Shown: in pieces, positions 1-64,000 of the stretch | Position numbering within the stretch: position 1 is the first letter of the stretch | How the letters are laid out: each line of letters starts with the position of its first letter | IMG/VR virus record: IMGVR_UViG_3300042549_005585 | Location: 1 to 64,000 of that record | Source: a virus | Direction: 5' to 3' (one strand) | DNA length: 64,000 nucleotides | Program-made: the position numbers and the translations under genes | Notes under the pieces: generated by a model | The model's database searches: none | What the model was told of the DNA's origin: nothing | Seen by the model: only the letters and a program-made list of their open reading frames with translations

Positions 1-368
1 ATAGCGGCATCATCCTCTTGTCTATCATAATAAAATACCCCTGCTATAAGTGTGTTTGGATGAGTATGTGCTTTATGAAATTGTCCTGGCATTTTATATG
101 TTAGCCAAGATTGAGCAAACTGTAATTCTTTGTAATCATAACGCATTACTTCAGTCGCAAATTCTTTGAAACATCCCATTATCCAATTAGACAATGGAGC
201 ACATACTGGGCTATCAATGATATAGCTGTTTTTTGAGATCATTCCATAACCAGGATTGGTCTCATTCATCTCAGCAGAATCAAAATACTTTACTATTTCA
301 GTAGTATCTCCAGGGTATGTGTTTACATACAGTGGTGTCGGGAACAAATTAAATACTTGAGCACTCAT
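1..368 (-). CDS. 2OG-Fe(II) oxygenase, TIGR02466-like (partial, runs off the left edge; not in ORF track)
   Basis: Hand translation from ATG at 368 gives MSAQVFNLFPTPLY...W..Y..PGQFHKAHTHPNTLIAGVFYY, the FPTP start and HxH motif also seen in the neighbouring gene. Confidence 0.8.
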   Translation of the reverse strand, partial: MSAQVFNLFPTPLYVNTYPGDTTEIVKYFDSAEMNETNPGYGMISKNSYIIDSPVCAPLSNWIMGCFKEFATEVMRYDYKELQFAQSWLTYKMPGQFHKAHTHPNTLIAGVFYYDRQEDDAA

Positions 369-374
369 AACAAT

Positions 375-405
375 TAAATATAACTAATTACTTTGGTAAA
401 ACAAA
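375..405 (-). promoter_or_regulatory. Bacteroidota-type sigma70 promoter (-33/-7), weaker match
   Basis: TTTGTT-N17-TATATTTA, 6 nt before ATG 368. Confidence 0.5.
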
Positions 406-978
406 GTTAAATGCGATAGAGATTCTCTCTAAATCACTATCATTTCTATCTACTCTATGACGAGTAAATGATGGGAACAAATAAGTCATTCCAGTTAATG
501 GTTGCTTAGATGATGATTGAGAAGTGAATGGAGTTAAACCTTGTACTTGTGATGGTAAAAAGTATTCCATATGGTCATTTCTCTCTAATATCAAATTTCC
601 CATGTTTGACGTTGGTACGTCTACATAATAAACGCCTGAAATAATACCTCCAAAATGATCATGAAGTAAATTATAGTCATGTTTACCATTAATATTGATC
701 CAAAAATTACCTAACTCTAATCCAGAAATACCAGTGGTTTTAGCACAGTAGGTATTAACAAACTCAGTTAAATCTTTGAATAATGCCTCTAGTTCTGTAG
801 GCAATGGTGTTAGTATTTCTCTTGAGTGCCAACCACCTTTATTTGATAATTGTACACCTTGAGTTTTCTCACGTGTTTCTAAACAATACTCTTTAATTTT
901 AGTATTGTCCAAATCTTTTGCATAAACGCTCCATAACGGAGTATAGAAGAGTAACTCTTCATTTACATTAAATTCCAT
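388..978 (-). CDS. 2OG-Fe(II) oxygenase, TIGR02466-like
   Basis: FYTPLW, SNKGGWHS, WININ...HDH...ISGVYY, FPSF..H.V, RISIAFN motifs. Confidence 0.85.
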   Translation of the reverse strand: MEFNVNEELLFYTPLWSVYAKDLDNTKIKEYCLETREKTQGVQLSNKGGWHSREILTPLPTELEALFKDLTEFVNTYCAKTTGISGLELGNFWININGKHDYNLLHDHFGGIISGVYYVDVPTSNMGNLILERNDHMEYFLPSQVQGLTPFTSQSSSKQPLTGMTYLFPSFTRHRVDRNDSDLERISIAFNFVLPK

Positions 979-983
979 AACTA

Positions 984-1598
984 TTATTTATAAGGTTCAC
1001 CTCCTGTCCAGAATACCAATGCTTTTCTTGTTCCTTTAGTTACAGGAGTCACACGGTGCATTAGGAAAGAAGGAAATATTAATACTGTACCTTTCTCTTT
1101 AGGCATAGTAATGAAGTGTCCTTCATCACCTCCATACCAAATATGGAAATCGCCACCTTCATATTCGCTCGGGTCGCTTAATTGCACGGTTAGTGACAAT
1201 TTACGGCGGTTAACTTCGCCGTACCCTACATCCATATGCCATCTTAGGTGTCCTCCTTCAGGCGGGTAAATCACGTAATGAATTGGATCAGTCACGTATT
1301 GGATGTCAAAATTATATAATTCTCTATTGGCTTGTAATACTAGTGGTTCTAGTGCGTCATACAACCATTTTGAGTGTTCTACGGGGTTAACATAAGCGAT
1401 TCGTCTAACATTTGATGTTGGATCATCACTTGAGTTACCATATGAGTCAGATGTTTTTCCATTCTCAAATTTATACCCATTAGAATAGATCATGTCATCT
1501 AATCTCTTAAGCATGTCATCTGTGAAGGCAGACTTAAAATAATAAAAGTCAGAGAAGTTAGTTTTTGTCTCTTGATGGAGATGGGGTCTTAATAACAT
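984..1598 (-). CDS. 2OG-Fe(II) oxygenase (PKHD/prolyl-4-hydroxylase type)
   Basis: WHMD, RKLSLTVQLSDPSEYEGGD, FPSFLMHRVTPVTKGTR. Confidence 0.9.
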   Translation of the reverse strand: MLLRPHLHQETKTNFSDFYYFKSAFTDDMLKRLDDMIYSNGYKFENGKTSDSYGNSSDDPTSNVRRIAYVNPVEHSKWLYDALEPLVLQANRELYNFDIQYVTDPIHYVIYPPEGGHLRWHMDVGYGEVNRRKLSLTVQLSDPSEYEGGDFHIWYGGDEGHFITMPKEKGTVLIFPSFLMHRVTPVTKGTRKALVFWTGGEPYK

Positions 1599-1605
1599 AA
1601 AACAT

Positions 1606-2184
1606 TTATTTGTAGTGGACGTACCACCCTGTTAAAACATATTTTGTTTGTGTTTGTGAAGTTAAACCACGGTGTAAGTACATCCAATCACTAGGCCAGA
1701 TAATTAATTTACCTGCTTGTGGTTGTTCAATGTGTTGTTGGTAGTAGAACTGAGTTCCACCACCATCTGTTACATCGTTTAAATAAAACATCCAAGCCAA
1801 TATTCTGTTTGAATGAGTCAATCCTGCTCTCTCACAATGCCATCCATGAAATCCTTCTCCTGGAGTGTAGCGTTGCATATTGAATTGATCATTCAGTCGA
1901 AAATCATCCATATTGTTCATCGCCATATCAAACCTAGAAATATAATCTTCCATACCATGAGATAAAGTATCAACTACTGCTTGTAATTGAGGACCCCATA
2001 CTGGATCTTTAATAAATGAAGGATCAAAAGTAATGTCAGTGGAAGACTTAACGTCATGTTTCTCGACTGTTTCTCCTAGGTACCCTATAGCACCTCGTTT
2101 CTGTAATGGAGACTGTTCAAAACTTTGAATCAACACGTTACACAGATCTACTGGTAACGCGTTGGGCTTAGAATATAAAAACAT
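1606..2184 (-). CDS. 2OG-Fe(II) oxygenase (P4H-like)
   Basis: WHCE, RILAWMFYLNDVTDGGGT, WP....YLHRG, KYVLTGW. Confidence 0.9.
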   Translation of the reverse strand: MFLYSKPNALPVDLCNVLIQSFEQSPLQKRGAIGYLGETVEKHDVKSSTDITFDPSFIKDPVWGPQLQAVVDTLSHGMEDYISRFDMAMNNMDDFRLNDQFNMQRYTPGEGFHGWHCERAGLTHSNRILAWMFYLNDVTDGGGTQFYYQQHIEQPQAGKLIIWPSDWMYLHRGLTSQTQTKYVLTGWYVHYK

Positions 2185-2187
2185 TTA

Positions 2188-2925
2188 TTACTGGTTTTGT
2201 TCTGGTTGTGCTGCTTGTAGTTCTGGTGTTAAGTGACCGTTTGGATTGAACGATAATTTCTTAATTGTCTTACCATCACCACCTTCAGCTAACAAGTTTT
2301 GTTCTTTCAAGCGATGCATTGTTTGTAATGGACCCATGATGTTTTGTACTTCAGTTGGATCTGAATGTTCATTCAATGTTTGTGCTCTATTTAACAATGT
2401 TAAGTGTAACGCTTCAACTTGATGCGTGTTAACATTCTTATTATCGAATTGACCGTTGTCTAATTCTTTTTTGATTTCAGACCATGTATTGATCTCACGT
2501 ACTCTATCTTTAGCTGTTTGCTCCATAGATGCACGCTCGTATATGTTTTGATCTAAGTCAATAGAGATTTCAGCAGCGTCTAACTCATCTTGAGTCTCGC
2601 TTAATTTTTTCTCTAATTTTTTACGCTTAATTTCATTACGTCTTAATTCAAACGATAATGATACTAAATTCTCAAACATAGCTGACTGTTCTCTCACTGC
2701 TTGCCAATACTTGGATGCAGGAGTTGGATGTTTAACGTCGTTTAATACTGAAACGCGCATTTCGGTTTCGGTTCTAAAGATCTGACGTTTAGACCAAGTG
2801 TCAGTTAATTCTTCTCTTAATTCTTTAATGATTTGAGCGTCATGCTCTTTCAATACATTAAGAACAGGAGCAAGTTCGCTAACCGGAGTTAGTTCAACTT
2901 GCTCGTTTGTTTTATTTTCTTCCAT
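2188..2925 (-). CDS. hypothetical coiled-coil protein next to Kelch-fibre genes
   Basis: 245-aa ORF with a heptad-rich, charged helical central region. Confidence 0.7.
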   Translation of the reverse strand: MEENKTNEQVELTPVSELAPVLNVLKEHDAQIIKELREELTDTWSKRQIFRTETEMRVSVLNDVKHPTPASKYWQAVREQSAMFENLVSLSFELRRNEIKRKKLEKKLSETQDELDAAEISIDLDQNIYERASMEQTAKDRVREINTWSEIKKELDNGQFDNKNVNTHQVEALHLTLLNRAQTLNEHSDPTEVQNIMGPLQTMHRLKEQNLLAEGGDGKTIKKLSFNPNGHLTPELQAAQPEQNQ

Positions 2926-2944
2926 ATGTGTTATAACAATTTAT

Positions 2945-2976
2945 TGAATGTAACTAATTTATTTGGACAAGCCAAA
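2945..2976 (-). promoter_or_regulatory. Bacteroidota-type sigma70 promoter
   Basis: TTTGGC-N18-TACATTCA. Confidence 0.65.
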
Positions 2977-2984
2977 CACCTCCA

Positions 2985-3248
2985 TTAAGGAAGTGTAATG
3001 TCTTGTGGTCCAACTTGGTTTGGCTCATTTTCGTTAGGAACGAAGTTAGCTTTTGCTTCAGCAATTACCGCGTCAACGATAGCTTGAGCTTCTGCTTTTG
3101 TTTTCTCAACTGCACTTACACGTGCACCCCATGCTGCGTTTTCTGTTACGAATACGTTTCCTGGGTATTCAGCGATATGTGCTGTTGCGTTGTCAGCGTG
3201 AGTGATAAATCCTTCAACACCTGGGTTTTGAATAACGAAATATTTCAT
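2985..3248 (-). CDS. small hypothetical protein (possible fibre accessory/assembly factor)
   Basis: 87-aa ORF directly downstream of the Kelch fibre, with its own ATATTTAT motif. Confidence 0.6.
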   Translation of the reverse strand: MKYFVIQNPGVEGFITHADNATAHIAEYPGNVFVTENAAWGARVSAVEKTKAEAQAIVDAVIAEAKANFVPNENEPNQVGPQDITLP

Positions 3249-3285
3249 TTGTTTTTTGTTTTATGTGATTATAAATATGTTATTA

Positions 3286-6213
3286 TTATTTAGAAACTGA
3301 TGAGTATTTTTGTAATTCATCTAAGTTAAAGTATAGTGGTTGGTATGTGATACCTGTGTGATTATACTTTTGTGTAGCAGCCGATGTTGTAGGAGCATTT
3401 CCTCCAAACATTGCAGCTCTTGATTGAGTACCAGATACTCCAAAATTTGAAGTTGCTGTAAGTAAAGGAGAAGTAACAGACCAAGCTGTTCCATTATATT
3501 CTTCAGTACAAGTGGCAATAGTTGGTGTTGTTCCTCCAGAGTATAAAGCGGCATTTTGAGTACCAGCGTTATTACCTTGAGATCTAGCTGTGTTTAAGTT
3601 ACCACCTGATGACCAAGATGAGCCATTATATTTACAAGAAGAACTTAATAATGCTGGGAAAGTACCTCCTGCAATTAAGCCAGAGTTTTGTGTACCAGCT
3701 CCTGAACCACCTCTGTATCGAGCAGCTCCTAAAGCACAACCCGCTGACCAAGACGTACCATTAAATACTTCAACACAAGCGTTTACTGAAGCAGCTGTAC
3801 TATATCCTCCAGCTACTACTGCCGCGTTTTGAGTACCTATACCATAAAGTTGGTATCTAGCAGTACTTAAAGCTCCAGACGCTGCCCAAGCTGATCCATT
3901 ATACAATTCAGTACATGTTACATAAGCTGGAGCTGCTAATCCGCCAGCACCCCAAGCGGCGTTTTGTTGGCCACCTCCTGCTAAAGCTCTTCTAGCAGTA
4001 ATTAATGGACTTGATACAGTCCAAGAATAACCATTAAATGCTTCTGAACAAGCACAATCTACATTCACTACTCCACCAAATGCTAAAGCACTATTTTGAG
4101 TACCAGCTCCTGCTAAGTTAAATCTAGCAGTGTTTAAGTTAGCTGAGTTATTCCAAACACCATTACCACCATTAATTGTGACATTAAATTGGTTAGTATC
4201 ACGGTTATAGAATATTTGTCCTGGTTCACATATACGTTTGATTTCGTTTGCGGTCACATTACCAATTGAGGTAAGTGTGCATGTAGTATATGTGGTTGGG
4301 ACGTTGTAAAGTTCAGTACAAGTCACATTAGTCGGAGTCTGACCTCCAAAAGCAACAGCGGCTGTTTGAGAACCAGCACCACCACCTACTGCTCTAGATG
4401 TAATTAAACTACCTCCTGTTGACCAAGCTACACCATTGTATTCATAAGACCTATTTGTAACAGTAGGTTGAGCTGGAGCATACCCTCCCATAGATAAAGC
4501 TGAGTTTTGTGTTCCTGATCCTATTGGGTAGTTGGTTGGTTGAGGAAGAGCAGCTGCAGCATACCAAGTAGTTCCATTATATGCTTCTGTACAACTACAT
4601 ACATTCGGTCCACATGTACCACCAAATCCTAAAGCAGCATTTTGAGTACCAACACCAGTACCTAGTTGTCTTGGATTGTTAATATTATTTCCTGCGGCCC
4701 AAGTTGAACCATTAAATTTTTCTGTAGTAGATAAGCCACCACCACTACCACCAGCGGAAACAGCAGCATTTTGTGTACCGGCTACCATAGAACCGTATCT
4801 AGCGTTGATTAAAGCTCCTGTAGTAGACCAGGTTGATCCATTCCATTTTTCTGTACAACCACAAGTACTAGAGTTGAAACCGCCTATGACTAATCCAGCA
4901 GAAGTAGATCCTACTCCATTTGTTAATCTTCTAGCTGTAATTAAACCAGTACAAGAAGACCAAGTTGAGCCGTTAAATGCTTCTACACAAGATACTACTG
5001 TAGGTGTATACCCTCCAGCACTCAGAGCAGATGTTTGAGTACCGAATCCAGCATTACGAGCTACAGCATTAATCATTGCACCACTAGCACTCCAAGTACC
5101 AGCACCATAAGACACACCCACAGCCTTAAATTGGCCTGAGTTGTTGTCATAATATATTTTACCTGCTGTTGGATCAAGTTGTTGTTCCGCAGGTTGATTA
5201 GTTACTGTTTCAATAGTGGCTATCTTACAGGTTTTTATGTTTGTTGTTGTGTAAGCTTCTGTGCATGTGTTTGAAACTCCTGGAGATGAAGATCCACCAA
5301 ATGCTAAACCTTGTGACTGAGTACCTGAACCTCCTAATCTACATCTATTTGTAATCATACTGCCACCTACTGTCCAAGATGTACCATTATATTCTTCTGT
5401 TCCTACTAATCCTGAGTCGCCATAACCACCAAATGATAAAGCGATATTTTGAGTACCAGCTAAGCTAGAGGCTCTTTTAGCATTAATCATAGATGGGCCA
5501 GCCGCCCAAGAAACACCATTAGATAATTCTGTACATGCTACAATAGCAGATGGAGAATTACCACCAGTAGCGATAGCGGCGTTTTGAGTACCCCCACCAG
5601 CGCCTGCTCTTACAGCTGTAATTAAACCACTACAACTTGACCAAGATATACCGTTGAATCCTTCTGTATATGGTGAAGTAGCACCACCAAATGCTAATGC
5701 TGCATTTTGAGTACCAGCGCCTGATAGAATACCTCTAGCATTAATTACACCTCCTGTAGCAGCCCAAGCCGTACCATTAAATTTTTCAGTACATGTTATT
5801 TGTGTATTTACTGATTGGTAACCAGCAATTGCTAAGCCAGCGTTTTGAGTACCAGCGGCTGCTGAGCCATGTCTACCATTTATTAAAGCAGTAGCAGCTG
5901 ACCAAACAGTGCCATTATATCTTTCAACGCATGAAGTATGGGTTGGAGTAACATAACCACCAAATGATAAAGCTGCGTTTTGTGTACCAGTACCCGCTAT
6001 AGCTACTCTTGCTGTAATTAACGCACCTCCACTAGCCCATACACCACCTCCTGTACCTAAACCTGTTACTTGTAAATCTTCACTAGCTATATCGAAATAA
6101 GCTTGACCAACTGATGATGTCACAGGTGAAGATCCTGATGTGTAACTGGCGTATGTTAAGGGCGTGTTACTTAATATTACTGAACCTGTTATGACTGCGT
6201 TATGAATTAACAT
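3286..6213 (-). CDS. Kelch-like multi-beta-propeller virion/receptor-binding protein (3 propeller blocks)
   Basis: About 45-aa repeats R....aGTQnAaLafGG....CTE.yNGt.W, grouped into three blocks by linkers. Confidence 0.85.
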   Translation of the reverse strand: MLIHNAVITGSVILSNTPLTYASYTSGSSPVTSSVGQAYFDIASEDLQVTGLGTGGGVWASGGALITARVAIAGTGTQNAALSFGGYVTPTHTSCVERYNGTVWSAATALINGRHGSAAAGTQNAGLAIAGYQSVNTQITCTEKFNGTAWAATGGVINARGILSGAGTQNAALAFGGATSPYTEGFNGISWSSCSGLITAVRAGAGGGTQNAAIATGGNSPSAIVACTELSNGVSWAAGPSMINAKRASSLAGTQNIALSFGGYGDSGLVGTEEYNGTSWTVGGSMITNRCRLGGSGTQSQGLAFGGSSSPGVSNTCTEAYTTTNIKTCKIATIETVTNQPAEQQLDPTAGKIYYDNNSGQFKAVGVSYGAGTWSASGAMINAVARNAGFGTQTSALSAGGYTPTVVSCVEAFNGSTWSSCTGLITARRLTNGVGSTSAGLVIGGFNSSTCGCTEKWNGSTWSTTGALINARYGSMVAGTQNAAVSAGGSGGGLSTTEKFNGSTWAAGNNINNPRQLGTGVGTQNAALGFGGTCGPNVCSCTEAYNGTTWYAAAALPQPTNYPIGSGTQNSALSMGGYAPAQPTVTNRSYEYNGVAWSTGGSLITSRAVGGGAGSQTAAVAFGGQTPTNVTCTELYNVPTTYTTCTLTSIGNVTANEIKRICEPGQIFYNRDTNQFNVTINGGNGVWNNSANLNTARFNLAGAGTQNSALAFGGVVNVDCACSEAFNGYSWTVSSPLITARRALAGGGQQNAAWGAGGLAAPAYVTCTELYNGSAWAASGALSTARYQLYGIGTQNAAVVAGGYSTAASVNACVEVFNGTSWSAGCALGAARYRGGSGAGTQNSGLIAGGTFPALLSSSCKYNGSSWSSGGNLNTARSQGNNAGTQNAALYSGGTTPTIATCTEEYNGTAWSVTSPLLTATSNFGVSGTQSRAAMFGGNAPTTSAATQKYNHTGITYQPLYFNLDELQKYSSVSK

Positions 6214-6251
6214 GCGTTATTGTGTTTTGTATATTGTATTTCAAATAAATA

Positions 6252-9200
6252 TTAAATAGATTTAGTAGAAAAACGTTGTAATTCAGCTAAGTTGAAATAT
6301 ACTGGTTGGTAAGTAACGCCTGTATGATTATATTTTTCTACACAAGTTACAGCGCCAGGAGCATATCCTCCTGCAGCTAATGATCTACCCTGAGTACCAA
6401 TATTTTGGCCAACACTTTTTCTAGCTGTACCCATAGTACCTCCGGATGACCATGATGTTCCATTATATTCTTCTGTGCATGCTATGTTTGTTGGTGTAGC
6501 TCCACCAAATGTCACAGCTGAGTTTTGAAGTCCGCCGTTAGAGTTATCAAATCTACCTGTTATTAAAGCAGGTCCTGTTAACCAAGTAGAACCATTAAAT
6601 AATTCTGTACACGCTCCCGCTCCAGGAGCACCACCAGTCACAATAGCGGCATTTTGAGTACCACTTCCACCTCCGCGATATCTAGCAGCTGATAAAGCCC
6701 CACTAGAAGCCCATGCTGTTCCATTATATTTTTCAGTACAAGAAAGATTACCAGGGCCATATCCTCCAGATGCTAAAGCAGCATTTTGAGAACCTGCTCC
6801 AAATAAGAATCTTCTAGCTGTGATTAAAGCAGTGCCTGCTGCCCAAGTCACACCATTAAATGCTTCTACACATGATACGTTTGTAGCGCCGGAAGGAGTA
6901 GCACCTCCAAATCCTAAAGTTGCGTTTTGAACACCAGAAGCGGCTAGTCTAGCCCTTCCTGTAATTAAAACAGCTCCGGATGTCCAAGAATAACCATTAA
7001 ATAATTCTGTACACCCAACAATACCAGTAGGGGAGCTATAACCCCCCATAAGTATAGCGGCATTTTGTGTACCAGTTCCTGCAGCTTCTGCTCTAACTGT
7101 TGTTAAACTAGTTGTATTACTCCAAACACCATTACCATCATTAATTGTTACTGCTAATTGGTTAGTATCTCTATTATAGAATAATTGTCCTGGTTCACAA
7201 ATACGTTTAATTTCATTTGCTGTCACGTTACCTATTGATGTAAGAGTACATGTTGTTGTGATAGTTGGGATTGTGTAAAGTTCTGTACATGATACAACTG
7301 ATGGAGCTTGTCCACCAAATGCTAATCCTGATGTTTGTGTTCCTGCGCCTGCTGTAAATGATCTAGCAGTAGTTATATTTCCTCCTATATTCCAAGATAC
7401 ACCATTAAATTCTTCAGTTGTATTGCTTATTGCTGGGTTTTGTCCTGCTGCTATAACAGCGTTGTTTTGTGTGCCAAATCCTGCAGCTACACGGTGATTA
7501 CAGTTAGTAGACGTTGCGGCGTACCAAGTTGTACCATCAAACTTAATAGCACATTTAGTATTAGTTGGAGTGTTTATACTTATATATAAAGCTGCGTTTT
7601 GTGTACCTACAAGAGTACCACCTTCTGTAACTTGAGGTGTACCAGTAGATGTGGCCCATGTTGAACCATTGAATTTTTCAGTGCATGTTCTTGCTGTAGC
7701 TGGAGCAGAGGGAGAATATCCTCCAACAGCTAAAGCTGAATTTTGAGTGCCGGTTCCAGTTAAAATATATCTAGCAAATCCTAAAGTACCTGTGGAAGAC
7801 CAAGTAGAACCATTATATTTTTCAGTGCATGCTACTACAGCTCCTGGTCCTGTAGCTCCACCAAATATCAATCCAGCATTTGTAGTACCCGCAGCCCCTC
7901 CTAAAAATCTAGCAGTAATTATAGCCCCACCCGCTGCCCAAGTAGAACCATTATATATTTCTGTACATGTTAATTTAGCTCCTGCTGGAGAATCACCACC
8001 AGCTGCTAAAGCCGCGGTTGAAGTACCTGCACCAAAAATACCTTGTCTAGCTGAGATTAAAGCCGTTACGACGCTCCAAGTACCAGCACCATATGACTGA
8101 CCAGTTACTTTAAATTGTTTTGAGTTGGTGTCATAAAATATTTTTCCTTCAATATCAGGCAATTGTTGTTGTGCCTTATCTTGAGTTGCAAATTCAATTG
8201 TTGGGATATAACATGTTTGGATGTTTGTTGTGTTATATGCTTCAGTAGATGAGGCTGCTGCTGGTGTGAGACCACCAAATGCTAAAGCAGCGGCTTGAGT
8301 ACCTGTTCCACCTAATTTTTCACGAGCAGTAATCATAGCATTATTTGTAGACCAAGTAGTACCATTATATTCTTCAACACATGAAACTATAGCTCCATTA
8401 TTACCTCCCATTGCTATAGCAACATTTTGAGTACCTCCAGCAGCTAAACGATTTCTACCAGTAATCATGTTACCACCTATAGTCCAAGCTATACCATTGT
8501 ATGCTTGAGTACAAGTAGGATCACCACCTACTGTTAAAGCTGCATTTTGAGTACCAGCGGCTGCTGAACTATGTAATCCAGTAATTAAAGCTCCACCTAC
8601 AGTCCAAGCTACACTATTAAAAGATTCAACACATGTTCTTCCTGTAGGAGCAATATAAGCACCCATTGCTAAAGCGGCATTTTGAACACCAGTAGAAGCT
8701 AAATAAGCACGAGCACAGTTTAAGTTACCAGTTGCTGACCATGCAATTCCATTATATTTTTCAGTATTAGCTGCAGCTCCTGGGTTACCACCGCCTGCAG
8801 ATAAAGCAGCGTTTTGAGTACCTACACCTCCAAATGAAAATCCTCTAGCTGTAATTAAACCTCCAGTAGTGGACCAAGTTGATCCATTATATCTTTCTGT
8901 GCATGATACTACAGTAGGAGCAAAACCACCAAATGATAAAGCAGCATTTGTTGTACCCGCACTAGTTTGACTATTAATAGCAGTAATCATAGCACCTCCA
9001 CTTGACCATACACCACCACCACTACCAACACCACTTATTCTTAAAGTTGTGTTTGTGCTATCAAAAAATATTTGTCCTGCTGAACCTGTAACTGGGGCGC
9101 TACCAGTAGCAAATGGGGCTAAAGCTAAACTACCACTTAATATTGAAATATTTCCTGTAACTGTTGAATAGTCAAGTGACTTGATACAAGTAAATACTGT

Positions 9201-10175
9201 AGTACCAGGTGTACCTGGTGTACCTGCAGTGAATACTTCAGTAGTTGCTGTAGAAGGAGCGGCTCCAACACATTTACCACCAAATGCTAAAGCTGATGCT
9301 TGAGTACCGGCACCATTTCCACATCTTCTACCTGTAATCATAGCTACAGAAGTAGACCAAGTAGTACCATTAAATAATTCTGTACAAGTAGCGGTTGCAG
9401 GGGTACCACCAAAAACAATAGCTGCTGTTTGAGTACCAGCTCCTGCTACTTCTCTAGCAGTACTTAACGCACCAGTTGAAGACCAAGTAGATCCATTATA
9501 AAGTTCTGTACATGTTAGGACAGTGAAAGAAGCACCTTGACCACCAGCAAATAAACCTGCGTTTGTTGTACCTGCTCCAGCTCCATATTGTCTAGCAGTG
9601 ATTATAGCTCCACCAGCAGACCAAGCGGTACCATTAAATATTTCTGTACATCTAACTTGAGTAGGTGAAAAACATCCTCCTACTGCTAAAGCGGCGTTTT
9701 GGGTTCCTAATCCAGCGATTCCACATCTAGCTGTGATCATTGCTCCTGTTGATGACCAAGCAGAGCCATTATATTTTTCAGCACAAGTTAGCATGGCACT
9801 TGGGAAATTTGACTTATATCCACCAAATGCTAAAGCAGCATTTGCTGTTCCTGCTCCACCTAAACCTACTCTTCCTGTAATCATTGCTCCACCTCCAGAC
9901 CAAGATGAACCGTTGTATGCTTCTGTACATGCAAATGGACCAGGAGCTACACTTGAATAACCTCCAAATGCTAAAGCGGCTGTAGCAGTACCTGCGCTAC
10001 CCATACCATATCTAGCTGTACTTAAAGCACCACCCGCTGTCCAAACAGCAGTTATTGGGGCAATAGCTCCTGATACAGAAGATGAAAAGTAATTTAAAGT
10101 GACATTCCCAGTTAGCGCTGTGCTGCCGCTCATTGTTAGACTACCACTGATTGTTGTTGACTGTAATATTGCCAT
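6252..10175 (-). CDS. Kelch-like multi-beta-propeller protein (4 blocks), paralogue of 3286..6213
   Basis: Same repeat; linkers and C-terminus nearly identical to the neighbour. Confidence 0.85.
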   Translation of the reverse strand: MAILQSTTISGSLTMSGSTALTGNVTLNYFSSSVSGAIAPITAVWTAGGALSTARYGMGSAGTATAALAFGGYSSVAPGPFACTEAYNGSSWSGGGAMITGRVGLGGAGTANAALAFGGYKSNFPSAMLTCAEKYNGSAWSSTGAMITARCGIAGLGTQNAALAVGGCFSPTQVRCTEIFNGTAWSAGGAIITARQYGAGAGTTNAGLFAGGQGASFTVLTCTELYNGSTWSSTGALSTAREVAGAGTQTAAIVFGGTPATATCTELFNGTTWSTSVAMITGRRCGNGAGTQASALAFGGKCVGAAPSTATTEVFTAGTPGTPGTTVFTCIKSLDYSTVTGNISILSGSLALAPFATGSAPVTGSAGQIFFDSTNTTLRISGVGSGGGVWSSGGAMITAINSQTSAGTTNAALSFGGFAPTVVSCTERYNGSTWSTTGGLITARGFSFGGVGTQNAALSAGGGNPGAAANTEKYNGIAWSATGNLNCARAYLASTGVQNAALAMGAYIAPTGRTCVESFNSVAWTVGGALITGLHSSAAAGTQNAALTVGGDPTCTQAYNGIAWTIGGNMITGRNRLAAGGTQNVAIAMGGNNGAIVSCVEEYNGTTWSTNNAMITAREKLGGTGTQAAALAFGGLTPAAASSTEAYNTTNIQTCYIPTIEFATQDKAQQQLPDIEGKIFYDTNSKQFKVTGQSYGAGTWSVVTALISARQGIFGAGTSTAALAAGGDSPAGAKLTCTEIYNGSTWAAGGAIITARFLGGAAGTTNAGLIFGGATGPGAVVACTEKYNGSTWSSTGTLGFARYILTGTGTQNSALAVGGYSPSAPATARTCTEKFNGSTWATSTGTPQVTEGGTLVGTQNAALYISINTPTNTKCAIKFDGTTWYAATSTNCNHRVAAGFGTQNNAVIAAGQNPAISNTTEEFNGVSWNIGGNITTARSFTAGAGTQTSGLAFGGQAPSVVSCTELYTIPTITTTCTLTSIGNVTANEIKRICEPGQLFYNRDTNQLAVTINDGNGVWSNTTSLTTVRAEAAGTGTQNAAILMGGYSSPTGIVGCTELFNGYSWTSGAVLITGRARLAASGVQNATLGFGGATPSGATNVSCVEAFNGVTWAAGTALITARRFLFGAGSQNAALASGGYGPGNLSCTEKYNGTAWASSGALSAARYRGGGSGTQNAAIVTGGAPGAGACTELFNGSTWLTGPALITGRFDNSNGGLQNSAVTFGGATPTNIACTEEYNGTSWSSGGTMGTARKSVGQNIGTQGRSLAAGGYAPGAVTCVEKYNHTGVTYQPVYFNLAELQRFSTKSI

Positions 10176-10176
10176 A

Positions 10177-12018
10177 TTAGCTTATATTGTTATTGTTTTT
10201 TAACATTTGTTCCAAACGCTCAATGCGTTGTTGTTGTTCCTGAATCACTTTAACCAAAACCGGTGCAAACTTAGTATAAGATATACTTAGTCCATCACGT
10301 GATATCTCGGAATAAATATCGTGTACCTCCTCAGCTATGAAACCAATTTCTTTAGTTCCTGTATTGTTCAATGTGTACGACACAGGAGCAAGTTTCATAA
10401 ATTCGGCTGTGCTGTATGATAAAGGCGTAATATCTGATTTTGCAGTACGAGTTGATAATTCAGTAATGCTACCTGATACGATTAAATTATTTATAATTGT
10501 AAGTGAACCTGATATCATTCCATCTCCATATGTTGAGACGAAACTGCCACTTATACCACTAAATTCTGCTACGGCAACACCTGTTGTTGGTACTGCAAAA
10601 TAAATTTCACTACCACTAGGAGATAATGCTTTAATACCTGCTGGTATTAATACTTCATCATTGTCACCGTATATTTGGAATACAGGATACTTAGTGTTTA
10701 AGTTGTGATCAAAACTCCAAGTAACAGCTGCTGATGATTGAGATAAGAATGCTTGAGATCCTGTTGGACTAAAACCACCACCATTAGATAACATAGCATA
10801 TCCTGATGTAGGTACTAAGAATTCAACCTTAACAGTACCATTATCAACACCAGTAATAGCGTTAGGAATAATTTGATTATAACTTAAATCATACACTTGT
10901 ACCATTGGAGATTGTGTCCTCAAAGTGTGAGGTATAATCCAAGATGCTGTAGGTGTAGTTTGAGTAAATTGAGTTGTATTGTATCCTAATCCTGCGTTTA
11001 ATGCGTAGGATGAAGTTAATGCTTGAGATGCAGTACCAAATAAAGTACCTGTAAATGCTCCTGTGAAACTAGAAGTTACAGAGTTGAATATTACATCTGC
11101 AGATTGAGAAATGCTTTGAGCAAGGTCAAATGATGCAATACGAGTTGTATTGTCAAATGTCACATATACACCTTTGCTTAACGAGCCACTTAATGTTAAA
11201 GATTGTGTTTTAAGATCAATAGTACCACTAGTCATTAAACCACTAGATGATAAAGCACCTGTAACAGCTAATGTTGTAACAACACCTGTTAAATTAGCAC
11301 CATCACCTTTAAATGAACCACTAAATGATCCAGTCAATAAAGCAGTTCCAATATGAGAACCACTAAATGATCCTGTCATGTTGGCTGTAGCACTAGTAAC
11401 AGCACCTGCAAAGGCGCCGCTTACTGAGCCAGTAGCGTTAACAGCTCCTGTGAATGACCCTGTTAATGAACCAGTAGCAAATGATATACCTGTAAATGAA
11501 CCTGTACTAGTACCTGTAAATGATCCTGTTAATGAACCAGATAAACGAGCGTTAGCACTAACTACTTGACCAGCGAATGAACCTGTAAACGAACCAGTAG
11601 CTAAAACACTACCAGTAAATGAACCTGTTACACCTCCTGAAAACGAACCAGTGAATGCTGATGCTGATACACTACCTACAATTTGTAATGCGTTTATACC
11701 ATCATCTACACTCTTACCCATCATTATATTATTAGTTGTAGAACTAATAGCAAATGCAGTAGCTGTTGCTGTTGTAAACAAAGCAGCAAACCCACCACTA
11801 GGTGAGTTAACATGTAGTGATGCTGAAGGTTTTACTTGGTTAATACCAAGATAACCAGACGATGTATCGTAGATGGTTACGATAGCTTTAGATCCTGTAC
11901 CGTAGCCATAAAACGTCACACTTCCTGTAGCGTCTGTAAGTAATTCTATACTGTTTACTAAGCTTCCGCTAAATTGTATAGATGACTTACCTGGGGTTAT
12001 TAAAATATTGTTGGGCAT
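10177..12018 (-). CDS. tail fibre protein with C-terminal S74-type intramolecular chaperone
   Basis: TGSF repeats, two HxLxT..P..QvYD modules, C-terminal S...K.DI..L...L.PVSY...IGFIAEEV...Y.K..PVLV...coiled coil. Confidence 0.85.
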   Translation of the reverse strand: MPNNILITPGKSSIQFSGSLVNSIELLTDATGSVTFYGYGTGSKAIVTIYDTSSGYLGINQVKPSASLHVNSPSGGFAALFTTATATAFAISSTTNNIMMGKSVDDGINALQIVGSVSASAFTGSFSGGVTGSFTGSVLATGSFTGSFAGQVVSANARLSGSLTGSFTGTSTGSFTGISFATGSLTGSFTGAVNATGSVSGAFAGAVTSATANMTGSFSGSHIGTALLTGSFSGSFKGDGANLTGVVTTLAVTGALSSSGLMTSGTIDLKTQSLTLSGSLSKGVYVTFDNTTRIASFDLAQSISQSADVIFNSVTSSFTGAFTGTLFGTASQALTSSYALNAGLGYNTTQFTQTTPTASWIIPHTLRTQSPMVQVYDLSYNQIIPNAITGVDNGTVKVEFLVPTSGYAMLSNGGGFSPTGSQAFLSQSSAAVTWSFDHNLNTKYPVFQIYGDNDEVLIPAGIKALSPSGSEIYFAVPTTGVAVAEFSGISGSFVSTYGDGMISGSLTIINNLIVSGSITELSTRTAKSDITPLSYSTAEFMKLAPVSYTLNNTGTKEIGFIAEEVHDIYSEISRDGLSISYTKFAPVLVKVIQEQQQRIERLEQMLKNNNNIS

Positions 12019-12053
12019 GCCTTCAGATAATTTGTATGTCTTAAATAAATATG

Positions 12054-15000
12054 TTAATGTTTATCAATATGTCTCTTAATTGCCTTTAGTTCCTTTCTCA
12101 TTTCCTCGATGGTTTCCTGCTGGCGTTGTACAATATCAATTAAAATTGGCGTCAACTTAGTGTAAGACATGGATTTACCATCCTCCGCAACTATTTCAGG
12201 GAATAATTCCTGAACATGTTCCGCGATGAAACCTATATCTTTACGTTTATTTTCTTTCCACTTGTATGAAACTGGTTGTAAAGCCATAAACTTAGCGAGT
12301 GGAGTCACAAAGTCTTTAATGTTTTGTTTTAACTCAATGGTTGATGTTTCAGTCAATGTACCTACTGTTAATGCATTTGTACTTGGATTATATGATATTC
12401 CAGCATCAGCGTAAACAGGACCTAATCCAGATAAAGTATCAGTGAATGTTATGTAACGAGTAGCATTTGTACCATCAGTTTGAACAACTGTATTTTGAGC
12501 ACTTGTAACAGAACCACTAAAACCATTTACTGTTGCCACAGCGTAACCAGAAGTTGCAGTTGCAAAAGTAATTTGTGATGAACTTGGACTCATCAAAGTA
12601 ACTCTAGCAGGTATAACTTGACTATAGTCAGAACCATAAACATCAATGTTTATAAGTCTTGAATTCAAATTATGATTAAAACTCCAAGTAACGGCTGCTG
12701 ATGATTGAGATAAAACAGATGTAGATCCAGTAACAAATAATCCTCCAGGATTAAACACTGCAACTCCAGATTGAGGAGAACTAAATGTTATTACTGAGTT
12801 GTTAGCATCAATATTGGTAATGTTTTGAGGTATAATTACATTGTATCCAAAATCATAGACAGTAATGTTTATGTTTCTAGAGTTCAAAGCATGATTAACA
12901 TTCCAAGTTGAAGATGAAGCCGCTTGAGTATGAGTGTAAGCATTTGTTCCACCTCCACCACTACCACCATTCAAAGCATAAGATGCAGTTAAAGCATAAG
13001 ATGAACTTATAGCTTGAGATGCTGTTAAACTACTTGTTGTATTACCTCTTACTATTAAGCTACCAGTTATATTAAATGAACCAGTGACATTATGAGTATC
13101 AGTTAATGCATTACCAAGAGATGATCCAGTAGATGATATTAAGAATTCATTTACATTATTTACAGTGACTGCAAATGTACCAGATACAGTAGTTAAACCA
13201 CTAGAACTAACATATAAGAATGTATTTGATCCACTTACTACTCTAAATGTAGCATCACTACCACTTACACTAGCTGTAACACTACCTGTAGCGATTTGAG
13301 TTGTACTTAAGTTAGCAATAGATGCAACATATGATGCTGTTAAAGCAAAAGATGAACTTAATCCTTGAACAGCATAAGATGAAGTTCCTAATAATGAACC
13401 TGTTATACCACCTGAAACCTTTACACTACCAGTAATTGAAACAGAACCAGTAGAAGTAAATGAACCACTAAATACAATTGTATCTACATTAGCGCTTAAT
13501 ATTGTAGTACCAGCACTACCTGATAAGTTAGTTGATCCTGTTACATTTAAACCACCATTAATAGAAACAATTTGAGTTAATGGGTTAACACTAGATGCTG
13601 TTAATGCTTGAGAAGCAGTACCAAATAAAGTACCTATAAATGATCCTGTAAATGAACCACTTCTGAATGAGCCACTTAGATTAGAATAAGAAGCAGAAAC
13701 TGTAGCAAATGAAGCACTTGCTGTAGTTAAGGTACTAGCTGTTCCTTCTAATCTTGTTATACGAGCACTATCTGAACCACTTGCAATAGCATAAGACGCA
13801 GACATATTAATCAATGTGGCAACTGATGCTGATAATGAACCTGATGCTAATTCTAATATTGTAAAGCGAGTACTGTTAGATCCACTTTGTAAAGCAAATG
13901 ACGCACTAGCGTTTTCTAATACTGTAAAGCGAGTACTATTAGATCCACTATTAATGGCTAATGAAGCACTAGCATTAGTTAGTGTTACAATTGAAGATGA
14001 GAACGAAGCACTTGCTACTACAAATGCACTAGCTGTACTTTCTAAGTTAGTAACACGAGATGAGATAGAAGCGCTTGTTGTGCTAAATGAACTAGTTAGA
14101 ACATAATAAGGTGCTCCAACCGCATTTTGTGCCCAAGATGAAGTACCAAATAACGATCCTGTAAATCCATAGTTTGCAGTTACACTTCCTGTTACTTCAA
14201 ATGATCCTGTTATTTTAACTGAACCAGTAAATTGATGAGTATCGCCTGTATCATCTCCAAATTTAGTACTACCACTACTGAATGATTCAGTAAAGTAAGA
14301 TACTGAAGATGAAATTATAAATGTTTGTGCTGTTAGATTACCTTGAACTGTCCAATCACCTGTTACAGTACCATTACCAGTTATGGTTTGAGTACCAATA
14401 AATGTATTTGATCCTGTAGTGGCATAAGAACCTGTTCTAGAATTTAATGCTCCTGTAGTTGCGTTTAATGCGCCAGTAGTAGCATTTAAAGCACCTGTAG
14501 TAACGTTTAATGCTCCTGTAGTTGCATTTACTGATGAAGTAAATGCTAAGAATGAACTAGTTAAAGTATAACTAGGTGCTACAGATGCTGTTGTGGCGTA
14601 TGATGAAGTAGTAACTAATAAAGATGAAGTTGATACAGCCACTGGGTAACTGTTTGAATCACCTATCCAAGTGAAACCTGATTGAATATTAGGTAATTCT
14701 ACTGGACCTGGATTTAATACTAATCCTTTGCCTCCATTTCCTTCTTTAGTTACTATACCTAACACTTGCACAATTGCTGTTCCCGTAGGTCTAGTTGACG
14801 TCCAACCACCTCCTACAGCAACATAAACTTCTGTTCCTGCTGGGTAGCCAGTTAAATTAATTCCTTCAATTAAACCAAGTACAATGCCTCTTGTAGTATT
14901 ACCTGCGGCAATTGTTTCTGATGCAATGTATACTACTGGCATTTTAGCTGCATTTGCAGCGTCTGCTTTGTACACAATTGGATTTGCTCCTTGTGAACCT

Positions 15001-16121
15001 GAAATATATAATGGATCACTTTTAGTAATGTTTTCACCTGTATAAACTATTTCATACATTGTATTTACGTCACCAAATGCTAAATCGTTAGTGCCATCTG
15101 TTTTTAATACTTGGTTTTCTAAACCATCAGTAGTAGGATATCTTAATCCTGATGCTGTTAGACTATTTCTAACTATAAAAGCATCAGCTGATGAGGCGGT
15201 TGTGGCGTAAGAACTACTAAATGAGTAGATTGCTGATGATGCTGTAACAGCATAAGATGAACTTACAGTATTATCTTGTAATCCATTTATACCACTAAAT
15301 TCAGCTACAGCGACACCTGTTGTAGGTGTAGCGAAAGTAATTTGAGTAGTATTAGTATCAATTGCTGTGATAGTTGCGGGTACAATAACGCTATCATTAG
15401 CATCATATACCTGTACTACAGGATATTTTGTATTAAGTGAGTGAGTAAAACTCCATGTTACAGCAGCAATTGATTGAGTCAAACGAGCTGATGAGCCACT
15501 AATGAATAAGTTACCTCCGTTAGATAAAACAGCATATCCTGTTTGTGCCGCACCAACATTAACAGTTAATAAACTATTGCTTGATCCTGAAATATACTCT
15601 GTAAGTATAGAGTTATAATTCGCATCATATATTTGAACAATAGGTGTCTTTGTATTAAGAGGATGTTCAATCAACCATGTGCTTGACGCTGATGCTTGAG
15701 TAAAATTAAATGTTGAACCAGTAATTACTAAACCACCACCTGTACCTATTACAGCGTATCCTGATTGGATTGAGCTGAAAGATAATACAGTAGTATTAGG
15801 ATCAGTACTCTGAATATTTTGAGGTATAATTACATTACGCCCGTAATCATATACGGTAATTTGTGGCGTAAGCGTGTTTAAATTGTGGGTAAACGTCCAA
15901 GTCGATGCTGATGCCGCCTGCGTAAAGGTAGTCGTAGTACCCAAGTTAGGTGCGACTGCTGCATATAAAGCGTATGAGGATGTAAGTGCGTAAGAAGAGC
16001 TGCCTTGAAGAGATCCTGTAAAATTTCCACTAAATGTTGACGCTGAAATGTATGTGTTTACATTAAGCGAATTCAGACTGGCATCCGAGCCAGACACGAT
16101 GACTTTCTTCCAATTTGGCAT
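12054..16121 (-). CDS. long tail fibre protein with C-terminal S74-type chaperone
   Basis: Ser/Thr-rich; five H-x-L-N modules; C-terminal ST.ELKQNI..LQPVSYKW..IGFIAE..YTKLTPILI. Confidence 0.85.
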   Translation of the reverse strand: MPNWKKVIVSGSDASLNSLNVNTYISASTFSGNFTGSLQGSSSYALTSSYALYAAVAPNLGTTTTFTQAASASTWTFTHNLNTLTPQITVYDYGRNVIIPQNIQSTDPNTTVLSFSSIQSGYAVIGTGGGLVITGSTFNFTQASASSTWLIEHPLNTKTPIVQIYDANYNSILTEYISGSSNSLLTVNVGAAQTGYAVLSNGGNLFISGSSARLTQSIAAVTWSFTHSLNTKYPVVQVYDANDSVIVPATITAIDTNTTQITFATPTTGVAVAEFSGINGLQDNTVSSSYAVTASSAIYSFSSSYATTASSADAFIVRNSLTASGLRYPTTDGLENQVLKTDGTNDLAFGDVNTMYEIVYTGENITKSDPLYISGSQGANPIVYKADAANAAKMPVVYIASETIAAGNTTRGIVLGLIEGINLTGYPAGTEVYVAVGGGWTSTRPTGTAIVQVLGIVTKEGNGGKGLVLNPGPVELPNIQSGFTWIGDSNSYPVAVSTSSLLVTTSSYATTASVAPSYTLTSSFLAFTSSVNATTGALNVTTGALNATTGALNATTGALNSRTGSYATTGSNTFIGTQTITGNGTVTGDWTVQGNLTAQTFIISSSVSYFTESFSSGSTKFGDDTGDTHQFTGSVKITGSFEVTGSVTANYGFTGSLFGTSSWAQNAVGAPYYVLTSSFSTTSASISSRVTNLESTASAFVVASASFSSSIVTLTNASASLAINSGSNSTRFTVLENASASFALQSGSNSTRFTILELASGSLSASVATLINMSASYAIASGSDSARITRLEGTASTLTTASASFATVSASYSNLSGSFRSGSFTGSFIGTLFGTASQALTASSVNPLTQIVSINGGLNVTGSTNLSGSAGTTILSANVDTIVFSGSFTSTGSVSITGSVKVSGGITGSLLGTSSYAVQGLSSSFALTASYVASIANLSTTQIATGSVTASVSGSDATFRVVSGSNTFLYVSSSGLTTVSGTFAVTVNNVNEFLISSTGSSLGNALTDTHNVTGSFNITGSLIVRGNTTSSLTASQAISSSYALTASYALNGGSGGGGTNAYTHTQAASSSTWNVNHALNSRNINITVYDFGYNVIIPQNITNIDANNSVITFSSPQSGVAVFNPGGLFVTGSTSVLSQSSAAVTWSFNHNLNSRLINIDVYGSDYSQVIPARVTLMSPSSSQITFATATSGYAVATVNGFSGSVTSAQNTVVQTDGTNATRYITFTDTLSGLGPVYADAGISYNPSTNALTVGTLTETSTIELKQNIKDFVTPLAKFMALQPVSYKWKENKRKDIGFIAEHVQELFPEIVAEDGKSMSYTKLTPILIDIVQRQQETIEEMRKELKAIKRHIDKH
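14445..14528. repeat. 4 x 21-bp tandem coding repeat (N[AV]TTGAL heptads)
   Basis: Repeat unit ttaatgc(t/g)cc(t/a)gtagt(t/a)gc(g/a)t; protein VNATTGALNVTTGALNATTGALNATTGALN. Confidence 0.85.
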
Positions 16122-16126
16122 GTTCT

Positions 16127-16191
16127 CTAATTACGGTTGGTTACTTAACGACTTGTTAAGCCCACTTCTCCTTGCGGAGACGCATAATCAG
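16127..16191 (-). promoter_or_regulatory. candidate structured 5'-UTR RNA (three-way junction)
   Basis: Closing stem CUGAUUAUG/CGUAAUUAG, UCUCC-GCAA-GGAGA, CUUAAC-AAGUC-GUUAAG; ends 5 nt before the ATG at 16121. Confidence 0.55.
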
Positions 16192-16236
16192 ATTCTATCA
16201 CTAGAAACTAATTAAAATGGCTAGTTATAAATATGA

Positions 16237-16476
16237 TTAGGGCGTACGTTCAGAAATCTCGTTATACATTGTCTGTAATTTATTCACGAGGTTGTACACG
16301 GATTCAATGGTGTCGCCCTTGAATGTTGATTGGCGTACCATCATTAACAATAACTTAATTTCATCTGACGTGAATGGAGTAGTAGTAGAAGGAGCCTCTG
16401 TAGGTACAGAAGCTCCTCTATTAATAACGTTCTTTAAATTGATCATAACAGTTTTAAAAATATTAATTAAGCCCAA
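16237..16476 (-). CDS. small hypothetical protein (true start may be the downstream MINLK...)
   Basis: Fills the gap between two fibre genes; helical C-terminal half. Confidence 0.65.
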   Translation of the reverse strand: MGLINIFKTVMINLKNVINRGASVPTEAPSTTTPFTSDEIKLLLMMVRQSTFKGDTIESVYNLVNKLQTMYNEISERTP

Positions 16477-17627
16477 ATGTATATATCTGATGTTGATGTA
16501 TTAACCCACATATTACCAATACCATTTGTTGTACTACCCCATGTTGGTGGAGTTGCGTCTGATGGATCAGCAGATGTAAATTTAGTTGTGTTCATATATT
16601 CATCTGCAACAACTGATGAAGCAGAAGCATGAACATCATAAGCAACAGCAAAACGACCATATGCTCCAGCAGTAGCTGATTCTACAAAGAATGCAGATCC
16701 TGAAATACCACCACCTCCAGTTGAAGAGGCAATAATAATACCACCATCAGTCAATGAAGTAGAACCAGAAGCAAACACCGCGAATCTATCAGCAATTAAT
16801 AAGTTTTGAGTATTATTAAAGCTAGCTGTACCTGCAACTGTTAAGTCACCTGTAACAGTTAAATTACTATTAACAGTAACTGGAATACCTGAACCTATTG
16901 AAACAGCACTGCCGTTATCTGTAATATTTGAATTTACTAATTGTCCATTACTACTATCCCATTTAGTTACAATGTTGTTTGTTAATGAACTTGCATTCTT
17001 TAATTCTACAGTTTGAGCTGTTGAACCATCAAATGTGAAAGTAGTAATACCAGTACCTTGAGTTAATGATGCTTTTGTAGTATCTGCAATACCAGCTCTT
17101 TCTGAACGAGAAGCACTAGTTGCAAATGAAGCACTTAGTGAATATACAGCGGAAGAAGCAGTTAAAGCATATGATGCTGAAGTAGCATTAGTAGCAACAC
17201 CAGTTAATGATCCACTAAATGAACCAGTAACACCAGCAAATGTAACTTGAGCGTCAGTTTTAATACTTTGAGCTAAGTCAATGCTTACTGTATTGTTTGC
17301 AACACTAACATACAAACCTTCTAAAGTTGAACCAGAAATAACTAAGGCTTCATTTCTAAGATTAATTACGTCATTGCTATCACCACCACCAATAGCATTA
17401 GATGCTGAAATGGCTAAAGATGAAGCTATACCTGTTAATCCTGTACCATCACCAGTAAATGAACCAGTAAACGAACCAGTTAATTTAGTAGATGCTTGAG
17501 CACTTGTTATGATTTGGTTAGTACTAACTAGTAACGAACCCGTTACGCTTACGTTAGCATCTACCTGTAGTGATTGAAGTTGGGCGGCCGAGCCTGAGAC
17601 TACGACCTTTTTCCATGTTGCTGCCAT
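16467..17627 (-). CDS. tail-fibre-like structural protein
   Basis: N-terminal WKKVVVSGS shared with 12054..16121; TGSF repeats. Confidence 0.7.
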   Translation of the reverse strand: MAATWKKVVVSGSAAQLQSLQVDANVSVTGSLLVSTNQIITSAQASTKLTGSFTGSFTGDGTGLTGIASSLAISASNAIGGGDSNDVINLRNEALVISGSTLEGLYVSVANNTVSIDLAQSIKTDAQVTFAGVTGSFSGSLTGVATNATSASYALTASSAVYSLSASFATSASRSERAGIADTTKASLTQGTGITTFTFDGSTAQTVELKNASSLTNNIVTKWDSSNGQLVNSNITDNGSAVSIGSGIPVTVNSNLTVTGDLTVAGTASFNNTQNLLIADRFAVFASGSTSLTDGGIIIASSTGGGGISGSAFFVESATAGAYGRFAVAYDVHASASSVVADEYMNTTKFTSADPSDATPPTWGSTTNGIGNMWVNTSTSDIYIWA

Positions 17628-17669
17628 GTTCTAATTTTAATTTTGTGTTGTGCAATGATAAATATGATA

Positions 17670-18116
17670 TTATTCTAGACCAACATAAAAGTTAGATGCG
17701 GAATATATCAATCCCCCACTATACGCTTGTGGCGTTGTGAGTTGGTCTCGTAACACAATCGTACCACTACTATTAATCTTGAACAATGTCTCGTTTGAGG
17801 TGCGATTTTTTATAATGAAGAAATCATCAACTGTACTTTCCATTGATAACACTACACCTTGGTTTTGCACAAATGCAAATGAACCATTAGTATTAGTTAT
17901 GGATAGACTACCTGTTAATGATACTGTATCGTTTCTATATGTTAATGCTTGTGAACCAGTGGCGTTACCTGATCCATCTAATGTGACAATAGCATATGGT
18001 GAATTAATAGATAGAGCAGAAGCAGTTACATTGGCAAATATACCATTAAAACTACCACTAAAACTACCCGTTAAATGGACGGGGTTCTCTATCTGTTCAC
18101 TTCTTATTAATGCCAT
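17670..18116 (-). CDS. structural protein, fibre-like
   Basis: TGSFSGSF motif; lies between neck and fibre genes. Confidence 0.55.
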   Translation of the reverse strand: MALIRSEQIENPVHLTGSFSGSFNGIFANVTASALSINSPYAIVTLDGSGNATGSQALTYRNDTVSLTGSLSITNTNGSFAFVQNQGVVLSMESTVDDFFIIKNRTSNETLFKINSSGTIVLRDQLTTPQAYSGGLIYSASNFYVGLE

Positions 18117-19348
18117 TATGACGAGAATTTACCTATTAATGTTATAATATCTGTTGATTTCAATGTGTATCCTAATATTGTAGTGTTAAATGTTACTGTT
18201 ACAGGACCATCAGTTATACTTGTTACTGAACCAGCAGGAGCAAATTGACCGTTTACAAATACTGTAAAGTTAGTAGCTGATGTAGTTGGTAAACTTGGTG
18301 GGGCCGGAGCAAAACTTCTACCTGTAAATACGGCTGTATTGGTTGTTATTATATCAGCATCATGTTGAATATTAGTATTCAAGTAATCTATAGTTGATTG
18401 ATCCACACCTGATGTTTGAGTAATAAGTACATTTGTAGCTCCACCTGAAGTAATGTTTACTGTTGGTGGTGCGGAACTTCCTAGTCCACTTAATACAGTT
18501 TCACCGTTAATAATTACTTTAGTAACACTATAAGCTAAGTCTGAGTTTGCTTTGTATCTGTTTATAGTGTCAGGTACTAAGTAACCACTTAAAATAATAT
18601 CAAAATTAGTTTTAACTGCCCTATCATTATCATTAACAACTTCAGTTACTGTATTGAATGAGTTAATTCTAGCTCTAAAATTAAATTTATTAGGATCACC
18701 CCAATATGAGTCAGAAGCAAATTCAATTGCTTCAACTATCTTATTCATTTGTTCTACAAAATCTGTGAATACAACACAGTTGTAGGTGATAGTAACGTAG
18801 TCAGGTATTACACCTACTACAAATTCTTTTTCAGGTAATTGTCCTCTCAACACACTAAAATTATCATATATGTTTCTTTTAGTATATCTCTTTTCAAACA
18901 ATTGAACGTTATGAACAATATTACCGTCTAATTTGTTTCCTAGTTCTCTATTCTTCTCAATAGTATTTCTCTTATACATGATAAGAGGTACCATTCCTTT
19001 TCCGTCTTTGTCTCTGTAATAACCATCTGCTTGAACTGATTTCCAACGTTCAGGTGAGCCATAAATTACAGGTACATGTATTTGAGAGCCATTGTTATAA
19101 ACAGTTGGCTTAATAACATTATCAAAATAATATTTAATAGTCTCATCATTATCCTCTAAACTAATAGAAAACTTTTTAGTGTCTTCATTTTTATGAGACA
19201 TTTGTAATGCTCTATTAATTTCAGGAGCGCCAGGTACAAGAGGTTCACTCTCAATTTGGTTAGGATTACCTATGTTTTGATCATAGGGCATAACCAAAGT
19301 ATCGAGAAATTCTCTTCTATTCTGTGGGCGTGGTTTATAGTTAGACAT
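18116..19348 (-). CDS. tail terminator/sheath stabiliser, T4 gp15-like
   Basis: VPVIYGSPERW motif, PDYVTITY, QMNKIVE; follows gp13/gp14-like genes. Confidence 0.6.
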   Translation of the reverse strand: MSNYKPRPQNRREFLDTLVMPYDQNIGNPNQIESEPLVPGAPEINRALQMSHKNEDTKKFSISLEDNDETIKYYFDNVIKPTVYNNGSQIHVPVIYGSPERWKSVQADGYYRDKDGKGMVPLIMYKRNTIEKNRELGNKLDGNIVHNVQLFEKRYTKRNIYDNFSVLRGQLPEKEFVVGVIPDYVTITYNCVVFTDFVEQMNKIVEAIEFASDSYWGDPNKFNFRARINSFNTVTEVVNDNDRAVKTNFDIILSGYLVPDTINRYKANSDLAYSVTKVIINGETVLSGLGSSAPPTVNITSGGATNVLITQTSGVDQSTIDYLNTNIQHDADIITTNTAVFTGRSFAPAPPSLPTTSATNFTVFVNGQFAPAGSVTSITDGPVTVTFNTTILGYTLKSTDIITLIGKFSS

Positions 19349-19839
19349 TAAATTCTTTGTTTAGTTATACCTAATTTTTCTGCACGTGTGTAATGGGTAG
19401 AGCAAATAATAGACCAACTAGAACCAAAATTTTCTAATCCTTCTGAGTAAGCATAATCATTATCTTTACCTAGAATAAGTTGGTTTTGGTTTACTTCATC
19501 TACTTCATAATACAACTCATTATACATTATAACATCACCTATTTCAGGTACAACGTTTGCGTTTATTAAATCATTTTTTAAAAAACGATACTTTACTGCT
19601 CGATCTATATCTTGACCAAAATCATCTGATGATGAATTAAAGTCTCCTCTTTCAATAAGACAAGACATTAGTACTGGACCTAGATACATTTTTTCAGTTG
19701 ACTCACCATATAAATTAGCAGGTACATCATTTAAAATTATCTTATAATAACCTATCTCTTGAGATATTACGTCATGTAGTAACTCATTATTTACAGATAA
19801 GAATAGATTTATGTCTCTCGACCTTCCAAACATTGCCAT
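19348..19839 (-). CDS. neck/head-closure protein, T4 gp14-like
   Basis: NLYGES..K.Y, PEIGDVI...YYEV; position in gene order. Confidence 0.6.
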   Translation of the reverse strand: MAMFGRSRDINLFLSVNNELLHDVISQEIGYYKIILNDVPANLYGESTEKMYLGPVLMSCLIERGDFNSSSDDFGQDIDRAVKYRFLKNDLINANVVPEIGDVIMYNELYYEVDEVNQNQLILGKDNDYAYSEGLENFGSSWSIICSTHYTRAEKLGITKQRI

Positions 19840-19841
19840 AA

Positions 19842-21002
19842 TTAACCTATAAAGATTGGTAAAGGAACATTTTCAAAAGTAGACTTCATAGCAACATTTT
19901 CGGCTTGTCTACGTTCAAGTTGTTTTTGTCTTGTCGCTTCATCTAAATCACCTCTTAATTTCTCTAACAATGCTATTTTTTCTGTTCTAGCATCTGTTAA
20001 CAAATCAGATTGGTTTAAAGTAGTTTCAGCGCCAGGAATAGGAACTGTAGTGTACTTACCTCTAATATATCCTAATAATTCTTTAGCTAATGCTAATGTA
20101 TATAAGAAGATCCATTGTCTACCTGGAGCGTTAATTTGCTGATAAGTAGGATTATTAAATGGAACATTACTTATATTAGTAACCATATTAGAACCACTAT
20201 AAGGCGCTTTAGCAGGTGCTCCTCGTTCCATACGAGAAATATATTTAAAGATCATTTTTCCTGGTCTATCTGTAGGTACAGGGAATACTTCTAATTTATT
20301 ATTAACAATGTTAAATGAGAAAGCACTCTTTCTAACCTGATCATTCAATTCAATTGCTTGTATTTTTTGAATATCCCAATATATAGGCATCATCATAAAG
20401 TTAATACCTGGGGAATAAGAACCAAACCCAAATGTATCTAATAATGATTGCACACCTGTACCTGTACCAGCATATGGGTCAAAATATCTTACAATAGCAG
20501 GTGGTGCTTGGTAAAATACTTCTTTAACTTCTATTGTATCGCCTGGTTGTAATGATGCTGATTGTTGAGCCCATACATCTAGGTCATATATTTGTTTTCC
20601 ATTTTCTAAGTCAAGAGATCCAGTATGGTAATCTACAAATCCACCAACACCTGCTTCAGTACCATAATCTTCAGCAATTCTAATCATGTTACCAAGATTA
20701 GGTGAAATTACAGTATTGTTTAATGCTGATCCAGTAGGTGTAGCTTCAAGTGATAAAAAGTTATCACGTATTTTGAACAAGTAAACCTCGTTACCGTATG
20801 TTGTTACTGCTTCTTCGAAGCAAGCGTAGAATGAGCCAGATTGTAATTCAACATCCATTAATGGGTAACCCAAACGAGCTGCACAAAATTTTGATACTTT
20901 GTCAGCGTCCGCAGCGAATGCAGGATCTGTATCGTAAAATCCGAATGGTGTTGAGCCGCTATTAAATGTTGATGAACCGTCCCAAATTGCTATATTGGCC
21001 AT
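19842..21002 (-). CDS. neck protein, T4 gp13-like
   Basis: RLGYPLMDVEL, WI..YTLALAKE.LG.IRGKY..VP.PG...TLN. Confidence 0.8.
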   Translation of the reverse strand: MANIAIWDGSSTFNSGSTPFGFYDTDPAFAADADKVSKFCAARLGYPLMDVELQSGSFYACFEEAVTTYGNEVYLFKIRDNFLSLEATPTGSALNNTVISPNLGNMIRIAEDYGTEAGVGGFVDYHTGSLDLENGKQIYDLDVWAQQSASLQPGDTIEVKEVFYQAPPAIVRYFDPYAGTGTGVQSLLDTFGFGSYSPGINFMMMPIYWDIQKIQAIELNDQVRKSAFSFNIVNNKLEVFPVPTDRPGKMIFKYISRMERGAPAKAPYSGSNMVTNISNVPFNNPTYQQINAPGRQWIFLYTLALAKELLGYIRGKYTTVPIPGAETTLNQSDLLTDARTEKIALLEKLRGDLDEATRQKQLERRQAENVAMKSTFENVPLPIFIG

Positions 21003-21036
21003 AGTTAGTTATTTCCAATATAAATATACTTATTAG

Positions 21037-21705
21037 TTATTTCCCATATTCATATTCTAGTATCTTACCTACTAGGTCAGAGCGGTGATTTTCCTTGAGT
21101 TTAATCCACTTAATCTCGTCAATTTTCTTGGATAATTCAATAGCATACGATAGTCCGTTCATCTCACCTGTCGACGTTTTAATGTCGGTTTGCTCATTGT
21201 CTCCATTGATTACAATCTTACCATTTTTACCTAAACGTGTTAGTATGGCTAGCATTTCACCCTTAGTTAGGTTTTGTGCTTCCTCAACAATTAATATATC
21301 ATCAACTGTTTTACCACGAATAAATTGTACTGGTATTGCTTTGATTTTCTCGTCTTGAAGTAATTTGGGTACTTCGTTTTTATCAGCGCAGCATTTAGTT
21401 AAGTTTTCAACTAATGCCTCCATGTATGGGTCAAATTTTTCATTTAAAGCACCAGGTAAGAAACCTAAGCTTCTACCAACCTCAATGGCTGCTCTAGTAT
21501 TGTAAATGCAATTGATTTGTTTTTTCTTAAGAAAATCTAACGCGGCTTGAGCACATACTAATGATTTACCACTTCCTGCTCTACCTGTCACTATAACAAC
21601 TTGATTTTCTACTATTAAACGTTTTGCTTCTTTCTGCTCTTCATTTAACTGCAAAACATTAATTGACTTGATTTCACTTTTTCTCTCGCGATTAGGTTCT
21701 CTCAT
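21037..21705 (-). CDS. phoH: PhoH family ATPase
   Basis: GRAGSGKS, LGFLPG, FIRGKT, EEAQN, LTRLG, GDNEQTD, HRS. Confidence 0.92.
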   Translation of the reverse strand: MREPNRERKSEIKSINVLQLNEEQKEAKRLIVENQVVIVTGRAGSGKSLVCAQAALDFLKKKQINCIYNTRAAIEVGRSLGFLPGALNEKFDPYMEALVENLTKCCADKNEVPKLLQDEKIKAIPVQFIRGKTVDDILIVEEAQNLTKGEMLAILTRLGKNGKIVINGDNEQTDIKTSTGEMNGLSYAIELSKKIDEIKWIKLKENHRSDLVGKILEYEYGK

Positions 21706-21736
21706 GTATAACGATTTGTTCGATATAAATATGAAT

Positions 21737-21765
21737 AAAAAACCCTACATTTCTGTAGGGCTTTT
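21737..21765 (-). terminator. intrinsic terminator
   Basis: CCCTACA-GAAA-TGTAGGG followed by a T-run on the minus strand. Confidence 0.8.
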
Positions 21766-21768
21766 AGT

Positions 21769-21876
21769 TTATTTTTTAAACTTAGAAACTAAATTTTTGA
21801 TGTGTGGGCCTACCACTACACCAACTACTACACCTAACAAAAAATGCCAATGTAGAATGAATGCTAATTGCTCCAT
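21769..21876 (-). CDS. 35-aa single-pass membrane microprotein (not in ORF track)
   Basis: MEQLAFILHWHFLLGVVVGVVVGPHIKNLVSKFKK; ATATTTAT motif upstream and terminator downstream. Confidence 0.7.
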   Translation of the reverse strand: MEQLAFILHWHFLLGVVVGVVVGPHIKNLVSKFKK

Positions 21877-21938
21877 GTTTTAATGGGTTTTGAGTGAAAA
21901 AATGCAAAACGCGCATTAGTTGGTACCATGGATAAATA

Positions 21939-22577
21939 TTAACCTACTCTATTAGCTGTCACTATTAATGACGGTACGGCTGGCCCATAAGTAGGTGAGG
22001 CATTATATTGTATTCGAGCATCAGAAGCAGCAGATGCCCACATTAATTGAATAAAATCATTAGCATTAACATTAACAAACCAGTTCCAAGCAGCTACAGT
22101 TTTAGCATTACTACCTCCTAATACAGTCACAGCTGTATTACTAATAGGAACATCACTGTTATTTTGTTTTATCCAAATATAAATAATAAAATCAGATCCA
22201 GCTGATGTTTTGTCTAATTGAGCTGAAAATTGAATATCATAAATTCCTGCATTAGTAAACTTAATTTTATCATTAATAGAACCAGAAATAATAACACCTT
22301 GAGAAATATCTGTTGTACTTAAAGACATTGTATTAGCAGTTCCTGGTGCTGGGTTAAGCATTGAAGCTGTATGTAAAAATGAACCATAATAATTAGTCAC
22401 ACCAAAAGATCCAGTTTGACTAGGTAATATAACTGAATTTGATATTTGGTTAAATACAGTATTACCAACTGCTTGTACAGTTGTTTTTTTAGTTATGCCA
22501 CCATTAACAATAGCAAATACATCTGTTGAGGTTGGAGTGACTAGGGATGGTAGTCCGGATATTGGTAAATCTGGCAT
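21939..22577 (-). CDS. putative virion decoration/fibre-head protein (C1q/BclA-C-like beta sandwich)
   Basis: ISGLP N-terminus; GIYDIQFSAQL..IYIW..NN..W..FV.V...DFIQLMW; downstream of MCP. Confidence 0.55.
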   Translation of the reverse strand: MPDLPISGLPSLVTPTSTDVFAIVNGGITKKTTVQAVGNTVFNQISNSVILPSQTGSFGVTNYYGSFLHTASMLNPAPGTANTMSLSTTDISQGVIISGSINDKIKFTNAGIYDIQFSAQLDKTSAGSDFIIYIWIKQNNSDVPISNTAVTVLGGSNAKTVAAWNWFVNVNANDFIQLMWASAASDARIQYNASPTYGPAVPSLIVTANRVG

Positions 22578-22581
22578 ATTG

Positions 22582-22845
22582 TTATTCTTCTATAGTTATG
22601 TAAATTTTAGATCCATCTTCTTGTAGTATATAATATAAGTCCTCTTGTTGAAGAAACCCACTAGTTATTATACGTTTTGGAGCTGGTCCTTTAGGTTGGG
22701 AATTATACCAGTTTTGGTAGTGTAAATTACTTAGTTGATCAAGATAAGCATTATAACGCTTCACCTGTTCTTGTAACGGTAATTTATTAATATGCGGTTG
22801 TTGTTTAAACAACGGCCATGGCATTTCATCTACAATCAAACTCAT
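22582..22845 (-). CDS. hypothetical protein (ATG start at 22845 preferred)
   Basis: C-terminal FLQQEDLYYILQEDGSKI motif; start follows an ATATTTAT motif. Confidence 0.55.
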   Translation of the reverse strand: MSLIVDEMPWPLFKQQPHINKLPLQEQVKRYNAYLDQLSNLHYQNWYNSQPKGPAPKRIITSGFLQQEDLYYILQEDGSKIYITIEE

Positions 22846-22861
22846 ATAATATAAATATGAC

Positions 22862-22894
22862 AAAAAGAGACCCGAGCTTACAGGCTCGGGTCTC
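22862..22894 (-). terminator. intrinsic terminator after major capsid gene
   Basis: 11-bp stem GAGACCCGAGC/GCTCGGGTCTC followed by TTTTT. Confidence 0.9.
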
Positions 22895-22920
22895 AGGTAT
22901 CTAAACTAGACGGTTAAATA

Positions 22921-24573
22921 CTAGATAGTGTTTAAGTCTAATACATAGATCTTACCATAGAATTCAGGACGAACCATCTTCTTAGCGTAACGAGTCATGA
23001 TACCTTTACGTGGAGTGAAGGTATTTGGATCGTACACTAATGGAGTCATGATCAATGGAATGTATGGAGCGTAAACGGCACCTGATTCTAAGAATTGGTT
23101 ACCACGGAAGCCCATTAAGATAACGTTTTCAGTCATATAAGGATTCTTATAAACTTTGTAACGGCTATTTAATTGACCTACTTTTTGTACTCCAAACGCA
23201 TACTTCATAGTATCTGCTGCACCATCTGTATCAGCTGCGAATCCTGGGATTGATTCTAAAACAGTAGCTACTGAAGGAGAAGTAACTAAGAAGTTAGCAC
23301 CACCACGTAATGTTCTTTGGTGGATTGTGTTAGAGATCTTTTGCATTTTAGTTCCTAAAGTTTGGAACCAACCACCTTGTGTGTTGTAGTATCCACCAGC
23401 AGCAACTGAACTATCAACATAAGTGATAGCACCGTTAGCAGCAACAGTTACGAATCTGTTAGACTGTGCAGACCATGCTTCAACAGTTGGAGCTGCTTCA
23501 ACTAACATATCTAAGATTTCCAAATCAATCTCTAAAGAGATGTATTCAGATAAGATAGAAGTTAATTCAGCTTCAGCGTCTAATGAATGGTAAGCGTTCA
23601 AGTCTTGTGCAAATTCTGGAGTCCATTGTGCTTTTAACTTACGAGTTTTAGCAGCAATAGTCTCAGAACGTAACTGAACGTTAATTTCTGGAATAGAAAT
23701 TGTAGTTGCAGATTGAGCGTTTGGAACAGCGTATGTAGAACCATCTTCGAAATCACCACGAGCGTTAAAATCAGTTTGCTTATTATAGAAAACTGTTGTA
23801 GCTAATGGAGAAGTGAATGGATTCAAACCAGAAGAAGCAGTAACGAAGAATTCGATATTGCTGCCGTTGATCTTAGTGAACTGAGGTAAAACTTGCTCAG
23901 GAGCAATATTACTAGTAGCTGAGATAACAAATGCACCTACACCTAAAGTATCGTAGTTAGGGATGTTAGAAACAGCAACAACTACTTTCTTAATACCACC
24001 TGCTACTTGAGAAGCAGAGAAGTTAGCATCACCTTGGATATCAGCGAAAGAAGCTGAAGTTACAGCTGAAGCTGTAGCTAAAGATACTACTGAAGATGTT
24101 TGGTTCATTGTGTAACCATAACGGCCAGCACCATATAAACCACCAGAAGCGAAGTTACCAAAGTTTGTAGATGTAGCACCATATAAAGAATTACCATCTT
24201 TGAAAGGATTCTTGTTAGTTCCATATTGGAAATCTAAGAAGAATACTAAACCAGCTGGTAAGCTCATTGGTTGTACAGAAACGAACTCTTTAGAAGCGAT
24301 TTGACCAAATACTTTACGTACTAAAGGTAAGGCAACGCCAGCCCATTGTTCACCAGTCCCTGGAGTGAATGTACCACCTGTACCAGTTTGAGAAGACTCA
24401 ACAACTAATTGCTTAGCTTGATTCTCCAACAACATAGCCATAGTAGTTCTGTCTTGTTCGCCAAGACCTTCCAAAAGACCTGATTTTGCCCATTTGCTAG
24501 CTAATTTGCTTGCATCAGATTGAACTGACTGCCATGGGTTAGCAGATTCGATTAAAGATTGAACAGTACTCAT
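22921..24573 (-). CDS. major capsid protein, T4 gp23-like
   Basis: LLENQ, VSVQPMSLPAGLVF, AKTRKLKAQWTPEFAQDLNAYHSLDAEAEL, YAPYIPL, FTPRKGIMTRY. Confidence 0.97.
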   Translation of the reverse strand: MSTVQSLIESANPWQSVQSDASKLASKWAKSGLLEGLGEQDRTTMAMLLENQAKQLVVESSQTGTGGTFTPGTGEQWAGVALPLVRKVFGQIASKEFVSVQPMSLPAGLVFFLDFQYGTNKNPFKDGNSLYGATSTNFGNFASGGLYGAGRYGYTMNQTSSVVSLATASAVTSASFADIQGDANFSASQVAGGIKKVVVAVSNIPNYDTLGVGAFVISATSNIAPEQVLPQFTKINGSNIEFFVTASSGLNPFTSPLATTVFYNKQTDFNARGDFEDGSTYAVPNAQSATTISIPEINVQLRSETIAAKTRKLKAQWTPEFAQDLNAYHSLDAEAELTSILSEYISLEIDLEILDMLVEAAPTVEAWSAQSNRFVTVAANGAITYVDSSVAAGGYYNTQGGWFQTLGTKMQKISNTIHQRTLRGGANFLVTSPSVATVLESIPGFAADTDGAADTMKYAFGVQKVGQLNSRYKVYKNPYMTENVILMGFRGNQFLESGAVYAPYIPLIMTPLVYDPNTFTPRKGIMTRYAKKMVRPEFYGKIYVLDLNTI

Positions 24574-24593
24574 TTGTTAATGAAAATTTAAAT

Positions 24594-25739
24594 TTATTTA
24601 ATAATACCCGCTAATTTTTGTAAGCGGTTAATAACAGCATCGCTTTCTACAATTGTTTGCTTAGGAGCATTTCCAACTGCTTTAGAAGCGAAACCAATAG
24701 ATTCTTTCAATGAAGACTTCTTAGTCTCACTTACAGATTCTTTTAATGTTGCGTAAATGTTTTTAACCTCATTGATTGTAGTTGCACGATCAAATGCGTT
24801 AATAACTTTTACTTTTTGTGATTCAGCTAATGACTTAGCTTTGAAAATCTTATTAACGTAAAGTAATTTAGCGTTTAATAAGTTCACTTCGTTAATTGAT
24901 TCTTTCAATGTTTTGATAACACTGATAGCTTCTTTTAACTCTTTTTCAGCTTTTTCTGCTTTCTTTTCTGCCTTAGCAGCTTTTTCTTCAGCAGCTTTTT
25001 CCTTAGCTTTTTCAGCTTTGGTTTTTTCTTTTTTAGCTTCGTAAAGGTCATCATTAGATTCTTCATCTAATTCAGATAACATTTCGTCGATGTCGGTAAT
25101 TTCTGTGTCAGAAGTTTCCATGTCAGTTGGTTCCATATCAGGAGCTTCAGATCCACTTTGTCCCATTAACTCAGCTACAACATCATGAATGATGTCTCTT
25201 AACTCGTCAACAGTTAACTCAGTGATTTCTTCGTCACCTTCTTCTTCACCTTCTTCTTCTTCTTCTTCCTCTTTCAATTCGTCATCTTTAGCTTCTTCCA
25301 TGGTATCATCTTCTTCTGCTGCTTCCATCATAGAATCATCATCAGATTTTGCTTCTTCCATGTCAGCGCCTTTGTCTTCTCCCTCTAAAGCTTCAAGTTC
25401 AGCTAAGATTTCGTCTAAAGATTCTTCCATATCGTAAGTTTCGTCCATTTGGTCGTCACCTTCTTTAAGTTTGTCGTCTTCATCCTTATCAGCTGTTTCT
25501 TGCATTTCTTCTTTGTTAGAAGCAGGCTTCTTAATGCGATACTCTTCGATTCCTTCTTCCATCTCATCTTTAACTTCGTCTAATTCTTCCTCAACTTCTT
25601 CAGAAAGTTTTAACGAAATCATTTCTTTGATTCGTGGAGCAAAGGTTTCTTCAAGAGCGGCTTTTGCATTAGCTAACGCGGCTTCGCGTACAGCTTTAGC
25701 ATCAGCGATCGCTTGTGCGAACAATGCTTGATTTGACAT
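24594..25739 (-). CDS. prohead scaffolding protein (gp22-like)
   Basis: Very acidic coiled coil between protease and MCP; many xxE sites. Confidence 0.8.
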   Translation of the reverse strand: MSNQALFAQAIADAKAVREAALANAKAALEETFAPRIKEMISLKLSEEVEEELDEVKDEMEEGIEEYRIKKPASNKEEMQETADKDEDDKLKEGDDQMDETYDMEESLDEILAELEALEGEDKGADMEEAKSDDDSMMEAAEEDDTMEEAKDDELKEEEEEEEGEEEGDEEITELTVDELRDIIHDVVAELMGQSGSEAPDMEPTDMETSDTEITDIDEMLSELDEESNDDLYEAKKEKTKAEKAKEKAAEEKAAKAEKKAEKAEKELKEAISVIKTLKESINEVNLLNAKLLYVNKIFKAKSLAESQKVKVINAFDRATTINEVKNIYATLKESVSETKKSSLKESIGFASKAVGNAPKQTIVESDAVINRLQKLAGIIK

Positions 25740-25870
25740 AATAAAATTTTTGTCGGGGATTGTCTATTTAATTTGAGACAATATAAGGGTATGTAATTAA
25801 AACGATAGGATATTAGAGATCCTATATGGGTATCAATAAATATATGTAGATATGTCTAAGCGATAAAGTC

Positions 25871-26515
25871 CTAGATAGGCTTTATGCAACATATCCCAGT
25901 TTGAGAACAAATAATCTCAGATATTAACTGGTTGATTTTACCATATTTGCTAGGTTTAGCAATTGTTGTTGGGTCATATGACTCGTTCATTGTTCCACCT
26001 GTTGGACGCATAAATGCACCTTGTGTAGATGGTGTTGATACAAAATCCCAACATAACAATTCGAAATCGTCTTGTACCTCTACTGTACCTTCACCTAATG
26101 GTTTAACTGAACCCATACCACGAGATGAAATACCTACAGTAATATTATTAACAAATAACTGCTTTAAGATATTACCACTTGGTGTCGGTAATACTTCGAT
26201 TCTACCCATTAAATCATCTCCGTCCCACCATAATTTAGTAATGTTATGGCATACGTTTTTAAGATTGATAATAGATGAATCTGGGTGATCTAGTTCGCCT
26301 AATGCTCTATTTTCAGCGATAGGTCCACTAACATACTTTTCTACTTCACGTTTTAAAGTATCTTTAGGATAAACACGTCCATTTTGATTTTTAGCATCAG
26401 CACGTTGTACCACACCCTCAACAATTAAGTTTTTAGATGGATTAAACTTCGCCTCATTCAATGATTGAGGTGATGGCTGGAATGAGAAATATTCTATTAA
26501 AACTTGTTTGGACAT
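25871..26515 (-). CDS. prohead protease, T4 gp21-like
   Basis: NQNGRVYP, ALGELDHP, GISSRGMGS, WDFVSTPS. Confidence 0.95.
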   Translation of the reverse strand: MSKQVLIEYFSFQPSPQSLNEAKFNPSKNLIVEGVVQRADAKNQNGRVYPKDTLKREVEKYVSGPIAENRALGELDHPDSSIINLKNVCHNITKLWWDGDDLMGRIEVLPTPSGNILKQLFVNNITVGISSRGMGSVKPLGEGTVEVQDDFELLCWDFVSTPSTQGAFMRPTGGTMNESYDPTTIAKPSKYGKINQLISEIICSQTGICCIKPI

Positions 26516-26525
26516 GATTAGTATA

Positions 26526-27665
26526 TTATACGTCTGTTGTTGTTGTTTGAACTCCTTTTTTAGCTAAACTAGCTTGTATGTCTGATACTTGATTATCTGG
26601 TACTACATCAATAGTTGTTCCTGTAGTTTTAGACTTAATAAGTTTAGTTTCTTTCTTTAACTTAGCTTTGATTTTAGCAATATTTTTAGTTTTCTTATCT
26701 ACTTCTACTTCTTCGTTCTCAGTTAAAAAAAAATCTTTGAATGAAACACCTTCTTTAACCACTTTTGGTTTACCAGGCATATCCATTACTTTGCTAATTC
26801 CTTTAGCTTTCTTAGGTGTCATAGTCATTTCCTTAACACCTTTTGGAGATGCAGTTCCTTGCTCTTTCTTACCTAAATTATCTTTAACATTTGCTTTAGC
26901 ATTCTTACCAGCACCTTTTTTCAACATTCCATCAGCAGTTGCTTGCATTCCTGGTTTGTTAGTTTCAGTTTCTTTAAAAGTGTAAGGTGATTTTTTAGCA
27001 TTTAACGTTGTGTAGTAGTTAGAATCTTTAGCTAAATTTCTTAATGTTTTAGCTTTAGCTTTTTCTAAACCCTCATCAGTATAGTCATCAGAACATTCTA
27101 ATTCATATTGAATACCTAAACGGTATTGGTATGGATTAGCATGATCCGCGTCAAGCGCTTTTGGTTGTTTTTTCTTACCTTCTTGTAATGAATCAGACTC
27201 AGCAAATTCTCTTCTACGAGACTTATATCTGTCTTTGAATCTTAAAACATCCATTACATCGTCAACGTCATTATAGAAACCATAATGTTTCAATAAAGCG
27301 TCTTCTTCTCTTTCATATAAGTTATTTTCAGCGAAGAATTTACCTAACATTTTTTTATCAACACTTGTACCCAATTCGTCAACATATATTTCAATATCTT
27401 CATCACTTACTGGTTCCAATTTTTCATCTACAGAAGTATCTTCATAAGACATTTCTTCCATAGGTGCTTCTTCAGTAGTATCTACTTTAATTTCTTCTAC
27501 AGACTCACGGATAATACCCTTGTTCTTAAGGATTTTAATAGCATCATCATATGATGTTACACTAATAATCCAAGGTAACTTAGCGTCACGTCTAACCTCG
27601 TATAAAAATTTCTCGCGACTTACCTCGCCTGCTTTATGCTTTTTGTATAAATCTATTGTTGTCAT
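26526..27665 (-). CDS. putative internal head/core protein
   Basis: Head-module position; alternating acidic and Lys-rich blocks; IRE, LQE and FKDFFLTE sites. Confidence 0.55.
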   Translation of the reverse strand: MTTIDLYKKHKAGEVSREKFLYEVRRDAKLPWIISVTSYDDAIKILKNKGIIRESVEEIKVDTTEEAPMEEMSYEDTSVDEKLEPVSDEDIEIYVDELGTSVDKKMLGKFFAENNLYEREEDALLKHYGFYNDVDDVMDVLRFKDRYKSRRREFAESDSLQEGKKKQPKALDADHANPYQYRLGIQYELECSDDYTDEGLEKAKAKTLRNLAKDSNYYTTLNAKKSPYTFKETETNKPGMQATADGMLKKGAGKNAKANVKDNLGKKEQGTASPKGVKEMTMTPKKAKGISKVMDMPGKPKVVKEGVSFKDFFLTENEEVEVDKKTKNIAKIKAKLKKETKLIKSKTTGTTIDVVPDNQVSDIQASLAKKGVQTTTTDV

Positions 27666-27676
27666 ACTGATAAATA

Positions 27677-27805
27677 TTATCTTCCTTGGCCACGATACGC
27701 TTTAGGGCGTGGTGTGTGTTTGTTAAATGATTTTTGTGCTGATCCTATTTTGCGTTTACCGAATGAAACTTTGGTACTATTGCTTGCTGATTTTGCTTTA
27801 GCCAT
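27677..27805 (-). CDS. 42-aa basic microprotein ending YRGQGR (not in ORF track)
   Basis: MAKAKSASNSTKVSFGKRKIGSAQKSFNKHTPRPKAYRGQGR; fills the intergenic gap almost exactly. Confidence 0.75.
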   Translation of the reverse strand: MAKAKSASNSTKVSFGKRKIGSAQKSFNKHTPRPKAYRGQGR

Positions 27806-27811
27806 TATTTT

Positions 27812-28024
27812 TTATTTTGGGTTATATAATCCTTGTCTTACAAGTGATTGGATAATAGCGAATACAGCATCTTGATCACTATACTCATAAAACTTAGCTA
27901 AATCCTTTACATATCCTAATACTTTAGAATCAAGTTCAGGGTTAACAGCCTCTTTAACTTCCATATTTTCGTTTATGTTAGCCTTAGCGTTAAATACGAA
28001 TTTTTTATAGTCAAAATTATCCAT
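27812..28024 (-). CDS. small protein with FDYKKF leader
   Basis: MDNFDYKKFV...INE. Confidence 0.7.
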   Translation of the reverse strand: MDNFDYKKFVFNAKANINENMEVKEAVNPELDSKVLGYVKDLAKFYEYSDQDAVFAIIQSLVRQGLYNPK

Positions 28025-28035
28025 TGTTATTTTAT

Positions 28036-28551
28036 TTAATATTCAGGGTTTCTATCTTTTTCATCAAACGCACCTTGTATGTAAGCGTATCTACTTTCAT
28101 TTCCTCCATCCCATACATTGTAGTTTTCATCATCATCCTTTCCAGTAAAGAAAATAATATCATATACTTCATCATAAAACTTAGTGTCAGTAGCCATTAG
28201 TTTTTCAAATTTTTCTAATGTATTAGGTCTAAGTTTAAATGCTATATAATTATCAGCTCCTGGTTTGTTTATTTTATATTCTTTCCATAATTGCTTATAG
28301 TCTATTGCTTTAGACTTACGGTTAGGAACAGAAGGAGCATTTGTGAAACCAAAATGAGATACAGCGTAATTATTTTTTACTTTACCTCCAGCAAGTTGTG
28401 GAGCGTCTTCTTTCTTGATTTTTTTAAATGCTTTAGCAGTAGCGATTTGTGGATTGGAAACACCAGGAGCAAAACCAGCACCTGTACCAGTACCAGACAT
28501 TTCTTTTACTAGTTGTGTAGTATACTCCTTAATATATTTTCTAATGTCCAT
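28036..28551 (-). CDS. putative processed head protein with internal EYKINKP
   Basis: YIKE, LVKE and LWKEYKINKPG sites. Confidence 0.65.
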   Translation of the reverse strand: MDIRKYIKEYTTQLVKEMSGTGTGAGFAPGVSNPQIATAKAFKKIKKEDAPQLAGGKVKNNYAVSHFGFTNAPSVPNRKSKAIDYKQLWKEYKINKPGADNYIAFKLRPNTLEKFEKLMATDTKFYDEVYDIIFFTGKDDDENYNVWDGGNESRYAYIQGAFDEKDRNPEY

Positions 28552-29409
28552 TTACTTAGATACTTTTTTTAATTCATCTAGTAACTCATGGTATTGTAAT
28601 AATGAGATCATATGCTCATCTTTTACAGTTTTACCTTTAGGAACACCAACCATTAAATTCAATATCTCGTTTAGTTTGATCTGAGTAGTTTTGTCATCTA
28701 GTTTAGGAATGAATGCTTGTAACTCAGCTTTTAAACCATTAACATTCTTGTTAACAAACTCACGTAGTTGTTCTGTATTAGAAATATTATTGATGAATTC
28801 TTTCAACACATTCTTTTGGGTAGTACTGAAATATGAATATTTGTCATTAAATTTCTCAATAAGTAATTTATAAGCCAAGATACGAATATCTTTATCAGCT
28901 CTTGTGAACTCATTGATGACAGCACTTTGAATTTTTTCTTCAGTCAATGGAATTTTTGTGATATGTTCCAACAATGTTAACTTATTAGTGACAATTGTTT
29001 TAGGATCATCAAATTCCTTGCTGTTTTTAGACTCAATTAACGTAGAGATAGACGCTAATACTTTGTAATTATTGATCTTAGCCTTGAAGAAATCATCAAG
29101 ATCGTAGTTCTTCTTGATCTCTTTGATCAAGTTGTACTTATCTTTGTTGATTTGCTCACGATTCAACTTAGTACTTAAATCAAGTACAGTATTAATCAAT
29201 GACTCGGCTTTAGACTCGCTCAACTTTTCAGCTGAAGCAATAGTATAATATAATTTATGCTCCTTGGCTAATTCGCTGTTGGAGAAAAATTTCTTAATGA
29301 TTTTAACCGACGATGAATCTTTGGCTGATAGCACATCAGATGCGATCTGGCGGACAAGTAATTCAAATAAAATACCTGTATTTTTAAATTTGCTGTGTTT
29401 GGCTTTCAT
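28552..29409 (-). CDS. conserved-looking helical head-module protein
   Basis: KHSKFKNTGILFELL N-terminus; directly downstream of portal. Confidence 0.65.
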   Translation of the reverse strand: MKAKHSKFKNTGILFELLVRQIASDVLSAKDSSSVKIIKKFFSNSELAKEHKLYYTIASAEKLSESKAESLINTVLDLSTKLNREQINKDKYNLIKEIKKNYDLDDFFKAKINNYKVLASISTLIESKNSKEFDDPKTIVTNKLTLLEHITKIPLTEEKIQSAVINEFTRADKDIRILAYKLLIEKFNDKYSYFSTTQKNVLKEFINNISNTEQLREFVNKNVNGLKAELQAFIPKLDDKTTQIKLNEILNLMVGVPKGKTVKDEHMISLLQYHELLDELKKVSK

Positions 29410-29430
29410 ATAAAGTTAATGCGCACTACT

Positions 29431-29439
29431 TATAAATAT
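29431..29439 (-). promoter_or_regulatory. representative copy of the late-promoter-like ATATTTAT(A) motif
   Basis: Other copies near 3270, 6245, 12045, 16226, 17658, 21019, 21724, 21932, 22850, 25836, 27670, 31397, 33023, 35345, 36902, 39020, 46090, 46555, 53175, 55946 and 61136; nearly all lie upstream of a start codon. Confidence 0.7.
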
Positions 29440-29443
29440 GTTA

Positions 29444-31375
29444 TTAATCAAGTTGCTCACGGATATTGTCCTCGTTTAACAAATCGCTCTGTTCAAATAA
29501 CGTGATCTTGCGATTAGCTTTAGGTGCGTTTGCTAATGCTGCTTTAAGACCAGCCAATGTTGATGATGCTTTTGCCTCCATCGCTAATGCTGAGTTGCCT
29601 TTGTAGCTAGCGCGCAATGTACCGTCTTCTTGGTCATCATTGCTCTTCATAAACTTATTACCTAAACGATCTTTACCTAATGGATCTTTTTGAGTACCAA
29701 TAAATGATGGATGTTCAGTTGGTCTACCTTGTAATGGTTTAGGTTCGTTTGGATTAGTTTCATCAAATCCTACAGGAACTTCATTATTTGCATTATATCG
29801 ACCCGTACCGTAAGCAGTAGCCAATTGTGATGGTGTACCGTAGGCTTGACCAGAATCATATGGATCATTACCCTCAGTTTGTATTTGGTCTAGGCGGAAT
29901 TTAGTTTTCTTATCTTCAACCAATTGATCACGTAAGTCATCCATTTGTTCTTCACTCATGTGGAATAAATGCTCATAAATCCAACTAGTTGGCATTAATT
30001 CTTTATCAATCATGTTACCTGCTAAGTCAACCTTTTGAGCGAGTAACGCCATACGTTCTTGATCATATATAATTGATGGTGTAGTTAAGTCTAACTCAAA
30101 GTTAGTTAATGACTCACCTTCATATCCCTGAACATATAAGTGTACAATAGCGATTTTGTATAATTCTGATAGTACAATACGTTGAATACGTTCAACTGTA
30201 CGAGCAAAACGAATATCTTCAGCGGCAAGTGTTGCTTTACCAGATAAATCTTTCTCGTAACCCATAAATGCTTTAGGTATCTTAAGAGCAGCAAATAACT
30301 TATCACGTAAGTAAGCAACGTCATCAATACCATTATATTCTAATCCTTTAGTAGTATCAATACGAGTTGAACTATCATTACCACGAACAGGAATATAAAA
30401 ATCCTCCATCGTGTTCTGCATATTGTACTTAAGATTGTATTGGCCAGTTTGAGGATCAATATAAGGAACTTTCTTCATCTTATTGACCATCTTCTGCATG
30501 TAGTTTTCTACTTCATTTGGTGGGATAGAACCTACGTTAACATAGAAAACACGTTTTTCAGGAGCGCGAACAATTCTATGAATCAACATTGCATCTTCCA
30601 TCAAAACATATTGTTTGAATATTTTACGTCCTGGTTCTAAGTAACTTCTGCCATATGGTAAAAAGTTAACATCACTTAATAGACGGAAGTGAGCCATTTC
30701 ATAGTTCTCAAAGTAAATACCTTCAGCTCCACCTAACATAGCATTTGGAGGTATAACTCCATATCCCATAGTTGTACCAGCAACCGATGTAGGATCGTAC
30801 TTAAAACGCACATAGGTTGGGTTTTTAACGTCTACTCCCTCCTCTCGTATAATTGCATATGCTGAGAAAGGTATGACGTTATATACGCCGAATTTTTCTG
30901 ATATTTCTAATTTAAGATAAAAATCACCGTACTTACACATGTTTCTAGTCCATGACCATAAGTTAAACTCGATGTTTAACACGTCATAAAACAAGTTACG
31001 TAATATTTTCTGTACGTTTTCGTCTGATGATTTGATATGAATAACTTCACCGAAGTCATTCTTTAAAGTACATTCGTCAGCAATGATATCAAGCGCAGAT
31101 GCTACGATAGCGTCTGTATCCATTGCTTCATAGTCTGTGTATAATTGAACACGTAAGGTTTGGTAGTTTAAAACGTTGTTAAGGTTATAAACTCCTGCGC
31201 CTGATGTTGTATATATTTTGGTAAAGCGGTCAACTAATGCGTTTGTTTGCAACGCACCTAACGATTGTATTCGGTCAGTATCAACTACTTTTAGTTGATC
31301 ACCACCAACGTTTCTAATAATAACATCAGATGAGAATAATCGTTTTAACCTACCAAAGAGTGATGTATCAGCCAT
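29444..31375 (-). CDS. portal protein, T4 gp20-like
   Basis: LMEDAMLIHRIVRAPEKRVFY, EDFYIPVRG, LFAALKIPK, EDIRFARTVERIQ. Confidence 0.96.
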   Translation of the reverse strand: MADTSLFGRLKRLFSSDVIIRNVGGDQLKVVDTDRIQSLGALQTNALVDRFTKIYTTSGAGVYNLNNVLNYQTLRVQLYTDYEAMDTDAIVASALDIIADECTLKNDFGEVIHIKSSDENVQKILRNLFYDVLNIEFNLWSWTRNMCKYGDFYLKLEISEKFGVYNVIPFSAYAIIREEGVDVKNPTYVRFKYDPTSVAGTTMGYGVIPPNAMLGGAEGIYFENYEMAHFRLLSDVNFLPYGRSYLEPGRKIFKQYVLMEDAMLIHRIVRAPEKRVFYVNVGSIPPNEVENYMQKMVNKMKKVPYIDPQTGQYNLKYNMQNTMEDFYIPVRGNDSSTRIDTTKGLEYNGIDDVAYLRDKLFAALKIPKAFMGYEKDLSGKATLAAEDIRFARTVERIQRIVLSELYKIAIVHLYVQGYEGESLTNFELDLTTPSIIYDQERMALLAQKVDLAGNMIDKELMPTSWIYEHLFHMSEEQMDDLRDQLVEDKKTKFRLDQIQTEGNDPYDSGQAYGTPSQLATAYGTGRYNANNEVPVGFDETNPNEPKPLQGRPTEHPSFIGTQKDPLGKDRLGNKFMKSNDDQEDGTLRASYKGNSALAMEAKASSTLAGLKAALANAPKANRKITLFEQSDLLNEDNIREQLD

Positions 31376-31413
31376 TAATTATTTTGTTTGTATGAGTATA
31401 AATATTTACCGTA

Positions 31414-33006
31414 TTATCTAATCAACCAATCCATATCCTCCGTACCATGACCTGTGTCCATCTGCCATGGGTTTAAGTAACTTCCATTAGATGTATGGCG
31501 GTATACAGAATTATCATTATATCCTGTTTTCATCATACCTCCTACACTCACTTTAGATAGATCTAAACCTGTTTGTCTATAACGTAATGCTGTATCTCGT
31601 AAGAATAAACCAATACCTAAAGACATCACCAAGTCATCATTATAGCCATCTAAAGCTTGTGCTTTACCATTCTTCCATACAAATGTTCTTAGTTCCTCAA
31701 GTGTACGTTTTGATTGAATAACGCAACTCTTCTCGTGAATGTATGAAACCATCTTTGAGATAACAAGTGGTCTTGTCTTTAAGGAGTTAGTAAATCCAGG
31801 AACCATACCTTCATCACGATCAAATCTATTCAAATACATTTCAACGTTAGTCATAGCAATATCTGAACGTGGTGAGTAATATAAATTGCGATATCCACGC
31901 TCAATAGCAGTTTGGATAACATCCCAACCAATATTGGCGTTTTCAATTACTAATAATGCGTCATTATATTCAGTGGCTAATCCAATTAAGAAATTTCCAT
32001 AGTCACGAGTACCAACTTGTCCTTTATATTCAGCTACTTGTTTAGCATCTTCTACATCAATAACATGACATGCAGAATAGTCTTTACTATCACCTCTAGC
32101 TACGTCAGCTACAACCATATATGTTTTAGAGTAGTCTGGTGATTCCCAAATCCATAAGTTTCCATCAAATCCTCTTCTTTCCATAGGCTCAACCATAAAT
32201 GTTTCCATATAAAAGTTAAGCATAGGAGGTTCTACTACTGTATCTCCTGAAGTACTAAAGTCACAATCACACTCCTGAGCAGCGTTTCTAAGTCCTAGAA
32301 TATCATCTTGCTCATCTCTCCATTTTTGATCTCGTTCTGGGTGTACAGTCCAAGGTAATTTAATAGCAATAAAGCCATTTGATCCTTGTTCAGCGCCAAT
32401 AAACGTTCTATGGAACCAGTTACCTGTACCATATGGAGTTGATATAGCAATACATTGACCTCCAGTGGCTAAGGTTTGTTGAGCAGAAGCGAATATCTCA
32501 TCAATACCCTCAATGAAGGCAGCCTCATCTAATAATAGTAAGGACACGGCTTCAGATCTACCTGCATCTGCAGTTGCACCAACAGCTTTAATTTGAGAAC
32601 CATTTGATAAACGGAGTGATAACTTATTATCCTCATCTGCTTTTACTTTAAGCCAATTAGGTAAGTTATTATAGGCAAAACGCACTTTAGTAACCATATT
32701 TTTAGCAGTTTCCTGCTTAGTAGCGATACAAAGTATATTCTTGTCCTTATGAAATAACATTAGCCATAAAGCATATGCTGATGATAAGGTAGAGATACCT
32801 AACTGTCTTGATTTATTTACTACGTTGTAAGTATTCTTTTGAAATAAACGTAATACTTTTTCTTGGAAAGGATATAAATTAAATTGGATTCTACCACGCT
32901 TAGGGTGTTGAATCATATAATACTTCTTCATGAAGTGAACAGGATCTGTAGCACACTTAATATACTCCTGTTTAATTATCTCCTTAATATTTTGCTGTTC
33001 GCTCAT
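31414..33006 (-). CDS. terminase large subunit, T4 gp17-like
   Basis: LYPFQ, KSRQLGIST, LLLLDEAAFI, STPYG, DVARG..DYS, IENANIG, NDDLVM. Confidence 0.96.
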   Translation of the reverse strand: MSEQQNIKEIIKQEYIKCATDPVHFMKKYYMIQHPKRGRIQFNLYPFQEKVLRLFQKNTYNVVNKSRQLGISTLSSAYALWLMLFHKDKNILCIATKQETAKNMVTKVRFAYNNLPNWLKVKADEDNKLSLRLSNGSQIKAVGATADAGRSEAVSLLLLDEAAFIEGIDEIFASAQQTLATGGQCIAISTPYGTGNWFHRTFIGAEQGSNGFIAIKLPWTVHPERDQKWRDEQDDILGLRNAAQECDCDFSTSGDTVVEPPMLNFYMETFMVEPMERRGFDGNLWIWESPDYSKTYMVVADVARGDSKDYSACHVIDVEDAKQVAEYKGQVGTRDYGNFLIGLATEYNDALLVIENANIGWDVIQTAIERGYRNLYYSPRSDIAMTNVEMYLNRFDRDEGMVPGFTNSLKTRPLVISKMVSYIHEKSCVIQSKRTLEELRTFVWKNGKAQALDGYNDDLVMSLGIGLFLRDTALRYRQTGLDLSKVSVGGMMKTGYNDNSVYRHTSNGSYLNPWQMDTGHGTEDMDWLIR

Positions 33007-33037
33007 ATAACGGGGTTGTGTATATAAATATATAAGA

Positions 33038-33089
33038 GGAGCCTAACCTTAGCGGTCAGGCTCCAGAGCCATAATACTGAGACTATGGC
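33038..33089 (-). terminator. tandem hairpins, the second terminator-like
   Basis: GCCATA...TATGGC, then GGAGCCTGACC-GCTAA-GGTTAGGCTCC followed by TCTTAT. Confidence 0.55.
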
Positions 33090-33096
33090 GGGGCAA

Positions 33097-33264
33097 TTAT
33101 TTTCCTGAAAGACGTTGTTTAATCCTGTTTGGATCTATTTTTTTAGTGTCTGTTTTTGTACTAGTTAGGGGCTTTTTTGTTTCAGCTGTTTCCTTCATTG
33201 CTTTAGAATAAGGACCTAACTTATTGTCTTGTAAATACTTCTTGTAATCGAAATTGTCTGCCAT
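33097..33264 (-). CDS. 55-aa basic protein with FDYKK leader (not in ORF track)
   Basis: MADNFDYKKYLQDNKLGPYSKAMKETAETKKPLTSTKTDTKKIDPNRIKQRLSGK. Confidence 0.7.
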   Translation of the reverse strand: MADNFDYKKYLQDNKLGPYSKAMKETAETKKPLTSTKTDTKKIDPNRIKQRLSGK

Positions 33265-33269
33265 ATTGT

Positions 33270-33944
33270 TTATTTTGCAATCATTAAGTATACTAAACCA
33301 CCAACTACAACTCCAGCTCCAATCTTAGTGATTTTGTTTTTGAACTTAAGTTTCTGGTTTTGTAAGTATATTTGATTGTATTGGTTTTTCCAATCTTTGA
33401 TCTGTATGTCTTGATTAAACATAATATTTTTGTATGTGCCTTCTTTTTTAGTAAATAAAGCAATAACACTATCTTTACCATTTACTCTTGATTCAGTTAA
33501 TGCAATAACACTATCTTTAAATGTAATTATTTGTTTTGCACCATCTAATTCTACCAAATCCTTAGCAACATACGTTAATACTGGTTGTGCTATAGGTAAT
33601 TTATTAGTTACAGTATCTTTAGGGTAGCGGTTGTTGAAGAAAGTAACTAATTCTTTTTCATTGTATGTATCAACTGCTGCTTTAGATGAGTCAACAAACT
33701 GAATTACTTTAATTACTTTACCTTTAGCATGAACTAACTTGTCTTGTAATTGTTCATCAACTACTACTAATGAATCTATTGCTTTATCTTTTTCAGCGAT
33801 ATCTAATTTCATTGAGTCAACAGCTTGTACTAAACTGTCTTGTTTTTGTATAAATTCTTTTGACAAACCAGCATCTCCGATTTTGTCAAATACAATATAC
33901 CCTACTACTAGTAAGGCTAAAATTCCTAAAACTACTTTTTTCAT
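33270..33944 (-). CDS. membrane-anchored coiled-coil protein (hydrophobic helices at both ends)
   Basis: MKKVVLGILALLVVGYIV N-terminus; IGAGVVVGGLVYLMI C-terminus. Confidence 0.7.
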   Translation of the reverse strand: MKKVVLGILALLVVGYIVFDKIGDAGLSKEFIQKQDSLVQAVDSMKLDIAEKDKAIDSLVVVDEQLQDKLVHAKGKVIKVIQFVDSSKAAVDTYNEKELVTFFNNRYPKDTVTNKLPIAQPVLTYVAKDLVELDGAKQIITFKDSVIALTESRVNGKDSVIALFTKKEGTYKNIMFNQDIQIKDWKNQYNQIYLQNQKLKFKNKITKIGAGVVVGGLVYLMIAK

Positions 33945-33949
33945 ATATT

Positions 33950-34798
33950 TTATTTTATAATTCCAGCGTAATATTTCATTTTATTAATGATATACTCATC
34001 TAATTGTTCCTCATCACTTGGTTCTTCTCCTGGTTCTTCAATTGGTGGAGGTGGAGGAGCTGATTGAGCATCTATTTTTTGCAGATATGATGATTTAGAT
34101 ACTAGATCAGCAATACGTTGTTCTAATGATACTTTCAAGTCACGTAAACGTTGTAATTCATCACTTGGTCTATCCTTAATATCTCCAGCTGTTGGTCTTG
34201 ATTTTCTTAATGATAAGATATTTCCTCTAGTCGCAGCTAAACGACGTTGTAATTCACTATACTTTAATGAGTCCTCAAAATCTTGATCTGATATTTTAGG
34301 AGCAAGGATTGGTTCTGCTTTTTCTATCTCATCATCTGATGGTTCCTCTTCTGGTTCTTCCTCGTCTGATTTTCTTTTGCTTAGTTTAGTTGTACCAACA
34401 AACAAATCATCTTCATTATCAGGTAAATCTAACACATCATCTTCGCTTGGTTCTTCTTCTGGTTCTTCTTCTGGTTGAACTGAAGTTGAGCGTAATAGAT
34501 TTTGTTTTAGGTCTGGGATTAGAGTGAATGACTTTCCAGGTACTGTTTCTTTCTCTATTTTACTCTTTAACAATTCAATCTCCATTGGTTCAACACCTTG
34601 ATCAGCTGCTTGTGAAACAAAATAATTGATGATTTGTTGACGTCTATCATCCTTGTAATCAGATGGATTCTTAATTCTGTTTTCCAAGTCAGGAAACTCA
34701 GGATTAAGTTTATATTTTTCCTTTGCTATTCTAGCCAATTCACTAACGCGAAATGACTGCTGCTCAGTTACGAATTTTTTATAATCAAAATCTGCCAT
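33950..34798 (-). CDS. acidic protein with FDYKKF leader and scaffold-like C-terminus
   Basis: MADFDYKKFVTE...INKMKYYAGIIK. Confidence 0.65.
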   Translation of the reverse strand: MADFDYKKFVTEQQSFRVSELARIAKEKYKLNPEFPDLENRIKNPSDYKDDRRQQIINYFVSQAADQGVEPMEIELLKSKIEKETVPGKSFTLIPDLKQNLLRSTSVQPEEEPEEEPSEDDVLDLPDNEDDLFVGTTKLSKRKSDEEEPEEEPSDDEIEKAEPILAPKISDQDFEDSLKYSELQRRLAATRGNILSLRKSRPTAGDIKDRPSDELQRLRDLKVSLEQRIADLVSKSSYLQKIDAQSAPPPPPIEEPGEEPSDEEQLDEYIINKMKYYAGIIK

Positions 34799-34807
34799 GA
34801 TTTGTGT

Positions 34808-35326
34808 TTATATATTTTTTAATATTGTTTGCATTCTATCATATGTTGAACCACTAATAACAACTAATTTCTTAGGTGGAAATAATGATAACAAACGAAG
34901 TATTTCTTGGTTGATATTAGTTCTGTACTCTAAATTAGTTTCACGTACACCATTATCTTCCATATTAGTACCAATAGGATCGATATAAAATACGACATCA
35001 TATTGATCACGCAATAACATTGCAGTGTTAACTAACGTCGATTTATACGCGCTATCTACCGATTTAGCCAGCATAGTAAATGCAGATACATCCCATACTG
35101 TTCTATCTGTAATTAAATCTTTATGTAGTAACTCACCAGAACGTTCAGCGATGAATAATAGTTGACCGTTTATAGTTGAATCTGTATTTAATGGTACACC
35201 TAAGTCACGCAAATACTTGCTACGTTCAGTAGCAATATGATAATGTTCAAGTTCAGGTAGTTCAGCCAACGCTTTTACAAGTGTTGTCTTACCAACTGAC
35301 ATAGTTCCGCATAATCCTATTTTCAT
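34808..35326 (-). CDS. P-loop nucleotide kinase/ATPase (NadR/Ttd14, AAA_28-like)
   Basis: GTMSVGKTT, ITDRTVWD, YDVVFYI, EDNGVRE. Confidence 0.8.
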   Translation of the reverse strand: MKIGLCGTMSVGKTTLVKALAELPELEHYHIATERSKYLRDLGVPLNTDSTINGQLLFIAERSGELLHKDLITDRTVWDVSAFTMLAKSVDSAYKSTLVNTAMLLRDQYDVVFYIDPIGTNMEDNGVRETNLEYRTNINQEILRLLSLFPPKKLVVISGSTYDRMQTILKNI

Positions 35327-35356
35327 AATGTGTATTTGGTAATGTATAAATATTGA

Positions 35357-35593
35357 TTAAAGACGTGTTTCAAATTTCGGATCTTTTGCTGGTGGTACAC
35401 CATTCACATCACGTTTACGATCTGTCCATTGATCTTTAGTGTATTGAAACCCAAATAACCAATATTCTTTTTTACCATCTGGATGTATGACTGCAACGTC
35501 ATCCCAATTGTGCAATTTACCATTCCAAACATAAACGACAGTTCCATCCGGTTTCTTTAGTCGTTTTGTTGGTTCTAAAATTTTCTTCGCCAT
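35357..35593 (-). CDS. hypothetical protein (LH....AVI..DG.KEYW..G type)
   Basis: 78-aa ORF with its own host-type promoter. Confidence 0.7.
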   Translation of the reverse strand: MAKKILEPTKRLKKPDGTVVYVWNGKLHNWDDVAVIHPDGKKEYWLFGFQYTKDQWTDRKRDVNGVPPAKDPKFETRL

Positions 35594-35602
35594 ATTTTCT
35601 TA

Positions 35603-35634
35603 TAAAGGTAGGAAAAATAGTGTTGAAGGCCAAA
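35603..35634 (-). promoter_or_regulatory. Bacteroidota-type sigma70 promoter
   Basis: TTTGGC-N18-TACCTTTA. Confidence 0.7.
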
Positions 35635-35638
35635 CTAT

Positions 35639-36625
35639 CTATTTGTTGGAAATTTTACCTAATGTATCTTTAGCCCACTTCTCTTGACCAGCACTTAACT
35701 CACCATTAATAGCGTTTTGAATGAAGTCACGTAGTTGTGGATAAGGTAATTCAACTAATTTAGCAATGAATATATCACGAACATATGGATCACTAACATT
35801 GCTTTTGTTATAAAACTTATTGATGGCATCTGAAATAGCATCTAACATGAATTTACCATAACGTAAATCGTCTGGTTCGTTTCTTAGTTTATCAACACTA
35901 GCAACTGATGCTTGGTTTAATGCTTTATTTTTACTCCATCCTCTTGATCCAATAACTGAGTATATTCCTTTAACTATTTCATGTATTAGAATAGGAAAGT
36001 TAATAGCGCGTGCTTTTACTATCCATTGTTTGTTTGCTTTATCATATACAGGTAAACTACTACCTCCAGGCATGTTATTATCATTAGCAATACCAGCTAA
36101 TATTTGAGCGATAAAATTCTCATCATCATATCCACCTAAAGCAACGTCTAATATTTTACCATATTTGTCTACTAATGTTGGGTCAACACTATCCAAATAA
36201 TCTTTCATTAATAAAAATGAACGAGAACCTCTAACACCAGCACCTTGAGTTAACGCGTTTATTAAACGACGTTTAGCATCCATATCTTCTTTCTCTTCAG
36301 GTGAATATCCTTGTTCGCCTGGTTTGTCTTGGAATTCACCTCTAGGAATAGCGGTGTTTTGAGACATTGGCTCTATCTTAGCATCAATCTTGATATTGTA
36401 TTTGTCAACAATTGGGTAAGCATCTTTAACTACCTCAACTGCTAATTGCTCCAATTCATCTTGGTATCCACGTTCTGCTCTAGCAATTTCACTTGCTAAA
36501 CGCATTGTTTCACCACCATAATTTTTGGCGCCTTGTTTTTCTCTAGCTTGTTGAGATAGTCCCTTTAGCTTCCCCATTGTTTGGGGAGTGAACATTTTTT
36601 CGTATTCCTTCTCCTGTAATTTCAT
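35639..36625 (-). CDS. hypothetical protein (degenerate HExxK motif)
   Basis: MKLQE start; KRRLINALTQG; FPILIHEIVKG. Confidence 0.65.
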   Translation of the reverse strand: MKLQEKEYEKMFTPQTMGKLKGLSQQAREKQGAKNYGGETMRLASEIARAERGYQDELEQLAVEVVKDAYPIVDKYNIKIDAKIEPMSQNTAIPRGEFQDKPGEQGYSPEEKEDMDAKRRLINALTQGAGVRGSRSFLLMKDYLDSVDPTLVDKYGKILDVALGGYDDENFIAQILAGIANDNNMPGGSSLPVYDKANKQWIVKARAINFPILIHEIVKGIYSVIGSRGWSKNKALNQASVASVDKLRNEPDDLRYGKFMLDAISDAINKFYNKSNVSDPYVRDIFIAKLVELPYPQLRDFIQNAINGELSAGQEKWAKDTLGKISNK

Positions 36626-36885
36626 TACTTACCCGCTTTTAAACGATTGAATATTTTTTGTATGCCTGCTTTCTCGTTTTCACGCATACGAGCTTTTGGA
36701 TTCTCGTCAGGTAAAGCGTCAGGATCCATTGGTTCAAGTGGATTTTCCTCTGGCTCAACTTCTGGCTCTTCTTCTGGTTCAGCAATTTCAGGACTAGGAT
36801 ATGGTTTCCTAATTGGAGCCACAGATGGCAATGTATATTCTTTTATAATATCGCGTACAAGTTCGCGTAATTGTGCTTTGGTCAT
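36625..36885 (-). CDS. small Pro/Glu-rich protein with LRELVRDIIKE leader
   Basis: 86-aa ORF, translationally coupled to the next gene. Confidence 0.65.
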   Translation of the reverse strand: MTKAQLRELVRDIIKEYTLPSVAPIRKPYPSPEIAEPEEEPEVEPEENPLEPMDPDALPDENPKARMRENEKAGIQKIFNRLKAGK

Positions 36886-36887
36886 TA

Positions 36888-38198
36888 TTACCTATTTGCC
36901 AATAAATATTCAGATACGTATATTCCATGCGCACCACTTACTGTGATACCACGAGCAGATAAAGCATCACCTACAAAGTGTACATTTGGATAATCATTTA
37001 ATGACAAATCATTATAATTAACTAACGGTTCAGGGCTCAAATACTTTACTTCAGGTACATACATTCCCCAATCATCACCAAATTCAAATACAGTATTCAT
37101 ATTATCAATAAAGTCAGTAATATAAGTTAAATATTCTCCATAAGCTTCAGCTAATGGTACTAAAGTATCTATTGGATAAGATGTCACTGTAGTACCTTCT
37201 GATGTTAATCCTGGAATACGAGTACGATTAGGTGAATAGTATAATCCTTTTCCATTGACTTGTAATTTAGATACTGCATCTCTACACCACTTAAATGGAT
37301 CATCAATACCTTTAATTTCCATTAAGATACCAAAGTTAGTCATATCATTTCTAAATTCCTCACCTTTCTTAGCGTGACCATTATAACTTAAATCACCATA
37401 TGTTTCTTCTACCGCTACATAAGCTGCATTGTTGTTAGTACAAAATGAGCGAATAGAAACATTATCATGTTTTTGATATAACTTAAAATCATAAGATACA
37501 TCAATCAATTTTTGGAAATATTTTTGTGGCGCTTCAAATCGAACACCAATTTGTACTGCTTTAGCTTCAGTTGGCAATTTGTAAGTGTCAGATAATTGTT
37601 GAGCAAAATCAATACCTGATTTACCTACTGCAAATATCAATTCATCATAAGCATTTAACGCTACAAACTCATCTTCACCTTGTTTATACTTGATAATTAA
37701 GTCTTGAAAATCAATATTAGTAATAGTAGTGTTCCAACTAAAGTTAACACCTTTATCTAACAAATATTGATACCAGTTTTTAGCAATCTCATGTAAATAG
37801 TTTGAACCAATATGCCATACAAGCGACATACGTAAGTCAAAATATGGTTTAATAAAGTCAGGTTCTTGTTTAGGATCAGAACATGATATGTCTTCTGGTT
37901 TAGGGTGGAAACGAGTAAAATTAGCTACTACTTCATTCATTAATTCCATAGCTTTTTCTTCACCACAATACTTGGACAATTGTCCACCTTGTACTGTTGA
38001 TACTACTAATTTACCATCTGACCAACCACCAGCACCTAACATTCCTGTCATTACCTCTTCAGGTAAACGATTAATTGGATCATTACCTCTATCAATGATA
38101 GTGATTAATTCACCAGGGTATCCATTATCTACTAATTTAGTTGCCGCATTAATACCAGCTACTCCAGCTCCAACAATTAAAATTCTTTTATTTTCCAT
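36888..38198 (-). CDS. FAD-dependent oxidoreductase (COG2509-like)
   Basis: IVGAGVAG, GMLGAGGWSDGK, IGVRFE, RSFCTN, PEVKY, FVGD...RGI. Confidence 0.85.
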   Translation of the reverse strand: MENKRILIVGAGVAGINAATKLVDNGYPGELITIIDRGNDPINRLPEEVMTGMLGAGGWSDGKLVVSTVQGGQLSKYCGEEKAMELMNEVVANFTRFHPKPEDISCSDPKQEPDFIKPYFDLRMSLVWHIGSNYLHEIAKNWYQYLLDKGVNFSWNTTITNIDFQDLIIKYKQGEDEFVALNAYDELIFAVGKSGIDFAQQLSDTYKLPTEAKAVQIGVRFEAPQKYFQKLIDVSYDFKLYQKHDNVSIRSFCTNNNAAYVAVEETYGDLSYNGHAKKGEEFRNDMTNFGILMEIKGIDDPFKWCRDAVSKLQVNGKGLYYSPNRTRIPGLTSEGTTVTSYPIDTLVPLAEAYGEYLTYITDFIDNMNTVFEFGDDWGMYVPEVKYLSPEPLVNYNDLSLNDYPNVHFVGDALSARGITVSGAHGIYVSEYLLANR

Positions 38199-38550
38199 TT
38201 AGTCTTTCATTTATACGTTGTCTAATAATTTGTTCATCTTGTTCTGTTGGAGTATAGTCATTCATAAATTGTGATGGGACTCCTTCCCAAGCACTACCAT
38301 AGTATGTCATATTAAATCCTCTATTGAGGCATTCCTGGTATATTTCTTCATATCGATTCTTAAGATATAATAACTTATCGTAAAAGAATGCTACATGTCC
38401 TTTACCTAGTGTAAACATAGGAGGTATACTTTTCAAATTATACCTACCTCTAGTGATAAGATTAGGTACACGTTTAATTTCACGATGTTCTGCAATTAAG
38501 TGTTTATTAGTTAATTGCTGTGGTGGTATTGCTACATTAATTCTTGTCAT
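38188..38550 (-). CDS. denV: pyrimidine-dimer DNA glycosylase / endonuclease V
   Basis: MTRIN, HLIAEHREIKR, FTLGKGHV.FFYDKL.YL..RY, RI.ER. Confidence 0.92.
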   Translation of the reverse strand: MTRINVAIPPQQLTNKHLIAEHREIKRVPNLITRGRYNLKSIPPMFTLGKGHVAFFYDKLLYLKNRYEEIYQECLNRGFNMTYYGSAWEGVPSQFMNDYTPTEQDEQIIRQRINERLNGK

Positions 38551-38900
38551 AATATTCTTAATTCAGTTAATATTTCATTTAATGGTTTAGTAATTAATTT
38601 ACTAAATTGATATCTAGCATATTCAGAATATATGTTAGTTTGTCCAGATGCTGGTGAATTTGATTCTTTTCTTGCAAAAACTATTAATTTTCCATTAATA
38701 AATCCTTCAATATAAAATGATTTAGATCCATTTTGTCTATGTCCTATATAAACAGTTGATGGAAGAAATTGTGTTATGTTTGATAATTTAGCAATATTAC
38801 TAAATGTTGTTTTGGTTAATTGTTCCAAACCATTATCCTCAACAGAATATGATACAATATCCTCATCACGTCCTAACTTATATTTGCCAACTATAATCAT
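38547..38900 (-). CDS. hypothetical protein
   Basis: 117-aa ORF, first gene after a host-type promoter. Confidence 0.65.
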   Translation of the reverse strand: MIIVGKYKLGRDEDIVSYSVEDNGLEQLTKTTFSNIAKLSNITQFLPSTVYIGHRQNGSKSFYIEGFINGKLIVFARKESNSPASGQTNIYSEYARYQFSKLITKPLNEILTELRIL

Positions 38901-38904
38901 ATTA

Positions 38905-38936
38905 TAAAATTAACTATAATGTTGAGGCTAGCCAAA
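38905..38936 (-). promoter_or_regulatory. Bacteroidota-type sigma70 promoter
   Basis: TTTGGC-N18-TAATTTTA, 4 nt before ATG 38900. Confidence 0.7.
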
Positions 38937-38942
38937 CTAAGA

Positions 38943-38965
38943 TGGCCCACCTTTTGGGTGGGCCA
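38943..38965 (-). terminator. GC-rich hairpin, probable terminator of the cargo array
   Basis: TGGCCCACC-CAAAA-GGTGGGCCA followed by TCTTAGTTT. Confidence 0.65.
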
Positions 38966-39027
38966 CTACTCCGAATTATTTTATTGATGCGAACAGGTAA
39001 TGAATCTGTTCTGTATGAGTATAAATA

Positions 39028-39429
39028 TTAGTCTTCTATAAGATAATATTTAATAGAAATAGGATTATAATGGTCTTCTTCAGTTTTATAGGCAATATCT
39101 TTTAAAAATGATCCTTTATTTTCTTCAACATATTGATCCCATTCATTTTCTAAATACTCATCTTCTTCTTCCTGTTCCCAAGTTTCAAAACCTTTACCCA
39201 TTATTGTGATCACCATAGAATTATCATTTTCATCATCATCACTAACATCAACAAGCCATTCAAATGGTTCATAAGAATCATTTTTAACATTATCTGAACA
39301 GTATTTATCATTGATTATAGCACCATATTCTCCATCAGTTGTTTGGTCTGGTTCTACTATTTTTAGCTTATACTTTTTAGATGGGTTATTTATTTTATAT
39401 TCATTAAGTATATCTATTAATTTGATCAT
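39028..39429 (-). CDS. acidic EYKIN-leader protein (putative internal head cargo)
   Basis: MIKLIDILNEYKINNP. Confidence 0.75.
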   Translation of the reverse strand: MIKLIDILNEYKINNPSKKYKLKIVEPDQTTDGEYGAIINDKYCSDNVKNDSYEPFEWLVDVSDDDENDNSMVITIMGKGFETWEQEEEDEYLENEWDQYVEENKGSFLKDIAYKTEEDHYNPISIKYYLIED

Positions 39430-39430
39430 A

Positions 39431-40021
39431 TTATCGTTTTAATATTTTAAAGAAATCTTTAGTTGTGTCATTGTACTCCCACCAACCTTCACTTACATCT
39501 TCTTTCCATTGTCCTTTAATACATTCATAGTAATATTCATCATCTTCGTCTTTTTTTAATTCCCATATGTCACCAACAACAAATAAATGAGCAAAATTAT
39601 CAAATATTTCATCTTTAGCATAATACTCATCTTCACGTGTTCGATCAGTACATAGGTATATATCTTTTACTACTTCTATTAATGCTGGTGGGCGTGAGCC
39701 TGGTTTGTTAATTTGGTATTCATCTAATTCTTCGTCTTCATCATCATCTTCTTCTTCTTCATCATAAACACTTTCATCACCTCCACTCTCAACATATTTC
39801 CAATTTTGTTTTATATAATAATATTCACTTGTGTCATCTACATAACTGGTAAAAAATTCAAAAAACTCATCTTTACTTATATTTTTTCCTTCAGGAAATG
39901 TTTTAAGAAAATCAGCCATTATATCTTCATCTTCATAACTTTTAACAATATCTAATACTAATTTATAATTACTATTAGGTCGATTAATTTTATACTCATT
40001 GAGTAAATCTATTAGTTTCAT
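39431..40021 (-). CDS. two-module acidic EYKIN-leader protein
   Basis: MKLIDLLNEYKINRP plus internal LDEYQINKP. Confidence 0.75.
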   Translation of the reverse strand: MKLIDLLNEYKINRPNSNYKLVLDIVKSYEDEDIMADFLKTFPEGKNISKDEFFEFFTSYVDDTSEYYYIKQNWKYVESGGDESVYDEEEEDDDEDEELDEYQINKPGSRPPALIEVVKDIYLCTDRTREDEYYAKDEIFDNFAHLFVVGDIWELKKDEDDEYYYECIKGQWKEDVSEGWWEYNDTTKDFFKILKR

Positions 40022-40022
40022 A

Positions 40023-40382
40023 TTATTTATCTTTTACCATGTAATAAGTTGTTTGTCCTCTATCATCATCATAGTCATCCTCAATTGACACATCAAAATT
40101 TTTCAATGCTCTTAATATTTCTCTATCTTCAATCCATTCCCAATAACCATATTTCATCATTACTCGATCTAATGATGGTGATAATCTAAGTGAATCATCA
40201 AGTCTATTTTCTACTGGTTTTAGAGCGTTATAAACACGAATTAGTAATGATAATTCTTTATTATCTATTTTACGTAGTTTTGGATTGTAATCAACCCATA
40301 ACTTACCTTTAGATGAGTCAGTATTAAATAGTATTGGTTTGTTTATTTCATACTCGTTGAGTAAATCTATTAGTTTGATCAT
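40023..40382 (-). CDS. EYKIN-leader protein
   Basis: MIKLIDLLNEYEINKP. Confidence 0.75.
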   Translation of the reverse strand: MIKLIDLLNEYEINKPILFNTDSSKGKLWVDYNPKLRKIDNKELSLLIRVYNALKPVENRLDDSLRLSPSLDRVMMKYGYWEWIEDREILRALKNFDVSIEDDYDDDRGQTTYYMVKDK

Positions 40383-40385
40383 AGT

Positions 40386-40745
40386 TTATACTATTTGTAC
40401 ATTAAATATTCTTTTTAAATCATCTATATTAGCTGTTACTCCAACATAATCACCTAATGCTTCAATCTTACCATTAGCTTTATCTCTAATAACCTTAAAA
40501 ACTTCAGGAGCATATTCTTCAAAAGCGTCATCTTCATCCATAAAATCACTAATATCATTATTTAATATTAATCCATATGAAACATTATTATCACTATCTA
40601 TATCACCTGTGTATTCTCCACTATATTCTTCATTATCAACATCTAATAAAGTTTCTCCATCATCATATATAACAAGAGTAGCGTCTGGGTATTTGTATGG
40701 GTTATTTACTTTATACTCGTTGAGTAAATCTATTAGTTTAATCAT
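40386..40745 (-). CDS. acidic EYKIN-leader protein
   Basis: MIKLIDLLNEYKVNNP. Confidence 0.75.
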   Translation of the reverse strand: MIKLIDLLNEYKVNNPYKYPDATLVIYDDGETLLDVDNEEYSGEYTGDIDSDNNVSYGLILNNDISDFMDEDDAFEEYAPEVFKVIRDKANGKIEALGDYVGVTANIDDLKRIFNVQIV

Positions 40746-40748
40746 ATA

Positions 40749-41228
40749 CTAAAAATAGTTAAAAAGTAAAACAACTACTCCTCCGTCTCTAAATCCTTCC
40801 TCATCAGTTACAATAACACCATCTAATTGATCATATTCGTTAGGTGATAAACGATCCCACTTAGTGATAACAGCATATCGTTCTTCACCTTGGTAACGTG
40901 TTCTTACTTCAGTATCACCATCTCCTTTAACAACAAGCATAGGCATATCCATATTCATTGAACCATGAACATATCCTTCGTCTTTAAGGAACTTATCAGC
41001 CAAATGTATTGCTCTAAAGTCTTCTGTTGGTTTAAACTCAACAGCGTATTGTACTGGTTTGTTAATTATAGCTGCTGTATTTAGTTTGAGTTCAGGATGA
41101 GCAGATTTAATTTCAGCGGGTGTTTTACCCACTAAATCCTTTCTAACTATTGGTTCATCAGGATTACCTAGTTGATTTACAACATCATCACCGAATGCTT
41201 CTTTAAGTATGTCTATTAGTTTTTTCAT
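40749..41228 (-). CDS. leader-bearing hypothetical protein
   Basis: MKKLIDILKE. Confidence 0.75.
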   Translation of the reverse strand: MKKLIDILKEAFGDDVVNQLGNPDEPIVRKDLVGKTPAEIKSAHPELKLNTAAIINKPVQYAVEFKPTEDFRAIHLADKFLKDEGYVHGSMNMDMPMLVVKGDGDTEVRTRYQGEERYAVITKWDRLSPNEYDQLDGVIVTDEEGFRDGGVVVLLFNYF

Positions 41229-41587
41229 TAGTATAAAATTAGTAAAAGTATATTATCGTCTTCTTTAATAATTAGTTTAGAATATTTTCTTATGTCCATA
41301 TCAACATTACCTATATCACTAGCTTCATCTTGTCCATCATATAAATAAGCTGCGAATTTATGATGAAAATTTTTGATAACTTGTTCCATTTTATTGAATT
41401 GTTCTTCATTTATACCTTGATCATCTATAAACTTTTCTTTATCATCATATCCCCAAGTTTTTAACATATCTTCTATGCTGTTAGCTTTTGACATAGATGG
41501 ATACCAATAAAATAATTCAGGGTCGTATTTGAATACAGCGGGACTATTTATTTTGTATTCGTCTAATATTTCTGCTAGTTTAATCAT
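41228..41587 (-). CDS. EYKIN-leader protein
   Basis: MIKLAEILDEYKINSP. Confidence 0.75.
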   Translation of the reverse strand: MIKLAEILDEYKINSPAVFKYDPELFYWYPSMSKANSIEDMLKTWGYDDKEKFIDDQGINEEQFNKMEQVIKNFHHKFAAYLYDGQDEASDIGNVDMDIRKYSKLIIKEDDNILLLILY

Positions 41588-44025
41588 AGTTTAATTGTTT
41601 TAATATCAACAAAGTCTCTTTCAGTTTCATCATATACTCTTACATTAGCGTATAAACCATCAATTTCAGGATCTAAATTTATCCTTTCAATTTCAGTGTA
41701 ACGAGGTATATTGTCATCTCCTAAATTTTGTTCTATTACAGCCCAATATTCATAAGATTTTCTATATAAGTATTGTCCTTTTAGTGTATCTAAAGCTAAT
41801 TTCTCAGCATTAGTGAATGTTGTTTCAACTTTTTCCTGTTGGAATTGGTTTGGTCCTTCATACCAAGATATTCTATAGTTTCCTGAGTTTGGTTTGTTAA
41901 TTTTATACTCATTTAAACCATCTTTAAATGGAAATTCATCTGGGTGTGATGTTAAGAAAAAGCTCATTTCTGATGTGGCAAAATCTTCAATATCTTCATC
42001 TGTAGCGTTTTCAAAATCAAAGTCACTTAATCCATTTAATGTAGATTCTTCCCAACCTTCTTCATCACTCATAAAAGTTTCTACATCATCAATATATTCA
42101 GGATCAATTACTGATTCAAGGTAACTATGTATTAGACCTTTATCTATAACATAGTATCTGTTTCCATCTTCATCTTTTTCTAAACTAATATACTTGTTAC
42201 GTTTTGGTTTATTAATTTTATACTCTTTAATTTTGTTTGAATCTCTAATAACATCTGTTTTAAGTAAGAAATCAATTAAACCATCAAGTTCTCCTATCCA
42301 TATGTTTTTTCCTACTTCACTTTTTAACCAAGTATCAATTTCATTAGTGTTTACTGTTTCTACTTGACTTATATCAACTATATCATTTAACATTAAGCAA
42401 GCATCAGCTACATCCTCACCATATAATCTGTTAACATTATGATAATCATTCATACCATACTCATACTTAACCCAATCAGCTACTTTATATGTTTTAGATG
42501 GTTTGTTGATTTTGTATTCATTAATAAAGTCAGACTTAAGTAAAGTATTGTTTACTTGTTGAACAAAATCATTCTCATTAAATATCTCAGATGGTTCTAT
42601 ATAGTAGTCCACTACTTTTTCTATAAGAAGTGGAATATATACATCATAATAATCTTTTGTATTGCGTGTATGAGGAAGGTCTGGGTGTTCTTTAGTTTTG
42701 ATATAGTTGAATACTTTGTTTCGTATTTCATTTATATCAATAGCTTCAAAATATGCTTTCCAAATAACTTTGTTTATATAACGTTTTAAGTCAACATTAT
42801 CATTAAGATAGTCTAATACATCCTCACCACTAATTGTACTTACATTCAATGGGCTAGCAATAATTTCCTTACCATCTTTTTCAAACTCATAATGGTTAAC
42901 AACCATATGTTCTTTGATAAAATCAATTATGATGTCGTGAGTATCATACTTCTCATCCTTAACAAATTCAACAGCAGGAGTATCATAATATTCTTCATGG
43001 TCTTTAACTAGACTAACTATATGTCTGTTAATAGCATCCTTCACATCGTTCATAAAGTCAGATGGAAGTGAATCAGTAGGTTTATTAATCTTATATTCGT
43101 TAAGTGGCTGATTTTTTTTAATTAACACCATACCAAGTAAGTACTCAAGTATTTCATCTATTGTGTTATCTTTCAAATTACTATGAGGAGCATTTTTCCA
43201 ACGTTCAATATCAGCTTTAGTTACTGTGTTACGGTCAAAAATATTCATATTGAAATACAATATAGTTAACGCGTTTAATTCGTCTGAGTATGGACCTAAA
43301 CGATATTCTGCTTTGTCCCAATCAAGTTCATATGGATCTTCAGTAAAATAATTATACACCCAATCTGCTATTTTATATCCAGGATCAGGAGTGTTAATTT
43401 TATATTCTTCAACATTTTCATTAAGGGCATTGGTGTTTGTCATTAATATAGTGTCATCAATAACAATTGCTTTTACATCACGTTCACGTAAGTGTTTAAC
43501 AATTCTATTTAATACACTTTCCTTAAATGTATTTGACATTAATGAATTATCAGGATAATATCCTAAAGCATCATCATGTTGTAAACGGTATTGAGGTGAG
43601 TTATCAATTCTTAACTCAACAAACTTAGTGTTAGGCATTACTTTATAACTAACATTATCATACCCATCAATGCTGATAGTTTTCTTTTCGTTGTTAGTAT
43701 TAGTAATTATATTCTCATTAATGTTGTTGTATGGTTGTAATTCTTCTTCTGTCCACCATGTTGGACTAGCATCTTTATTATGCTCTAACCATTGAATCAA
43801 ATACCAAGGTTCATTTATTGTATTATCATCTTCATATGGATGTTGAAATATATATTCCCGATTAGTGGGATTTGATATTACCGCTTCCCAATTAGGTCTT
43901 CTATCTAATATTTTACATGATTCTTCATCACCATATAATTCACGTACAATTTCACCTACCTTATACTTGTAAGTAGTAGGTTTGTTTACTTTGTACTCGT
44001 TTAATATTTCTGTTAGTTTAATCAT
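41584..44025 (-). CDS. 813-aa putative polyprotein of about 7 acidic modules separated by xxE|YK[IV]NxP
   Basis: Six copies of EYK[IV]N[KT]P plus one INE junction. Confidence 0.75.
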   Translation of the reverse strand: MIKLTEILNEYKVNKPTTYKYKVGEIVRELYGDEESCKILDRRPNWEAVISNPTNREYIFQHPYEDDNTINEPWYLIQWLEHNKDASPTWWTEEELQPYNNINENIITNTNNEKKTISIDGYDNVSYKVMPNTKFVELRIDNSPQYRLQHDDALGYYPDNSLMSNTFKESVLNRIVKHLRERDVKAIVIDDTILMTNTNALNENVEEYKINTPDPGYKIADWVYNYFTEDPYELDWDKAEYRLGPYSDELNALTILYFNMNIFDRNTVTKADIERWKNAPHSNLKDNTIDEILEYLLGMVLIKKNQPLNEYKINKPTDSLPSDFMNDVKDAINRHIVSLVKDHEEYYDTPAVEFVKDEKYDTHDIIIDFIKEHMVVNHYEFEKDGKEIIASPLNVSTISGEDVLDYLNDNVDLKRYINKVIWKAYFEAIDINEIRNKVFNYIKTKEHPDLPHTRNTKDYYDVYIPLLIEKVVDYYIEPSEIFNENDFVQQVNNTLLKSDFINEYKINKPSKTYKVADWVKYEYGMNDYHNVNRLYGEDVADACLMLNDIVDISQVETVNTNEIDTWLKSEVGKNIWIGELDGLIDFLLKTDVIRDSNKIKEYKINKPKRNKYISLEKDEDGNRYYVIDKGLIHSYLESVIDPEYIDDVETFMSDEEGWEESTLNGLSDFDFENATDEDIEDFATSEMSFFLTSHPDEFPFKDGLNEYKINKPNSGNYRISWYEGPNQFQQEKVETTFTNAEKLALDTLKGQYLYRKSYEYWAVIEQNLGDDNIPRYTEIERINLDPEIDGLYANVRVYDETERDFVDIKTIKL

Positions 44026-46075
44026 TCTTGATATTAGCTAATTGTTTTAACCTATCCGCTTCTTCTTTTAACACACTAGAGGCAGGTGAGCCATTAAGTG
44101 TTACTTCTTTAGCGCTATAAACACGTTTAGGTGATTCATTGTCTGAGAAATATCCTCCACTTATACTTTCATCATTAATGAATGATTCATCACCATCAAT
44201 ATTTGATTCTACTACTTTACCATTACTATCTAATAATACCCAATTTGTGTAACGTCCTTCAGTTTCTTCTACTGGTAGTAGAGTATAATAGTTTCCTCCT
44301 GATTGGATAAAGAATGGTAATGCGTAAAGCATTGTTAAGTATTTTTGATCCCCATTCACCTTATTAGCTAGATCAAGTAATGTTTTTCTTTCTTGTGGTG
44401 ATAATGTAAGCCACTGTTTAGCTAAAATAGGAGCAGGATCTACATCTTGGTTTGGTGAATCAAAAAATGTAGCCATTTTCTCTTCATCAGGATTAAGATT
44501 TTCTCCAAATTTCCAGTTAACAAATAACTTACTATATATTGAAAATAAATTTTTTAATTTATCATTATCAATGTACTTGATAGCAGATGGAGGTAAGTAA
44601 TCTAATTCTTTAAGATGTTTCTTAACAAACTCCTTAGATGATTTTTCTCCAAAATATTTTTCTACTAACTCAAGAGATAAAACATTATCATAAGCATCCA
44701 TATACTTTTCCTTAGCAGGCTCATCTAGATACTGAATGAAAGGTAATGGTATAGGTGTTTTACTATAGTCTGTATGTCTAAAACGATATATAGCATAACG
44801 ACTAGCTAATGATGGATAATCTTTTAAGTCAGCGTAAGTGAATTTTTGACCACTATCAATAGCAATATTAGCTAAAGTAGTAGTTCTACCTTCAAGTGAA
44901 ATCTTATATTTAGGTAATATGCTTAGTATGTCTTGTTTCAAAGCGTTTTTCATTGCTTTAGCTTGAACATACATTATTTTCTCATCTTGAGTTAATTCCT
45001 TAAATTCATCAACAGATAAATTTTTACCTTGAGCAAACTTTCTAGCACGTTCACTACCTGATAACGCTACTGGTTTGAATAATTCTTTTAAGTTTTTAAT
45101 TTTAGCCCAAGTGTCAGCAGGAACAATTTTAGATATATCATCCCAACTAGCGGCTTTATTATCTCCAGCATTATCAGCATTAGTGACTACATATGATTTA
45201 CCATCAGCATTAGCTTGCAAAGCGATTGCATGGTACGGATCATCAAAATAAGAATGTTCAGGAGCTGATGTTTTACTACGATCAAAAATAAAATAAAATG
45301 TAGGTGCTTCTTCTTTGAATCGATAATAATCGTAGTTAGTATTTCCGGGTTGTGCGACACACCAACCATATTTTTTTCTGTTAGTTGATGCTACTGTAGG
45401 ATTGTATTGAATACACTTATGTACTTCATCACACTTATAAACCTCAATATCTCCTTTACTATATATCTTATCAGCGTCAGTTTCAGCTAAGTTTTCACCT
45501 TCCTCTCCAACTTTAATTTGTGTTGGAAATAAAGCATCTAGCATTTGCTCTAAACTTTGCCATCTGTAATTACGAGGATCTAAATATAAATCATTAGCTA
45601 ACAAACGAGCAGGTATAAATTTCTTAACTTCCTCCTTAGTGAATCTTTCATCTTCAGTACCATTCTCAACAGCATACTTTAAATCTTTCTTCTTATTCAT
45701 GAAGCGAGCCACGTATGATTGAGCTGTAGTTTTGTCTATTTGCTCTTTATCAACAAATTTCTTAATGGCTTCTTTCTTAATTTTCTCCTCGTTTTGAGGT
45801 AAAGACTTAAGTAAGTTTACCATATCATTGTAAGAATACTTATCAATGTTAAGATAATTATTATTTTGTTTTAAATCATCTGGTAGTACAATTATGTCTA
45901 GTTTCTGTGCTAATGATGATTTCTTTTGATCAAATTGTTGAATTAATTGACGAGCAGCATTAACAGCGGCTTTATCATTAGAATCAATACCCCATCTAGC
46001 AATAGTATCATTTATTGTCTTTTCTGTGTATTCTCTTAGCAAAACTTCTTGTAATATATTGGATAATCGCGTCAT
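44018..46075 (-). CDS. large leader-bearing hypothetical protein (WC-motif type)
   Basis: MTRLSNILQE..LLRE start; YGWCVA..YDYYR..TFYFIFD; C-terminal LKEEADRLKQLANIK. Confidence 0.7.
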   Translation of the reverse strand: MTRLSNILQEVLLREYTEKTINDTIARWGIDSNDKAAVNAARQLIQQFDQKKSSLAQKLDIIVLPDDLKQNNNYLNIDKYSYNDMVNLLKSLPQNEEKIKKEAIKKFVDKEQIDKTTAQSYVARFMNKKKDLKYAVENGTEDERFTKEEVKKFIPARLLANDLYLDPRNYRWQSLEQMLDALFPTQIKVGEEGENLAETDADKIYSKGDIEVYKCDEVHKCIQYNPTVASTNRKKYGWCVAQPGNTNYDYYRFKEEAPTFYFIFDRSKTSAPEHSYFDDPYHAIALQANADGKSYVVTNADNAGDNKAASWDDISKIVPADTWAKIKNLKELFKPVALSGSERARKFAQGKNLSVDEFKELTQDEKIMYVQAKAMKNALKQDILSILPKYKISLEGRTTTLANIAIDSGQKFTYADLKDYPSLASRYAIYRFRHTDYSKTPIPLPFIQYLDEPAKEKYMDAYDNVLSLELVEKYFGEKSSKEFVKKHLKELDYLPPSAIKYIDNDKLKNLFSIYSKLFVNWKFGENLNPDEEKMATFFDSPNQDVDPAPILAKQWLTLSPQERKTLLDLANKVNGDQKYLTMLYALPFFIQSGGNYYTLLPVEETEGRYTNWVLLDSNGKVVESNIDGDESFINDESISGGYFSDNESPKRVYSAKEVTLNGSPASSVLKEEADRLKQLANIKND

Positions 46076-46100
46076 TGGTAGTAATATATTATAAATATGT

Positions 46101-46136
46101 AATAAAAATGCGCCTTATTGTTAGTAAGACGCATTA
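46101..46136 (-). terminator. intrinsic terminator
   Basis: AATGCGTCTTA-loop-TAAGGCGCATT followed by TTTATT. Confidence 0.75.
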
Positions 46137-46163
46137 TTTAACGTTAATTTTTGAATATGGTAA

Positions 46164-46550
46164 TTATGCTGGTTCGTATTCTTTACCGCCAATTTTAGCG
46201 AATAAAATCGTTTTAGTGTTGATTATACGATAACCGTCGGACGTTTTAGCGGCGATCGGATCCCATACAGGCAATAAACCTTTAGCTACTGGATCGTACG
46301 GCAATTCACCACCATGTAGATATTTTTTAACTCCCAAGCGACAGTTCATGGTGCGTTCAGTACCATCTTTCTTAATAAACTTAACAGTGAAAAATGCACC
46401 TTTAGTATCCTTAATTAACTGAATGATATCATCCAATGGTAATTTAGTTGGTCCACTAGTGGGAGTTGAAGCAGGTGCTTCTTCTTCTTCACTAAGTATT
46501 TCCTTAATGATACTTTTTACTATTTGTCTTTTAATTTTGTCGCTTGCCAT
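46164..46550 (-). CDS. SH3/Sm-like beta-barrel protein (DUF2693-like) with an N-terminal leader
   Basis: FTVKFIKKDGTERTMNC..V.D....YR; leader IVKSIIKEILSE. Confidence 0.65.
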   Translation of the reverse strand: MASDKIKRQIVKSIIKEILSEEEEAPASTPTSGPTKLPLDDIIQLIKDTKGAFFTVKFIKKDGTERTMNCRLGVKKYLHGGELPYDPVAKGLLPVWDPIAAKTSDGYRIINTKTILFAKIGGKEYEPA

Positions 46551-46561
46551 ATTGATAAATA

Positions 46562-47341
46562 TTATTCTTCTACTTTCGCTTCCTTAGCGGTTTTAGCTTC
46601 ATAAACTCTGTTAGAAACAGTATGATACTTATGACACTCATTACATTGTAATTGAATACGTGGTGTACCAGTTGCAGTATAGCGTTTTTGTGAGAAACGT
46701 AAATCTTCAGATCCACATTCAGGACATGAATACTTTTCACCACCATTTGCTACACCATAATGTGTTTTATGGGGAACATAGTTAGATAATTGATCGTGTA
46801 CTTTTTCAAGTATAGTAACATCATTTTTACAATATGTTACCATTTTCTCTAATGATTCCTTATCCTTATTTAAGACAATTTCTTTCCATAAGTCGAAACC
46901 ACCAGTCTCTAATTTTTCACCTACCTTCAAATACTGAGCGATATAGTCTAAACGATTCGAATTGAATCTAAATTTAGAGCGTGAGTGTTTTAAAGTGTCA
47001 ATTGTAGTGTATGTTGGGAAAACAGGTATACGATGGAATAGGCAACGTGTCCTAATCCAAGGTAAATCAAATTTATCTCCATTATGACCCACTAATTCAG
47101 ATGCTTCGTTTGCGATGCTTATGAATTTTTCTAACATTTTTTTGTCGTCTTGGTTGTTATCCCAAGTTAATGAATAAACCTTATCTTCACCTGCCCATTT
47201 ATAGCAGATACAGATAATGGCTCTTTCTTTGATAATATTGCTGTATGGTACATTTAATTTGTACCCTGCAGACCAAAAGAATCCGATGTTTGGACTAGTC
47301 TCTATGTCAAAGAATAGTCTTTTCTTCTTGTTTTCTATCAT
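46562..47341 (-). CDS. RNase H-fold 3'-5' exonuclease (YprB/PolB-exo-like) with C-terminal Zn ribbon
   Basis: FFDIET, GHNGDKFD, IDT, YCKNDV, CPECGS...CNEC. Confidence 0.85.
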   Translation of the reverse strand: MIENKKKRLFFDIETSPNIGFFWSAGYKLNVPYSNIIKERAIICICYKWAGEDKVYSLTWDNNQDDKKMLEKFISIANEASELVGHNGDKFDLPWIRTRCLFHRIPVFPTYTTIDTLKHSRSKFRFNSNRLDYIAQYLKVGEKLETGGFDLWKEIVLNKDKESLEKMVTYCKNDVTILEKVHDQLSNYVPHKTHYGVANGGEKYSCPECGSEDLRFSQKRYTATGTPRIQLQCNECHKYHTVSNRVYEAKTAKEAKVEE

Positions 47342-47360
47342 AACGATATATTGGTTAACA

Positions 47361-47392
47361 TGAAAATAGCTGCCCTTATTTGGGCAGCCAAG
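47361..47392 (-). promoter_or_regulatory. Bacteroidota-type promoter overlapping a terminator-like hairpin
   Basis: CTTGGC-N18-TATTTTCA; the spacer folds as GCTGCCC-AAATAA-GGGCAGC. Confidence 0.6.
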
Positions 47393-47401
47393 CTTGTTTA
47401 T

Positions 47402-48349
47402 TTAATCTATGTCAAGATCGATTGAGTCATCGTTCTTGTCTACTATAATGAAATCCTTGACTCCACTATCACTAGTCATGTAGATTCGAATATCATTTCC
47501 GTACGCTTCAATTTTAGTGACAGTAACTTTATCTCCTTTAGAAAAATTACCCATTCCACTTGCTACAGTAAATGTATCTCCATCTTTGATATGAGCGGCA
47601 GATACCGCTTCGTTTGTTTTTTGTTTCATAACCTTGTTTATAATTCTTTGTTTAATTTCTTTAATAACACTACGTCTTCTCTTTTGCTCAGCCAACGGAG
47701 CCTCTTCCTCACCTGGTAATGCTAAACTACCTGGTTCACCTTCACCTTCACCAGGCGCTGGTGTTTCAGGAGCTGCTTCAGGTGCTGTTTCACCTCCTAT
47801 AGGTGTTTCAGGAGCAGGAGCTTCAGCTGATGTTTCTGTTCCTACTGCTTCAATAGGTTTAGGAGAGCCTATAGATAATAGAGTAGCAATTTTCTCAACC
47901 GCGTTCTCAAACTCACCTAAATTAAGTAAGTAATAACGTCTACCTCCTGCTTTTATCTCATATGTTTTACCCATAAACTTCATATAGAAGGATTGGTTAT
48001 TATGAAGTACAACTTTAAAAGTAGTTGGTTTAGGCGCTATAATATAGATACCTGTAACGTAATTTCTAAAGTCAGGAGTCATTAAATCCTCAATAGTACG
48101 ATTAAGTGAAGGGTATGTCTGTAAAATATATTCCAATGGATTAGACTCAAAAGTGATAGGTTCATCTTTTGGTTCTTCAATAGGTGTCTCTTCAGGAGTA
48201 TCTACAGGTGTTTCTTCAGGTGTGTCTACAGGTGTTTCTTCAGGAGTTTCCTCATCAACCTCCATAAGATCTACATCATGTCCTTTGATACGCTCTTGAA
48301 CTTTTTGTATTATTGCATTACGCAATATGTCTTTTTTAGTTTGTTCCAT
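47402..48349 (-). CDS. hypothetical protein with Pro/Glu/Thr linkers
   Basis: TPEETPVD tandem repeats; second domain after LAE/TNE sites. Confidence 0.65.
   Translation of the reverse strand: MEQTKKDILRNAIIQKVQERIKGHDVDLMEVDEETPEETPVDTPEETPVDTPEETPIEEPKDEPITFESNPLEYILQTYPSLNRTIEDLMTPDFRNYVTGIYIIAPKPTTFKVVLHNNQSFYMKFMGKTYEIKAGGRRYYLLNLGEFENAVEKIATLLSIGSPKPIEAVGTETSAEAPAPETPIGGETAPEAAPETPAPGEGEGEPGSLALPGEEEAPLAEQKRRRSVIKEIKQRIINKVMKQKTNEAVSAAHIKDGDTFTVASGMGNFSKGDKVTVTKIEAYGNDIRIYMTSDSGVKDFIIVDKNDDSIDLDID
48181..48250. repeat. 24-bp coding tandem repeat (TPEETPVD, about 3 copies)
   Basis: caggtgtttcttcagg... repeated units. Confidence 0.7.
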
Positions 48350-48711
48350 TAGTATGTTTCTTCATTGTTTTTTTCAGTCATATACTCAGTTACACTGTGT
48401 ATGTAGTCTGAAGCTAATGTAATGTAAGCTGATATCCAACCTGGAAGTTCAGTTCCTGGTTGTATCATTCTGTATGCTTTAGCTCCATTCATAAGCATAT
48501 CTCTTAATTCACCTTTAGCCATTGTAGCTTCATGGTCAGATGATGGTTGACCTAAAACATCTCCACCTTCGTTAGTTGTAGCTTTGCTAATTGCTTTACG
48601 ACGCTTAAGAAGATATTTGTCTGTTTTATCTACTTTTCCATCATTGTTGATGTCAGAATCTTCTTGTCCTACAGGATCCATTGATTCTAATATTTTGGAT
48701 AGTTTAATCAT
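48349..48711 (-). CDS. leader-bearing protein with DxDxNxDG Ca-binding-like loop
   Basis: [10 protein letters not shown]; [24 protein letters not shown]. Confidence 0.7.
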
Positions 48712-49310
48712 TACGATAATAAATTATGATATTCTTTAAAATGTTTAATACGATCAGCTAAACCGATAGTTCCTCCATTCACACGCTTAGTAATTGAAGT
48801 TACTACAGCATCTGTAGCACCACCATCAGCCATTATATGTAATTTGTTCTTATTAAAGAACCAAGCCGCTGATAATAAAGCGTATTTGTCTGCAACTACT
48901 GTTGGGTTAGCAGCTATGTCTTCGTTTATTGATTTACCAAATGCTGTGTAGTTATCTTTACCTGTTAATTGGATATAGCCACGACCACAGTACTTAGCTC
49001 CATCACCAGTAGATTCAGGACCGTTACCCATTCTACCACCATACACTTTATTAGCAATTTTTTCAGGTTTTCTTTCATAAGGCAAAGCTGATTCTAATGT
49101 AGGAAAATATTTTTTAAAAATACCATTTAATCCTTTTGCTGAATAATTTAAATTCTCTTTTGTTAATCTAAATCCACCACTTTCATGTCCACATTGAGCT
49201 AAAAAATGAGCTAAACGTAATGGGGTATTGATTTGGAACTTTTCCATTACTCCTGGAATTTGTTCAATTACTTTGTCAGGTATGTGTCCTTTTAATTTAT
49301 TTAAGTTCAT
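48711..49310 (-). CDS. glycoside hydrolase family 19 endolysin
   Basis: [53 protein letters not shown]. Confidence 0.92.
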
Positions 49311-49329
49311 ATTATTTTATATAAATGGT

Positions 49330-50517
49330 TTAATTTTTATCCATAACCACCATAGCTTGGTAATTACCATTTGGCAATTGCCACATAGCTTCATCTACTA
49401 TAAAACTACCAAAACTAGCTTGGTCTGTTTTCATTTTTTTAAAAATTTGAGTTCTAGCATTTGCACGAGCTGCCATTCTTGCTGCTGATTCTGTTTGTCC
49501 AACAGCTTCACCAAACGCTTTAGATGTAGTAGAATCACTATTATACCCACTCCATTCTTTTCTTATTTTTTCTAAATCTCTATCTTGAGTTCGTTTGCCA
49601 GGTATCATTACAGTTTTTGGCTCGTCTTGTTTCTTTTGTATTTTACTTTGAACAAAAGATACACCTTGCTTAACCTTATCTTTTAGTCCTTGAAAATTTT
49701 GCGCTTGTCCTGTTTTAGGAGTACCTAATGACATTAAAGTAATTCCGGCTCCAGCTAATGCTTGTTTCCAATTCATTTCTGTTATATTTTCTTTTAATGA
49801 TTTATCATCATTGTAATTCTTAACAAGGAAAGCATCTATAGTTGATTTCTTATAACCCAATAATTCACCCATACGTTTAGTATCTTCATATGATGCTTTA
49901 GAAGAAGCATACCCACCGTATCTATTAATTATATTAGTAAATTCTTTAGCATCTGCTTCAGCTCCAGGAACATACACTACATATACTTCAGCCCCTGGTC
50001 TTTGGTCTATACCTATTTTTTTAAGTCCGTTATCATTAATTATTTTAATAGTTTCAGCAGCATCAGATTGTCCTCTTAAAGCAATCATAGCTACTTTTCT
50101 TTTACCATTAACTAATGTTTGAACAGAGCCAACATTGCTGTACGCCTCAGATGGATCAATATTTTCTTTCATTTTATTTAAACGTTGTGTTTTTGCTTTA
50201 GATGCTTCTCTACGTTTTTCAATATAGTCTAAAGCACGTTTTAAACGAGATTTTACATCAGGATCTTTAGCTTTACTATATGCTGCTCTTACACGTTGAT
50301 GAATTACATTAATAATTTGTGATTTACGAGCATGTGGTTTAGACTTAAATGATGATTTTGATAAAGTATCTTTTATATCTTGAGTTGTTTTAAATTTAAT
50401 ACTTACAGTATCTTTTGGATTTTCATCAGTATATAAACGACGGCCTGATCCTTTAGGTTTTTTTCCTGTACCTACTTTAGGATCTGTTTCATTTAATATA
50501 TCTAATAACTCGTTCAT
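49330..50517 (-). CDS. three-module leader-bearing protein (ATG at 50517 preferred)
   Basis: MNELLDILNE; RRLYTDENPKDTV module; junctions MKE and LKENITE; internal hydrophobic segment. Confidence 0.65.
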   Translation of the reverse strand: MNELLDILNETDPKVGTGKKPKGSGRRLYTDENPKDTVSIKFKTTQDIKDTLSKSSFKSKPHARKSQIINVIHQRVRAAYSKAKDPDVKSRLKRALDYIEKRREASKAKTQRLNKMKENIDPSEAYSNVGSVQTLVNGKRKVAMIALRGQSDAAETIKIINDNGLKKIGIDQRPGAEVYVVYVPGAEADAKEFTNIINRYGGYASSKASYEDTKRMGELLGYKKSTIDAFLVKNYNDDKSLKENITEMNWKQALAGAGITLMSLGTPKTGQAQNFQGLKDKVKQGVSFVQSKIQKKQDEPKTVMIPGKRTQDRDLEKIRKEWSGYNSDSTTSKAFGEAVGQTESAARMAARANARTQIFKKMKTDQASFGSFIVDEAMWQLPNGNYQAMVVMDKN

Positions 50518-50518
50518 A

Positions 50519-50884
50519 TTACCATTTTCTACAAGACCAATATCTAGCTTTAGTACGTGGTCCTGGGTTTTTACAATTATGTCTAGCTCTAAATGCAGCA
50601 CGACGTTTAGGATTATTTTTCTTTATATTCATTCCTTTAGCGCCGAAATTAACTTTAACTACTTTGCCAGCAGGATTTTTAACATATACTTTAAACTTCT
50701 TAACATCACCTTGCATTGGTTTACCTAACGCTACTTTACGACCACGGTATTCAGCTTCTGTTATATCAGACTCATCTAATTGTTTAACGTATTCTCTTAT
50801 GAATTGAACAAACTCTTTAATATCATCTGCGTTTTCAACATCATATTCATCTATTTCATTAATATTTGATTCTGGTGTTTTCAT
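50519..50884 (-). CDS. basic protein with RR..FRARH.C...ARYWSC.W motif
   Basis: Acidic N-terminal part, ITE junction, Lys/Arg-rich domain. Confidence 0.75.
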   Translation of the reverse strand: MKTPESNINEIDEYDVENADDIKEFVQFIREYVKQLDESDITEAEYRGRKVALGKPMQGDVKKFKVYVKNPAGKVVKVNFGAKGMNIKKNNPKRRAAFRARHNCKNPGPRTKARYWSCRKW

Positions 50885-50889
50885 AGTTT

Positions 50890-51342
50890 TTATTTATTAA
50901 ATTTAACTTTTGCTTTTTTAGTGTTAGGTACAAATTGTTTTCCTTGTTTAGACCCAGCTATTTTTTTACGAGTAGTAGCGGCACGCTCAGCTTTAGTTAA
51001 ACTTTGAGCTTTAGCTTTAGGTAAACAACGTTGTGTTGGTTTACCTTTAGGCATTGAACCACAATCACCAGCTATATTTCCTTGAGTGTCAATTCTAACC
51101 CACTTTTCTTTATCAAACCAATTCTTTAATGACTCATTCTCAATTTCTTCCTTCCAAGTTTTTTGTTTTTTACCTTTAAACTTAATACTACCCTTACATA
51201 CTTTAACGGCACGACCAGATAGATAAGCAGATGATTTCTCACCAGCGGCTTTACGAGCTGCAAGATATGCTTTACCACGAGGGCAAAGTTTACTCTCAAC
51301 AATCTCAATAGCTAATGATTCAACAATTCTTTTTATGTCCAT
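50890..51342 (-). CDS. basic two-module protein (ATG at 51342 preferred)
   Basis: MDIKRIVE; LCPRGK..SAYLSG..VKVC; L..WF..EKWV..CG..RCLP. Confidence 0.7.
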   Translation of the reverse strand: MDIKRIVESLAIEIVESKLCPRGKAYLAARKAAGEKSSAYLSGRAVKVCKGSIKFKGKKQKTWKEEIENESLKNWFDKEKWVRIDTQGNIAGDCGSMPKGKPTQRCLPKAKAQSLTKAERAATTRKKIAGSKQGKQFVPNTKKAKVKFNK

Positions 51343-51343
51343 G

Positions 51344-51577
51344 TTACTTATTAGTTGGATGCCACCAATTGCAGCAATATTCATCAGCGGGATATGGAAC
51401 TTCAGCTTTATCATCATTCCATTGTAGCCAATATTTGTTATTACATTTGTTACCTTTTGCTACCCAATATTCACAGTTAGCACACATAGAACCACCTTTA
51501 GTCACCCTCATACCAGGCTGATGGTCAGCTGGGTATTCAATTGGTCCTTCTAGTAGTAGAGCGTCTATTAGTTTCAT
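51344..51577 (-). CDS. small Cys-rich protein with HiPIP-like Cys pattern and leader
   Basis: MKLIDALLLE; CANCEYW..KC..YCCNWW. Confidence 0.6.
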   Translation of the reverse strand: MKLIDALLLEGPIEYPADHQPGMRVTKGGSMCANCEYWVAKGNKCNNKYWLQWNDDKAEVPYPADEYCCNWWHPTNK

Positions 51578-51768
51578 TATTTCTTTTTGTCTTTAGCAGA
51601 TAAATAAGCGGCTACAGCCATTTTTTGTCTTTTCTCTTTAGACTTACCTCTAAATTGAGGTGCTTTAGATTTTTCAAAATCAGAAATGTACTCACCTGCG
51701 CCCATTGAGGGTTTAAGTTTTTCTTGAATGATTTCTTTTACTAAAGCGCGTAATTTACTATTTGTCAT
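51577..51768 (-). CDS. small basic leader-bearing protein (ATG at 51768 preferred)
   Basis: MTNSKLRALVKEIIQE; DFEKSKAPQFRGKSKEKRQKMAVAAY. Confidence 0.7.
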   Translation of the reverse strand: MTNSKLRALVKEIIQEKLKPSMGAGEYISDFEKSKAPQFRGKSKEKRQKMAVAAYLSAKDKKK

Positions 51769-51964
51769 TTTTGCGTTTTTTATCTTTGATTCTGTAATAC
51801 ATTTGTACACATAGCCATCCTATAGAAGCAATGTAAAATAATCCTGTTAGGATAGGATTAAACATTTGAAAGAATGTATTTAGCGCCGCTAGGCATGTTG
51901 TTACTAATCCAGCTGTATTTGCTTCAGGTGTGTTCACTGCATTTAATAATTTAAGTAGTGTCAT
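51758..51964 (-). CDS. small two-TM membrane protein, holin candidate
   Basis: Two hydrophobic segments and a basic C-terminal tail (RIKDKKRKNDK). Confidence 0.5.
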   Translation of the reverse strand: MTLLKLLNAVNTPEANTAGLVTTCLAALNTFFQMFNPILTGLFYIASIGWLCVQMYYRIKDKKRKNDK

Positions 51965-51974
51965 TTGGTTAACT

Positions 51975-52394
51975 TTATTTTTTTATCCAATGATATGTGT
52001 CAGCCATTGTCACTAATTTATATCCATCAGGTAAATTCTTTTCCATATATGTTTTATATACACGAGCACGTTTTTGTTCTGTGGGTCTAGCTATAAAATC
52101 ATCTGGTTGGTGTTTTTTGACAAAGTCTAATCCTATTTCAAATACTGTAGACAACACACGTAATGCTACATTCTCTTGAGTATCTCTTCCCATTTCCTCA
52201 ACAGTATTAAATAATAATTCATATGTGTTATTACCATTCCAAGTGATACCAACTGTGTATTTGTTTTCAGGAGTACGAAATGAATAGAAGTAGTTACCAT
52301 CATCATCAACAAAATCATATTTCCATTTATATGGGTTTTGGATTTCACCAACTTCAGTTAGTACTTCTTGTAATATGTTAGTTAACTTAATCAC
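51975..52394 (-). CDS. leader-bearing hypothetical protein
   Basis: MIKLTNILQEVLTEVGE; paralogous to 54251..54619. Confidence 0.7.
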   Translation of the reverse strand: MIKLTNILQEVLTEVGEIQNPYKWKYDFVDDDGNYFYSFRTPENKYTVGITWNGNNTYELLFNTVEEMGRDTQENVALRVLSTVFEIGLDFVKKHQPDDFIARPTEQKRARVYKTYMEKNLPDGYKLVTMADTYHWIKK

Positions 52395-52750
52395 TAATAT
52401 GGTTTTGTTAATTGAACGTTACCAATAGGAGTAAAGTTTCTTACTCCTTCAATTCGTTTAATATCGTTAACTATAGTTTTAAGTGTTTGACTTGAGAATC
52501 CTTTATATGGATGGGGGTCAATCTTTAGATTAAGTTCTGTCTTATAGAATTTAGCACCTGTAACATCTCCTGATGTAGGCAATTCCTTAGATGTTGCTAC
52601 TGTAACACCTGCTATAGAACGTATATCAGATAATATTTCTGTTTGTCCGCGGTTTTCAGTATCAGTAATTAAAATACCTCTAAACTTGTAAACGTTTGGG
52701 TTTTCCGCTTCGGATAGTAACTCCGCTAATATGGTAGATAATTTAACCAT
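52394..52750 (-). CDS. leader-bearing hypothetical protein
   Basis: MVKLSTILAELLSE; DIRSIAGV/DIKRIEGV internal duplication. Confidence 0.7.
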   Translation of the reverse strand: MVKLSTILAELLSEAENPNVYKFRGILITDTENRGQTEILSDIRSIAGVTVATSKELPTSGDVTGAKFYKTELNLKIDPHPYKGFSSQTLKTIVNDIKRIEGVRNFTPIGNVQLTKPY

Positions 52751-53157
52751 TAGTGTAGGTAGATTAACTTATATTTAGTGGATTCAATTAACGCTATAAG
52801 CTCATCAATTTGGTTCTGGATGTATGAGTCTTGTGGGAGCAATGGTCTGTTTTTCTCAACATACATGCAAAGTGCTTCAAAGTATTTAACTACTACATTT
52901 TCATCATATTCCAACACATCAGCCATGCCTTTGTATCCCTTTAATACACCGTAACGGCCTTGATATGATTCTATTAAACTGTCAACTAAATCAATGATAC
53001 TATCATAGTATTTGTTTAGTGCTTTATGAGCAGCGAATGAATTAGTTTGTAAATGAAAAGTGTGCGCTTGAGTACGAGAATGAAATAATGTTGAAACAAA
53101 GTTCGCCATTACTTCAGTAGGTGCGCCTTGAGGAGCCGTTGAGATATTAATATCCAT
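52750..53157 (-). CDS. ferritin/Dps-like protein (DUF5856-type)
   Basis: H..H.QT.SFAAHKAL..YY..I.DL.D.L.ESYQG.YG, QN..DE....YKL. Confidence 0.75.
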   Translation of the reverse strand: MDINISTAPQGAPTEVMANFVSTLFHSRTQAHTFHLQTNSFAAHKALNKYYDSIIDLVDSLIESYQGRYGVLKGYKGMADVLEYDENVVVKYFEALCMYVEKNRPLLPQDSYIQNQIDELIALIESTKYKLIYLH

Positions 53158-53205
53158 ATTTGTGAAATTTCGTATATAAATATAAATATGGAATAATGGA
53201 ATATG

Positions 53206-53787
53206 TTATATCTGTGTATCCCTGAATTTCTTGATGTTTTCTTTTAGTTGTTTTATAGCTTCATGTCGATTTTCGCCGCCACTCCACTGTTCAATATCAC
53301 CTGCTTCAGTAATAAACGCATCATCACGTTGATTAGCCCAATCATCTAGCATGGCTAGCATATCATCCATCTCAGCATTTTTGTTAAGATTAAGTAATCT
53401 ACTCTCATATTCCTTGTATTTTCCCTCAAGTTTCAGTTTAGATTCCATCCTAATCACACAATCTAGACACATCCCATGGATAAAATACATTTTACGTATA
53501 GTGTCACTATTTTTCATGGGTTTACTACAGTTAGGACATAGTAACGGTACTACTGATAGTTTCTTAATAGCGTCAAACTTAGTTACAGTTTGTTTGATAC
53601 CGTTTTTAATAGTCCATTTTCTACCATCTTCTTCCCATACTTCACCTTCACTATGTTCTACTACTTGTTTAGTATAACCAGATTGGATGCCAGTGGCGTC
53701 ACCAAATTTCTTAGTAAGTAAGTTTCTAGCACGGTTTACATCACGTTGACTAAATTCTTTTTTTAATGTATTATCATTTACACTCAT
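53206..53787 (-). CDS. hypothetical Zn-finger protein
   Basis: GEVWEE.G.KWTIKNGIK; CPNC...CLDC. Confidence 0.7.
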   Translation of the reverse strand: MSVNDNTLKKEFSQRDVNRARNLLTKKFGDATGIQSGYTKQVVEHSEGEVWEEDGRKWTIKNGIKQTVTKFDAIKKLSVVPLLCPNCSKPMKNSDTIRKMYFIHGMCLDCVIRMESKLKLEGKYKEYESRLLNLNKNAEMDDMLAMLDDWANQRDDAFITEAGDIEQWSGGENRHEAIKQLKENIKKFRDTQI

Positions 53788-54254
53788 AACCCTAATTCTT
53801 TAAGTTGTTTAATAGTATCTGCTGTTGATGTGTGGTGAATGCCAACGCCACCTTTAGCGTTCCATTCCTCAATAGTATTAGCCATGTCATCTATTAATAT
53901 TTTATTTTCACCAGAAAAATTTTGTTTTTCATGTCTTGGATATAGTAACAATGACTTATAGTCAGGTTTTAAATTCATTCTCACCCAAGCGTCTTTACCT
54001 ATTCTAGAGCTATTACTTCGTGATGGAGATGATAGAATATGTGGTTTATAACCTTTAATATAATCCCATAATAATTTTCCATCATTCATCCAATTCAAAG
54101 TAGCCCACCATCTTGGTCCTTCTCTATCAACAGGTATCCAAAATTGAGGAGTACTTGGTTGGTATTTTGATATGTTTAAGCCTGTTAACTTAAAATATCC
54201 ACCAGCGAAATCAACTAATACTCCATCTAAATCGCAATAAATTGTATAACTCAT
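53784..54254 (-). CDS. HAD-family 5'(3')-deoxyribonucleotidase (NT5C-like)
   Basis: YCDLDGVLVDF, ILSSP, K..W, ILIDD, W...GG.GI.H. Confidence 0.85.
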   Translation of the reverse strand: MSYTIYCDLDGVLVDFAGGYFKLTGLNISKYQPSTPQFWIPVDREGPRWWATLNWMNDGKLLWDYIKGYKPHILSSPSRSNSSRIGKDAWVRMNLKPDYKSLLLYPRHEKQNFSGENKILIDDMANTIEEWNAKGGVGIHHTSTADTIKQLKELGL

Positions 54255-54619
54255 TTTTTAACCATTTTTATTATATCGGGTCTGAAATAGAAATGATAGT
54301 CGTTAGGTGAAAAATTATTGTCTATAAATAACTTATACAACTTATGTCGACGCCCATCTCTGGGTTTGAAGGTAAGTGCTTTATATGGATAAGCCGCAAT
54401 AAAGTGCTGAACTATTTCTAGTATAGTAGCCATAACTTTAAATTGAACACCTTCGTTAGTTGAGTCTTCAAGTTTATCAACAGTTTTGAATACTACATTG
54501 TAGTCATCATTACCTTGATTTTCAAATTCAACTATATACTTGTTACCTGGGGTATTAAAAGTATAATTGTTAGGTGCTATTTCAATCCAATCATAACCAT
54601 GAAACTTTTTACCAACCAT
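54251..54619 (-). CDS. hypothetical protein, leaderless paralogue of 51975..52394 (ATG at 54619 preferred)
   Basis: YTFNTPGNKY.V, Y.VVF.TV, TNE.V.FKVMATI.EI, R.KLY. Confidence 0.65.
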   Translation of the reverse strand: MVGKKFHGYDWIEIAPNNYTFNTPGNKYIVEFENQGNDDYNVVFKTVDKLEDSTNEGVQFKVMATILEIVQHFIAAYPYKALTFKPRDGRRHKLYKLFIDNNFSPNDYHFYFRPDIIKMVKK

Positions 54620-54620
54620 A

Positions 54621-55925
54621 TTATAACTTAGCTTTAGCCAATTTAGTGTAATATTTTGGGTCTTCCCATAAATGATCAATAGCAATTTTAAGTGCTGTTT
54701 TCTTATCTTTAGTATGTTCCATTTCTACATTAAGACCTTTTTTAAGTTCTTGTTTAATAACATTAATATCAACACTATGATGCTTAGCTATATCTTCTAA
54801 ATTCTTGCCCTTACCAACACCACTTAAACTTTCATATATTTCTTCATGTTGTTCACCATACTTTCTTAACAACACACCAGCCATAGCGTTAGCTTCATTT
54901 TCTTCAGGTGAGCCTGTTAAGCCTGAATCAGGATTAAGTTGGTTGTCTTCATCTTGTTTACGGTGTACTAATTCATGAGCGATAGTTCTTAAAATATCCG
55001 CTGTTAATCTATTATTAGTGATAACTAATAGTTTATTACTAGATGGATTATAACCACCTAATGAACGCATATCCTTAGCCATACTTGAATCATCAAGTAA
55101 TTCTATTTGAGGTAGTACTTTTAATCCTAATTCTAACCTAGCAAAGTCAATAAATTTATGTATTGCTTGTTCTTTTTCCTCATTTTCATTTAATATTCTC
55201 TTCCACCAACTAACATCAAATGTATTTTCTTGTAATTCATCTACAGAAATATAATCAATACCTAATACACGCATTATATCATCAAAAAATCCTTTTTGCA
55301 TAACAGCATCAGGAAAACAATTCTTAAATTCCTCTAGTGTGTTAAGATATCCATTTCTAGCTTTACTAAAGTCAGTTGTATCTCTTTGTGTTGAACGAAC
55401 TGCGGCAGCGTATTGATTAAGTCTAACTATAACTTCTCTAACATATGTGCTTGAGATAGGAGCGCCATTAACTAAAAATTTCTCTTGAACATATAATGGC
55501 ATTACTCTAGTACCAAATGCTTTAGTAAGTGCTTGAATATAACTCGCATCATCAGCCTCACCAGCACCCAATGCAACATATGCTTTTAAATTCAAATCAC
55601 CATCAAATGCTTGGAATATGTCTTGTATTGGTGTTTTGTTATTTGATAGTCTAATTTCTATTTTTGGATTTGGGTTAGCTTTTAAGAATATATCCCAAAT
55701 AGCCATACTTTCATCAGGTGTGATATTGTCATTAGTTTTACTACTAATAATAACAATAATTTTGATTGTGTATGCTCTAGCGGCCAATTCCATAACAGAT
55801 GCATAGTGTCCCTTATGTGGTGGTTTGAAGTTACCAGGATAGAATACTATTCCCGCTGGGTTAGCGAGATTATTAGATTCTTCTTCTTTTAATAATGAAG
55901 ACAATGATATATAGTTAGATGGCAT
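54621..55925 (-). CDS. fusion: HxGH nucleotidyltransferase-like + HExxH zincin + DUF5661-like domain
   Basis: PGNFKPPHKGH...ISST.VR; TIAHELVH...ENEAN; G..VEMEH...IA.DHL.E.P.YYTKL. Confidence 0.75.
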   Translation of the reverse strand: MPSNYISLSSLLKEEESNNLANPAGIVFYPGNFKPPHKGHYASVMELAARAYTIKIIVIISSKTNDNITPDESMAIWDIFLKANPNPKIEIRLSNNKTPIQDIFQAFDGDLNLKAYVALGAGEADDASYIQALTKAFGTRVMPLYVQEKFLVNGAPISSTYVREVIVRLNQYAAAVRSTQRDTTDFSKARNGYLNTLEEFKNCFPDAVMQKGFFDDIMRVLGIDYISVDELQENTFDVSWWKRILNENEEKEQAIHKFIDFARLELGLKVLPQIELLDDSSMAKDMRSLGGYNPSSNKLLVITNNRLTADILRTIAHELVHRKQDEDNQLNPDSGLTGSPEENEANAMAGVLLRKYGEQHEEIYESLSGVGKGKNLEDIAKHHSVDINVIKQELKKGLNVEMEHTKDKKTALKIAIDHLWEDPKYYTKLAKAKL

Positions 55926-55953
55926 ATTGTTATTTTTAACTGACGATAAATAT

Positions 55954-56742
55954 TTACTCAGCTAATTTAACAGTTGTAGGTAACGTTTCAGTAGCAGGTT
56001 TAGCGTCAGGGTTTTCAAGTCTATATATCTCGTATATATTTTGGAATATCTTGAAATTAGTATCGATGTCACTAATATGTTTTAATTCCCAACCTTTACC
56101 TTGAACTTTCTCGCCTTTTTTATCTTCTCCACGTGTATTTGCTTTTAACCATATAATACCTGTTTCCTCAATTTTCTCATTATGTGTTTCATTCCACGCT
56201 TTAGCATACGCAGCTAACTGTAAATCGTACGAAGTATGTAGTGAATTTGACGTTTTAACATCCATTAACCACAATTTATCACGGAATTTAACAATTAAGT
56301 CAGCAGTTCCAGCGTATTTGTGTTCATCTGAGAATAAATGGTACTCAGCAGCCACTAATTCTGGTTTAAATCTATTCCAAAAGTCAGCAAATTTAAGTAT
56401 CATCTTCCATACATCTAGTGAATACTTAGCATTACCATACTCATCAATCCATGAAATTTCCTCACCATTGATAAATGATTCAACCGCGTTGTGTACTTGA
56501 GTACCTTCAGCGGCGGCTTTATTAGCAATAATATCACTATTATGCCCTACATCCTTTAACCATGAATGGAAAAATTGATTCTTAGGAAAATAATTCAATA
56601 TACTAGATACTGATGGGTAGTAAGCATCATTTCGTCTATAGAAACGTTGGTCTAATACATTTATTTGTTTGTTGTCTTCACTGTACTCAACAATCCTTTT
56701 AATCTTAGGATCCTTGATGATGTTTGCGTTTTTGTCTATCAT
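55954..56742 (-). CDS. PD-(D/E)XK exonuclease (Cas4/RecB-like)
   Basis: YPSVSSIL, EGTQVH, YAGTAD, DVKTS, QLAAY. Confidence 0.88.
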   Translation of the reverse strand: MIDKNANIIKDPKIKRIVEYSEDNKQINVLDQRFYRRNDAYYPSVSSILNYFPKNQFFHSWLKDVGHNSDIIANKAAAEGTQVHNAVESFINGEEISWIDEYGNAKYSLDVWKMILKFADFWNRFKPELVAAEYHLFSDEHKYAGTADLIVKFRDKLWLMDVKTSNSLHTSYDLQLAAYAKAWNETHNEKIEETGIIWLKANTRGEDKKGEKVQGKGWELKHISDIDTNFKIFQNIYEIYRLENPDAKPATETLPTTVKLAE

Positions 56743-57677
56743 GATAGTTCTATTTTTTTATATATTAATTCACTTAATGTTAGTTGTTCTGCTTTATGGA
56801 CTAATGAGGTAAATTTCTCAAAACCCATTTCAGATGGATCCTTATCATCTAAATCCACCAGATAAACGTCTTTACCCAAGTTAAGTAATTCCTCAGCGTA
56901 TTTCAAAGCATCCTTAAGAGCATCCTTATCTAACGCTATATAAACTGTTTTAACGTTAGTTTCTACTAGTTTCATCATCAATGCCTTAGGAATTGTTTTA
57001 CCAAATAATGGTATTACATTACGCTTAATAGCAATAGCATCAAATATACCTTCACATAGTATAACTGGTATATCCCAATTAATAAAATATTCTAGTCCAA
57101 TAATAGCGTTTTTATTACACTTAGGACTATCATACTTGCGTGATGGATCTTTTTCAAATGAACGAGCAATAAAATAATTAATAGACCCATCTTTATTATA
57201 CGATGGTACTACAATCATATTTTTGTAACGTCCTTCCTCACAAAAACCAATATTATATTTGAGAATATCTTCTTTAGTAATACCTCGTTTCTTAAGATAT
57301 GCTAATGCATGTTTAGCTGAAATATCTGTACGTTGTATACTGAGTAATGATTTGTATTCTTTGGGTAACTCTATTTTAGTAATATCTACTTCTTCCTCAT
57401 CCTTCTTATCAGTGTAGTTGAGTATAGAACGTAACTCAAGTATTTTGTCTTGAGGTACCTTAAGTTTCTTGAATAAACCAAGTAAGGATTTGCCTTTAGC
57501 GTTGCAAACCCAACAATGCCAAAAGTTCTCACCTTTGGAGTTAGGTACTAGATTAACCTCTAGTTTTGGCTTATGATGTTGACAGAATGGACAATGGTAC
57601 GCGTAGTTATTACCACTTGTTTCTTTTCCCTTACCCAACACACTATTTACTGTACTTACTAATGCGGCATTTAGCAT
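56739..57677 (-). CDS. DNA primase (Zn finger + TOPRIM)
   Basis: CPFC..HCWVC, YLKKRGI, LCEGIFDA, ALDKDA, KDPSE. Confidence 0.9.
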   Translation of the reverse strand: MLNAALVSTVNSVLGKGKETSGNNYAYHCPFCQHHKPKLEVNLVPNSKGENFWHCWVCNAKGKSLLGLFKKLKVPQDKILELRSILNYTDKKDEEEVDITKIELPKEYKSLLSIQRTDISAKHALAYLKKRGITKEDILKYNIGFCEEGRYKNMIVVPSYNKDGSINYFIARSFEKDPSRKYDSPKCNKNAIIGLEYFINWDIPVILCEGIFDAIAIKRNVIPLFGKTIPKALMMKLVETNVKTVYIALDKDALKDALKYAEELLNLGKDVYLVDLDDKDPSEMGFEKFTSLVHKAEQLTLSELIYKKIELS

Positions 57678-57681
57678 GCAT

Positions 57682-57713
57682 AGAAGTTAACGTCTTATTC
57701 CTGCGGGGCCAAA
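57682..57713 (-). promoter_or_regulatory. Bacteroidota-type sigma70 promoter for primase
   Basis: TTTGGC-N18-TAACTTCT, 4 nt before ATG 57677. Confidence 0.65.
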
Positions 57714-58156
57714 TCTTTACGGAAGAACTTGCCTAAAATGTTATCATTATAGCAATTCTCGGTATGTAGAACTCCATATACAATTTGATGATATATCTCA
57801 TAATATGTTTGTTGTTTTTTAGTATCACAGAATTGTAATATAACACGTTCAAATTGATCTTCACCTAATTGCTTCACATCCGCGAGTAATTCTTTAGAAC
57901 TGCCCCAATATGCTTTCCATCCACTATCTACCTGTTCGGTTTTAGTAGTTGACCTACGTCCTGGTCCGGATTGTTCAGCTAATTCTTTTTTGGTGAGTTT
58001 CTTCTTCTTGTTGTGGAAGAATGCTTTTTTACCTATATAAAACTTATTATTTGTTTTATTTCGGATAATATAGATAAAACCATAATATTGTGGTTCTAAT
58101 ATTTCTGGCCACTCAGCGAGTGTACCATCATCTAGGTAATGCAACCATTTATTCAT
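57695..58156 (-). CDS. GIY-YIG-like endonuclease
   Basis: GFIYII.N..N.KFYIGKK, YWGSS, F.R.IL, E, YNDNI. Confidence 0.75.
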   Translation of the reverse strand: MNKWLHYLDDGTLAEWPEILEPQYYGFIYIIRNKTNNKFYIGKKAFFHNKKKKLTKKELAEQSGPGRRSTTKTEQVDSGWKAYWGSSKELLADVKQLGEDQFERVILQFCDTKKQQTYYEIYHQIVYGVLHTENCYNDNILGKFFRKDLAPQE

Positions 58157-58168
58157 AAACTTTAATTA

Positions 58169-58552
58169 TTACTCACCTTTTGTGATATTTTCATCTGGGA
58201 CTATGATAGCATTTATGCTTGATAAACCTGCGAGTTTAGCTGCAGTATATCTATGGTGACCATCTAAAATTTGAAATTTATTTCCTTTTTTACGAACTAA
58301 TATTGGATCTATTGTTTTGCCACTCTTATATTTACTAACTAAGCGCTTAACAATTTTAATAGATTCAGGTGATTTCATCTTTATAGCGGGTTCATAGCGA
58401 ACCAGCTTGCTAAGGGGTATCTGTACTTTAGGAGCATTCTTAATATCTTCATCAGAAAAATCTAAATCTGCTCCTACATCTTTCCCTTTATTATATAAGA
58501 CTATTTTAATATCTTCTTTTATCTCTTTTAATATGTTTATTAATTTAATCAT
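58169..58552 (-). CDS. ParB/Srx N-terminal domain protein with MIKL..IL.E leader
   Basis: PILV....FQILDGHHRY.AA...G...I.AII. Confidence 0.8.
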   Translation of the reverse strand: MIKLINILKEIKEDIKIVLYNKGKDVGADLDFSDEDIKNAPKVQIPLSKLVRYEPAIKMKSPESIKIVKRLVSKYKSGKTIDPILVRKKGNKFQILDGHHRYTAAKLAGLSSINAIIVPDENITKGE

Positions 58553-59439
58553 TATGTATCAAATTTAACAACAAATGTCATATCAGTGTTAGATGGTATA
58601 GGAATTGGAGTACTAAGCTTAGCTACAGCAAGTAACTCATTAGTATCATTATATAAACCAACAGTTGTTGCGTATGGATGAAAATAAGATTGTGTAGCAA
58701 ATGAATACATTGAACCACTACCATCTGATATGATTGATGGGTTTAATGACATGTTAAAGTCATTTTCATTGATATTACAACGTATTTCGTTGTTATAAAT
58801 GGTAGTATCACCCTTAAATGCCAAATTAAATGAACTAGTGAAAATATTTTGATATAATTGGTTAGTTATTACGGCTATACCGTGAGAATACGCGATATTA
58901 CCGACTAAAACATCAGAGTCATACAAGTTGCCGTCCCCATCATCAACAACGTTATACGCGCTACTATTGACAGTAAACGACGCAGGTACTATATTATTTC
59001 CAAATATATTGTATGGAATAGACAATATTTGGATAGTTTCGTTAGATCCTGTAGGGAAATATTTTTTTACCTCATTTCCTGTACCATATCCCGCAGTTGA
59101 CGTATCATAATTGTCATATGATGACGATGACTGCAACCATGAACTGGTTAGGTAATTTTGGTAGTATAGTTGTTTGATTGAACGATAAACTAATGCTTTA
59201 TATTCACCATTAGTTGTGGTCGCGAAGGTAGATGGATTAAATACAGGTCCACTGCCTACATAGTCGGCTAATCCTGATGGGTTAGTTCCGCCATATCCTT
59301 GTACAGGAGTATTTAAACCTTGAAAAACAGTTATGTTGTAATCACTTAAAGACGCACTTGTTATACTCCACTGTTTATTAGCGGAATAGGGAACGATTGT
59401 AACGTCCGACTGTTTTAATGTTTTGAAGGCTGAACTCAT
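58552..59439 (-). CDS. structural protein (baseplate/tail region)
   Basis: C-terminal Y.TTVGLYND.NELLAVAKLS.P shared with neighbour. Confidence 0.6.
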   Translation of the reverse strand: MSSAFKTLKQSDVTIVPYSANKQWSITSASLSDYNITVFQGLNTPVQGYGGTNPSGLADYVGSGPVFNPSTFATTTNGEYKALVYRSIKQLYYQNYLTSSWLQSSSSYDNYDTSTAGYGTGNEVKKYFPTGSNETIQILSIPYNIFGNNIVPASFTVNSSAYNVVDDGDGNLYDSDVLVGNIAYSHGIAVITNQLYQNIFTSSFNLAFKGDTTIYNNEIRCNINENDFNMSLNPSIISDGSGSMYSFATQSYFHPYATTVGLYNDTNELLAVAKLSTPIPIPSNTDMTFVVKFDT

Positions 59440-59442
59440 TCA

Positions 59443-60447
59443 TTAGAAATCTAACTTAACTCGAATTAATGCTTCCTTAGTAAAATCCTTAACTAATGGT
59501 TTACTCATCTTAGCTACTGCTAACAATTCGTTATTATCATTGTACATACCAACTGTTGTCATGTATGTTTGAGGATTATTAACTAAAGTTGGGAATACTA
59601 ATTCACCACTACCACTTATAAATGATGGGTTAGTTGTATAGTTAAATTCACCATTCTTTACTCTAACAAACAAGTAGTTAGATGATATTGTTTCTTGGCT
59701 ATTCATTTGGAATGAAGCTCCTAATTTAATAGCGTTGAATAATGTTTCATTATTATTGCCTGGTGCATTACTTGATTGGCTAACATTTAAACTCATACCA
59801 CCATTTAATGATGTAAGAGCTAATGCTGATGGGTTTAAAACAATTAAACCTACATCTGGTAAGAACTTACCATAAACGCCAACTGATGTAGTTGTAGTTA
59901 AAGCTGAACCGTTACTTCCAGTAACGATATTATATATTCTACCAGCATCACAGAAGTTAATAACTGTTGAGTCATTACTATCATCTGTTAAATGTAATGT
60001 TGCAGGAGCACCTAAACTAGAACCTGAAAGTACCAAGTTGAAAGTACCAGGCATTAAAGATTCTTTATAACGAGCTCTATTAACATTAATCACAAATGCA
60101 TCTAATGATGCTGTGTTACCAGTACCAAAGTTGAAGAATGAATTTTCATCACCATAGATTAAGTTTCTATATTGACCATAAGTTGTTCTAGTAGGTGAAC
60201 TACCAGTAACTAATGGATTAAATAATATTGAACCTGATCCTTTGTAGTTACCATATGCGATTGAAAACTGAGTTTCCGATCCAGAAGCACCAGGGACTAG
60301 ATTATATATATCTAAATAAAATGATGATGTTACTGATGACCCTGTAAAAAAGGCATTCAATACTGGAGTGTTACCTGTCCATAATGGAGCGGTTACTGAC
60401 TCAGCACTTATTACAAAATCTTCAGGGTTAAACCTTACAAAGCTCAT
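59443..60447 (-). CDS. structural protein (baseplate/tail region), paralogous C-terminus
   Basis: EFNYTTNPS...YMTTVGMYNDNNELLAVAKMSKP. Confidence 0.6.
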   Translation of the reverse strand: MSFVRFNPEDFVISAESVTAPLWTGNTPVLNAFFTGSSVTSSFYLDIYNLVPGASGSETQFSIAYGNYKGSGSILFNPLVTGSSPTRTTYGQYRNLIYGDENSFFNFGTGNTASLDAFVINVNRARYKESLMPGTFNLVLSGSSLGAPATLHLTDDSNDSTVINFCDAGRIYNIVTGSNGSALTTTTSVGVYGKFLPDVGLIVLNPSALALTSLNGGMSLNVSQSSNAPGNNNETLFNAIKLGASFQMNSQETISSNYLFVRVKNGEFNYTTNPSFISGSGELVFPTLVNNPQTYMTTVGMYNDNNELLAVAKMSKPLVKDFTKEALIRVKLDF

Positions 60448-60456
60448 AGTTTATTA

Positions 60457-61116
60457 TTAAGTTGTTACTTTAGTTACTACAATAGGAACGCTTATTCTAG
60501 CTCCAGAATCTCTACCAATCACAGTTAATGTAGTGTAAAGAGATGTTTGAGAACCAAATAATGAGTTAACAGTAGTTGCTGTAATATTGATTGTAGTACC
60601 TACGATTGTTTTACTTACGTTAGTACCAATAGTTGGAGTTGAATTTAAAGCTTGTGCTTCTGCTGTGTTGATACCAACACCTGTGAAGTTAGAACTTAAT
60701 CTAACATCACCAATAACAGCGACATAACCTGATGATTCAAATGTAGCTGATGCTCCTAAATAGTTTAATGTTTGAGGAGTGATTGCTAATGAAGCACCTT
60801 GACGTAATGAAATATTTGAATAACCAATATTAATAATTGGTAATTTAGCTGTACCTCTTGGTAGAGTAACTAACTTATATTTCATGATTTGTGTCTCGTC
60901 AGGAAACGCTTCAAGCACAGGCATCGCTTCAATGGCTTCGCCATAGAAAGCAGATCCTGATGGATGGTTTGGATTATACAAAGTGTAATCTACCTCATCA
61001 TCAGACAATGCAAATTGCGTGATTTGAAATGACCCGTTATTACGAGCTAACAGTTCTCTACCTTTTTTCGTTAAGATAGCGTCTACGGTTACTGTTGAAT
61101 TATTTAAATATCCCAT
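60457..61116 (-). CDS. structural protein (baseplate-wedge-like)
   Basis: VDAILTKKGRELLA..FQITQFALSDDEVDY. Confidence 0.55.
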   Translation of the reverse strand: MGYLNNSTVTVDAILTKKGRELLARNNGSFQITQFALSDDEVDYTLYNPNHPSGSAFYGEAIEAMPVLEAFPDETQIMKYKLVTLPRGTAKLPIINIGYSNISLRQGASLAITPQTLNYLGASATFESSGYVAVIGDVRLSSNFTGVGINTAEAQALNSTPTIGTNVSKTIVGTTINITATTVNSLFGSQTSLYTTLTVIGRDSGARISVPIVVTKVTT

Positions 61117-61160
61117 AAATCTTGTTGATTGCTATTATAAATATATATTAGTTACGGATT

Positions 61161-64000
61161 TTACGTTATTAAGTTTTGTGCTTTTAATTCCTTAACGATA
61201 TTACCTGCTTGATCTCTTAATTCCTGTGGTATGAATTCTGGTATAATAATACCTGATGAAGTCCTACCATCTTGTTTTTGGTAGTCAAGTACCACATTAG
61301 TTTCATCAGGTTGTTTCTTTAACACAATAAATCGATTAATTAGACGAGCATTTTCCAATGTTGTGCCAGGAACAACAGCTTCTTCGCAAGCATTCGATGG
61401 TATGACATCATTTAATTCAACCAATATACGTCTTCCTAGTCGGACAACCTCATCTGTTCTTGGAACTGTGATAGACTTAACTTCACGCTCAAATGCTCTT
61501 GGGAATGTGTTAGTTGTAACATCATAGAATCTAATCATATCTCCTGGTGTTAATAGGAATGGTGTTTCAATTAATTCATATGAACCTGATAATGAATATG
61601 ACACAGGTGTTGATCCTGAAACTCCAGTATATGAAGATGTAAATGAATTAGCTTGAGTAAACCCACCATACCAATATGACATTGATAATGAACCAGACAT
61701 AATTGCTTTATTATTCAAATCACGTAAAAAGAAACCTTTAGATAATGGTGTATCAACAACTTGAGTGGTCAATACTGTGTTTAAATTAGTTTCAATAGGT
61801 ACAAATAATGAAGCTGATGATGGAGGATTAGAATAAACACTACTTGTCACATCATATATAGCAGAAGCAGATGGTGGAATTGCTGTACTTCCACTATAAT
61901 AACTCGCTGTATATTCATAATTTCCAGGTTCATTAGTATATCTCCATGAGCCAGATATTGTTAATTCTCCTCTGTTAAATGGTTCAGGATATACAGCTCC
62001 TACTACAAGATCTCTAAGTGAACCTGTGTACTCAGTAACAGTAGCAGGTATTCTTAATGTAGTATTAAATATATAAGATGCACTTAATGGAGATGTTAAT
62101 ACAGGATTACCCAACCATTCAGTCACAGTTTTAGTACTTGTTGCTACAAAAGATCCAGTGACATGAACATCAATATCATAATTAATAAACACTGTTAATA
62201 AATCAGTTAATCTAGCAGCTGATGAAGAAATATAGTGATATCTATAATCTGCTATACCTAAATCATCTCCTAATATTAAATTACTACTTGTTAATGGGTT
62301 TGAACCAATATAAAGTTCATTTGAAGCACTAGTGGCTGGGAATATACCAATTGATACACTTGAAGTTGGGATGTAAGATACAGATGAAGTTAAAGTATAA
62401 GTCAATGTTGGTTGACCAGGTGCTGTTGGGTTATAAAGTATAGGGGCATATTTAAATCCTCCAGCAAATGTTTTCTTAAGACCATCCAAGAATTTTTGGT
62501 TGCTTGGGTTTTGGTTGTCTGTTAATGATATAACAACATTGTCTCCTGATTTGAAGATATTTTGAATATCATTTAAATTCTTATTTTGGCGATTCAATTC
62601 AACTACATCAGATAAAATGTTAATTAAGTATGTAATGTAAACATTTGTTCTACCAGGTAATGAAGAACCTGTTATGTACGCTTCATTAAAATAAGCGAAT
62701 GTTACAGGATAGTGATCAATAGCGGCTGTCTGACCATATGAAGTATCTCCTTTAGTATAAACATTATATCTAGCGCTTGTAGTTTTAGAACCTAAATATC
62801 TTGGGTTAATAATTCTAGCTGTTGTGTAGTTACTATCTTGAACATCTGCTCTAAAAATACTATTGTCATATTCAGGTGTTGAACCAGAGAATGACCAGCT
62901 TAATAAGTAACCAAAATCAGTAGGTCTAGTACTCACACCATTGTAATCAACAACAGTAAATTTATTAGTAGTTCTACTACCACTAACATTATTAAGTAAT
63001 GGCTGGAATGGTAATAATTGGTAATTGTTACCTATATCTTCACTTGATCCTGATGGTAAAGTATTTCTTTCAAATATAATATTTCCTGCTGATTGTGTAT
63101 AAACAGTTAATGTTGTACCACCAAAATCACCATTAAATAATTCTCTATTGTCATTTCTAACTAAGTATGTTTTAGAACCTGATGGGGTAGTAAATGAAGC
63201 AGTGTAAGAAGTATTATATTCTCTACCTGTAGCATTTGAACCAGTGATGGTCTCCATCTCAATAGATCCTGAAGGTGAATTATATTGTGGTATAACACCC
63301 GGTTCATGGCGTTCTATTTTACTTCTTTCAAGTATAGTAGGTTTAACTACAATACCTGTAGAAACATTAGCTCTACCAGGAACAAAATCCTTAATTAATT
63401 TAAATAATGAGTTGTCAAAATATTTAATTAAACGAACAAAATCTTGTACATTGTATCTATTAATGTATTTCTTTAAGTAGAAATCATTTAAGTCTGTTAG
63501 TTCTGGGTAAGATACTTTACTATTATCTCTAGGATCACCTATATAATTGTCTAGATTAATATAACCTAATTGGTCAATAATATCTCTATCAACTTCATTA
63601 GATGGAGAAAAAGCAACTTCTACAACATGTGAGTTAGGATTTTTCTCAAATGTAGGTTTAACTGTACTAGTAAATAAAGATAAAGTACTTCCTGAGATAA
63701 GTGGATTAGATTGGATTCTAATCTTATCGCTTACATTTCTATTAGCAGCATTAGGTGTACTAACTATTTCATAATAATTTGTTTTCTTGAAACTATTAGT
63801 AATAGTACTAGCATAGCTCCAACTAATATCACCATCAAAGAATGATTCAGAAATAGGTAAACCATTATTAATATAAGATGGATGTATAGAATGACTAACA
63901 TCAACTGTATTACTATAAACACTATTTAATGGGAGTCTAAATCCTAAAGTAGAATATGATGAACTATAAGTGTTACCAACATATGATGATGGGTTTAACA
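61161..64000 (-). CDS. large baseplate/structural protein, 5' end truncated by window (extends beyond the 63257 ATG of the ORF track)
   Basis: Frame stays open upstream of 63257: ...EVAFSPSNEVDRDII...YIGDPR...FVRLIKYFDNSLFKLIKDFVPGRANVSTGIVVKPTILERSK... Confidence 0.75.
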   Translation of the reverse strand, partial: LNPSSYVGNTYSSSYSTLGFRLPLNSVYSNTVDVSHSIHPSYINNGLPISESFFDGDISWSYASTITNSFKKTNYYEIVSTPNAANRNVSDKIRIQSNPLISGSTLSLFTSTVKPTFEKNPNSHVVEVAFSPSNEVDRDIIDQLGYINLDNYIGDPRDNSKVSYPELTDLNDFYLKKYINRYNVQDFVRLIKYFDNSLFKLIKDFVPGRANVSTGIVVKPTILERSKIERHEPGVIPQYNSPSGSIEMETITGSNATGREYNTSYTASFTTPSGSKTYLVRNDNRELFNGDFGGTTLTVYTQSAGNIIFERNTLPSGSSEDIGNNYQLLPFQPLLNNVSGSRTTNKFTVVDYNGVSTRPTDFGYLLSWSFSGSTPEYDNSIFRADVQDSNYTTARIINPRYLGSKTTSARYNVYTKGDTSYGQTAAIDHYPVTFAYFNEAYITGSSLPGRTNVYITYLINILSDVVELNRQNKNLNDIQNIFKSGDNVVISLTDNQNPSNQKFLDGLKKTFAGGFKYAPILYNPTAPGQPTLTYTLTSSVSYIPTSSVSIGIFPATSASNELYIGSNPLTSSNLILGDDLGIADYRYHYISSSAARLTDLLTVFINYDIDVHVTGSFVATSTKTVTEWLGNPVLTSPLSASYIFNTTLRIPATVTEYTGSLRDLVVGAVYPEPFNRGELTISGSWRYTNEPGNYEYTASYYSGSTAIPPSASAIYDVTSSVYSNPPSSASLFVPIETNLNTVLTTQVVDTPLSKGFFLRDLNNKAIMSGSLSMSYWYGGFTQANSFTSSYTGVSGSTPVSYSLSGSYELIETPFLLTPGDMIRFYDVTTNTFPRAFEREVKSITVPRTDEVVRLGRRILVELNDVIPSNACEEAVVPGTTLENARLINRFIVLKKQPDETNVVLDYQKQDGRTSSGIIIPEFIPQELRDQAGNIVKELKAQNLIT

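Follow-up and report, generated by a model that had tools for sequence, protein, structure and literature searches.

The tail-fibre gene of a phage known from an environmental record is preceded by a three-way-junction RNA that belongs to a conserved family, found before the same fibre gene in about 100 aquatic phages. This RNA, about 60 nt long and lying in the leader of the fibre mRNA, may act in cis to control initiation of fibre translation, a reading of the sequence evidence that we regard as about evenly poised. The window, the 64,000-nt stretch of DNA analysed here, comes from a 79.8-kb IMG/VR phage record that is by estimate about half complete; its genes all lie on the minus strand, and the DNA runs containing the stretch originate from lake water. 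The large terminase of this phage shares 62% identity with its counterpart in Flavobacterium phage vB_FspM_immuto, a myovirus of 160 kb, and the N-terminus of its fibre is common to 343 IMG/VR stretches.

Fold of the fibre leader in the window

A preliminary description, made from the letters of the window, had placed a three-way junction in the fibre leader, and the helices P1, P2 and P3 and the junction strands that it named are all present on the minus strand, where the junction folds at 16127-16191 (Table 1). The MFE and centroid folds agree on this junction (-28.6 kcal/mol, z = -3.26), and 0 of 200 shuffles folded as well. P1 is formed by pairing of CUGAUUAUG (16191-16183) with CGUAAUUAG (16135-16127), two G-U pairs included, and an additional pair, G16181-C16136, is possible when C16182 is bulged out. 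The junction strands read AGUGGG and UAACCAAC, and the UGG at 16164-16162 pairs with the CCA at 16138-16140 in a short helix, P3a. Compared with the family described below, the window copy is deviant, with GCG-U replacing NGG at the top of P1 and U16180 as an extra base in P2. The two small hairpins that had been described ahead of the junction correspond to real structure at 16194-16226, which folds as one composite hairpin and is shared only by the near-identical locus L001; in the other relatives P1 begins about 5-8 nt after a promoter-like motif, and there is no comparable 5′ hairpin insert. An intrinsic terminator was excluded as an identity for the element, since P1 is rich in A-U pairs and AGAACAUG comes after it.

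Table 1. Features of the fibre leader and its surroundings, in window coordinates
Feature	Position	Strand	Basis or remark
Tail-fibre gene, 1355 aa, begins MPNWKKVIVSGS	12054..16121	-	PHROG matches to tail fibre and baseplate families
Hairpin within fibre codons 10-15, CUGGC-UCGGAU-GCCAG	16078..16093	-	Fold of the window
5-nt spacer AGAAC and fibre ATG	16119..16126	-	ATG at 16121
U16143 (G-U pair), AA bulge 16141-16142, CCA 16138-16140 (P3a), A16137 (J3/1) and P1 3′ strand 16127-16136	16127..16143	-	AACCAACC invariant in the family
P3 hairpin CUUAAC-AAGUC-GUUAAG, 16160-16155 with 16149-16144	16144..16160	-	Folds; P3 pairs covary
J2/3 AAG, U16164-G16163-G16162 of helix P3a, G16161 of the closing G-U pair	16161..16166	-	AAGUGG invariant in the family
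P2 hairpin UCUCC-GCAA-GGAGA, GCAA loop	16167..16180	-	Family pairs CG/UA/UG/GC covary
P1 5′ strand, C16182 bulged	16181..16191	-	Window letters and folds; P1 columns covary in the family
5′ hairpin insert, lineage-specific, 33 nt	16194..16226	-	Folds; common only to the window and L001
Promoter-like late motif ATATTTAT of the fibre leader	16227..16234	-	Recurrence and position upstream of the RNA in relatives
Small upstream ORF, family 69-79 aa, two-helix hairpin	16237..16476	-	Conserved upstream of the RNA; AF2 pLDDT 84

The RNA is a conserved family tied to one fibre gene

Searching with the N-terminal 200 residues of the fibre, we collected 80 IMG/VR loci, and we built a covariance model, R1, from 46 distinct instances in a structure-blind MAFFT alignment. 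R1 found a single copy in the window, at 16125-16190 on the minus strand (48.5 bits, E 2e-12, full model length), and the same single copy in the whole record. It matched 68 of the 80 loci retrieved via the fibre N-terminus, together with 52 further loci that came from a DNA pattern scan. The cultured Flavobacterium phage vB_FspM_immuto was also matched (56.5 bits), upstream of gp052 ('putative tail fiber-like protein'); this copy occupies NC_055915 137891-137949, and in it the top G-C pair of P1, elsewhere invariant, is A-U.

Many of the 80 retrieved loci have the element just before the ATGCCAAAYTGGAAAAAA start, and nearly all copies end 6-21 nt ahead of an MP[NS]WKK start codon, the distance from the end of P1 to the ATG having medians of 9 (class 1), 11 and 17 nt across three subgroups. 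The downstream gene is the MP[NS]WKK fibre in >90% of cases, at lengths from 67 to >1600 aa. Two DNA pattern scans that were independent of the protein returned many chance matches, and their full-motif instances all precede MP[NS]W (nearly all MP[NS]WKK) or a homing-endonuclease insertion. The window element was found in the same context, with P1 ending 5 nt before the fibre ATG (16121) and a small helical-hairpin ORF upstream. When bacterial and archaeal genomes were scanned with the pattern, at least 120 stretches were returned, and 0 of the 100 tested with R1 was a real instance. RNA-library contigs span 15964-16200 and 16003-16228 and join the structure to the coding region; none of them bridges 16228-16307, and their ends differ from one another.

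The remark that the element could be assigned to no known family was borne out. With Rfam 15, 0 families matched in the window at gathering thresholds, and permissive thresholds applied to three variants gave just noise at E 1-10. A blastn search of the region against cultured phages returned no match. A 2023 survey of structured RNAs in IMG/VR presents about 10,000 unnamed candidates, 12 motifs before gp32 among what it describes, and no tail or fibre motif is named in its main text (Fremin et al. 2023, PMC10690425). As presented there, those candidates resemble the fibre RNA in coming from the same data source and in being cis RNAs upstream of phage genes (PMC10690425).

Covariation supports the helices and a constrained junction

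Conservation and covariation in homologous leaders had been named in the preliminary description as a test of its own account; both proved strong in the family and favour that account. In the structure-blind alignment of 46 instances, 93.5% of the cells pair, double changes are seen in 16 of 22 pairs, and 16 columns, in or beside the junction, are invariant. The covariation score was 0.338, against 0.04-0.085 with the partners slid, and 0 of 500 shuffles reached the observed value. RNAalifold independently gave P1, P2, P3 and the UGG/CCA pairing. The last of these had begun as a guess from the window, and the family upholds it: class 2 reads AAGUAGG...UAUCUAACC, in which UGG/CCA becomes UAG/CUA, and among 93 distinct sequences the pair 42-92 is G-C in 77, A-U in 16 and unpaired in 0. 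The 16 A-U sequences probably form one clade and may reflect a single evolutionary event.

The invariant strands of the family are AAGUGG and AACCAACC. UGG/CCA, a conserved G-U pair and a two-base bulge (AA; AU in class 2) extend P3 to the junction, while P1, which has a one-base bulge, stacks directly on P2, without a linker. That leaves AAG and a single A as linkers, both of them conserved. The tips of the arms vary, P2 down to CC-GAAA-GG and P3 to three pairs, with loops of GNRA, UUCG and other types. Because these arms shrink and their loops vary, the junction is the constrained part of the RNA, and because G-U pairs are conserved, the structure lies on the sense strand. Two longer-range pairings were tried and excluded, namely that of AACCAACC with the UUGG of codons 3-4, where the Asn wobble base is free (50 AAT, 20 AAC), and that of the UUGGC at the P1/P2 boundary with the GCCAA at the start, where the bulge column varies.

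Promoter-like motif and leader length

The ATATTTAT motif upstream of the RNA occurs 24 times in the window against 14 expected, always on the minus strand. Its recurrence and position suggest a promoter function, and it is probably the late promoter element of the phage. It resembles the Bacteroidota -7 box (TAnnTTTG), with A or T replacing G. The motif stands no more than 45 nt ahead of the RNA in 46 of the 53 relatives of class 1 and in all 16 of class 2, at a median of 5.5-8 nt from the model start; among these, the window and L001 are outliers with a gap of 37 nt. The fibre leader, 105 nt from motif to ATG, had been singled out as unusually long and is so, the distance being just 4-31 nt in 19 of the 23 cases in the window.

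Other long gaps between motif and ATG were seen on the minus strand of the window. The leader at 38898-39020 measures 120 nt from a ATATTTAT motif to the ATG at 38900 (MFE -31.2, z = -3.7) and contains a 10-bp GC-rich hairpin, GGCCCACC-CAAAA-GGUGGGCC. Gaps of 136 nt and 96 nt occur at 10176-10311 (MFE -22.3) and 25740-25835 (MFE -9.6), respectively, and the remaining leaders of 4-31 nt are unstructured.

Clues from relatives to a possible role in translation initiation

Clues to function came from relatives that differ in how translation starts. ORFs with a Shine-Dalgarno (SD) sequence make up 63% in one subgroup versus 6-8% in the others, and this SD subgroup is part of the same phage clade (terminase 58% identical). 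Its P1 3′ strand reads CCAUAAGGAG, so that four SD bases are paired. In 18 of 19 SD-type loci, the stop codon of the upstream ORF lies within 4 nt of the model start; a ribosome terminating at this stop would melt P1, which suggests translational coupling in the SD subgroup. The P2 apex of the same subgroup (UUGGCA) complements UGCCAA at the start, with a median duplex of -7.4 kcal/mol, and the invariant P3 loop of class 2, GGCAUAA, complements AUGCC, with a median of -8.9 kcal/mol, compared with about -2 kcal/mol for apex-to-start duplexes outside these two groups. All 23 SD-group genes use CCA as the Pro codon, versus 51 of 64 others (p = 0.017, uncorrected for relatedness). Loop-to-start complementarity was rejected as a universal feature, since 41 of 93 sequences do not have it. 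The window is one of these, and the subgroup to which it belongs lacks both an SD and this complementarity.

The beginning of the coding region also carries structure. Fibre codons 7-19 of the family are enriched in rare GC-ending codons and fold at -7.3 kcal/mol versus -3.8 kcal/mol for synonymous shuffles, an excess that a control region does not have, and position-specific codon resampling gave -5.1 kcal/mol, with p = 4e-11 over sequences that are related to one another. By these synonymous-codon tests, a hairpin in codons 9-16 is under selection. Because it is flanked by P1 and this hairpin, the start codon lies in an open, A-rich stretch of about 30 nt.

We propose that the folded junction would hold the P1 3′ strand against the ribosome-binding region, and that fibre synthesis would be limited or timed until an agent opens or locks the fold. 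A putative phage factor that recognises the invariant junction could do so or, in the SD-using relatives, ribosomes terminating on the upstream small ORF. Control of translation is the best reading because the overlap with the SD, the spacing and the complementary apices fit it best; that translation is affected, in which direction, and that a partner exists are our interpretation of the observed fold, conservation, position, SD overlap and complementarity. As a counterpoint, strict adjacency to the ATG is not universal, given a 105-nt insert in six loci and an endonuclease gene in one. The preliminary description had called the element a cis-regulatory RNA controlling fibre synthesis, and this part of it stands as the best reading of the position and of the SD overlap in relatives; of the element types on its list, the operator and the riboswitch are both candidates, and the ribozyme found no support.

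The RNA may be a protein-bound translational operator, as its position and conservation suggest. A tie to one structural-gene family is typical of protein-bound leaders, such as those of r-proteins and phage T4, rather than of riboswitches, and a macromolecular partner is favoured over a metabolite because the RNA is restricted to one gene family. The T4 translational operators, reportedly treated by Uzan and Miller in 2010, include the gene 32 pseudoknot, the gene 43 hairpin and the RegA sites. Like them, the fibre RNA is phage-encoded and structured, lies at the ribosome-binding region of one gene and, as we infer, acts in cis on initiation; unlike them it is a three-way junction before a virion fibre gene, with no similarity to them in sequence or fold. 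To our knowledge, structured leader RNAs controlling phage structural genes are barely known outside T4.

The small upstream ORF and the fibre paralogue

The small upstream ORF had been suggested for a binding test with the RNA. It held up as a conserved neighbour, its family preceding the RNA in 88 of 92 distinct loci, an approximate count since the HMM was iterated within this small set, but its structural model is unlike an RNA binder. The family core is E-h-x-x-L...G...K-L, and the gene is often present as a tandem pair of paralogues, of which the second has a tail rich in Lys and Glu (e.g. L052:2120-2554; L306:5442-5922). The protein had no Pfam or PHROG match, and a BFVD fold search gave uncharacterised matches at E > 0.001. 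As modelled, it is a neutral, Cys-free two-helix hairpin. In com-mom of phage Mu, a small ORF directly precedes a structured leader by which the start of the following gene is masked, an arrangement resembling the small ORF that adjoins the fibre leader; Com, however, is a zinc-finger RNA binder, which the small protein described here does not resemble. The small upstream protein might be a fibre assembly helper.

Before the small ORF lies the gene for a 386-aa virion protein (16467-17627, minus strand), which begins MAATWKKVVVSGS / MAATWKKVVVSGSAAQLQSLQV and is a paralogue of the fibre N-terminal domain. Its leader is 30 nt long and unstructured, and the junction RNA was not found in it. Simple autoregulation by the fibre is weakened because this paralogue with the same N-terminal domain has no such RNA. 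The order paralogue, small ORF, RNA and fibre is also present in L072.

Alternative roles of the junction

It is conceivable, though we consider it unlikely, that the RNA is a 5′ stabiliser or nuclease roadblock, in which the compact junction blocks 5′-end-dependent or 5′-to-3′ decay with no trans factor. The junction would stand at the 5′ end or close to it, or would head the fibre cistron of a polycistronic RNA, and so keep the fibre message from decaying. Bacteroidota-type relatives start the RNA about 5-8 nt after the motif, so P1 would hold the first bases of the transcript, and the conserved junction bases could specify a rigid tertiary fold instead of a binding site; furthermore, the motif persists where 105 nt or a whole gene separates the RNA from the ATG. 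However, a stabiliser leaves the SD inside P1, the complementarity of the apex to the start codon and the tight spacing to the ATG unaccounted for, 37 nt precede the model start in the window, and the RNA stands at one of the 24 promoter-motif sites there. Among known 5′ stabilisers and exonuclease-resistant RNAs, the ompA 5′ hairpin and flavivirus xrRNA are likewise compact conserved folds located at the 5′ end of a message or close to it, but no ring pseudoknot is evident in the fibre RNA, and its SD overlap is not accounted for by comparison with them.

Improbable in our view is a small-molecule riboswitch, with the invariant junction as aptamer and a ligand that stabilises P1 and hides the ribosome-binding region. 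The variable arms, the invariant junction and the A-U-rich P1 with an SD in its 3′ strand in some relatives are what such an element could look like. The c-di-GMP-II (RF01786) and glutamine-I (RF01739) riboswitches also have a P1 that closes a conserved junction, and the 3′ strand overlaps the SD in some relatives of the fibre RNA; however, neither these two nor any other Rfam riboswitch model matched the three variants even at E <= 10. Moreover, the fibre RNA is linked to a single family of virion structural genes and to no metabolic gene, and it has no expression platform besides P1.

A broader form of the idea, that the invariant junction is itself the sensor, either as an aptamer that binds a metabolite or signal of the host or as a fold resistant to nucleases and ribosomes, seems to us just as improbable. 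If it were true, large aquatic phages would make synthesis of one receptor-binding fibre depend on the infected cell's state, and the RNA would represent the first class of its kind to serve a virion structural gene specifically, working in hosts with and without SD initiation.

Still more doubtful are roles as a self-cleaving ribozyme or other processing site, or as a put-like RNA modifying RNA polymerase just past the promoter. The conserved junction does lie just downstream of the promoter-like motif, and one RNA-library contig ends at 16120, which is uninformative by itself. Against these roles, none of the small self-cleaving ribozymes in Rfam (hammerhead, twister, pistol, hatchet) matched the window element, nor did any other ribozyme model; the RNA-library contigs continue through the element into the coding region; SD-type relatives mostly have no adjoining promoter-like motif (5 of 24 have one); and the close link to the start codon is unaccounted for. 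A DNA-level site, that is, a recombination or homing target at the 5′ end of the fibre gene, is very improbable: L266 and L139 do have homing-endonuclease genes inserted at exactly this point, and the fibre genes are mosaic, but the covariation pattern largely refutes it, since the helices are kept by compensatory changes and the conserved G-U pairs would turn into A-C mismatches on the opposite strand.

Significance and insertions at the locus

The RNA family is conserved far better than the surrounding proteins and occurs in a clade of aquatic phages of about 160 kb whose hosts differ in their mode of translation start. It could reveal how mRNA structure steers Bacteroidota-type ribosomes, which are not reliant on Shine-Dalgarno pairing, and how phages set fibre stoichiometry. 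Its function is directly testable, since Flavobacterium phage vB_FspM_immuto and its host, Flavobacterium sp. LMO8, provide a cultured representative.

Some loci carry additional sequence between the RNA and the fibre gene. A 241-aa GIY-YIG/NUMOD1 homing endonuclease is encoded exactly between the RNA and the fibre start at L266:10522-11247 (minus strand), and the fibre ORF after it opens with TTG. An 81-aa HNH protein occupies the same place at L139:1550-1795 (minus strand) and starts with the fibre's own MPN codons. In six loci (L037:2897-3000, L030, L051, L057, L063 and L071), a conserved structured insert of 105-115 nt separates the RNA from the ATG; it forms two covarying hairpins of its own, one of which abuts the start codon.

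Follow-up and report, generated by a model that had tools for sequence, protein, structure and literature searches.

A tandem array of acidic modules joined by a conserved Glu-Tyr-Lys tag: a probable head-cargo system of an uncultured T4-like phage

The stretch of DNA analysed here (the window; 64,000 nucleotides, positions 1 to 64,000 of the virus record IMGVR_UViG_3300042549_005585) comes from an uncultured freshwater T4-like phage, the host of which probably belongs to Bacteroidota; families of the major capsid protein (PF07068, Gp23) and of the portal (PF07230, Portal_T4) are present in this phage. On the minus strand, a putative late operon extends from 46098 to about 38942, being bracketed by hairpins (46107..46135 and 38942..38966); it comprises the genes of a 685-aa protein and of an 813-aa polyprotein with six modules, together with six small genes. 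The relevant features are given below, a slash in the motifs marking the predicted cut.

46107..46135, minus strand: terminator-like hairpin closing the upstream unit
46091..46098, minus strand: ATATTTAT, promoter-like motif at the head of the putative cargo operon, 23 nt before the 685-aa gene
44018..46075, minus strand: 685-aa protein with leader MTRLSNILQE, first gene of the operon
41584..44025, minus strand: 813-aa polyprotein, 10-aa leader and six modules
43996-44025, minus strand: leader MIKLTEILNE of the 813-aa polyprotein
43978..43998, minus strand: joint 1, ILNE/YKVNKP, abutting the leader
43405-43995, minus strand: module m1
43387..43407, minus strand: joint 2, NVEE/YKINTP (Glu codon 43407), pLDDT < 50
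43096-43404, minus strand: module m2
43078..43098, minus strand: joint 3, PLNE/YKINKP (Glu codon 43098)
42517-43095, minus strand: module m3
42499..42519, minus strand: joint 4, FINE/YKINKP (Glu codon 42519)
42223-42516, minus strand: module m4
42205..42225, minus strand: joint 5, KIKE/YKINKP (Glu codon 42225)
41908-42222, minus strand: module m5
41890..41910, minus strand: joint 6, GLNE/YKINKP (Glu codon 41910)
41587-41907, minus strand: module m6
41228..41587, minus strand: 119-aa single-module gene, MIKLAEILDE/YKINSP
40749..41228, minus strand: 159-aa gene, leader without tag, MKKLIDILKE/AFGDD
40386..40745, minus strand: 119-aa single-module gene, MIKLIDLLNE/YKVNNP
40023..40382, minus strand: 119-aa single-module gene, MIKLIDLLNE/YEINKP
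39431..40021, minus strand: 196-aa two-module gene, internal joint LDE/YQINKP at 39701-39721
39028..39429, minus strand: 133-aa single-module gene, last of the array
38942..38966, minus strand: GC-rich hairpin of 10 pairs downstream of the array
38188..38550, minus strand: denV, pyrimidine-dimer glycosylase (PF03013, 4e-14), two genes downstream of the array
28036..28551, minus strand: 171-aa head-module protein between portal and protease
28261-28281, minus strand: 13th motif copy, LWKE/YKINKPG, in the 171-aa protein, followed by an acidic, aromatic-rich module
25871..26515, minus strand: prohead protease of T4 gp21 type (Peptidase_S77; PF03420, phrog_207)
24594..25739, minus strand: acidic scaffold-like protein, net charge -61
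25524-25544, minus strand: degenerate joint IEE/YRIKKP in the scaffold-like protein

Within 39028-44025 the leader M(I)KLxx[IL]LxE opens seven tandem genes of the minus strand and is directly followed by Y[KE][IV]NxP in six of the seven, the 159-aa gene having AFGDD at this place. The first-pass annotation of this DNA had described such an array, with seven leader genes, six of which continue in YK[IV]NxP-like manner, and with internal copies of the motif; all these elements were recovered on the minus strand at the positions claimed, including five internal copies in the 813-aa gene and one in the 196-aa gene (EYQINKP, Glu codon 39721). Altogether, E-Y-[KEQ]-[IV]-N-x-P is found in 12 copies within the array, all on the minus strand, and the only copy outside it, the 13th, belongs to the head-module gene. 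The degenerate DNA pattern of the joint matches the window 13 times (13/13 on the minus strand), at a chance expectation of 0.01 copies estimated by shuffling and with none of 100 shuffles reaching 13. Since synonymous codons vary between the joint copies, conservation is exerted at the peptide level.

Joints are also borne by two genes of the head module, those of the 171-aa protein located between portal and protease and of the scaffold-like protein (IEE/YRIKKP). The first of them has a homologue with two joints in the relative G001 and, in G003, a homologue that is itself a 640-aa polyprotein with six joints, the first joint being orthologous (LWKE/VKVNKPG versus LWKE/YKINKPG in the window). 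The operon starts with ATATTTAT, the same motif that stands ahead of structural genes: all of its 27 occurrences are on the coding strand, and most lie 12-40 nt before a gene start, with terminase, portal, head and tail among the genes so preceded. The connection with head morphogenesis assumed at first pass is backed by the joints in head-module proteins, the S77 protease and the shared ATATTTAT. The array lies just upstream of denV, and the order on the T4 map is ipIII, ipII, denV.

In related genomes the joint pattern occurs 10-23 times per genome, exclusively on the coding strand, with zero control matches. In the nearest cultured relative, Flavobacterium phage immuto, 160 kb contain not one copy of the motif, and none of the cultured relatives carries the jointed-cargo system. 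In the relative L046, where the flanking genes are 84-98% identical to those of the window, module 4 is deleted precisely between joints 4 and 5, stand-alone genes correspond to fused modules in both directions, and each of the two phages has four to five modules that the other lacks. The 159-aa gene (40749..41228) is 93% identical there, the 119-aa gene 41228..41587 keeps its leader with the body replaced, the 133-aa gene (39028..39429) is missing, the second module of the 196-aa gene stands alone in two copies, and the module 40023..40382 forms the C-terminal part of a 269-aa fusion and, in L108, occupies the third position of a fusion. Contigs from lake metagenomes skip the 133-aa last gene (three lake studies), exchange the body of 41228..41587 behind the retained leader (two studies) or, in one case, skip 41888-42202 in frame, which with its 315 nt equals one module. 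Homologues of the 813-aa polyprotein contain 5-8 modules each, internal joints number up to nine per polyprotein, and the 685-aa family (277 members; AF2 model at pLDDT 91, for which fold search gave no match) is embedded in relatives into jointed polyproteins, which reach 1967 aa. Two conserved proteins, of 685 aa and 328 aa, gained C-terminal modules in relatives via the same joint, the 685-aa homologue of L046 having an extra one behind IHE/YNINKP. Variability of module content, anticipated by the first-pass annotation, is therefore observed as gain, loss, replacement, fusion and splitting exactly at the joints, and the "library" character ascribed there to the modules holds in so far as they exist as free genes or fused units exchanged at joints in L046 and in the lake contigs.

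The modules are 92-197 aa long with pI 4.1-5.2, in line with their initial description as D/E- and aromatic-rich units of roughly 90-200 aa, and contain 17-33% of Asp+Glu and 10-18% of Phe/Trp/Tyr. As first described, there is one evident paralogous pair, formed by m2 and m4 of the 813-aa protein (E 8e-10, with 29% identity over 105 aa); two weaker pairs (E 4e-6 and 2e-4) may represent distant kin or an effect of composition. The AF2 model of the 813-aa protein, built on 17 sequences and of moderate confidence only (pLDDT 59, pTM 0.26), puts six of six joints at pLDDT < 50 and without secondary structure, the domains flanking them being dissimilar and modelled at pLDDT 70-87. Instead of the regular repeat protein with the motif as its structural element, which had been named as the outcome adverse to the initial interpretation, the prediction thus gives joints as coil between dissimilar domains. 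Both the model and the sequences indicate that one frame accommodates several independently folding units, each predicted to be viable as a separate protein. For the modules there were zero matches to Pfam and PHROG families and no fold match in Foldseek and VIA; the structural check of the modules that had been proposed at first pass thus gave predicted domains of dissimilar architecture, with no known fold among them. No homology to IPI, IPII, IPIII or Alt, by sequence or by fold, was found with Pfam, PHROG, Foldseek and VIA, and the likeness of the cargo to T4 internal proteins is to be considered as functional analogy rather than homology.

The modules are under purifying selection (dN/dS 0.11-0.46), and their bodies contain slightly fewer [LIV]xE than expected (20 observed versus 29.8, P 0.02), control proteins having 77 observed versus 63.6 expected. 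These values bear on the assumption that the modules are transient components of the prohead core: once loaded and cut, they would be degraded further and leave the head before the DNA is packaged, as T4 gp22, gp67 and gp68 do, thereby serving as space-filling or size-setting scaffold. Core proteins of T4 are indeed cut to several fragments, which exit the head (PMC9026906), the acidity of the modules resembles that of the scaffold with its net charge of -61, the joint recurs in proteins that take the place of gp67/gp68 as well as in the scaffold, and about 20 further [LIV]xE sites still exist inside the modules. Yet both the constraint on the modules and the depletion of these sites argue against such a role, as do the folded domains of dissimilar architecture predicted for them, and fast turnover of cassettes at flanks about 90% identical suits host-interaction genes better than filler. 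We consider this explanation unlikely.

The agreement with T4-type processing starts from the leader, since MIKLIDILNE can be matched residue by residue to MKTYQEFIAE, the capsid targeting sequence (CTS) of T4, residues 4, 7 and 8 being hydrophobic, residue 6 acidic and residue 10 Glu; in T4, residues 4 and 7 contribute to targeting while 8 and 10 contribute to processing (PMC9026906). The gp21-like protease noted at 25871 is assigned to Peptidase_S77 by PF03420 (104 bits at a cut-off of 27) and phrog_207 (3e-55). To characterize the putative site, 185 distinct joints were collected from the window phage and its relatives using only P1 and P1' to P6' as selection criteria, implying that Glu in 100% of P1 is due to selection. 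The unconstrained P3 is L in 50%, I in 33%, V in 5% and M in 4% of the joints, so that aliphatic residues account for 83% (L/I) or 92% (L/I/V/M), in agreement with the T4 gp21 rule; together with the coil setting, this sustains the proposed fit of the joints to a T4-type protease site. P2 is N in 48% and D in 20%, P4 to P10 of internal joints have no conservation, and P1' to P6' strongly conform to [YI]-K-[IV]-N-x-P. In this respect the joint differs from the site logos of T4, phiKZ and SPN3US, which are loose on the primed side where the joint is strict (PMC9026906, PMC10052503), and because the sites of T4 gp21 and of the proteases in giant phages are little determined beyond the scissile bond (PMC9026906, PMC10052503), the protease rule by itself does not account for so strict a Y/I-K-[IV]-N-x-P. 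LVVE/SS, where the major capsid protein is probably cut, has no such tag. The conserved post-cut residues may constitute an extended protease site or a tag retained on the mature N-terminus, and they could mark a binding motif instead.

The latter leads to the idea that the joint is not cut at all, being a docking motif or standard linker (binding, for example, a component of the head, portal or host) in an 813-aa protein that persists as an intact chain of beads. Besides six conserved post-cut residues, atypical of T4-type protease sites, it finds backing in leader-only genes (MKKLIDILKE/AFGDD and others), which imply that the tag is separable from the leader. However, compliance of the free P3 position with the gp21 rule in 83-92% of the 185 joints and the predicted coil at the joints disagree with it, as does the finding that a given module may be a free gene with a leader or may sit within various chains, a pattern to be expected of modules that function one by one. 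We regard the uncut joint as rather doubtful, slightly more so than the disposable core. It is very improbable that the tag is kept mainly as a cassette-shuffling recombination site with selection on the DNA repeat and not on the peptide: although indels and replacements end within joint or leader coding sequence and the leaders at 40355, 40718 and 39997 are near-identical, synonymous sites included, most copies use different synonymous codons, P1' varies in distant phages (Y, I, V, T, M) with the peptide pattern retained, and the tag persists at single, non-shuffling positions, as in the head-module protein.

We consider it probable that these genes make up a head-cargo system of the kind formed by the T4 internal proteins, with the cargo arranged in polyproteins the joints of which serve the head protease. 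The leader, M-I-K-L-x-[DE]-I-L-x-E with its 10 residues, would act like the T4 CTS and direct the product to the prohead core, where cleavage by the Peptidase_S77 prohead protease after Glu in [LI]-[ND]-E would both remove the leader and sever the polyprotein at each joint. About 14 folded acidic proteins of 10-22 kDa would be released, most of them starting with Y-K-[IV]-N-x-P, which would remain in the head and probably exit with the DNA. Cassettes could be added, lost, replaced, fused or split with loading and release preserved, because all of them carry the same joint. We infer loading, cutting, retention, ejection and any role of the modules in the host, among them the DNA-mimic or anti-defence function proposed at first pass. 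Only tentatively do we suggest a clade-wide plug-in format, in which one leader loads unrelated cassettes, the protease frees them, the [YI]K[IV]NxP tag is functional (for instance, as an exit or sorting signal in ejection or in the host) and the array is a rapidly changing library of proteins with new folds, injected to take over the host or to counter its defences.

If the system operates in this way, T4 capsid targeting would extend beyond single small proteins to a general modular packaging format, with polyproteins of up to about 2000 residues and standard joints allowing cassette-like swapping of the delivered proteins. Dozens of small proteins would then be probable first-wave, pre-made factors in the infection of freshwater Bacteroidota, and jointed cargo would be a promising place to search for new counter-defence functions as well as a natural design for bringing several foreign proteins into phage heads by one construct. 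It would also raise the question of how much of the primed side is recognised by a gp21-type protease.

The features that the system has in common with IPI, IPII, IPIII and Alt of T4 are the predicted N-terminal propeptide, 10 residues long with Glu at its end and hydrophobic residues at 4, 7 and 8, a T4-type head module that includes a Peptidase_S77 protease, one leader on otherwise unrelated proteins in a set varying among related phages, and the site adjoining denV. The putative cargo is acidic here, whereas T4 internal proteins are basic (PMC9026906), and, unlike in T4, it is also chained as polyproteins (six internal joints here, up to nine in relatives), bears a conserved six-residue tag after the predicted cut and is appended as modules to conserved and head-module proteins. 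Ejection and inner-body proteins of giant phages (phiKZ gp175, 201phi2-1, SPN3US gp245) offer another parallel, since a diverged gp21-type protease there cuts many head proteins after Glu in a short motif, A-x-E as against [LI]-[ND]-E plus tag here. Some of its substrates are multiply cut and many proteins are packaged and ejected (PMC10052503, PMC9026906), but the identified cuts take off propeptides at the N-terminus, to be fragmented and lost (PMC10052503), whereas in the present phage each piece between two joints has the look of a conserved, folded module and occurs as a separate gene as well. As in polyproteins of RNA viruses and retroviruses, several proteins share one frame and are spaced by (here predicted) sites for the virus's own protease; the differences are that this is a DNA phage, that processing would occur inside the prohead, and that the modules are accessory and interchangeable in contrast to a fixed replication and capsid set. 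The likeness to cargo-loading peptides of encapsulins consists in a short terminal peptide directing unrelated cargo into an HK97-fold shell, although the encapsulin peptide is usually C-terminal and not removed, and neither protease nor polyprotein is involved. A closer analogue of it is the recurrent RLQKLAGI motif; the 685-aa protein ends with RLKQLANIKND, similar to RLQKLAGIIK of the scaffold-like protein.

The window, 64 kb from an uncultured T4-like phage contig of 79.8 kb, carries on its minus strand a head module of T4 type with large terminase, Portal_T4 portal, Peptidase_S77 protease, very acidic scaffold-like protein and Gp23-family capsid protein, the closest cultured phage being Flavobacterium phage immuto (57% identity of capsid proteins). 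Shine-Dalgarno-like sequences precede only 2 of 88 genes and start regions are A-rich, which fits a Bacteroidota host. The main elements are located as follows.

39028-44025, minus strand, array of seven tandem leader-bearing genes
41584-44025, minus strand, 813-aa polyprotein gene within the array
25871-26515, minus strand, prohead protease (Peptidase_S77)
48349-48711, 51975-52394, 52394-52750 and 58169-58552, leader-bearing genes outside the array, without the YKINKP tag

All seven array genes start with the leader M(I)KLxx[IL]LxE, continued in six of them by the tag Y[KE][IV]NxP, and the motif (E|Y[KEQ][IV]NxP-like, the bar marking the proposed cut after Glu) recurs internally five times in the 813-aa gene and once in the 196-aa gene, so that the layout described in the first-pass annotation, including a gp21-like protease at 25871, was recovered in full. 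As a degenerate DNA pattern the motif has 13 matches across the window, 13/13 on the minus strand, versus 0.01 expected; since its copies use differing synonymous codons, the conserved unit is the peptide, and the tag as a recombination site appears a less likely reading. Leader and tag are separable units, given that four genes outside the array possess the former without YKINKP. Cutting at the motif would yield 13 modules, each 92-197 aa long and of pI 4.1-5.2, high in Asp, Glu and aromatic residues and containing only one clear paralogous pair, in line with the earlier description of acidic, aromatic-rich and otherwise dissimilar modules. Their dN/dS ranges from 0.11 to 0.46 versus 0.05-0.16 in flanking genes; the modules are under purifying selection, and their role as disposable core filler is considered less likely. 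In module 1 (43405-43995) three homologous polyproteins (P0003, P0005, P0010) have an additional joint NIDE|YKIN[SK]P near residue 104-111, to which NINENIITNT corresponds in the window. Possibly a joint has decayed here, or a cassette was inserted in the relatives.

The leader MIKLIDILNE aligns residue by residue with the T4 capsid-targeting sequence (CTS) MKTYQEFIAE, including counterparts of residues 4 and 7, which in T4 carry targeting, and 8 and 10, which carry processing (PMC9026906). For the joints, 185 distinct examples from this phage and its relatives were selected on Glu (P1) and the six following residues only; the unconstrained P3 is Leu/Ile in 83% and aliphatic in 92% of them, P2 is Asn/Asp in 68%, and internal joints have no conservation farther upstream. 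Judged by this composition, the upstream side of the joint obeys the [LI]-x-E rule known for the T4 prohead protease gp21, as the first-pass annotation had supposed. In T4, exchanging the Glu for Asp blocks cleavage. Within module bodies [LIV]xE occurs 20 times versus 29.8 expected (P 0.02; controls 77 versus 63.6), a mild depletion consistent with exposure to an S77-type protease. Among the rival readings, a joint serving as uncut docking motif is regarded as less likely. The residue following the proposed cut, P1', is Tyr in the window phage and Ile/Val in most relatives, with Thr and Met also found and ARVTPV in one relative; the tag variants include YKINKP, IKVNKP, MRVNEP and ARVTPV. In a single protein the joints may be uniformly Y, uniformly I/T or of the ARVTPV form. 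Since one array (metagenome contig L108) mixes EY, EI and ET, P1' is tolerant and interchangeable without strict co-evolution, and strict concerted evolution with a reader was dropped for the same reason. An N-degron, with N-terminal Tyr timing ClpS degradation, was rejected because the clade has mostly Ile/Val and some relatives Ala there, and 2A-like ribosome skipping because there is no NPGP core. The protease itself ends with a Cys-rich tail (IICSQTGICCIKPI), similar in three motif-bearing related phages (G001, G003, G002) and absent in motif-free immuto (four cases versus one only).

Module content was expected to vary between related genomes, and it does. The viral contig L004/L046, with flanking genes 84-98% identical to those of the window, lacks module 4 by a gap running exactly from joint to joint; the stand-alone 119-aa module of the window (40023-40382) there makes up the C-terminal portion of a 269-aa fusion, while the second module of the 196-aa gene is two stand-alone genes. 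Altogether five modules are extra and four are missing, and homologues of the 685-aa and 328-aa proteins gain an additional C-terminal module behind IHE|YNINKP and LKE|YKVNKP, respectively. Twenty homologous polyproteins have five to eight modules each. The polyprotein DNA is present in lake and freshwater metagenomes of 19 studies. Contigs of independent lake metagenomes display a 315-nt in-frame skip corresponding to module 5, replacement of the gene body at 41228-41587 with the leader kept (two studies) and loss of the last array gene (three studies). A scan of viral contigs for joints with Ile turned up many that combine MIKLxxILxE leaders with several E[IV]K[IV]NxP joints. Five related records contain between 5 and 23 copies of the pattern each, every one of them on the coding strand, and the control gave no matches. 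Neither immuto (160 kb) nor an uncultured 595-kb phage has the motif, and literature searches found its strings in no phage papers. In L108 (3013-3110) a 17-residue mini-module lies between two joints, MKKLTDILNE|IKINNPLAVAARDRASKEQEMDE|IKINQP.

Modelled by AF2 from a 17-sequence alignment (pLDDT 59, pTM 0.26), the 813-aa protein has 6/6 joints predicted as coil, at pLDDT below 50, and these separate dissimilar domains with pLDDT 70-87. A regular repeat protein with the motif as structural element, named by the first-pass annotation as the outcome contrary to its proposal, is thereby ruled out at the level of prediction. Foldseek of this model against PDB and BFVD gave no match at E <= 0.001, only a weak SH3/chromo-barrel-like resemblance of the first module; Pfam and PHROG scans assigned no family to any array protein or the 685-aa protein, ESM Atlas returned unnamed viral clusters only, and blastn and tblastn of the array, polyprotein and 25-aa leader found no match in cultured phages.

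A T4-type internal-protein system with its cargo in cassette format is the simplest reading: the leader would carry cargo into the head, the S77 protease would cleave after the joint Glu and the released pieces would stay inside the head; we infer loading, cutting, retention and ejection, as well as the function of the modules. Caution is dictated by six conserved post-cut residues unlike known gp21-type sites, by the likely cut of the capsid protein (LVVE|SS) without this tag, by cargo that is acidic whereas T4 internal proteins are described as basic (PMC9026906), and by no known family or fold for any module or the 685-aa protein. That a conserved CTS can precede varied cargo is established in T-even phages (PMC3012670, PMC9026906), and gp21-type proteases of giant phages cut at multiple sites, removing propeptides (PMC10052503). 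The literature searched does not describe chains whose modules are interchangeable, individually conserved and linked by a standard joint.

Genomic context was assessed by promoter-like and terminator-like signals.

33031, 31405, 29439, 27677, 21027, 12052 and 46098, coding strand, examples of ATATTTAT copies
46135-46107 and 38966-38942, hairpins bracketing the operon

ATATTTAT, a candidate late promoter core, has 27 copies across the whole contig, all of them on the coding strand, most being intergenic and 12-40 nt before gene starts, including those of structural genes. The 685-aa gene is preceded by a copy at 23 nt, and the array contains none; with the bracketing hairpins, the array is thus the body of a ~7-kb operon sharing the promoter-like signal of structural genes. 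The T4 late promoter TATAAATA, with 2 copies only on the coding strand, is not used here. The operon sits just upstream of denV, in the place where T4 has ipIII and ipII.

The first gene of the operon (44018-46075) encodes the 685-aa protein, which comes from a 277-member family and in relatives is embedded in chains that reach 1967 aa and as many as nine joints. Its AF2 model is very confident (pLDDT 91) and has no PDB match by Foldseek or VIA-align; as the best Z was only 4.7 (Foldseek and VIA-wide), it stays without fold assignment. Pfam on ten distant homologues gave nothing useful, and in searches of cultured phages the sole match of the 685-aa protein was the uncultured 595-kb phage, itself without motif copies. 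Cys239, Arg252, Phe260, Tyr261 and Asn302 are invariant across 62 homologues, and the protein may be an enzyme of some kind. The conserved 328-aa protein (35639-36625, no known family) acquires in relatives one to three C-terminal modules via a YKINKP-type joint (446 aa in L046, 663 aa in P0020, 587 aa in P0021) and may be a head protein too.

The 13th motif copy, LWKE|YKINKPG, sits in the gene for a 171-aa protein, located between those of portal and protease. In G003 the homologue of this protein is a six-joint chain of 640 aa; G001 has two head-module proteins with two joints apiece, and the scaffold holds a degenerate joint, IEE|YRIKKP. Three proteins near the head module share another recurrent N-terminal tag, M(A)D(N)FDYKK[FY].

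27812-28024, minus strand, tagged protein
33097-33264, minus strand, tagged protein
33950-34798, minus strand, tagged protein (282 aa)

Giant jointed polyproteins of relatives (P0024-P0034) begin with the similar M[DE]YK[DK][IF]F.PETL, and the tag may be another head-address class. RLQKLAGI(IK) forms the C-terminal end of the scaffold (24594-25739), also in immuto; the 282-aa and 685-aa proteins end similarly, and in relatives (L104 132-416; L057, L069) it stands directly before joints (KRLQKLAGISE|IKINKP) or is itself used as N-terminal leader (MNEIKRLQQLAGIITE|VKVNKP). Binding to the shell or core is a possible role of this peptide.
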